A stretch of 32,000 bases of DNA from Candidatus Harpocratesius repetitus (GTDB lineage: Archaea > Asgardarchaeota > Lokiarchaeia > Sigyniarchaeales > Promethearchaeaceae), in NCBI GenBank assembly GCA_021498095.1, contig JAIZWK010000001.1, positions 2,250,001 through 2,282,000 of the forward strand, read 5' to 3'. This document shows, piece by piece, positions 1 to 32,000 of this stretch. A program made the position numbers and the translations under genes. The notes under the pieces were generated by a model. That model did not search any database. It was not told the origin of the DNA and saw nothing but the letters and a program-made list of their open reading frames with translations. The number at the start of each line of letters is the position of its first letter. The first letter of the stretch is position 1.

Positions 1-1
1 A

Positions 2-790
2 ATATCAATACAACAACTAATTGAAAAAAAAAACGAATATTTCCAGCAGAATTTAGAAAAAATCGAAAGAGAAATAAAAATACAGACAAGCCATTTCGGT
101 GTATGTGCAAAGGAAATTTCCCATTATTATTATTCTGATATAGGATTAGGTATTGAAAGGTGGTTTCGATTAATCTATAATGCAGAAAAATCTATTGTCC
201 TTTCATCTCTTCCTTTGAAAATATATAAGCGAATTGAACCTGCATTAAAGCATGCGTTTCAAAAAGGAATTCAAATTCAAATTTACTATTCTCGATTGGA
301 TTTTAATTTTGAGAATCAAGAGATGGAAGTTTTAGAAAAAATAATGGATATTCTTCAGAATTTGCGTTTTAATTTGATAGAATTAGAAGAAAAAACGTGT
401 CAGAATGTTGGATTTAATAATCAAATAATTCAGAATGGATTTCTTCTAATTGATAACATTTTTTTTAATTCACTGGGATTTTTAGATGAAAAGGTGTTCT
501 ACATTCATGGCTTTTATTCAAAGAATACCGTTGAACAAATTACTCGCCTTTTTCAGTTGAAAACCCCAAAAAAACATATAGAATTGAAATATCCAAAGGT
601 GTATAGCAAAATAATCCAGATAATTCAAACAAACCAAAATCCTATTAAAACTCGAGATCTCAGTAGAATTATCGGAATTGGGGGAACTAAGCTTAAACAA
701 ATGTTAGATTTTTTAGTGAGAGAAGGTGAAATTCAGAAAAAAATTGTCAGTTCTACTCGAGGTCGTCCTGCTGTTTATTATTTTTATTAA
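2..790 (+). CDS. TrmB-like transcriptional regulator, 5'-partial, with an additional C-terminal winged-HTH-like domain
   Basis: The frame of the 215..790 ORF is open back to position 2 (ISIQQLIEKKNEYFQQNLEKIEREI...ERWFRLIYNAEKSIVLSSLP), so the gene starts before the window. The coiled coil followed by 'LIYNAEKSIV' resembles the TrmB linker and effector domain. The C-terminal 'IKTRDLSRIIGIGGTKLKQMLDFLVREGEIQKK...GRPAVYYF' is wHTH-like. Confidence 0.6.
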   Translation: MSIQQLIEKKNEYFQQNLEKIEREIKIQTSHFGVCAKEISHYYYSDIGLGIERWFRLIYNAEKSIVLSSLPLKIYKRIEPALKHAFQKGIQIQIYYSRLDFNFENQEMEVLEKIMDILQNLRFNLIELEEKTCQNVGFNNQIIQNGFLLIDNIFFNSLGFLDEKVFYIHGFYSKNTVEQITRLFQLKTPKKHIELKYPKVYSKIIQIIQTNQNPIKTRDLSRIIGIGGTKLKQMLDFLVREGEIQKKIVSSTRGRPAVYYFY

Positions 791-1020
791 TATATTTTTA
801 GAAATATGATTTTTTTGAAAACTTAGCTCATAACCAGTGTGTATGAACAAAACTTTATATAATCCTATTTTTTGCATTCTTTTATTGATTTTAATTGAAT
901 GGATTAGATTTTAAAATTTTACATAAAATAGAGCGAGTTTATTTGAGTTTTTAATATTCTCACGATGCTTATTGATATGTTTTAAGATCTTTTTTTTTGA
1001 TTACACATTGAAAGGACATA

Positions 1021-1040
1021 AAATAACAAACATTTATATA
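1021..1040 (+). promoter_or_regulatory. Putative archaeal promoter (purine-rich BRE-like segment plus TATA box TTTATATA at 1033-1040) upstream of two small ORFs
   Basis: AAATAACAAACA-TTTATATA lies about 55 bp upstream of the ATG at 1096 and is flanked by TACACACT boxes. Motif match only, in AT-rich DNA. Confidence 0.4.
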
Positions 1041-1095
1041 TGATACACACTATTATTTAATTGTAATACACACTCATTACATAAAGTGAAAAATT

Positions 1096-1176
1096 ATGAA
1101 TCAATTAAATTACAATAATAGATACCCCCAATACCGATATCAAATTCAATTTGAAAATCGATTTGTTGCTTATTAA
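1096..1176 (+). CDS. Putative 26-aa peptide MNQLNYNNRYPQYRYQIQFENRFVAY
   Basis: ATG...TAA read by hand, preceded by AAGTGA. Resembles the next small ORF (shared MNQ start and IQxEN motif). Confidence 0.45.
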   Translation: MNQLNYNNRYPQYRYQIQFENRFVAY

Positions 1177-1251
1177 GAAATAGATGAATTCCTGTAGTTA
1201 TACCTTTTTTTTGATAATATTTAAACCAAAATAAAATTCAAGGTGAATTAA

Positions 1252-1341
1252 ATGAACCAAATGCATAATCGAAACCAACAAAAAAATCTTAATCGCATCC
1301 AAGCCGAAAATGAGACTTTCTATCTCCGATTTCGCTTCTGA
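1252..1341 (+). CDS. Putative 29-aa peptide MNQMHNRNQQKNLNRIQAENETFYLRFRF
   Basis: ATG...TGA with an AGGTGA Shine-Dalgarno at 1241-1246 and a T-rich tract downstream. Resembles ORF 1096-1176. Confidence 0.5.
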   Translation: MNQMHNRNQQKNLNRIQAENETFYLRFRF

Positions 1342-1484
1342 ACAGAAATCTCAAATTTTATTTATATTTTTTTCCACTCCCTTTTTTACCTTAATGAAAG
1401 ATTATTGGCGAAATAAATTAAGATTAAGAAGAAAATATACAGAAAACTATTATTATTTCTTTGATTTAGCTGAATTTGATTAGA

Positions 1485-2108
1485 ATGAAATTTTATGATA
1501 TCAGCTTACAAATTGACGAAACTCTTCTAAATTATCCTGGTGATCCTCCTGTAAAATTTCAGAAAATAGAGACAATTGGAAAAAGCCAATGGAATTTATC
1601 AATAATCTCACTTAGCGCACATTCAGGAACACACGTTGATTCTGACTTGCATATATCTGCTACTGGGAGACCTGCCAGCGAAATAAATTTAGAGCAATGT
1701 TATGGAAAAGCATTAGTGGTTGATCTAACTGAATTATCTCTTGGGGAAATGATCCAAATTCATCATCTTAAGAATTTTATTATTCATCCTCAAGATTGGA
1801 CAAATTTAATTATCTTGTTTAAAACGGGTAATTCTAAAATTGGATATGATACTTTTCATGAAGATTGGGTAGGGCTTTCACTCGAAGGGGCTAATTTTCT
1901 AAGAAAATGTGGTATCAAAGCTGTAGGAATTGATTCACTTACAATCGGAACATATGATACTCATAAAGAATTACTATTACATCAAATCTTGGTGTATGAA
2001 GGCTTAAATTTGGTTGACGTTACTCCAGGTGAATATTTATTTGTTGGATTTCCTATAAAAATTAGGACAGAAGGTGCATTTGTTCGTGCAGTTCTAATCA
2101 AAGAATGA
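1485..2108 (+). CDS. Cyclase-family metal-dependent hydrolase (kynurenine formamidase KynB-like)
   Basis: Motifs YPGDPP, HSGTHVD, AVGIDSLT, 'HKELL...VYEGLNL', 'FPIKIR-EGAFVRAV'. ATG at 1485 preferred over TTG at 1476. Confidence 0.9.
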   Translation: MKFYDISLQIDETLLNYPGDPPVKFQKIETIGKSQWNLSIISLSAHSGTHVDSDLHISATGRPASEINLEQCYGKALVVDLTELSLGEMIQIHHLKNFIIHPQDWTNLIILFKTGNSKIGYDTFHEDWVGLSLEGANFLRKCGIKAVGIDSLTIGTYDTHKELLLHQILVYEGLNLVDVTPGEYLFVGFPIKIRTEGAFVRAVLIKE

Positions 2109-2241
2109 GTACTAGCGATTTTTAACGAATTCTTTTTTTTTTCTACCTTTCCAAATTATTTTTGTAAAAAATGAATCCAAATCTTTCATTTCTTCAAAAA
2201 ATGCTAACATATTTTAATCAGAGTGACAATTTTAATTAATA

Positions 2242-2559
2242 ATGTCATTTGATATCTTTCTTTTAGAAACGCTCAAATTTAAAATTCAATCAAAATTAGA
2301 TCAATATGCTCCACCATTAATTGCTAATCTCTCAGAAAGAGCCAATGATCTTTATATTATTCGACGTATCTTCTATCAGCAGTTGCTTAAAATATTAGAT
2401 GAATCTTATATTGAAAATGCTCTTAAAAATTCCAATATGACTTTTTCAGATTACGTCCGCTCTTCTATTCGACAGATTTTCAAATCTTGTAATCCAAAAT
2501 ATGCACAAAACTTGAAAATATTAGAAGAAGATATTAATGAATTATTTATCTTGTTATAA
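2242..2559 (+). CDS. Hypothetical protein (105 aa, predicted helical)
   Basis: ATG-initiated ORF co-oriented between two real genes, with normal composition. Confidence 0.7.
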   Translation: MSFDIFLLETLKFKIQSKLDQYAPPLIANLSERANDLYIIRRIFYQQLLKILDESYIENALKNSNMTFSDYVRSSIRQIFKSCNPKYAQNLKILEEDINELFILL

Positions 2560-2679
2560 AGTTCATTATTAATCTCAAGAAGCTTTTTCATACTAAAATG
2601 TATTGTGAAATTTCTTGATCATATCTACATAATATCTCTTTTCAATAGTTTGGGATCGTTTTTCATCATAAGGAAGAAG

Positions 2680-4980
2680 GTGATAAACACGTCAAATCCA
2701 TGGAATTCTCTCTTTTCTAAAGAAATTTCGCTTTCATTAAATAATTCTAATTCCCAAGACACTGTTTCAGATAATTCAAAAAAAACCAATACCAAATCTA
2801 ATTCTGTTTCTTCTTCTGAAGATGCATCTTTTAATTTAAACATGATTTTCGACAATATACCTGAAGATATTTCATTATCTGATTCAACAGCTAATTCAAG
2901 TTCAATAAAGCAACCTAATCTTAATCATCACATTAATTCAAGTTCTGACCTTCCTTCCTTCTTTTCTTCTACTGAAATCCCATTTCCTTCTTCAAATAAA
3001 TCGACATACGTCTCAAAAGAATCATTGGATTCTTTAGAAAATGAATATTTTCGAAAAAAAAAACTTAAATTTCAAAATGTTCCAAAAATAGTCGATTCTT
3101 CCAACTTTAAACATGATGAAAACTTCAATTTAGAATATGAATATAATGAACCCAAAGACAATGTTGATAGAGAAGCAATTAACCCATCATCAAAAACCAG
3201 TAAATTATCAGATATACGTTGGAATCAAATGAGAATACCAAGATCAAACAATATTTATAAGGATCTTTCCAAAAAACCAAAACCACTTCCTTATAATCAC
3301 TCTAATGAAAAGTCACAACGAAATTTTGGAGGAAATAAAGCTTTACAAAATATGTATAATCGAATGCAATCTCGTGATCAATTTAAGAATTTAGAACATT
3401 TATCACAAAGACAGCAGAAAACAGAAAAAATAGATTTAGGTTTTAAAAAACTAGCTAAACAGCAAAATGTCACTGCTGAACATCTTCAAAATTTTAAATC
3501 AATCAAAAATTCGATTGATAATAATAATAATAAATTTGATGATCATAGTTATCTTAATAATATTTCTAACAAAAATACTTTAAAAAATAATTCAGAATTA
3601 CATTATTATTCTCAAAAAAACGCACATTATAATGAACAGAATTTTTCCTCATATATTAATAAAGATCTCATAAGAAATTCAAGTTTTAAAAATCAAATGA
3701 AAGATAATTATAGTATTAGGAATCCTTCAACTAAAGCAGATATCCAGTATAAAACAGTTAATAATCAAAATTTTCATATTCCAGATATCCCTCCGATGAA
3801 GAATAAAACTAAATATTCAATTAGAAATGTATTTGGATTAAAAAATCTTGCATTTCCTGAAAATAATTCTTTCCAAAATCGAGAAAATAACAATAAAAAT
3901 TTATACTCATTATCAAAAATTTCTTCCTACCCAGAGATTAATTATGCTTCAGAACATAGGCCTTCTCCAGATCCTTCAAACAAAAGACATAATAATCCCG
4001 CATCTCGACAATTCTCAAGATTTCAAGACTATTCGAATGCACAGTTTTCTTCAGTCTCTAAACCTTCATTAAATCAATCCTCTTTTGTTGATTTTAACCA
4101 AAATAATATAAATCAAGAATTTTTGGATAGAAAACAAGGAATGTTTACAAGTTCTGGCAATTTTGACAATCTCAATTCTCCTGGCGCTTCTATTTATCCA
4201 AATGGTTCGAATTATCCAAACGGCTCAAACAATTCTAATCGTTTTAATTATTTTAATCATTACATTATTCCGCAATCTCCTTATAAGGAAGGATATGCTC
4301 ATGAATTTCCTAAGAATGCGTATGCTCAAACATCACGATTTGGTTTCCGAAGTTTTAATAATTCTATACCAAATCAAAATGAATCACCATTTTATCGAGC
4401 AAATTTTCAAGATCAACAGCAATCCGATCATTTTTCAAGATATAAGACACTATTTGAACCCAATGAACTTAGTATTCAAAATCAAAATCATCAAATTTCA
4501 GATTATTCACAGCGCTCGTTCTTTCAACCACCTAATTTAGCTTCTCGTATTCAACCACTTAATTTAGAAAGACAAATCGATCCCCTTCATCAAGTATATC
4601 AAAGGCATGAAAATAGCACTGCATTCCGACATTTTAATCAAGAAGAGTTAACATATCCGGAACCGGTCTCCCGACATCAGTCAGAAGATTTTGATCTTCG
4701 TAGATCTTTTATAATTGAAACAATTTCTGATATGAAATCAACTGCACCTTTAAAGATCCAAATCCTTGAAATGCTCAATAATAAAAAATCTGTCTCAGAA
4801 ACAGAATTATTAAGACAAATTAAAAAATCAGGCCAATATCTTGGAAATGTAGCATTGGGATTAATTATGTTTCACTTGATCGAAGAATTTGGCTCAGATA
4901 TGATCCAACGTTCCTTTTCTGAGGGAAAATTTTTCTACTCCCTTTCTTCTGAATTTAAAGCAATTTTTAAAGATTTTTAG
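2680..4980 (+). CDS. Large N/S/Q-rich low-complexity protein with a ~95-aa folded, wHTH-like C-terminal domain
   Basis: 2.3-kb open frame. Likely start is GTG at 2680 after AGGAAGAAG (ORF track begins at 2605). Asn/Ser/Gln dominate, with an internal YPNGSN-YPNGSN repeat. The C-terminus 'FDLRRSFIIETI...FFYSLSSEFKAIFKDF' has amphipathic helices and a beta wing. Confidence 0.75.
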   Translation: MINTSNPWNSLFSKEISLSLNNSNSQDTVSDNSKKTNTKSNSVSSSEDASFNLNMIFDNIPEDISLSDSTANSSSIKQPNLNHHINSSSDLPSFFSSTEIPFPSSNKSTYVSKESLDSLENEYFRKKKLKFQNVPKIVDSSNFKHDENFNLEYEYNEPKDNVDREAINPSSKTSKLSDIRWNQMRIPRSNNIYKDLSKKPKPLPYNHSNEKSQRNFGGNKALQNMYNRMQSRDQFKNLEHLSQRQQKTEKIDLGFKKLAKQQNVTAEHLQNFKSIKNSIDNNNNKFDDHSYLNNISNKNTLKNNSELHYYSQKNAHYNEQNFSSYINKDLIRNSSFKNQMKDNYSIRNPSTKADIQYKTVNNQNFHIPDIPPMKNKTKYSIRNVFGLKNLAFPENNSFQNRENNNKNLYSLSKISSYPEINYASEHRPSPDPSNKRHNNPASRQFSRFQDYSNAQFSSVSKPSLNQSSFVDFNQNNINQEFLDRKQGMFTSSGNFDNLNSPGASIYPNGSNYPNGSNNSNRFNYFNHYIIPQSPYKEGYAHEFPKNAYAQTSRFGFRSFNNSIPNQNESPFYRANFQDQQQSDHFSRYKTLFEPNELSIQNQNHQISDYSQRSFFQPPNLASRIQPLNLERQIDPLHQVYQRHENSTAFRHFNQEELTYPEPVSRHQSEDFDLRRSFIIETISDMKSTAPLKIQILEMLNNKKSVSETELLRQIKKSGQYLGNVALGLIMFHLIEEFGSDMIQRSFSEGKFFYSLSSEFKAIFKDF

Positions 4981-5125
4981 TGTTGATAAGTTTTTTTTGT
5001 TAATTTTAGTGACAAAAACCTTATTATAAAATCAACCAATTTCTAAATTATTAAGAATTTTCTTGTAGAATTATAGTGTTTTTTCTGCTTGAAATTCTTG
5101 ATAACTAGCTATTATAGTGATTTTT

Positions 5126-6412
5126 ATGGCTGAAGAAAAAATAATGAACCGCTGGATAGTTGTTGTCGGAGCGGTTTTAATTCAATTAGCTTTGGGTACA
5201 ATCTATTGCTGGGGAAATATGACCAAATATATAACACCATATTTGAATCAATACGCCAGTTCACCATTAGAAAGTACTCAAACGTTGTGGATTTTTGCGA
5301 TTGGTTTACTTGCATTTGCAATCACCATGATTTTTTCTGGTCAATTGCAACATAAAATCGGACCAATGCCAGTAGGAATAATTGGTGGTGTGTTAGTCGC
5401 TACTGGAGTATTGTTATCTTATTGGATGACAAGTCTTTTGGGAATGATCTTAACCTATGGATTATTATTTGGGATTGGAATAGGATTTGCTTATGTAACT
5501 CCAATTGCGTGTGCTGCAAAATGGTTTCCTGATAAAAAAGGTTTAATAAATGGAATTGCAGTTGCAGGTTTCGGAGCTGGTGCTTTTATATTTAATATAA
5601 TTGCCACTGCATATGTAAACCCCCAAAAACTTGCAGATCCATCTGATCCAACAATCCTTGCAAGGGTTCCTGGTCTTTTTATATTATTGGCGATCATTTA
5701 TTTCGTAATGATTTTGGGTGGCTCGTTGACTTTACGAAATCCTCCAGAAGGATATATTCCAAAAGGATGGACACCTCCCGAACAAAAAGAAAGTAAGACT
5801 GTGTCAATTGGTGTAGAAATTCCTCGTGAACAAGCAATAAAACTCCCTCAATTTTGGATTCTCTGGGGAATGTTTGTATTAACTGCAGCAGCTGGATTAT
5901 TCACGATTGGTTATTACTCTACTTTTGGAAAAAATGCTGCATGGGGTACAGATGTATTTCTTAGTTCTGTGGGCTCATGGGCTGCCTTATTTAATGGTTT
6001 AGGCCGAATTGTTTGGGGAAAACTTGCAGATGTTATTGGATATAAGAAAGTCCATTTAATCACTTTCGGAATTCAAAGTGCATTAATGTTAACTTTTGCA
6101 TTGTCAATAAATAGTCAAGTAATGTTCTTCATCTGGGTCTGTTTGATATATTTCTGTTTTGGTGGAAATTTCTCTCTCTATCCAACAGGAACTGCAGATC
6201 TCTTTGGATCAAAGAACTTAGGTCCAAATTATGGCATTATCTTTACTGCTTATGGAATTGCAGGAGTTACGGGTGCATTATTAGCAAAACCATTAGGAAA
6301 TTCCCTTGGTGCATGGGGTCTATTTGTTACAATGGGTATATTAGGTATTCTGGCTTTAGTCTTAAACTTAATTTTAAAACCTGTTAAATTAGATTCATCT
6401 AAGACTGCATAA
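5126..6412 (+). CDS. MFS transporter, oxalate/formate antiporter (OFA)-like family
   Basis: About 12 hydrophobic segments. Motifs 'QLALGTIYCW', 'KWFPDKKGLINGIAVAGFGAG', 'FNGLGRIVWGKLADVIG', 'DLFGSKNLGPNYG'. ATG at 5126. Confidence 0.9.
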   Translation: MAEEKIMNRWIVVVGAVLIQLALGTIYCWGNMTKYITPYLNQYASSPLESTQTLWIFAIGLLAFAITMIFSGQLQHKIGPMPVGIIGGVLVATGVLLSYWMTSLLGMILTYGLLFGIGIGFAYVTPIACAAKWFPDKKGLINGIAVAGFGAGAFIFNIIATAYVNPQKLADPSDPTILARVPGLFILLAIIYFVMILGGSLTLRNPPEGYIPKGWTPPEQKESKTVSIGVEIPREQAIKLPQFWILWGMFVLTAAAGLFTIGYYSTFGKNAAWGTDVFLSSVGSWAALFNGLGRIVWGKLADVIGYKKVHLITFGIQSALMLTFALSINSQVMFFIWVCLIYFCFGGNFSLYPTGTADLFGSKNLGPNYGIIFTAYGIAGVTGALLAKPLGNSLGAWGLFVTMGILGILALVLNLILKPVKLDSSKTA

Positions 6413-6713
6413 ATCAAAAAAGAGATTTGTACAATTTATATTAATGAAATTTTTTAGTTTTATTTTTTCTTTTCTTTTATAAATTTGTTCAATTTTCATA
6501 TTTGATTAAAAATGATAATGTTTGTTAATAAAGACTTCATTATATTCTAGAAAATATAAGAAAAATAGAATATTTAAAAAAAGGATGACTTGATTGTTCT
6601 GGTTGTTTTAGAATATTCTATCGATAATTTCATAAAATCATTATCTGAAACTTGGCCATAATGAAGAATCGAGATTGAGATCCCTCTTTTTATTCTTAAT
6701 ATTATTACTTTTA

Positions 6714-6977
6714 TTAATATTCCTCAACTTCTGCAATCGCGCGTTTTTCAATATGCTTACGTTTTCCAATATGAAGTTTTTGCTTTTTTTCTTCCTCCCT
6801 CATTTTTTTGAGCAATTTTCTATTTTCAATTATTTTTTCATAACGATTTTTTTCGTGGTTGAATTTTGTTGATCGATCTTCCACATCTAGGTCTGCTAAT
6901 TTTTGAATGTCTTCATGACGCTTTCTGTTTAATTCTGCATGTACATTTTTTCGAGGTTTTTTGTATTTATCTGTCAT
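6714..6977 (-). CDS. Small basic coiled-coil hypothetical protein (87 aa)
   Basis: ATG preceded by AGGTGAAAAACC (good SD). K/R/E-rich sequence. Confidence 0.75.
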   Translation of the reverse strand: MTDKYKKPRKNVHAELNRKRHEDIQKLADLDVEDRSTKFNHEKNRYEKIIENRKLLKKMREEEKKQKLHIGKRKHIEKRAIAEVEEY

Positions 6978-7243
6978 GGTTTTTCACCTAAAAATTCGTC
7001 AGTTTAATTTTTTTTTAAAAATACATGGAATCTTAATTCCTGTATAAAACTTAGTATTTTATTTGATTCAGATTTAGAACAATCGTAGAGAAAAAATAGT
7101 GTCATCCATAATACTTTACTAAATTCGTCTTAAAAAACTTTTCATATTCTTATTATAAGTAAATTTCTTAAGAATTTGACAAAAAAATCATCAAAGATTC
7201 AAAAAAGTACTATATGAATTCCGAGAATTTCTTATGAAAAAAA

Positions 7244-8638
7244 TTAAAATGCGGGAGATCCGCAATTTGGACATATTCGCTCATTAGGTTTTAATTGATG
7301 GGAACAGACTTTACAAATTCGAATTCCATTTCTCATCTGCTTTTTCCTACGTCGCTCCGCCAACCTCTTTCTCGCTAAAGCCGCTTTTTCTTCTTCAGTC
7401 ATAGTTGATTCTTGACTTTTGGATTCTTCTTCTTTTTCTTCCTTTGATTTTTCTTCTTTTTCCGTTTCGCCAGCAGCTACACCAACAGGCTGAAATCCGA
7501 ACAAACCTCTCTTTACTTTAAATTTACCTTTTTTAATAACTCCTTCTTCAGTAGTTTCTTCAGATACCTTTGTACTAGATGCTTCTTGTTCTGCAGTTTT
7601 TTCTTCTTTTATCATTGTTTTTTCCTCTTCAGTTTTAGCTTTAGACTCTGAACTAACTTGTGTAGTCTCACCTTCAGGATTCCATGTTTCTTCTTCTAAT
7701 TCTTCTAACATTCCTCCTCCAGTTTCTTCTTCTCCTGGATAAGGTTCCCCATTAATTTCATAAACTCGGTGCTCATCTAATTTAATTAAGCCACCACAAT
7801 TTACACACCTGAAAATATTTTTTAATCCAATATTTTTCTTCCATGTATATAGAGCCGCACAACATTCGTGATAAGGTTTGCCGCAAAGTGGACATGACAT
7901 TTTATCTTCAGGTAAAGAACAGTATTCACATATTTCTTTTCCACAAATAAGACATGGACCAAGATTTGGTTCAGCAGCGGTGAGTAATTTTGCTACATTT
8001 TCATAGTAGAGTTTTTTATCCTTATCAATTTCCTGCCCTCCTTCTGCTCGTAAATCAGGTAATGTCTTATTTTTAGCCAAAGCAACAAATTTACTTAAAA
8101 ATTCTTTTTCGTTTTGGGCATAGAATAATCCGCCTGAAGTAAGAGTCGATATTATTCGAAGTTTTACATCATCTGAATACCTTTCATTCCCCCCAATGCG
8201 AATAATATCAATAAATGTAGGAAAATTTTTGACAGTTTCAACTAATTCCATTAATGCTTCTGCATATTCAGATGATTTCTGGCTCGGAGAATCACTAATT
8301 ACAATTACTCGATAATTTCCTGCTTTTTGGGCCGCTTTTTGAGCTAAAAAGCTTAAGCAGTAAAACAATCCATTTTCAAAATTACTTTGACTGATTTCTC
8401 GTTTTTTCCAATCTGTATTAATTTGATTTTTGATTTCTTTTATATTACTCATCTCTTCAGATAGAAAAGGTGTGTTTTCTTTTAAAAAATAGAAACAACT
8501 AAATGAACAGTTTGGAATTTTATTCAATTTATCTTTTATGAATTGATCTATTCCTTTGAGTAAATTCTTTTTTGATAAAATATCAGTTGATAAATCTAAG
8601 TAAAACACAATCGATTCGGGCAAAAGTGTTGGTGTCAT
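7244..8638 (-). CDS. vWA-like domain + Cys/His zinc-binding (RING/PHD-like) domain + acidic linker + C-terminal zinc ribbon
   Basis: N-terminal 'IVFYLDLS...VIVISDSP...FIDIIRIG...TSGGLFYA' pattern of a vWA fold. Zinc ligands CLIC..CEYC..CPLC..HECC..CVNC. E/K-rich linker. Terminal CKVC-x10-CPNC. Confidence 0.8.
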   Translation of the reverse strand: MTPTLLPESIVFYLDLSTDILSKKNLLKGIDQFIKDKLNKIPNCSFSCFYFLKENTPFLSEEMSNIKEIKNQINTDWKKREISQSNFENGLFYCLSFLAQKAAQKAGNYRVIVISDSPSQKSSEYAEALMELVETVKNFPTFIDIIRIGGNERYSDDVKLRIISTLTSGGLFYAQNEKEFLSKFVALAKNKTLPDLRAEGGQEIDKDKKLYYENVAKLLTAAEPNLGPCLICGKEICEYCSLPEDKMSCPLCGKPYHECCAALYTWKKNIGLKNIFRCVNCGGLIKLDEHRVYEINGEPYPGEEETGGGMLEELEEETWNPEGETTQVSSESKAKTEEEKTMIKEEKTAEQEASSTKVSEETTEEGVIKKGKFKVKRGLFGFQPVGVAAGETEKEEKSKEEKEEESKSQESTMTEEEKAALARKRLAERRRKKQMRNGIRICKVCSHQLKPNERICPNCGSPAF

Positions 8639-8789
8639 GGTAACTCTCTTTAATTATTTTTTTAAAATTGATTATTTATTGTATAGTAAATACTTCGTAA
8701 ATTTATGTTAAATAGTTTGTTCATCATGGTTCCTCTACAATGAAATTATTATTAACAATCCACACTAATATATACATGGTGACGCAACG

Positions 8790-9380
8790 TTGAGTGAATC
8801 TGATGAAATATACGTCCAACAGCGCGATGAAGGCGAAATTACTTATAAAATTATCGTGATTGGAGATCCGGCTATTGGTAAAACTAGCCTAATCCGTAAA
8901 TATGTTAAATATCAATTTGAAAAGGATTATATTCCTACTGTCGGTGTTTCAATTTCAAAACAGCCAATAGAATTGAACATAGGAGGAAAACAAATCAAGA
9001 TTAACCTAATGTTATGGGATCTTGCAGGACAACCACAATTTTTCTTGTTACACAAAGTCTATTTCAATGGTGCCAATGGAGTCTTATTAGGATTCGATCT
9101 TACTCGTACTCATACTTACTCTAATACAAAAGAATGGCATAAAGAGTTAGTTAAGAACGGTTTAACTGCTTTACCAATGGTCTATTTTGGTAATAAATCA
9201 GATTTGAAGGATGAGAGAAAGGTTGCACAGCCACATATAGAATATATGCAAGAACAACTGGGTATTCCCGATTATGTTGAAACTTCTGCTTTATCTGGTG
9301 ATAATGTTGATCGATTATTTGAATTGATTGCCCGTCGGATATATGAAAAAAGACAAAATGAAAAAATAACCAGTAAATAA
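8790..9380 (+). CDS. Rab-like small GTPase (Ras superfamily)
   Basis: G1 GDPAIGKT, G2 YIPTVG, G3 WDLAGQ, G4 NKSD, G5 ETSAL. TTG start with GGTGA at 8778-8782. No C-terminal prenylation cysteines. Confidence 0.95.
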   Translation: MSESDEIYVQQRDEGEITYKIIVIGDPAIGKTSLIRKYVKYQFEKDYIPTVGVSISKQPIELNIGGKQIKINLMLWDLAGQPQFFLLHKVYFNGANGVLLGFDLTRTHTYSNTKEWHKELVKNGLTALPMVYFGNKSDLKDERKVAQPHIEYMQEQLGIPDYVETSALSGDNVDRLFELIARRIYEKRQNEKITSK

Positions 9381-9709
9381 ATAAAATGTGTAATTTTCTT
9401 TTTTAATATTAAATTATTCAATCTTCTATTCTTAGATCTACTTTTTAAGTAATATAATTTCCATTATTTCAAAATTTAAATTGATTTTATAGATTTTATT
9501 TATAATTACAAAATATAATAAAATTTTATGCTTCCATAATTTAAAATAAAATAGGAAAAATTGATTATTCCTATACGATTTTAGGGGAACAAAAATTGGT
9601 GAATAACCAAGCAAATCAAGCAAATTTTTTAAGATGCAAAGAGCAATACGTACTAAAGAATTGAAAATGAGGGAAGAACTTTTTCCCAATTGAGATGAAG
9701 GAACAAACC

Positions 9710-10828
9710 ATGGAAAACCTTTATGCAATAGTTATGGATATCGGGCAATTTTCGACAAAAATTGGATTTGGAGGTGAAAATCAACCTCGAAATATTTTTT
9801 ATACCATTACCGGGACTCCAAAATACAAAGCAATTGGAATTGAAGACACCAAGCAGTTATATATCGGGAATGAAATAATAGATTCTTTAGGATTGTATAA
9901 AGTACAGCATCCTATTGACAACGGCGGCGAAATAACCGATTGGGTGCATTTTGAAGCATTAATTGATTATGCATTTTATTTACTTCGAGTCGATCCTTCT
10001 GTTTGCAAAGTTCTATTCACTACGAATCCATTTTTATCTCGTGAATCAAAATTAAAACTATTTGAATTATTTATTGAGAGATATCAAGCTTGTTATTATC
10101 CTGTACGTGGCTCGTTATTAACAATGTATTCAGGTGGGTTTGATACGGGATTGGTTGTAGATATGGGTGCTGCCAATATTCGCATTACTCCAATTTACAA
10201 AGGATTCATTTTAGAACATGCAATTAAATTTCTTCCTTTAGGAGGAAATGTTTTAGATCAATTTATGCAAAAGAAAATGCAAGAATTAGGTATTTCGACT
10301 GAAAGTGCAGTGCAACGAAATTTAATTCGCGGTTTAAAGGAGCAAGCATGTTTTTGTTCTATTGATTTTGATACCGATCTTACTCAAAAAGATAAATTTG
10401 AACGTGAATATGAGTTGCCTGATTCATCGAAAGTAAAAATTGGAGAAGCACGATTTTTAGTTCCTGAATTACTCTTTAAACCTCAATTGATGAGTTTAGA
10501 TATTGAACCAATTCATAAAGCCATAATTCAAGTAGTTGAAGAGTGTGATGTAGATATTCGTCGAGATCTACTTCGAAATATATTTTTAACTGGTGGAAGT
10601 TCAATGTTTCCCTTTTTGGAAATACGTTTAAGGAGAGAATTAGAAGAAGAATTAAGTAATATGGGAAAAATTGCTCAAGACGTCCACATTATTGCACCGA
10701 AAGGTAGAGCACTTTCAAATTGGGTTGGTGGATCAATCTTGTCTATGATTCCTGATTTTCAAGAAAGATGGATAACCAGGAAAAAGTATTATGAAGAAGG
10801 TATTAGCGAAGAATTACTAAAAGCATAA
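9710..10828 (+). CDS. Divergent actin-family protein (Asgard actin-related homolog)
   Basis: Phosphate-1 'MDIGQFSTKIGFGGENQP', 'HPIDNGGEITDW', phosphate-2 'GLVVDMGAANIRITPIYKG', 'YELPD...IGEARFLVPELLFKP', adenosine motif 'IFLTGGSSMFP', 'WVGGSILS...WITRKKYYEEG'. Start at ATG 9710 or 9695. Confidence 0.95.
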   Translation: MENLYAIVMDIGQFSTKIGFGGENQPRNIFYTITGTPKYKAIGIEDTKQLYIGNEIIDSLGLYKVQHPIDNGGEITDWVHFEALIDYAFYLLRVDPSVCKVLFTTNPFLSRESKLKLFELFIERYQACYYPVRGSLLTMYSGGFDTGLVVDMGAANIRITPIYKGFILEHAIKFLPLGGNVLDQFMQKKMQELGISTESAVQRNLIRGLKEQACFCSIDFDTDLTQKDKFEREYELPDSSKVKIGEARFLVPELLFKPQLMSLDIEPIHKAIIQVVEECDVDIRRDLLRNIFLTGGSSMFPFLEIRLRRELEEELSNMGKIAQDVHIIAPKGRALSNWVGGSILSMIPDFQERWITRKKYYEEGISEELLKA

Positions 10829-10997
10829 CTTTTTTCAATATATCTATTTTTTAAAACAAGTTAAACGAGCATATCTCATACAAATATGTGAAATTTTAGA
10901 TATACTAAATGCTTTCATCTTAAAAAATAGCAATAATTTACAGAAGATATAAAAGATTAGAAAAGAGTTGGAAAACTACATTCTAGATCTTCTAAAA
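10749..10997 (+). repeat. Left copy of a 249-bp direct repeat (last 80 bp of the actin gene + 128-bp spacer + copy of the 3' end of the 79-aa gene)
   Basis: Matches 15222-15470 base for base except G10960 vs A15433. Constant offset of 4473, no indels. Confidence 0.97.
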
Positions 10998-11023
10998 TTT
11001 ATTGTTTTCATTTATCAAGAGAT

Positions 11024-12037
11024 TTACATTATCAATTCATAACCGCTTTTCAATTTAAATCTGGGTCTGAACTTTTTTGCCCACCTTATAAATCGTTCAC
11101 GCAATTCCTTTTCTGGAATTTGCTCCGCAGCAATTAACGCATAGTCCATAAATTTAATCCGCTCAGCGGTCCAGACGGTTTCAAAGCCATATTCTTCAAA
11201 AAATAGCTTCTCCCACTCCTTATAACGCTCGATATTTTCCTGCTTTCGGGGATGGATGAACGAATCAAAAATGAGCATAAAATTTTCGCTGTTATCAAAC
11301 TGGGTGCAGTCCCAGAACTCAATCGGTAGAAAGGAAATATGAGGGATGTGAGGAAGATTTGAAATGTTAATCCACAGCCTTGGGTTATGGGTAAATTCAA
11401 TCGGAATCTCTTTTACTTCCCGCAAACTCCATAACTCCAATTTTTTGAGAGAAAGGCAGAATGCCCAATTGATGGGAATCTGCTTCATGCGGTGCTTTCC
11501 ATCGCTTTTAGGCGGCAGCGTTATTTTTTCACCATCGAACATATTTGCATACCACTCACAAAGAAAATCTTCATGAATAGAAATATTGCGCAAGCGATAG
11601 CAGTGGGCGAAATCTATGTTGTAGTCATCTAAAACTGCACCAATTGTTCTGAATTCCCGTAAATATTGGTATTGATCGCATTTTAGGGGTATTTTTAGAT
11701 TGGGATATTCAAAAATAAGAATATATTCTATTTTAGGCGGCCATTTAACCACCTGCAGCTGATTTTCTCCAGATATTTCAATTTCTCTGCAGTTGATGAA
11801 GGCGGAAAAATCCGCTTCATTATTGGGATAAATACATTCATATACTTCTAATCTGTAAATTTTATCCACATCTTTCAATTTTTTGATATCGAAAACTTCA
11901 CCTGCAATTGTCAATACTTTTTTTTTTTCATCGTGATAATCGTATCTTGTATATGCCAAAGTATTAATTACCTTCTTAACCCTTCTGCTTTCATTAATTT
12001 TCCCTTTTTTCCTGTATACCTTTATTTTCTTATCCAA
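11024..12037 (-). CDS. Hypothetical protein with degenerate leucine-rich-repeat-like segments (337 aa)
   Basis: LRR-like spacing in 'CREIEISGENQL', 'LREFRTIG', 'LRNISIHED', 'LKKLELWSLREVKEIPIEF'. TTG start. Stop lies 26 bp from the left repeat. Confidence 0.65.
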   Translation of the reverse strand: MDKKIKVYRKKGKINESRRVKKVINTLAYTRYDYHDEKKKVLTIAGEVFDIKKLKDVDKIYRLEVYECIYPNNEADFSAFINCREIEISGENQLQVVKWPPKIEYILIFEYPNLKIPLKCDQYQYLREFRTIGAVLDDYNIDFAHCYRLRNISIHEDFLCEWYANMFDGEKITLPPKSDGKHRMKQIPINWAFCLSLKKLELWSLREVKEIPIEFTHNPRLWINISNLPHIPHISFLPIEFWDCTQFDNSENFMLIFDSFIHPRKQENIERYKEWEKLFFEEYGFETVWTAERIKFMDYALIAAEQIPEKELRERFIRWAKKFRPRFKLKSGYELIM

Positions 12038-12094
12038 TGTATATAAAAAAAAACGATATTAAAAAATTAACCCCCTCTTCGGCGAACTTATTTT

Positions 12095-14950
12095 TTATCC
12101 GACAAATCCCTCAATCGCATCCAAATATGCATCAAAACTATTCATGGCACTTTCATCGGCATATTTTTCGTAGTATAAGCGCATCTCGTTTTTGTACTTT
12201 AAAAAGTATGCGAAACACTGCTTCAGCATCAACAACTGCGAATTTGAGTTGAATATGCTAACGGGATTTTCAATCTGTGCGTACCATCGGTCGAGTCGGG
12301 AGTCAAATTGAATGTTGCCGTTCTCATCCAAAGTGGGAACGAAGTATTCGATTGATTCATCTTCATTTATTTTAATTGTTATGGTTTCACCTTTAACGCC
12401 GAATGCCTTGATGATACCTTCGAGTCGTTTCCATGTGGCAATGTATGCATTACTAACACCATTTTTTGATTTCATTAATAATTTGATATCGTTGAAAAAT
12501 TTTTTCTTTTTTAAATTTGAATCTTTCAAATCCTGTTCGGATGAATGCAGTGTATACTGCTCATAAACCCACTTTGCCAGCACGGATACGGAGTCTCGGA
12601 TGCCGGAGCCTTGAAATTGTGCAAGATTGCGGAGGTTGAAAAAGGCTCGACAGTCTTCAAGTTCAATCAGCACCATTTTAGAGGCGTCTCCACCAATTTC
12701 TGGACTTTTCATCATTTTCGTAAATGTATTAATACCATCTTGATTATTAAATATGTTTATCATAGATAAGCCGTTCTGGAAGGCGGTCCAAACCTTGCGC
12801 GCCTTTTCTGTATAATATTCAGTATCGATTGCATCTGCCCCATGCATTCCCACGCCGTAAATACCGGGATACCGCCAATTAACCGCACCGCCTTCCGCTC
12901 CGAGTAAGTTCAGCATATTCTCAAATACCAGAAAATCCATAACGAAGCGCTCAATTCCATTATTTATATCGGGTCTATTGGTTTTATAATATTCTTCATT
13001 CACCGGGTCCCACATATCCATGGAAAACTGCGGAATTATCATGGAATAGGGCGAAGGCGTGGTAGGGACAATGTCTTTAATTTCATCTGAGATCGGGGTG
13101 CCAAGTTGGAAGAATTTGATAGTATGAGCCTCATCATTTTGAATTTGACCGACCATACTTCCGAACACCAGCACTTCTAAGCCTGAACCTATTACTTCAC
13201 TTTTAGCCATTCCAAATTGTATGAAATTAGCAATAAAGGCGTTTTTTTTGGCGCCGATAATAATAATTGGGTCGGGAAGGGCGCTGGGGGGCACGTAGTA
13301 GTGATGATCATCGATTACTTTTTCTTTTAAATATTTCTCAATGTATTCATCATTTTTTTCACCTTTTCTTATATTATTTTCAAGCAGATAATCAATGGTT
13401 GAATGAAGTGCTTCGATGCTGGAGAAAAGTGATGCCAAAGACAGCCAAGCCGCCTGCAGCAGTTCCCATTCATGAATTTGTGTGCCTGATTTTAAATTGT
13501 TGACACTTTTTAATCTTGTATCTTTAATGAATTGTAAATATTCGCTGTATCCAAGTTTTTTCTGCAAAAATTGGGTTAAATAATCAGCGGCACCTCCAAG
13601 GTTAACAGAAATTTTATTATCTGTAAAACCTCCTGCATCTTGGGAAATTTCAATTATTTTATTTAAAATATATTCAATTTGATTGATTACCCCGCTGTTC
13701 CATTCTAACGTTCTATCCTTCTTTTTACGGGCAGTCCGCCAGTATTTACGAGTTTCATCATTATCGAACAATTCTTTAAGCAGAACATCTAAATAACCGA
13801 TTGATTTTCCAGAATCATCGTAAACTATTACACCTTCTAAAGATTCATCAAAGAAATGCTCTTTTAATTCTGTGCCTATGCCGGGAAGGTCTTTATTCAA
13901 AGCGTTAAAATCAATAAATAAGTCTCTAAGCTGCTCTGCAATATCGGGAACATTCTTATAAATATTTTTTAATGTTGTTCTAATTTTTTGTAAGCCTGAT
14001 TTAAAATTCCATCCTCTTACATTTTTTCTATTTTTATAAAATGATCTTACACCAGCTATATTGTCTTCTGCAATTTTTTGAAAAGCAAATGAAAGCAACC
14101 GAATTTCAAACATTCCTTTGCGCCAATTTATATTGGTATATATTGGAGTATTTTCTCCTTCGATGGTTTTTGCACTTTCCACCTTATTATTTACTAAAAT
14201 TCTTACGGTTTGAGATTTTGGATATGAGAAAATTTGATAATACTGCTCTCCAATTTTAATGGGTAGAAACAGCATCTGGATTTTCGGATTTTTAATCAAA
14301 CCGAGTGGTATTTTTGAATCTTTTACCCCATTTACATTTTCAAATCCGAGCTCCTTAAGAATCTGCTCCAAACTCATATCAATATCTATGCCAACTTTAA
14401 TTTCTATGAGAGTATTATCATTCATTCCCGCTTTTTTATATACAAATCCTTTTTCATGTCCGATTAAATTAATATACCTGTAATTAAAGTTGGTGAAAAG
14501 TTGAATGCTATCTTTCCAGTATTTCGCATTCGCATTTAATTTATTGGTTCCGATTATTTTTTTCATCATTGTTTGATAATCGGGAAGTTTTGTGCCAAGA
14601 ATATCTTTGATAATATCATTATCAATGGGGTCAACCACAGAGATTTTTCGGGCATTGGTGAGCCAATTAGTGACGATTATCTGCTCGGTGGTTTTGAGGG
14701 TGGAAAATTCATTGGTTTCTTTATCGAACTGGTAAACGAAACCGTCTTCTTTGGCTTTGAATGTTTCGCCGCTATCGGTTATTTTTTCAATGAATATTTC
14801 TTTTCCTTCGGGGACGTTCCATAGATCATGCAGTTCGGTGTTTTTCAAGAATTCATCGACCGAAAGGTCTTTGAACATGAATAATGCAGCAGTGACGTCT
14901 AATCTTCTCCCCTTAACCATGGAATACGGGTTTGCGAATTTTTTAATCAC
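12095..14950 (-). CDS. Large hypothetical protein (951 aa), no recognised family; possibly a 5'-truncated fragment of a larger gene
   Basis: 2.86-kb open frame. GTG start without a clear SD (ATG at 14920 is an alternative). No signal peptide or transmembrane segment evident. Confidence 0.8.
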   Translation of the reverse strand: MIKKFANPYSMVKGRRLDVTAALFMFKDLSVDEFLKNTELHDLWNVPEGKEIFIEKITDSGETFKAKEDGFVYQFDKETNEFSTLKTTEQIIVTNWLTNARKISVVDPIDNDIIKDILGTKLPDYQTMMKKIIGTNKLNANAKYWKDSIQLFTNFNYRYINLIGHEKGFVYKKAGMNDNTLIEIKVGIDIDMSLEQILKELGFENVNGVKDSKIPLGLIKNPKIQMLFLPIKIGEQYYQIFSYPKSQTVRILVNNKVESAKTIEGENTPIYTNINWRKGMFEIRLLSFAFQKIAEDNIAGVRSFYKNRKNVRGWNFKSGLQKIRTTLKNIYKNVPDIAEQLRDLFIDFNALNKDLPGIGTELKEHFFDESLEGVIVYDDSGKSIGYLDVLLKELFDNDETRKYWRTARKKKDRTLEWNSGVINQIEYILNKIIEISQDAGGFTDNKISVNLGGAADYLTQFLQKKLGYSEYLQFIKDTRLKSVNNLKSGTQIHEWELLQAAWLSLASLFSSIEALHSTIDYLLENNIRKGEKNDEYIEKYLKEKVIDDHHYYVPPSALPDPIIIIGAKKNAFIANFIQFGMAKSEVIGSGLEVLVFGSMVGQIQNDEAHTIKFFQLGTPISDEIKDIVPTTPSPYSMIIPQFSMDMWDPVNEEYYKTNRPDINNGIERFVMDFLVFENMLNLLGAEGGAVNWRYPGIYGVGMHGADAIDTEYYTEKARKVWTAFQNGLSMINIFNNQDGINTFTKMMKSPEIGGDASKMVLIELEDCRAFFNLRNLAQFQGSGIRDSVSVLAKWVYEQYTLHSSEQDLKDSNLKKKKFFNDIKLLMKSKNGVSNAYIATWKRLEGIIKAFGVKGETITIKINEDESIEYFVPTLDENGNIQFDSRLDRWYAQIENPVSIFNSNSQLLMLKQCFAYFLKYKNEMRLYYEKYADESAMNSFDAYLDAIEGFVG

Positions 14951-14995
14951 GATTTCGGGCGATTTACCAGGATGAACTTCCTGCAGCCCAATTTT

Positions 14996-15205
14996 CTATA
15001 TCCGACTGCATGTGAACAGCGGTGCAATTTGTAGAAAAAACTGAAAATCATTAAAAAATATCATTAATTTTTCTCGAGCAAATTCAAAAGACATTTCTAA
15101 AATTAAGGGCTCAATAACTTTTTTCCAATCAATTTTCAACAATTTTTGACAAGATGAAAGAAAAGTTTGGTTAATATTAATGATTTTATCTTTTAAATTT
15201 TCCAT
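14996..15205 (-). CDS. Possible small ORF or gene remnant (MENLKDKIIN...), in frame with the 951-aa ORF
   Basis: ATG at 15205, TAG at 14996-14998. Same frame as 12095..14950 with no other stop between them. The AT-rich part looks host-like. Confidence 0.3.
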   Translation of the reverse strand: MENLKDKIININQTFLSSCQKLLKIDWKKVIEPLILEMSFEFAREKLMIFFNDFQFFLQIAPLFTCSRI

Positions 15206-15221
15206 ATATTGTTTACAGATT

Positions 15222-15470
15222 TTCCTGATTTTCAAGAAAGATGGATAACCAGGAAAAAGTATTATGAAGAAGGTATTAGCGAAGAATTACTAAAAGCATA
15301 ACTTTTTTCAATATATCTATTTTTTAAAACAAGTTAAACGAGCATATCTCATACAAATATGTGAAATTTTAGATATACTAAATGCTTTCATCTTAAAAAA
15401 TAGCAATAATTTACAGAAGATATAAAAGATTAAAAAAGAGTTGGAAAACTACATTCTAGATCTTCTAAAA
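15222..15470 (+). repeat. Right copy of the 249-bp direct repeat (orphan actin tail PDFQERWITRKKYYEEGISEELLKA* + spacer + true 3' end of the 79-aa gene)
   Basis: 248/249 identical to 10749-10997. Confidence 0.97.
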
Positions 15471-15669
15471 CATTAGTAAGGTATTCAATGCAATTCGCAG
15501 AGTTAATTTTTTTAGACAGGTAATGTAATAAATTTCGAGCAATTTTCCTATCTTCTGCAGTATATTTTTCTTTATCACCGAAAATATAGTTGAATTCTTC
15601 ACGAATAAAGTTTATTTCATTAATAATGGTCTGATCGATTTCTGAAGAGAAATTTATACGAATTTGCAT
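15430..15669 (-). CDS. Hypothetical protein (79 aa), convergent with the actin gene at the reconstructed empty site
   Basis: ATG...TAA with plausible helical composition. Its last 41 bp lie in the right repeat. The only difference between repeat copies is synonymous in this frame (TTT/TTC Phe). Confidence 0.7.
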   Translation of the reverse strand: MQIRINFSSEIDQTIINEINFIREEFNYIFGDKEKYTAEDRKIARNLLHYLSKKINSANCIEYLTNVLEDLECSFPTLF

Positions 15670-16017
15670 GATGTGTCACTATGTACTGATTTCTAATCAA
15701 TGGTTAATGTTACACTATTGTTTGGGGGAAGATTTATGATTTCGCTTTGCAAACACTCCAATTTTAGATGAAGAGTCTGCCTTTAATCAATTGAACTTTT
15801 GAAATTATTCCAATTTTTGTCAATTGAAATTGGAAAGTTCATTCATTGATATTAAATTTTACCCTATTATCACCATGCTCATTTCTTCCTAAAAATTTTT
15901 TTACATTTTGTTTCTAAATATGTTCTATACTTCTATTTTAGCAACAAGATCACATTTTCGTAAAAAAGTAAATAGTGAAGCACGAAAATTTTAAAACGCA
16001 GAATCTTTATCTTTGAT

Positions 16018-16911
16018 ATGAATTTTTTAAACAATACAGAGCAAAATAGCATTCATCCGAATGCCACCGAGTATGAAATTCAAAAAGAAAGATATGCTCA
16101 TATCAATAATATTCAAATTTATTATGAATGTGAAAATGCTGAACAACCAGATGATAGATCTGCGATTCTTTTAATTCATGGTTGGACGGCAAATCGATTA
16201 CGACTTCATCCTCTATATATTCAGTTGATTGAAGCAAAATATCCTGTTTTTCGCTTGGATTTGAGAGGACATGGATGGTCACAGAAAGAAGCTACTCATG
16301 ATTTCTCATTTAATATTATGAAAGATGATATTGATAAGTTTATTCAAACTATAATTATTGGAAAATATGGATTCAAAAAGGTCATTGTAATTGCTCACTC
16401 AATGGGTGGCTGTATTGCTCAGCTCTTGGCAATAGAACAACCTACTTATTTAGAAAAGTTGGTTTTAATCGCAACTTCTGCAAATTGGGCAGATAAACCA
16501 TTCTTAAAAATAATTTATTGGCTATTTATTCAATACTATAAAAGTCATTTTTGGAAGAAATACATGAAAAAGAAAGATGGCCATGAACCATTGGGTTTAG
16601 AGCACTTTCCAATGTGGGGAACGAAATATAATACTCACGGACGTACTTTATTTACTTGTTTTCATGCTACAATTCAAGGATTGGAAAATATGCGCATATT
16701 TGATGCTCGAAAACTCTTGCACAACGTTCAAGTTCCCACCTTAATCATAGTAGGAGAAAAAGATATCGATGCACCATTAAGATATTCAAAAAAAATACAC
16801 GATTTGATACCTAACTCTGAATTAGTCGTTATTCCTGAAGCAAATCATGATGTAGTTATAGGAAAGGCGATAACCGCTTATGAACATATTAAAAATTTCA
16901 TCAATTCTTAA
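16018..16911 (+). CDS. Alpha/beta hydrolase
   Basis: LLIHGW oxyanion motif, DLRGHGWS, nucleophile elbow AHSMGG, 'PTLIIVGEKD', catalytic His in 'EANHDV'. Confidence 0.93.
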   Translation: MNFLNNTEQNSIHPNATEYEIQKERYAHINNIQIYYECENAEQPDDRSAILLIHGWTANRLRLHPLYIQLIEAKYPVFRLDLRGHGWSQKEATHDFSFNIMKDDIDKFIQTIIIGKYGFKKVIVIAHSMGGCIAQLLAIEQPTYLEKLVLIATSANWADKPFLKIIYWLFIQYYKSHFWKKYMKKKDGHEPLGLEHFPMWGTKYNTHGRTLFTCFHATIQGLENMRIFDARKLLHNVQVPTLIIVGEKDIDAPLRYSKKIHDLIPNSELVVIPEANHDVVIGKAITAYEHIKNFINS

Positions 16912-16956
16912 AATCTAAAATCAAAAAGATAAAAAAATACCTAAATTAAAAGGTGT

Positions 16957-18375
16957 TTAGCTTTCTTGAGATTTAATCGGCTCTACAAATCGGACCATCT
17001 CTACTTTGTAGAGTTTTTTTTGCAGCTGCAGCGCATCCTTTACTGGAACTTTCTGTCCAGTTAGAATACCACGTAATAAACGTAAACCATATTCCCAAGT
17101 GCCAATAAAATGTACTTTTTCCCATAACCAAATTAATAGTTGGAAAAAGCCAATTGATGTTAGGGTTAAGGCTATTGTCCACCATTTATTCACTGTACAA
17201 CGATGCGCTAGATCTAAATTAAAGATTGCAGCAAAGGCAACCCTTATAAAACCATCCAACCATTGGTAAATAAAAATAGAGAGTGCAATCATTCCCCAAC
17301 GACGAATAGGAAGTGAATATTTTAACCATTTTTCTTCATTTAATTTTGGATTAAATTCCACTAATCGAAAAAGCAGTAGAATAACATATCCTTGGAAAGC
17401 TGTATTAATGAATATAAACCAAGTTGGATGGATGTGAAATGCTGGATCAAAAATAAAAGTCCCATTAACAATTTCTAACGCAATAACAATTCCACCTATT
17501 ATCAATAATACTAAACATCCTAAATATGCATATCTAATATGGCGAATGGTTGGCTTTTCTTGAGCAATAATCTCTCCAATACAAGATCCAAAGAAAGTAA
17601 TGCCTAACATTGGGAAAACAGGTGCTTCCCGGCCTCCCAACCACACTAAAATTGTTCTTCTGAATGGATAAACTACATCATCCATGAAATGATCTCCGGA
17701 TTGAAGTGTCCAATCTACATTAGGATCTGGCCATATTACTAAAGTGTTAACCCAATTTTGGACCAACGGTGAAATTAGAAAAATGGTGCATCCAATTGAA
17801 AAATAAATTGCAATTTTAATTATTGGTTTGTCTAGATAATGAAGTAGGAAAAAGAACAATGCAGAAAATAAAATTCCAAAAGCAATTACATCTAGTGCTT
17901 CGACAAAATAGAAGAAGTCAAGTTTTTCTGAATGCCATGTCCAATCCCGAAACAATTCATCAAACACACCCCAGGTTGTAAAAAAAGTGGTATATATTTT
18001 AGCAATAATTAACACAATAAAAGAGTATATTACTTCGTTGAGAAGAATTTTGCTGTGGGCAACTCCTCGCTTTTCTGCTTCAACCATTCTGTAATAAGTA
18101 ACAACACCACTTATCAGTATAAAAAATCCACGCCAGTGAGTAATAATGATAACTATTCCGGCAATAGGTAACATCCAAGCTTTTAGCAAAGAAATATTTG
18201 CATGACCTATTAAATACCATACCGCAAGCATCATGTGTACTGCAACCATGAAAATAATTGCGATTCCTCGTAAAAAATCTAAAGAAGTCAAACGCTTCAT
18301 AATTACTGTTTCTTGTAAAACTTTAAAATTGTTTAGAACGATTGATTCTAACACTAAAAGGATTGTATTAATCAT
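16957..18375 (-). CDS. Multi-pass membrane protein, acyltransferase-3 / DUF1624 (HGSNAT-like) family
   Basis: N-terminal 'RLTSLDFLRGIAIIFMVAVH', 'FFILISG', 'PVFPMLG', 'GMIALSIFIYQ', and about 10-12 TM segments. True start may be ATG 18300. Confidence 0.75.
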   Translation of the reverse strand: MINTILLVLESIVLNNFKVLQETVIMKRLTSLDFLRGIAIIFMVAVHMMLAVWYLIGHANISLLKAWMLPIAGIVIIITHWRGFFILISGVVTYYRMVEAEKRGVAHSKILLNEVIYSFIVLIIAKIYTTFFTTWGVFDELFRDWTWHSEKLDFFYFVEALDVIAFGILFSALFFFLLHYLDKPIIKIAIYFSIGCTIFLISPLVQNWVNTLVIWPDPNVDWTLQSGDHFMDDVVYPFRRTILVWLGGREAPVFPMLGITFFGSCIGEIIAQEKPTIRHIRYAYLGCLVLLIIGGIVIALEIVNGTFIFDPAFHIHPTWFIFINTAFQGYVILLLFRLVEFNPKLNEEKWLKYSLPIRRWGMIALSIFIYQWLDGFIRVAFAAIFNLDLAHRCTVNKWWTIALTLTSIGFFQLLIWLWEKVHFIGTWEYGLRLLRGILTGQKVPVKDALQLQKKLYKVEMVRFVEPIKSQES

Positions 18376-18466
18376 TTAGTTCTTTAAGATTATAAGAGAG
18401 AAAGTTTGAAATTGAGAAAGCGAGAAAGTCTGAAATTGAGAAAGAGGGAAAAAGGGAATGTAAATA

Positions 18467-18784
18467 CTATAATGGGATTTGACGTAAGTATTTTGTCGTG
18501 GTGCGTCGATTAATTATTGCCATGAACTCTGAGTTCTCAGCTCTAGTTGATAACTTTAATTGATCTAAAAATTGATCTAAATCAGTAAAGTTGTTGAAAT
18601 AACGTGTTTCACCTTGTACGGTGATTTTTACTCCTCGATGTTTTAGGTAGGCATAAATTCCGCCGATATTAACATCATGTTTCACATAACAATTTGGTTC
18701 TTCTCCATTTTTCTTGGGTACTGCCCAAAAATCTCTTTTAAGCAGATATTTACGATACATTGAACACATTTTTTTTTCACACAT
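18467..18784 (-). CDS. Hypothetical protein (about 97-105 aa)
   Basis: Open frame with globular-looking sequence. Start uncertain (three Met within the first 9 codons). Confidence 0.55.
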   Translation of the reverse strand: MCEKKMCSMYRKYLLKRDFWAVPKKNGEEPNCYVKHDVNIGGIYAYLKHRGVKITVQGETRYFNNFTDLDQFLDQLKLSTRAENSEFMAIINRRTTTKYLRQIPL

Positions 18785-19085
18785 CCTGGTTTTTTGTTAT
18801 TTATTTGGAAATATTCTTCAGTCAAGTGAAATGACTTAAGATTTTGCACAAGAATGTTCGTTGTGCGTGTGAGAAATATATGAGGCCACACATCCCCATA
18901 TTATCCCCAACTCATTAAATTTCGTTTGTTCTTATGAACCCACTTATTATCTGAATCACGTAGAGAAATGATGTTCATATCATCTCCATAGTGAGTTAAT
19001 AATATCAAAGGGAAAATCGTTATTTAAAGACCAAACCTAAAACTTTTGAATGAAACAAGAAAAAATTTTACAATCCAAATTTAAT

Positions 19086-19306
19086 GGCGACAAAATTCGA
19101 AAATATTTCATAGAAAAAAGTGAATTGAGATAATCATAAAAATTTTGTCGCCCGACTAAAATCATGCATAGATGTTATCCAGAGATTCCCCTCACCATCC
19201 TTTATTCTAAACTTCTTTAATATTTTTGTCGGACACTTGCTTATAATCCCGACATAAAATATCAAAACTAGGATCTGATATAAGAAATTAACATGGTCGA
19301 CAAAAA
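19086..19306. repeat. Cluster of six CGAC(A/T)(A/T)AAA-type motifs in both orientations, including a perfect 12-bp inverted repeat
   Basis: GGCGACAAAATT (19086-19097) and AATTTTGTCGCC (19141-19152). Further copies at 19153-19161, 19224-19231, 19250-19259 and 19298-19305. Confidence 0.6.
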
Positions 19307-19463
19307 CAAGAGTAATTTTGATAATCTGCTCTCCAGATAGTCCCCGCTTCGGGTTTGTTGAGATATTTTTCTCGCTTTTCTCCCCTGCTTCGGAATTTCT
19401 TCCGCCCAAATAGATGAAAAGAATTTTTTCTTTCTTTAAGTCGAGTCTTTGGGAAATTATGAA

Positions 19464-20918
19464 CTAGCTTTCAATTAATCTTAAAAAAAGCTCATTTTGA
19501 TGTAATCCATGAAAATCCTCATCATTTTTTGCTAATTTGCGAAATTTTGGATTTAAATTAACTGCTTTTTCTAAATACATTAAAACATCTTCAGGTAAAT
19601 GAAGACAAGCAGAAACACAAGCCAGATTATAATAGATTTCTCCCAAACGACGATTATATTTCGATAACTGGAAATTTTCTAAAGCTTTTAGAAAGAATTC
19701 CTGTGCTTTTTCATAATTCCCCTTTTTATGTTCAAATGTTGCTTTTTGTTCCCAAATTAGTGCTATTCCCAAAAAATCTGGGTGAGATGGATTTTGAGCT
19801 AAAGAAAAAGCAGTTTCTAAAAATTCATTTGCTTTTTTCAAATTCCCTTGTAATCGAGCAGCGCGTTCTTTTATTAAAAGAATTTCAAATTGGATATGGA
19901 ATTCATTATTGGCTTGGGCTAATTGTTCTGCTTCATTAAGATATGGAATAATCAGGTCTAAGTTGAATTCTATATCTGTTTTATGAAGGTTTAATTGTAT
20001 TTTTGCCATATGAAAAAGTTGACGTGAAAGTAAAACTTGATTTGGTGATTTTTGCCGTTCATTTGCTTCAATTGCATCTTCACAATATTGCTCCGCTAAA
20101 GAATAATTCCCTAAATAAAAATAAAATTCACTTATTTTGAGATAGAAAGTGCTTTGTTCTTTCAATTCTAAGGTTGGTTTAATTTCTTGAATAATTTTGA
20201 TAAAATCAGTAAGATATTTTCGAGCTTCTGAAAAATCATCATATTCCAAATAAATCTCAATTAATGGAGAAAGTAAATTTAAAACTATATGGAAATTCTT
20301 TAATTCATGTTCGCGTTTCAAAGCTTGCAGAAAATATCTCTCTGCTTGAATAAAATTTCCTAATTTAAAGAGTACATTAGCATAGTTTTCAAGGACAAAT
20401 AATTCTAATTGAGGATGAGAATTAGATTGTAAAAGATCGATTGCAAGTTTTAGATAAAATTCAGAAGATTTCAAATCTCCTTGAGCATAATAGATCTGAC
20501 TAATTAAATAGACAATTTCTGCATTTTTTATTGATATTTCAACTGATTCAAAGAGATCATATGCATTTAATGCATGAGATAATGCTTTATCATAAGATTT
20601 TAAATGCAAAAGACAGCGCGCCAAATTTTGATGGATTTCACCTTGAATTACTGGATTTTCTTGAAAAATTCTAAGGTCTGCTGCTTTTTGAAAGAATTTC
20701 AATGCATCCTGAAAGTTATTTTCAAATTCAGAAATTTTCGCCTTATATTCATATATTTCAGCTTCTTTAAAAATTGCTTGAGCTTTTTGATATCTTTCAA
20801 GTGCTAAATCAAGCCAATGTTTTGCTTCTGTGAATTTTTGATTTTGATATAATTTTTTCGCTTTATTAAATTGGGATTCTGCCTTTTTAAAATCATCTTT
20901 GGCTTGAATCGAGCTCAT
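19464..20918 (-). CDS. Tetratricopeptide repeat protein (484 aa)
   Basis: Repeated A/Y/L helical-pair pattern. C-terminal 'YYNLACVSA...YLEKAVNLNPKFRKLAKNDEDFHGL' is typical of TPR ends. Confidence 0.9.
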   Translation of the reverse strand: MSSIQAKDDFKKAESQFNKAKKLYQNQKFTEAKHWLDLALERYQKAQAIFKEAEIYEYKAKISEFENNFQDALKFFQKAADLRIFQENPVIQGEIHQNLARCLLHLKSYDKALSHALNAYDLFESVEISIKNAEIVYLISQIYYAQGDLKSSEFYLKLAIDLLQSNSHPQLELFVLENYANVLFKLGNFIQAERYFLQALKREHELKNFHIVLNLLSPLIEIYLEYDDFSEARKYLTDFIKIIQEIKPTLELKEQSTFYLKISEFYFYLGNYSLAEQYCEDAIEANERQKSPNQVLLSRQLFHMAKIQLNLHKTDIEFNLDLIIPYLNEAEQLAQANNEFHIQFEILLIKERAARLQGNLKKANEFLETAFSLAQNPSHPDFLGIALIWEQKATFEHKKGNYEKAQEFFLKALENFQLSKYNRRLGEIYYNLACVSACLHLPEDVLMYLEKAVNLNPKFRKLAKNDEDFHGLHQNELFLRLIES

Positions 20919-20963
20919 ATAAAGGAATTAATGCATCATCATAGAAAAATTTTCATTCTTTTA

Positions 20964-22220
20964 TTATCGGAAGATTACTTTTTCATCTTTAAGGAATACT
21001 TGTGAAATTAAATTTGAACGAAAATCGTCATTTTCAATGGGTGGTGTTAATTGAAAATATATTGTTCCGTTATATGAATTATCTAAAAAGTTCGCCAAAA
21101 ACTGAGGATTTTGTTGAAAAAAGGCAAATTCTGGGTCGGCATAAGTGAGAAAAAGTCTATCATGAGAAGCTCGTTTAAAATTTCCTTCAGATTGCCACGC
21201 TTCGTACCAAATTGATCCCCGAAAAAAAAGGAAAGATTTTAAATTTGAAGTAGATAGAGTGGATGGAGTAGAAGGAGTGGATGGAGTAGATGGAGTAGAT
21301 GGAGTAGAAGGAGTGGATGGAGTAGAAGGAGTGGATGGAGTAGATGGAGTAGATGATGTATTTGGAATATTTGAAGATGGCCAGTAGTTTTTCATAATTG
21401 AAATGAACTTTTTTAGTGAAATATGATAATCGAAGCGTATTTCAATCCAATTTTGTTGTTCTGCCTGAAAATCGTAATATTTCATAGGAATGTTGGGAAT
21501 TGGTAAATTTAACTGAGTTAGGGTGGAATCAAATTCTGGTTCCTTTTTATTATATGTCGTTTCTTCTTTGGAATTAAAAGGATCTGATTTATTTGTAATT
21601 TCTTGGTCATTAGGCTTATTTATCAATCGCGATTGAACGAACATTTTACAGAATGCCAAAAAAACTCCTTTTCCATAATATTCTGTACCAATACTATCAG
21701 GAAATTTATCAGGAAACCACAATTTAACACGTTTTTGGAAATCTTTTGAGGGACGACGTGATCTTTTTTTTTGTATATTACGTTTAGTTGTGAAATCGAT
21801 ATAATACTGGGAATATACAAATGAAAAACGGGGAAAGAGTAAAGATTGATATTTTTTAGTAAATTCTTTGATTGTTTTAATGGTTTCGCTGTTCATTTCA
21901 AATTTTTCATTGCATAAAATTTCCCATTGGATTTTTTTTGAGATTGAAAAGTTTTCATTGAGTTCTCCTAATATTTTATCCATTTCTTGAATTTTTGAAG
22001 CATTTGTTATCAATTTAATATTATATTGTTTAAAATCTGAATCAGAATTTAGATCTCTTCTGTGTTTTTGAAGAAAAAATAATAAATCATCTATGGAACG
22101 AAATATAACTCGCTCTATCTTAGCAACAGCATCAATCCAATTCTCTTCTATTTTTTCAATATTTGAAAATAGTGCCGAAGAACTCTTTTTGGAGAGATTT
22201 ACAAAGTGATATTGTTGCAT
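20964..22220 (-). CDS. Hypothetical protein (418 aa) containing an internal (Ser-Thr-Pro)10 tract
   Basis: Open frame co-oriented directly upstream of the TPR gene (45-bp gap). The repeat is in frame. Confidence 0.8.
   Translation of the reverse strand: MQQYHFVNLSKKSSSALFSNIEKIEENWIDAVAKIERVIFRSIDDLLFFLQKHRRDLNSDSDFKQYNIKLITNASKIQEMDKILGELNENFSISKKIQWEILCNEKFEMNSETIKTIKEFTKKYQSLLFPRFSFVYSQYYIDFTTKRNIQKKRSRRPSKDFQKRVKLWFPDKFPDSIGTEYYGKGVFLAFCKMFVQSRLINKPNDQEITNKSDPFNSKEETTYNKKEPEFDSTLTQLNLPIPNIPMKYYDFQAEQQNWIEIRFDYHISLKKFISIMKNYWPSSNIPNTSSTPSTPSTPSTPSTPSTPSTPSTPSTPSTPSTLSTSNLKSFLFFRGSIWYEAWQSEGNFKRASHDRLFLTYADPEFAFFQQNPQFLANFLDNSYNGTIYFQLTPPIENDDFRSNLISQVFLKDEKVIFR
21246..21353 (-). repeat. 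9-bp coding tandem repeat (TCTACTCCA / TCCACTCCT variants): 10 STP units plus 2 degenerate units
   Basis: Plus strand reads TGGAGTAGA or AGGAGTGGA x10 at 21264-21353, plus degenerate units at 21246-21263. Confidence 0.97.
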
Positions 22221-22388
22221 AAGTAAAATTCACGCGCCTAACATTTAAAGTCAAATATTTTTTTTGAGTTTTTTTATTTTAGTTCTATTATTTTAGTAAC
22301 TTAAAACATCCGCTTTTTTGTGAATTTGCTTTTCTTCCAATAAAAAATTAGTTAAATTAATTTAACTTGAAAAATTTGGATTGAAAAA

Positions 22389-23560
22389 ATGAAAATAGAA
22401 GAAAATTTAAAAAAAAATGAGAATTTGGGAAAAAAAAATGATTTAGAATTTCGTCCTGAATTTGATCCTTTTGCTCGTAGTCGTAATAAAGGGCCGATTT
22501 TCTGGATACTTCATCATATTTTCTTCAAAACTAATACAATTATTATATTTTCTTGGCTTAGTCTAGTTACTCTAATACAATTATTATATTTTCTTGGCTT
22601 AGTCTAGTTACTCTAATACAATTATTATATTTTCTTGGCTTAGTCTAGTTACTCTTTCTGCATATATGTTTCCCTACCCATATATCAATTTGGGCTTTTG
22701 CTATTGTTCGAAGAGCTTTTGCAGGCGCTGGGCGTTTACTCGGAATAATGAACCAAACTTCCGAAATTTCCGAGAAACAATCTCCAATCCATAGAGAAAT
22801 CGATGGAAATGTTACATTCAATAATGTCTCTTTTAGATATCCAGGAACTGAAGTTAATGTTCTTAATAATATTTCGTTTAAGGTTTCAGCAGGTCAAACT
22901 GTTGCAATTGTCGGAACTACAGGTTCTGGAAAAACCACTTTAACCAAATTAATCTCTCGATTGTATGATATTCATTCTGGACAAATTGAAATTGATGGAA
23001 TTGATATCAAAGATTACGCTTTTCATTCATTACGAGATCAAATCTCATATATTGAGCAAGATATTTTTCTATTTTCAAAAAATGTAATGGACAACATCTT
23101 GTTCGGTAGAGATGCTTCAGAAGATGCCGTCATTCAAGCCGCCAAAGATGCACAAGCTCATGATTTTATTATAAAATTACCTCAAGGTTATGAAACTTCT
23201 GTTGGTGAACGTGGGGTCCAATTAAGCGGGGGAGAACGACAGCGAATTGCAATCGCTCGTGCATTTCTCTCAAACCCGAAAATCCTTATTTTAGATGATT
23301 CTACTTCAGCAATAGATTCTGAAACGGAAGAAAAAATCCAAATCGCCATTTCTCGAATTTTAAAGGGAAGAACAACGTTTATAATTACTCATCGACTTTC
23401 TCAAATCCGTTGGGCAGATAAGATTTTAGTATTAGCAAATGGGAAAATCATAGCCCAAGGATCACATGAAGATTTACTTCGGACTTGTGAAGAATATCGG
23501 AAAATCTTTGTAACACGGTTTGATAAGACTCTTGAAGAACTCTTGGAGGTGCAGGCATAG
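22389..23560 (+). pseudogene. Disrupted ABC exporter subunit (TM287-like half transporter): N-terminal fragment, most of the TMD missing, intact NBD ORF at 22748-23560
   Basis: NBD has Walker A GTTGSGKT, LSGGERQR and degenerate Walker B ILILDDS. The NBD frame extends upstream as FPTHISIWAFAIVRRAFAGAGRLLGIM, matching the TMD end of the partner (FFPLFSVAAFWPQFQTGMAAAERIFAL). Only about 70 N-terminal residues precede it, out of frame, and they carry a 41-bp triplication. Confidence 0.8.
22531..22653 (+). repeat. Three perfect tandem copies of a 41-bp unit (CTAATACAATTATTATATTTTCTTGGCTTAGTCTAGTTACT)
   Basis: Copies at 22531-22571, 22572-22612 and 22613-22653, with no spacers. Confidence 0.97.
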
Positions 23561-25368
23561 TGGTCTATATGGGATTGGATGCGGAAGAATATGATAGGGT
23601 TTATTCCGATCGAGTCTTGTTTAAGCGTATCCTAGCATATTTCAAGCAACATTTAAAAAAAATGATTATTGTAATTATTTTCCTGGTACTTACTTCAATT
23701 ACTGCAGGAATTTTACCGTACTTAACGAGTTTGATTATTCATCAACTTGAATTCTCGACAAGTACCACTATTATTATCGGTTTGGTGATTGCTACTTTAT
23801 TATTTAACATAATTACATATCTATTCAATTACATAAACAAAACGCTTTCTGCAGTTATATTAAACAGTGTTACTTATCAATTACGGGCTGATGTAGAATC
23901 GAATGTGCTTATTCAAGACTTATCTTTTTTTGATAAATATCCTACAGGAAAAATTGTTAGCAGGATTAATTCCGACAGTCAAAATTTCTTTGAAATGGCT
24001 CAAATTTTTATCGATAGCATTTCTTCCTTCTTAGTCGTAATCATAATGTTAATTCCCATGTTCCTTATTGATGCAAAACTAACTTTGATATTTTTAGCCA
24101 TGGTTCCTGTTATTTTCTTGTTTACATTATCATTTAGAAAGGTAGCGCGCAAAAAAACACTTCAAGGTCAGCGAATTTTGGCAGTAGTCCACTCTTTCGT
24201 GCAAGAAACTATGAGTGGAATACAAATTGCTAAAACATTCCGTCAAGAATCGACATTGTATAAAGAATTTAAAGAAATCAATAAAAAATCCTTTAAAATT
24301 AATCTAAACCGCGCTTTATTTATGAATGTCATTTTTCCTGGTTTAAGTTTAATACAAGGGGTCATGCTTGGCTTAATTCTATATTTTGGTGGAGATACTG
24401 TTCTCCATAATCCAACACTATCAGTATCAACCCTTTATTTATTTATTCAAAGTTTGTGGGGGTTGTTTTTTCCACTTTTTTCAGTTGCTGCATTTTGGCC
24501 GCAATTTCAGACAGGAATGGCTGCTGCTGAACGAATATTTGCTTTAATTGACAGTAAACCTCAAGTAATACAAGAAGATTCGCAAAAAATCAATCGAATA
24601 CGCGGAAAAGTAGAAATAGATAATTTACAATTCTATTACAATCCAGAAAAACCTGTTTTCGATCATTTTTCACTAAAAATCTCTCCCGGCGAATCAGTTG
24701 CAATTGTAGGTCATACTGGAGCTGGTAAATCCAGTTTGGCTCGGATTCTCTTAAGATTCTATGAATTCCAAGCAGGAACAATTAATATTGATGGAAAAGA
24801 TATTCGAAAATTAGATCTGCAAGATTATCGTAAACAAGTAGGATTAATTCCACAAACACCATTTCTTTGGGCCGATACATTAGAGAATAATGTTAAGTAT
24901 GGTTCTCCTCAAGCAACTCGAGAAGAAGTTCTTTGGGCATTAGATCAAGCAGGTGGAAAAGATTGGGTTGAAAATCTCACAGATGGTATTGAAACAAATA
25001 TTAGAGAGAGAGGAAAACTACTCTCGATGGGGCAACGCCAATTAGTGGTTTTCGCGCGGGTTTTATTACAAGATCCTGCAATTCTAATATTAGATGAAGC
25101 AACCGCTTCAGTCGATCCATTTACAGAAACACGTATCCAAGAAGCTCTTGAAAAAATCATGGAAGGGCGCACTTCTATTATTATTGCTCATAGATTGCGC
25201 ACCGTTCGTCATGTGGATCGCATTGTTGTATTAGATCATGGAAAAATTGTTGAACAGGGAAATCATGATACACTAATGAAAAATAATGGTTATTATGCAC
25301 GATTGTACAATATGTATTTTAAGCATCAATCGTATGAGTTCATTAACGAAATTCATCAGCAATCTTGA
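23560..25368 (+). CDS. ABC exporter half transporter (TMD+NBD), TM288-like partner subunit
   Basis: Six-TM TMD, GHTGAGKS, degenerate signature LSMGQRQ, ILILDEATAS, IIAHRL. The GTG start overlaps the upstream TAG by 1 nt and has a GGAGGTG SD. Confidence 0.93.
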   Translation: MVYMGLDAEEYDRVYSDRVLFKRILAYFKQHLKKMIIVIIFLVLTSITAGILPYLTSLIIHQLEFSTSTTIIIGLVIATLLFNIITYLFNYINKTLSAVILNSVTYQLRADVESNVLIQDLSFFDKYPTGKIVSRINSDSQNFFEMAQIFIDSISSFLVVIIMLIPMFLIDAKLTLIFLAMVPVIFLFTLSFRKVARKKTLQGQRILAVVHSFVQETMSGIQIAKTFRQESTLYKEFKEINKKSFKINLNRALFMNVIFPGLSLIQGVMLGLILYFGGDTVLHNPTLSVSTLYLFIQSLWGLFFPLFSVAAFWPQFQTGMAAAERIFALIDSKPQVIQEDSQKINRIRGKVEIDNLQFYYNPEKPVFDHFSLKISPGESVAIVGHTGAGKSSLARILLRFYEFQAGTINIDGKDIRKLDLQDYRKQVGLIPQTPFLWADTLENNVKYGSPQATREEVLWALDQAGGKDWVENLTDGIETNIRERGKLLSMGQRQLVVFARVLLQDPAILILDEATASVDPFTETRIQEALEKIMEGRTSIIIAHRLRTVRHVDRIVVLDHGKIVEQGNHDTLMKNNGYYARLYNMYFKHQSYEFINEIHQQS

Positions 25369-25435
25369 TTTCCGTTAATTTTTCTATTAATTTTTCCATC
25401 AATTTTTCCATTAATTCATTCACACTCAATATCTA

Positions 25436-26347
25436 TTAAGGTATTATAAATCCTAAGATGATTATTACCATCGAAAGCAAAATTGCTGCAAGGATTTCAC
25501 CCCAAAAGCGAAATTTCTTTTTATTCCATTTTTTCCTTAACCATTTCTTCACTAAGAGATTTTCTTCTGTCTCCATTTCTTCTGTTTGCTTTTTGTTTAT
25601 TTCTTTTATTGTTTTACGGCTAAAATATGCCTTTAAGCTTTTCCAGTTTAAAATGACATGAAGAACGGATGCAATCAGCAAAAATATAGAAGAAATTGTA
25701 TGAAAGAGAAGAACAAGATTGTTTAACCCTTTTCCTGCTCCACCTCCTCCAAGTCCCTCTCCAGTTCCTCCTCCACCAATTCCTTTTCCTTGATATGTAC
25801 TAATTAGTAAGAGACTTGATACAATTGATGCAATCTCTTCACCTGCTCCTCCAGTATTTAGATGTGTAAAAAATCATAACAAACCAGAAAGAGCGGATAA
25901 TACAAATGAAATTAACAGTAAGGTGCTTACGATCTTGCGGTATAATTGTTTTTTCCTGGGATGGGAATAATAATTCGAAAATCTCTTCCAGTTCCAATAA
26001 AAATGTAATGATCCTATCAATGAAAAACTAATTCCAGAAACTTCATGGATATTTTTCCACTTAAGCTCTGAGATTCCAATAAATGTTTCATTAAACCAAT
26101 TTAACGAAATTGAGATTGTGGTTAATCCTTTACCGAATCCTAAAAGCACTACTCCGCTGAAAAGTGTAACAAATCCAATTATTGAAATTGTTATACTGGT
26201 AAAAATTCGCCAATTAAATTTATGTCTCTTTTTCTTTATTTGCTTACTATCGCTATACTCAAATGAAGATAATGAATTTTCGTTCGGGTTTTTGATAGTA
26301 GGAATGTTCTCTTGATTTATGTTCGTATGTTCATCCATATAATACAA
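25436..26347 (-). pseudogene. Tandem DUF4405-like His-containing membrane protein (303 codons) interrupted by a single in-frame TGA at 25874-25876
   Basis: ORFs 25874..26347 and 25436..25681 are in one frame. The sequence between them translates without stops (FFTHLNTGGAGEE...GKGIGGGGTGEGLGGGGAGKGLNNLVLLFHTISSIF). Two repeats of the H-x(n)-H-xxxNW membrane motif. Confidence 0.75.
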
Positions 26348-26621
26348 TCTCCAAGTTTAGTGAATTGTGTATAATTAAATCAAATAAAAATAAAATAAAA
26401 TGTCATAAGTATGCTTTTCTCCTGTTTTTTCTAAATTTCGATATTTAAGTTGAGGGAGATTTTAATGGAAACTTTGGTTTCCAATAAGGAAACTCTAGTT
26501 TCTCTGAAATTTACAATTAATTTTGGCTCAACCTATAAATATATGAATTACTATAATAATAAATAATAAGAAATTCGTTTATGATTTCTTTACACAGAGT
26601 AGGTAAGAGTGATTAAAAAAT

Positions 26622-29153
26622 ATGAGTAATACCACTGATGAAAATATTAAAACAGATCTTTCTGTTTCACAGTTCAAAGTAGCAGAACCACATCATCTTT
26701 CTAAAAAAGCAGCTTGGTTGCGGAAATATTACTTCAAAGGGTATGATCGGGAGTGGAATAATGAATATGCACCATTCACAACCGGGATACCGAATGATCG
26801 AATATGGAGTGAAGGTGATTATTATATTGTTCCAGAAGTATATGGCTTTATTGGAATAAATGGAAAGGGATTATACTGCTTATCTTTGGATTTAATGGCT
26901 GAAAAAGTAGATTTACCTTCTGGTTTTTGGGAATTAAGTTTACCTGAACGGCGAATGACATTTTTCCGGGAAGTTATGTTAAATTATGTTCCACAAGAAA
27001 TTATTTCTTCTAATGATCTATTAGCAGGTGGCCGCTTTAACATACAACTCTCTAAATGCTTCACAGAAGCCCAATTAAAGGCTCATGAAAAACAAAATAT
27101 CAAAAATCGCCATAGAATTCTGCATTTCCATCAAGAAGGATTTGGAAATGTCGGTGCAACAGGAGGTCATTTGATTCCTGATTATAAAACAGTGATTGAA
27201 CGTGGATTTCGATATCTTTATGAAAAAGCAAAAAAATCATATGATAATCTTACAGAAAAAGAAAAAAAGGGACCAAAGGGTGCTGAGCTTAGAGCAATGA
27301 TTACAGCCTGCCAAATTCCCAGAGACTTAGCGGCTAAATATGCAGATGAATGTTTGCGTCTGAAAGATTTGACTGATTCTGCTGAACGAAGGGAAGAACT
27401 TCAAAAGATGGCTGATAATCTTCGAAAGGTTCCTTGGGAACCCGCCCAAACATTTTGGGAAGCGTTGCAATCATTATGGCTAACTCATATGCTTGTAATG
27501 GCTGAAGAATCTTATCCTGGACCTGGAACAAGTTTTGGGAGGTTAGATCAATATTTATGGCCTTTCTATAAACGTGATGTGATTGAAAAGCGCAATATCT
27601 CTCGTGATTTTGCCAAAGATTTATTCAGTTCCTTCATTTTTCATGCGAACACTGCTTATGATGCTCAAATTCGAATTGGTAAGCAAGGAATTTCGGCAGG
27701 ATTTGGACAACTTATGACTCTTTCTGGAATGGGACCTAATGGCGAAGATTTAACAAATGAACTTACATACATGATATTGGAAGTTTTTGATGAATGGGCA
27801 CCCATACTCGAACCTAAGCCCAACATTCGTCTGCACCGTAATTCTCCTGAAAAGTTATTAGATGTAATAGTCGATATGATTACCCGTGCTCAAGGCGCAC
27901 CGTTTATCTTGAATTTTGATGAACGTAGTATGGCAGGTATGATACTTGAAGGAGTCCCTCCTGAAGATGCATGGGATTATGCTTGTGTAGGTTGTTTAGA
28001 AAATACTATGTGTGGAAACGATCGTTCTGGAACTGTGAACTGCAATCCGAATCTTGCTAAAAGTATTGAATTAACGCTTTGGAATGGAAAGAATCAACCT
28101 GGTTTTAAACGTATTATAGGAAATGATATGTTTAAACAAGCCAAACCGGGTACCCAGTTCGGACCAAAAACCGGAAATCCTGAAACTTTTACTTCTTGGG
28201 AAGAATTTTTTAATGCATGGAAGAAACAAATGGCTTTTATCATAAAGCATACTGTGGAAACGTATAACGTGTTTGAAGCCACTCGGGCAAAATACTATCC
28301 TACACCCTATCTTTCTACTATTGTTGATGGTTGTATTGAAAACGCCACAGATATCCGTGTTGGACCTCCTAAATATGGTTTCGTTACAATAGAAGGAGTA
28401 GCATTTGCAACCACAGTTGATTCTTTATTAGCGATAAAATATTGGGTATATGATCAGAAAAAGTATAAAATTTCGGAGATTAAAGATGCTCTTCTGCATG
28501 ATTTTCAAGGTAAGAGAGAGTATCAGATAATGCAGGCATTAATGAAGAATAAAACACCCAAATATGGAAATAATGATCCTGAATCAGATGCTCTTGCAAA
28601 AGAAGTAATGCAATTTTGGGCAGAAGAATGCTGGAAATATCAAACACCTACAGGATATCAATTTAGACCTGGAATGTTATCATGGAATTATTGGGCTGGA
28701 GAAGATGCTGCTTTTACACCTGCTACTCCTGATGGGAGAAATGCCGGAACATTTCTATCAAATGCAATTTGTCCAAGTAATGGTGCTGATAAAAATGGGC
28801 CTACTTCAGTTACAAATTCTGTTGGAATTGCTCTTGGTGGCAAAACTTCTGAAGATACATACGTCAACGTCCTTCCAAATGGAGCTTCACATACTATTAC
28901 CTTCAATCCAAGCTTACTTCGTGATAAAGAACACAGAGACAAATTTAAAGCATATATTCGAGGTTATGTTGAAAATGGAGGAACTGCCCTTCAAATTAAT
29001 ATTCTTGATAGTCTGATGTTGAAGGATGCACAAAAACACCCTGAAAATTACGGGAATTTGCTCGTTAGGGTTACTGGATACAATGCATACTTTACCAGCA
29101 TTGGTAAAGAACTTCAAGATGAAATAATTGCACGAGAATCCCATAATTGGTGA
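26622..29153 (+). CDS. Glycyl radical enzyme, non-PFL (eliminase/decarboxylase-like), substrate unknown
   Basis: 'SFGRLDQYLWPFY', Cys loop 'YACVGCLENT', 'PKYGNND', 'ATPDGRNAG', glycyl motif 'LLVRVTGYNAYF'. Lacks the adjacent Cys-Cys pair of canonical PFL. Confidence 0.93.
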   Translation: MSNTTDENIKTDLSVSQFKVAEPHHLSKKAAWLRKYYFKGYDREWNNEYAPFTTGIPNDRIWSEGDYYIVPEVYGFIGINGKGLYCLSLDLMAEKVDLPSGFWELSLPERRMTFFREVMLNYVPQEIISSNDLLAGGRFNIQLSKCFTEAQLKAHEKQNIKNRHRILHFHQEGFGNVGATGGHLIPDYKTVIERGFRYLYEKAKKSYDNLTEKEKKGPKGAELRAMITACQIPRDLAAKYADECLRLKDLTDSAERREELQKMADNLRKVPWEPAQTFWEALQSLWLTHMLVMAEESYPGPGTSFGRLDQYLWPFYKRDVIEKRNISRDFAKDLFSSFIFHANTAYDAQIRIGKQGISAGFGQLMTLSGMGPNGEDLTNELTYMILEVFDEWAPILEPKPNIRLHRNSPEKLLDVIVDMITRAQGAPFILNFDERSMAGMILEGVPPEDAWDYACVGCLENTMCGNDRSGTVNCNPNLAKSIELTLWNGKNQPGFKRIIGNDMFKQAKPGTQFGPKTGNPETFTSWEEFFNAWKKQMAFIIKHTVETYNVFEATRAKYYPTPYLSTIVDGCIENATDIRVGPPKYGFVTIEGVAFATTVDSLLAIKYWVYDQKKYKISEIKDALLHDFQGKREYQIMQALMKNKTPKYGNNDPESDALAKEVMQFWAEECWKYQTPTGYQFRPGMLSWNYWAGEDAAFTPATPDGRNAGTFLSNAICPSNGADKNGPTSVTNSVGIALGGKTSEDTYVNVLPNGASHTITFNPSLLRDKEHRDKFKAYIRGYVENGGTALQINILDSLMLKDAQKHPENYGNLLVRVTGYNAYFTSIGKELQDEIIARESHNW

Positions 29154-29236
29154 AAATTAGAAGGTATAAAGTTGAGACGAAAGTCAGATTCTTGAAAAAT
29201 TAAATGTCAAAAATTTAATGTTAGAGTGAGCAAATA

Positions 29237-30274
29237 TTGAAAAATATAATATTTTCAGAGAAAGAGGCACAAAAAATGATAACATCTACTGATCCTCCAT
29301 CATCAGATTTATCTTCAATAAAACAATTTTCAGAGAAAAAAGCATATATTTTTGAAATTCAGCGATTAAGCACAGAAGACGGTCCTGGAATTCGTACAAC
29401 TGTGTTCTTTAAAAAATGTCCCTTAAAATGCAAGTGGTGCCATAATCCAGAATCTATAGAATTCCAAAAAGCCATTCAATGGTTTGAGAATAAATGCATT
29501 GGATGTGAACAGTGCATTGAGCAATGTTCTACCCATTCACTTTCTTTTAGCGAGACAGGTTTAGTAATTAACCGGAAAACATGCTCGGCTTGTGGAGATT
29601 GCGCTGAAATTTGTCCTACTACTGCACTAAAGGTAAGTGGCGAATGGATTACCTTGAATAATCTGATAAATGAAGTTTTGAAAGATAAAACATATTACAG
29701 CACATCCAATGGAGGAGTGACTTGTTCAGGAGGAGAGCCAACCCAGCAAATTGAATTTTTAAGTAAATTTCTGCAAGAATGTAAAAAAAATGGAATTCAT
29801 ACAGCTCTTGATACATGTGGTTATGCAACAGTTGATACATATTCTAAAATATTGCCTTATGTGGATCTTATTTTATATGATATAAAGGAAATTGATCCTC
29901 AAAGGCATAAAGAATATACAGGAGTATCGAATCAGAAGATTCTGCAGAATTTAGAGTGGTTAGCTGAGAAAATTCGTGCTGGTGCATCGTTTAAACTGTG
30001 GATTCGAACTCCGATAATTCCTCAATTCACTGCCAGAGATGAAAACATTAAGGGGATTGCGCGTTTTATTCATGATAAACTTGGAGATACTGTTGAACGC
30101 TGGGATTTATTGGCATTTAATAATATGGCTCAAGCAAAATATGAACGGTTAAATATAGATTGGCCGCTCAGAACGCAACCTTTGATGACAAAAGATGAAA
30201 TGAATCATTTCCTTCAGATTGCATATAATGTTGGAGTAAAACAAGTTCAATGGGATGGACCGACCAAAATATAA
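29237..30274 (+). CDS. Glycyl-radical activating enzyme (radical SAM) with a 2x[4Fe-4S] ferredoxin-like insert
   Basis: 'EDGPGIRTTVFFKKCPLKCKWCHNPE', insert CIGCEQCIEQC / CSACGDCAEICP, 'GGVTCSGGEP', 'HTALDTCG', 'IRTPIIP'. Start is TTG 29237 or ATG 29276. Confidence 0.95.
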   Translation: MKNIIFSEKEAQKMITSTDPPSSDLSSIKQFSEKKAYIFEIQRLSTEDGPGIRTTVFFKKCPLKCKWCHNPESIEFQKAIQWFENKCIGCEQCIEQCSTHSLSFSETGLVINRKTCSACGDCAEICPTTALKVSGEWITLNNLINEVLKDKTYYSTSNGGVTCSGGEPTQQIEFLSKFLQECKKNGIHTALDTCGYATVDTYSKILPYVDLILYDIKEIDPQRHKEYTGVSNQKILQNLEWLAEKIRAGASFKLWIRTPIIPQFTARDENIKGIARFIHDKLGDTVERWDLLAFNNMAQAKYERLNIDWPLRTQPLMTKDEMNHFLQIAYNVGVKQVQWDGPTKI

Positions 30275-30456
30275 CACTATTAGCGAGTGTTGATAAATGT
30301 TGATGAGCATTTATGAGTGTTGATGAGTGTTGATATGTTTAAGCAAGATTTTAATCATTTAAAAGCCATCAAGATGAAATGACCTTTTTTTAAAAATACA
30401 ATTTCGATTAATAGAAAAAAGAAAGATAATAATTATAAAAAAATGTGAAGTAAAAA

Positions 30457-31335
30457 ATGAATGAAACGAGTAAAGATCTTCAATGGTTTCCTCAATTGGA
30501 TGATGAAGAGATAAAATTCACCCATACGGAGATAATGGCTAAATTCGTTGCATCAATTGATGCAAATGGATATCCTCATTTGAGTTTTATTACCTCAAAT
30601 AAGGCAATTTCGCCGGATATAGTAAAATGGGGGGAATTTACAAAAGGAATGAGTAAATCTAATGTGTTAGCCAATCCAAAACAAGGATTTTTATACATGA
30701 CTGCTGAAATGCCCTTTAGATTTTTGCAAATTAAAGCAGATTTAGATTATATCTCCACTGAAGGGGAAGATGCTGTCGATTTTAATCAAATGAGCTTGTT
30801 CCGATATAATACATATATGCGTATATATAAAGTATATTTTAATAAGGTTAAATCTGCGCGAAAATGTCGAAAAATCTCATTATTGGGAATTATAAAAGGA
30901 ATTTTGTTGAACTTAAATCCATTTAGATTTCGAGGAAAAACCGGAAAACAAGAAAAGCGTGTTGGGGCAGTAGGTAAACGATTATTCAGTGGACCTATTT
31001 TTCCAAAATTTATTAGTTATATAGATAATGATGGTTATCCTGTTATTATTCCTTGCTTTCAAGCACGAATTGTAGAAAATAAACGTATTGTAATTCCATT
31101 TTCTCAGTTTTCTAAGGATTTGCGGCAAATTCCAGCTGGGGCGAAAGTTTCTATGTTTGCAATGGATTTTGAAACAGTAAATCAAATGATAAAAGGAACA
31201 TATTTGGGAGTTCAAAAAAAGGTGGGAATTGTTGATATTGAAGTCGTATATAATTCTATGCCGCCTAAAGTAGGGGAAATATATCCGAATAAAGTAAAAT
31301 TGAAAAAAATCACGGAGTTTCCTGAAATATTATAA
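30457..31335 (+). CDS. Protein with two pyridoxamine 5'-phosphate oxidase-like (FMN-binding split-barrel) domains
   Basis: Repeat 1 'KFVASIDANGYPHLSF...KGMSKSNVLANPK'. Repeat 2 'KFISYIDNDGYPVIIP...QIPAGAKVSMF'. Confidence 0.7.
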   Translation: MNETSKDLQWFPQLDDEEIKFTHTEIMAKFVASIDANGYPHLSFITSNKAISPDIVKWGEFTKGMSKSNVLANPKQGFLYMTAEMPFRFLQIKADLDYISTEGEDAVDFNQMSLFRYNTYMRIYKVYFNKVKSARKCRKISLLGIIKGILLNLNPFRFRGKTGKQEKRVGAVGKRLFSGPIFPKFISYIDNDGYPVIIPCFQARIVENKRIVIPFSQFSKDLRQIPAGAKVSMFAMDFETVNQMIKGTYLGVQKKVGIVDIEVVYNSMPPKVGEIYPNKVKLKKITEFPEIL

Positions 31336-31381
31336 AATTTTTTACTTTTAAATTTTTTTTCGTTTATTATTTGTTTTTTTT

Positions 31382-31433
31382 TACTTTTGACCTTATACTT
31401 TTGAGTTTATACTTTTGACCTTTTTACTTTTGA
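31382..31433 (+). repeat. Four copies of TACTTTTGA spaced 14, 14 and 15 bp in a convergent intergenic region
   Basis: Cores at 31382, 31396, 31410 and 31425. Confidence 0.8.
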
Positions 31434-31548
31434 CTTATCATTCTTTTAATTATAATGATGAAAAAAAGATAAGATTTTAAAAAATATGGTTAATTTTTCA
31501 AGATCTCTCATATCTATTTTATTTTTTCGATGATATTTGTAATTGGAT

Positions 31549-31806
31549 TTAATTTTTCGCTTTTTTTACTATCCAAATGATGAACAATATTAAGAAAATA
31601 ACTGTTAATCCTATTGCCATTGCTAATGTTAATACGTATATAATAGCCATTCCTAATGCTTGTCCAAAAGCTGCTCCAATAGAATCAGCTGTTGGAGAAT
31701 CTCCATATCGTATTGAAAGACTTACAAACCAGAACAACGCAGAAGCGAGAAAAAAAACAATTACAAAGAATAATAGACATAAATAAGATTTTTTACCAGA
31801 ACTCAT
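31549..31806 (-). CDS. Small two-TM membrane protein
   Basis: MSSGKKS followed by two long hydrophobic segments and a basic tail. ATG 31806 preferred (ORF track starts at 31824). Confidence 0.7.
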   Translation of the reverse strand: MSSGKKSYLCLLFFVIVFFLASALFWFVSLSIRYGDSPTADSIGAAFGQALGMAIIYVLTLAMAIGLTVIFLILFIIWIVKKAKN

Positions 31807-31926
31807 AATAATCAATAATAACAATAAAAAGCGAGCTTTAAAATTATATCGTATATCCTGTTATTGATGTATTTTAACAAAGGAGTTAATAGGATCTTCT
31901 TTCTCTTTTACTTGATTATTTCTCGT

Positions 31927-32000
31927 TTACCAAGGCACATCCTTTTTATATAATAAATAGCCAACCCAGTTAGCAATTGCTGTAATTAAAGGAGTAATAA
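31927..32000 (-). CDS. 3' end of a probable membrane protein (…ITPLITAIANWVGYLLYKKDVPW*), 5'-partial
   Basis: Only the last 23 codons are visible. Hydrophobic helix with a basic tail. Confidence 0.45.
   Translation of the reverse strand, partial: ITPLITAIANWVGYLLYKKDVPW

Follow-up and report, generated by a model that had tools for sequence, protein, structure and literature searches.

A 4,224-bp insertion between the convergent ends of an actin-family gene and a 79-aa gene in Candidatus Harpocratesius repetitus: a probable archaeal case of insertion with long target duplication

The window analyzed here is a 32,000-nt stretch of the genome of Candidatus Harpocratesius repetitus (contig JAIZWK010000001.1, positions 2,250,001 to 2,282,000), and features are numbered from its first nucleotide. 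It contains an actin-family gene and a convergent gene for a conserved 79-aa protein, separated by two cargo genes that lie between direct repeats (Table 1). A repeat search and pairwise alignment showed that the two repeat copies are ungapped and identical at 248 of 249 positions, and that their homology stops sharply at both sides. The left copy begins with the end of the actin gene (final 80 bp, 10749-10828), continues through a spacer of 128 bp (10829-10956), and closes with the final 41 bp of the 79-aa gene (10957-10997). Near-identical repeats of this composition, with both host genes intact and each leaving an orphan tail on the far side, had been described in an earlier note on this DNA, and the description holds. 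The sole mismatch (G at 10960, A at 15433) is synonymous, placing the Phe codon TTC in the orphan tail and TTT in the live 79-aa gene, and the stop codon is unaffected. Because both gene ends were duplicated whole together with the spacer, the actin and 79-aa genes retain their native 3′ ends, and the insertion would therefore be harmless. Within the 4.36-Mb genome, the 249-bp segment occurs in exactly these two copies, with no free or otherwise placed copy, and is thus not a multi-copy element.

Table 1. Features of the actin locus (positions in the 32,000-nt window)
Feature	Position	Strand	Remarks
Actin-family gene, 377 aa, intact	9695..10828	+	Pfam Actin, E=1e-78; last 80 bp within left repeat copy
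Left copy of target duplication	10749..10997		Live actin tail, spacer, orphan tail of 79-aa gene
7-nt microhomology TTCTAAA	10990..10996		Common to target (79-aa gene coding sequence) and donor-like paralogs (alignment)
Inserted DNA, 4,224 bp	10998..15221		Missing from the same site in relatives
337-aa cargo gene	11024..12037	-	N-terminal part possibly LRR-like, C-terminal part predicted helical
951-aa cargo gene	12095..14950	-	C-terminal ~480 residues are the conserved family core
Upstream region of 951-aa gene	14951..15029	-	96% identical to 2.917 Mb paralog
Right end of insert, 192 bp	15030..15221		AT-rich, 21% GC; unmatched elsewhere
Right copy of target duplication	15222..15470		Orphan actin tail (15222-15301), spacer, live tail of 79-aa gene
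79-aa gene, intact, conserved	15430..15669	-	Convergent with actin in all relatives examined

The ancestral arrangement of the locus is preserved in four relatives, two from the same genus and two from other genera (loci L036, L037, L038, and L039 in genomes G002, G001, G011, and G010, respectively). Actin orthologs of 62-84% identity are found there in the same gene order, and tblastn places the 79-aa gene at the syntenic position in all four with 48-71% identity. The two genes are adjacent and convergent at these empty sites, where the target sequence is single-copy and both flanks are contiguous. Furthermore, a metagenome contig (X3) carries the empty site and joins position 10828 directly to 15411. 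Since the actin and 79-aa genes are directly convergent in these four relatives and the metagenome contig, the check for an empty site that the earlier note had proposed yields a clear result: the 4,224 bp between the repeats are a real, derived insertion. The insert is also richer in GC than the genome (35.5% vs 31.0%), as had been noted from the sequence.

The integrated arrangement rests on the deposited assembly, and the likely source sample was consulted in the form of k-mer contigs, where the integrated form and a circle plus an empty site (or an amplification) are inseparable. Contigs of the two flanks, with depths of 17 and 19, extend only 30 bp into the repeat; a contig of its own covers the 249-bp repeat at a depth of 41.5, about twice that of the flanks. 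A free circle and an empty site might in principle have been merged through the 249 bp, or the repeat collapsed or expanded during long-read assembly and polishing: the junctions of the k-mer graph are identical for the two arrangements, no contig among those listed bridges a whole repeat copy, and the genome is repeat-rich, a 983-bp overlap-like repeat bordering its one scaffold gap. However, such an artefact is very improbable. The assembly is very probably a Canu Nanopore assembly (Ca. Harpocratesius repetitus FW102), in which reads above 5 kb would span the unit; the doubled repeat depth is what the assembly predicts; the two copies differ at one base; and two other structures of this type in the same assembly, at 1.334 Mb and 510.8 kb, have base-for-base counterparts at the empty sites of independent genomes.

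Information regarding the cargo has been obtained from family, structure, and substitution analyses. The 337-aa protein has no match in Pfam, NCBIfam, PHROG, PADLOC, or PDB sequences. Its AF2 model is confident over residues 30-160, and all top Foldseek rows are LRR proteins with weak scores (E of at least 6e-3), which faintly suggests an LRR-like N-terminal part. The 951-aa protein likewise lacks family and PDB sequence matches in these collections; its AF2 model is poor (pLDDT 60.6), and Foldseek against the PDB gave no fold match. An ESM Atlas feature search returned no usable match for the cargo proteins, and signatures of methylases, nucleases, or defence systems are absent from both in Pfam and PADLOC. 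Compared with their paralogs, dN/dS is 0.10-0.31 for the 337-aa gene and 0.21-0.27 for the 951-aa gene, values that indicate purifying selection on the pair. The 79 bp directly upstream of the 951-aa gene are probably, judging from their similarity to the paralog, a promoter or leader brought in with the insert. The 192-bp right end matches nothing else in the genome or in 30 relatives, and a 79-codon open reading frame spanning it (14996-15235) was set aside as unsupported, with no family match in Pfam, NCBIfam, or PHROG. Scans of all open reading frames with Pfam, NCBIfam, PHROG, and PADLOC detected no integrase, transposase, resolvase, or reverse-transcriptase domain and no phage gene in or beside the insert, and the repeat search found no terminal inverted repeats at the insert ends, bearing out the earlier observation that integrases, transposases, and such repeats are lacking. 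The nearest Resolvase-domain match lies ~19 kb away, outside the window.

The cargo genes had been taken for two orphan genes; by contrast, the pair recurs in the same genome in about 11 close and 5 distant copies (a family of at least 16 loci), and the family was not found in 30 relatives. Homologs of the 951-aa protein are confined to Lokiarchaeia in sequence searches: a word-index search of 5.8 billion entries gave one match outside the genome, from Ca. Harpocratesius sp. (38%), and an exhaustive profile search added only a few weak Lokiarchaeial matches without domains. One of these weak matches is located at a contig end, and the locus in L. ossiferum is devoid of the partner gene. Scans of viral and metagenome contigs found no relative of the cassette. 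The boundaries of the family differ from copy to copy, and long flanking repeats were not detected at the copies at 2.913 Mb and 4.144 Mb, both of which are lineage-specific insertions.

The closest overall paralog is 86-91% identical to the insert, and the genome holds no single donor copy. Instead, five or more different paralogs match parts of the insert exactly, over tracts of up to 182 bp, so that the insert is a mosaic. Owing to this mosaic and the absence of a single donor, copying-in, relocation, and import are indistinguishable. An import of the element had been considered because the donor is absent (dS ~0.4 to the paralogs vs 0.004 between the repeats), but the argument is not decisive for an insert made of paralog tracts. 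The mosaic may equally stem from later gene conversion, which could also keep the 249-bp copies alike and thereby weakens any dating from their identity.

These paralogs reveal the structure of the left junction. The target sequence extends up to TTCTAAA(A). The next 96 bp are the same as in the paralog at 1.574 Mb, and that paralog runs on leftwards into family sequence; four paralogs remain mutually homologous leftwards past the junction point. Therefore, the left end of the insert is not the terminus of an element but a point inside donor-like sequence. As the right end has no donor sequence, microhomology is readable at the left junction only.

An enzyme of the family itself is one conceivable agent, in which case the cassette would be a non-autonomous derivative moved in trans by the serine recombinase of other family members. 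Six of the 12 Resolvase-domain genes in the genome adjoin family copies in the same orientation (near 0.339, 2.027, 2.653, 3.267, 4.030, and 4.359 Mb), some of the recombinases having a MerR-type HTH, and at 2.653 Mb an internal deletion has left of the copy only the end of the 337-aa gene and the recombinase gene. This linkage to small serine-recombinase genes and the lack of inverted ends are reminiscent of IS607-family and other small serine-recombinase transposons, although the copy at the actin locus carries neither a recombinase nor a TnpB-like gene, has different ends, and is flanked by a target duplication. Serine recombinases of the IS607 and resolvase/invertase types exchange strands at a 2-bp crossover and leave no target duplication. 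A 249-bp duplication is unlike such a product, the insert ends differ from those of the recombinase-carrying units, and three of the recombinase genes so linked break off near residue 140; hence, movement in trans has hardly any probability.

Other classes of mobile element were compared with the locus as well. A classical insertion sequence or DNA transposon was rejected in view of the missing transposase and inverted repeats and of a duplication that measures 249 bp here and ~80 bp at another family copy and is undetected at two further copies. An integrase-mediated element was rejected because an integrase is missing and the 249-bp repeats comprise the ends of two protein-coding genes, with no tRNA gene as the target. 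Aloposons, described in Heimdallarchaeum (Wu et al., 2022, PMC8813620), comprise tandem genes for proteins of 3,000-6,000 aa together with three other conserved genes and one for a MinD/ParA-like ATPase, and they integrate at tRNA genes. The present cassette shares with them an Asgard-specific distribution and large uncharacterized proteins and none of their other features: the cargo proteins, at 951 and 337 aa, are smaller, and no tRNA gene serves as the target, so an aloposon was likewise rejected.

An RNA-mediated origin was also weighed, in which an operon transcript would have been copied in by target-primed reverse transcription with a reverse transcriptase encoded elsewhere. Non-LTR retroelements give long target duplications of variable length, as are seen here (249 bp and ~80 bp). 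Many family copies end alike just past the stop codon of the 337-aa gene and vary at their 5′ side, the microhomology lies at the junction that would correspond to the 3′ end of such a transcript, and two RVT_1 genes, one intact and the other broken, are present elsewhere in the genome. By contrast, no reverse transcriptase lies in or near any family copy, and the insert includes 271 bp upstream of the start codon with a conserved promoter-like stretch. Moreover, four paralogs run past the supposed common 3′ end, some apparent 5′ truncations are fusions to other upstream genes, and an unrelated cassette with a nested non-coding repeat has the same geometry. Taken together, an RNA intermediate is very unlikely.

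The geometry in question recurs elsewhere in the genome. Comparison with G001 shows the family copy at 1.334 Mb to be an insertion as well. The duplication on its two sides amounts to ~80 bp of a different target, covering a promoter and gene start, and the junction homology is 11-17 nt. The unrelated, single-copy cassette at 510.8 kb, which includes the nested non-coding repeat, has a 118-bp duplication, and positions 71149-71264 of G002:C6 match both copies. A third cassette, encoding an MTase and a Type II REase, is flanked by 129-bp repeats, and no empty site was found for it. Across the genome, 16 two-copy direct-repeat pairs of 55-355 bp are spaced 0.8-15 kb apart. Three further repeat-flanked cassettes, at 117 kb, 189 kb, and 378 kb, are unconfirmed, as their flanks were not found in relatives or the relative's site is not simple. 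The repeat-flanked inserts have no end motif in common.

These comparisons bear on the proposal of the earlier note that an actin-targeted circular element uses a captured host terminus as its landing pad. The targeting does not stand, since other family copies lie at unrelated loci and the one at 1.334 Mb duplicated another target. Regarding the circle, a 4,473-bp molecule already holding one 249-bp actin/79-aa segment would have integrated reversibly by a single homologous crossover of the Campbell type. The product geometry is exactly that of such a crossover, the length and the 99.6% identity of the repeats would suffice for homologous recombination, and paralogs in this genome clearly exchange tracts by recombination. 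In addition, the single insert-specific, single-copy contig of the likely source sample has a depth of 33 vs 17-19 for the flanks (~1.8x), which extra circular or amplified copies could explain, although depths of such short contigs are noisy. However, to form the circle, host and cassette DNA would already have to be joined illegitimately twice, and a further recombination step would be needed, so that the model gains no explanatory power; the left join lies within donor-like sequence at a 7-nt microhomology; each of the other cassettes, including the unrelated one, duplicates its own, different target and would have had to capture that target beforehand; and the genome holds no copy of the 249-bp segment apart from the two repeats. 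Because of the microhomology at the left end and the unrelated cassette's own target, the better reading is that the duplication arose during insertion and had not been brought in beforehand. A circle with a captured landing pad is not needed for the observed structure, and its involvement is improbable. Once present, the two repeats would serve as substrates for homologous recombination leading to loss or amplification, and clean excision between them is plausible.

Literature on insertion with long target duplication goes back to 2000 (Nobusato et al., 2000, Gene 259:99; Furuta, Abe and Kobayashi, 2010, NAR, PMC2853133). This rearrangement lets genes without mobility functions enter bacterial genomes, has been described for restriction-modification systems in bacteria with repeats of 46-423 bp, and is mechanistically unsolved even in bacteria; no archaeal case survived the screen of 2010, according to its authors (PMC2853133). 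The screen called for repeats above 30 bp, an empty site with a single copy, no mobility gene in or beside the insert, an insert below 20 kb, and a repeat that is not multi-copy (Furuta et al., 2010). The 4.2-kb insert has 249-bp repeats, empty sites, no mobility gene, and a repeat present in two copies only. Its resemblance to the published class thus lies in a mobility-gene-free cassette, long repeats, a repeated sequence that is found nowhere else in the genome and only once at the empty site, and the overlap with gene ends. The host, an Asgard archaeon, and the cargo, a multi-copy pair of LRR-like and 951-aa genes with no nuclease signature, are different. Restriction-modification cargo, present in all published cases, was not found here by the searches for methylase, nuclease, and defence matches; that criterion reflects how the published cases were sought and not the rearrangement. 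Two aspects go beyond the published class: paralogs make one junction readable and expose microhomology there, and the same genome has a classical MTase and REase cassette. The locus is accordingly an archaeal case of a known class with cargo other than restriction enzymes, and neither an actin-targeting mobile element nor a new kind of mobile element. That the insertion arose as a host-made, illegitimate event using microhomology is, overall, the probable reading, held with moderate confidence.

A route to such a structure may be outlined as follows. A lineage-specific, multi-copy two-gene cassette would have been placed between the convergent ends of the actin and 79-aa genes by an event that engaged the target at 10748/10749 and, 249 bp away, at 10997/10998, which left the intervening stretch on both sides of the insert. 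The join would have been made by host repair or replication and not by an element-encoded enzyme. Either a break with 249-nt staggered ends would have been filled in, followed by microhomology-mediated joining of a DNA fragment, or a nascent strand would have switched template into a paralogous copy and returned 249 bp behind. The locus resembles the products of microhomology-mediated template switching or break-induced replication (FoSTeS/MMBIR) and of microhomology-mediated end joining, which have been inferred chiefly in eukaryotes and bacteria. The shared features are the junction microhomology (7 nt, and 11-17 nt at the second family insertion), a segment copied or taken from a dispersed paralog, a duplication at the return point, and an insert that is a mosaic of several paralogs. 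These are mechanisms, not a family to which the insert could belong, and the role of replication here is itself inferred.

One genome thus offers several cases, three with empty-site confirmation and two of those with paralogous cargo. Since the cargo of these two has paralogs, a junction is readable and shows microhomology, providing a concrete handle on the mechanism. A further proposal, that this Asgard lineage regularly gains and shuffles genes through host-driven insertion with long target duplication, is tentative and for the present doubtful. The genome has up to 16 candidate sites, with duplications of 55-355 bp, a range that overlaps the size of the short, eukaryote-like Okazaki fragments of archaea. 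If the proposal were true, this would point to template switching of nascent strands at replication forks, and repeat-flanked cassettes could leave and return through homologous recombination and so behave in the population as mobile units that need no recombinase. The insertion at the actin locus shows a route by which lineage-specific genes can be gained and spread in a repeat-rich relative of the eukaryotic ancestor, leaving neighbors such as actin undisrupted.

The two direct repeats that bracket the insert were aligned without gaps at 248 of 249 positions and have sharp boundaries in the repeat search and pairwise alignment, and their sequence occurs only twice in the whole genome (4.36 Mb). 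The repeat has the composition that the earlier note described, with the ends of two convergent genes, one of them encoding actin, on either side of a spacer. Orthologues of the actin gene were mapped in 30 relatives, and gene order was compared in four genomes: G001 and G002, which belong to the same genus, and the closed genomes G010 and G011, which represent other genera. The order common to these four comprises a zinc-ribbon protein (labelled vWA in the earlier note), a Ras-like GTPase, actin, the convergent and directly adjacent 79-aa gene, and an alpha/beta hydrolase, with nothing intervening between actin and the 79-aa gene in any of the four. Furthermore, in one contig from an unrelated marine-sediment run three letters separate 10828 from 15411, which marks another empty site, in a relative. 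The predicted direct junction of actin with an intact 79-aa gene was found in the four relatives and in this contig, and the comparison shows that the insertion is derived. A 472-aa open reading frame between the alpha/beta hydrolase and a 105-aa gene constitutes a further lineage-specific insertion, 1.5 kb away from the one described above. G002, G001, and G011 lack it at this position, with roughly 40 bp separating the two neighbours. It has no Pfam match, no flanking repeat, and only distant paralogs in the genome (22-26%).

Coordinates of the features (bare positions, window; G000:C1, the record of the window's own genome, in which the window spans 2250001-2282000; L011, L012, and L015, loci excised from it)
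Feature	Position	Description
Left repeat copy	10749-10997	249 bp
Right repeat copy	15222-15470	249 bp
Actin gene tail in repeat		last 80 bp; gene with full Pfam Actin match, E=1e-78
Spacer in repeat		128 bp, between both gene tails
79-aa gene tail in repeat		last 41 bp; gene convergent to actin
Sole repeat mismatch	10960 G, 15433 A	synonymous Phe codon change in 79-aa gene tail
Insert	10998-15221	4,224 bp; 951-aa and 337-aa genes, both (-)
Insert-specific single-copy contig	15025-15219	source sample
472-aa ORF	16957-18375 (-)
3.85-kb unit, three copies	2.02, 4.03, 4.36 Mb (L011:5357-9206, L012:5164-9013, L015)	MerR-HTH + resolvase (IS607-type) gene, cut at about residue 140; 98-aa ORF; 489-aa homologue of C-terminal half of 951-aa protein; 331-405-aa LRR-like partner
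~315-bp repeat (example)	G000:C1:3262175-3262490	non-coding, MITE-like
510.8-kb cassette	G000:C1:510694-513448	2.5 kb; 118-bp target duplication
Empty site of 510.8-kb cassette	G002, C6:71149-71264	aligns to both duplication copies
~550-bp repeat	G000:C1:510812-513330, insert positions 1454-2004	MITE-like
117-kb cassette	G000:C1:117401-120366	129-bp direct repeats (98.4%)
983-bp direct repeat	G000:C1:4225776-4228082	99.9% identity; flanks 10-N gap at 4226758-4226767

The genome is a single record of 31.0% GC with one 10-N gap, very probably derived from the Candidatus Harpocratesius repetitus FW102 assembly (Nanopore reads, Canu, polishing by pilon). The FW102 genome was described as dual-contig and repeat-rich (PMC8813620), and assembly gaps are mentioned in a later paper. 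The 983-bp repeat around the sole gap is probably an unresolved contig overlap, not biology. In the probable source sample, unique flank contigs with depths of 17 and 19 end 30 bp inside the 249-bp repeat, which forms a separate contig at a depth of 41.5, as two copies predict. Misassembly of the locus is very unlikely in view of the long-read assembly and the expected twofold repeat depth. The source-sample data are k-mer contigs, in which an integrated insert looks the same as an empty site accompanied by a circle; it is thus the long-read assembly that supports the arrangement. One contig alone is insert-specific and single-copy; its depth is 33 versus 17-19 in the flanks, for which additional circles, amplification, a second strain, and noise are all possible causes.

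The cargo genes, taken for two orphans in the earlier note, belong to a family with at least 11 long paralogous copies (82-93% DNA identity) and approximately five distant copies (25-44% protein identity) in this genome. A search of 30 relatives, among them the two same-genus genomes (completeness 87% and 92%), recovered no family copy, and sequence searches outside the genome returned only one 38% match in Ca. Harpocratesius sp. and a few weak Lokiarchaeial matches. Neither protein has a match in Pfam, NCBIfam, PHROG, PADLOC, or PDB; the structure model of the 951-aa protein is poor and matched no fold, and in the 337-aa model the N-terminal part, which is predicted with confidence, bears a weak resemblance to leucine-rich-repeat solenoids. 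The dN/dS values among copies (0.10-0.31) show that the cargo genes are maintained by selection. The best-matching paralog switches approximately every 200 bp along the insert, which matches at least five different copies exactly over tracts of 96-182 bp; the copies, whose extents vary at both sides, exchange sequence among themselves.

At the left junction, native 79-aa gene sequence continues to TTCTAAA(A) and is followed by 96 bp identical to the 1.574 Mb paralog. TTCTAAA is also present in this paralog and in three others, all of which extend further left into common family sequence; the left join is therefore a 7-nt microhomology within donor-like DNA, as opposed to an element end. At the right side, the 951-aa gene is preceded by 79 bp with 96% identity to the 2.917 Mb paralog; the terminal 192 bp of the insert (21% GC) have no match in this genome or in 30 relatives, and this junction is therefore unreadable for microhomology. 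Retro-insertion, with a reverse-transcribed copy as the inserted DNA, is very unlikely, since the insert takes in upstream non-coding DNA and has no linked reverse transcriptase. The circle proposed in the earlier note, carrying a copy of the target and integrated by a single crossover (Campbell model), would yield a product identical to that observed, but it still calls for both illegitimate joins, with the crossover in addition, and each cassette would need to have captured its own future target; we consider it improbable. Most likely, the insertion was made by host repair or replication and not by a function that the element encodes. Either the ends of a break, with a 249-nt stagger, would undergo fill-in and join a DNA fragment via microhomology, or a nascent strand would switch at TTCTAAA into a paralogous copy and return 249 bp behind its departure point. 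Repeated template switching and later gene conversion fit the mosaic insert equally, and the lack of a single donor is no argument for import. Because both gene ends and the spacer are duplicated, actin and the 79-aa gene keep their native 3′ regions, by which the insertion is tolerated.

Of the genome's 12 Resolvase-domain genes, six are located directly upstream of a family copy and share its orientation, and the three copies of a 3.85-kb unit (95% identical) combine such a gene with family homologues. One family copy is an internal deletion that left only the 337-aa gene end and the recombinase gene, and the ~315-bp repeat (54 copies at 90-95% identity) abuts the 3′ ends of the copies at 2.076, 2.654, and 3.262 Mb. 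Thus, a connection between the family and small serine-recombinase elements exists or once existed. The window's copy carries no recombinase gene and its ends differ from those of the recombinase-carrying units; a serine recombinase acting in trans would account for neither the duplication nor the insert ends, and has only a very slight chance of being responsible.

The same geometry is found elsewhere in the genome. Compared with G001, the 1.334 Mb locus has gained a family copy flanked by a ~80-bp duplication of the downstream gene's ribosome-binding site and first codons; the duplicated stretch is single in G001, and insert end and target share 11-17 nt of homology. The cassette at 510.8 kb, single-copy and unrelated to the family, encodes a 345-aa protein without assigned function and contains nested repeats, and one G002 stretch is its precise empty site. 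The ~550-bp repeat nested therein has approximately 35 genome copies. The cassette at 117 kb pairs an N6/N4 DNA methylase gene with one for a Type II restriction enzyme (PADLOC REase_II, E=2.4e-42); no empty site for it was found in G001 or G002. Genome-wide, 16 direct-repeat pairs of 55-355 bp are two-copy only and 0.8-15 kb apart, the window's pair being the most similar, and the inserts of repeat-flanked sites have no common end motif. The family copies at 2.913 and 4.144 Mb are lineage-specific insertions too, with no long flanking duplication.

[quoted passage not shown] (2000) and surveyed by Furuta et al. (2010) (PMC2853133). The survey reported duplications of 46-423 bp around bacterial restriction-modification systems, retained zero archaeal cases after screening, and left the mechanism open while suggesting a role for double-strand breaks (PMC2853133). 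Of the earlier interpretation, the derived insertion stands; the actin-targeted or self-mobilising element is rejected as its identity. The cassette at 117 kb carries the classical cargo of this class in an Asgard host. By contrast with the published bacterial cases, the novelty of the window insertion lies in its Asgard host, its non-restriction cargo, and a readable microhomology junction, and it adds an archaeal example with non-restriction cargo to a known, poorly understood class of rearrangement.
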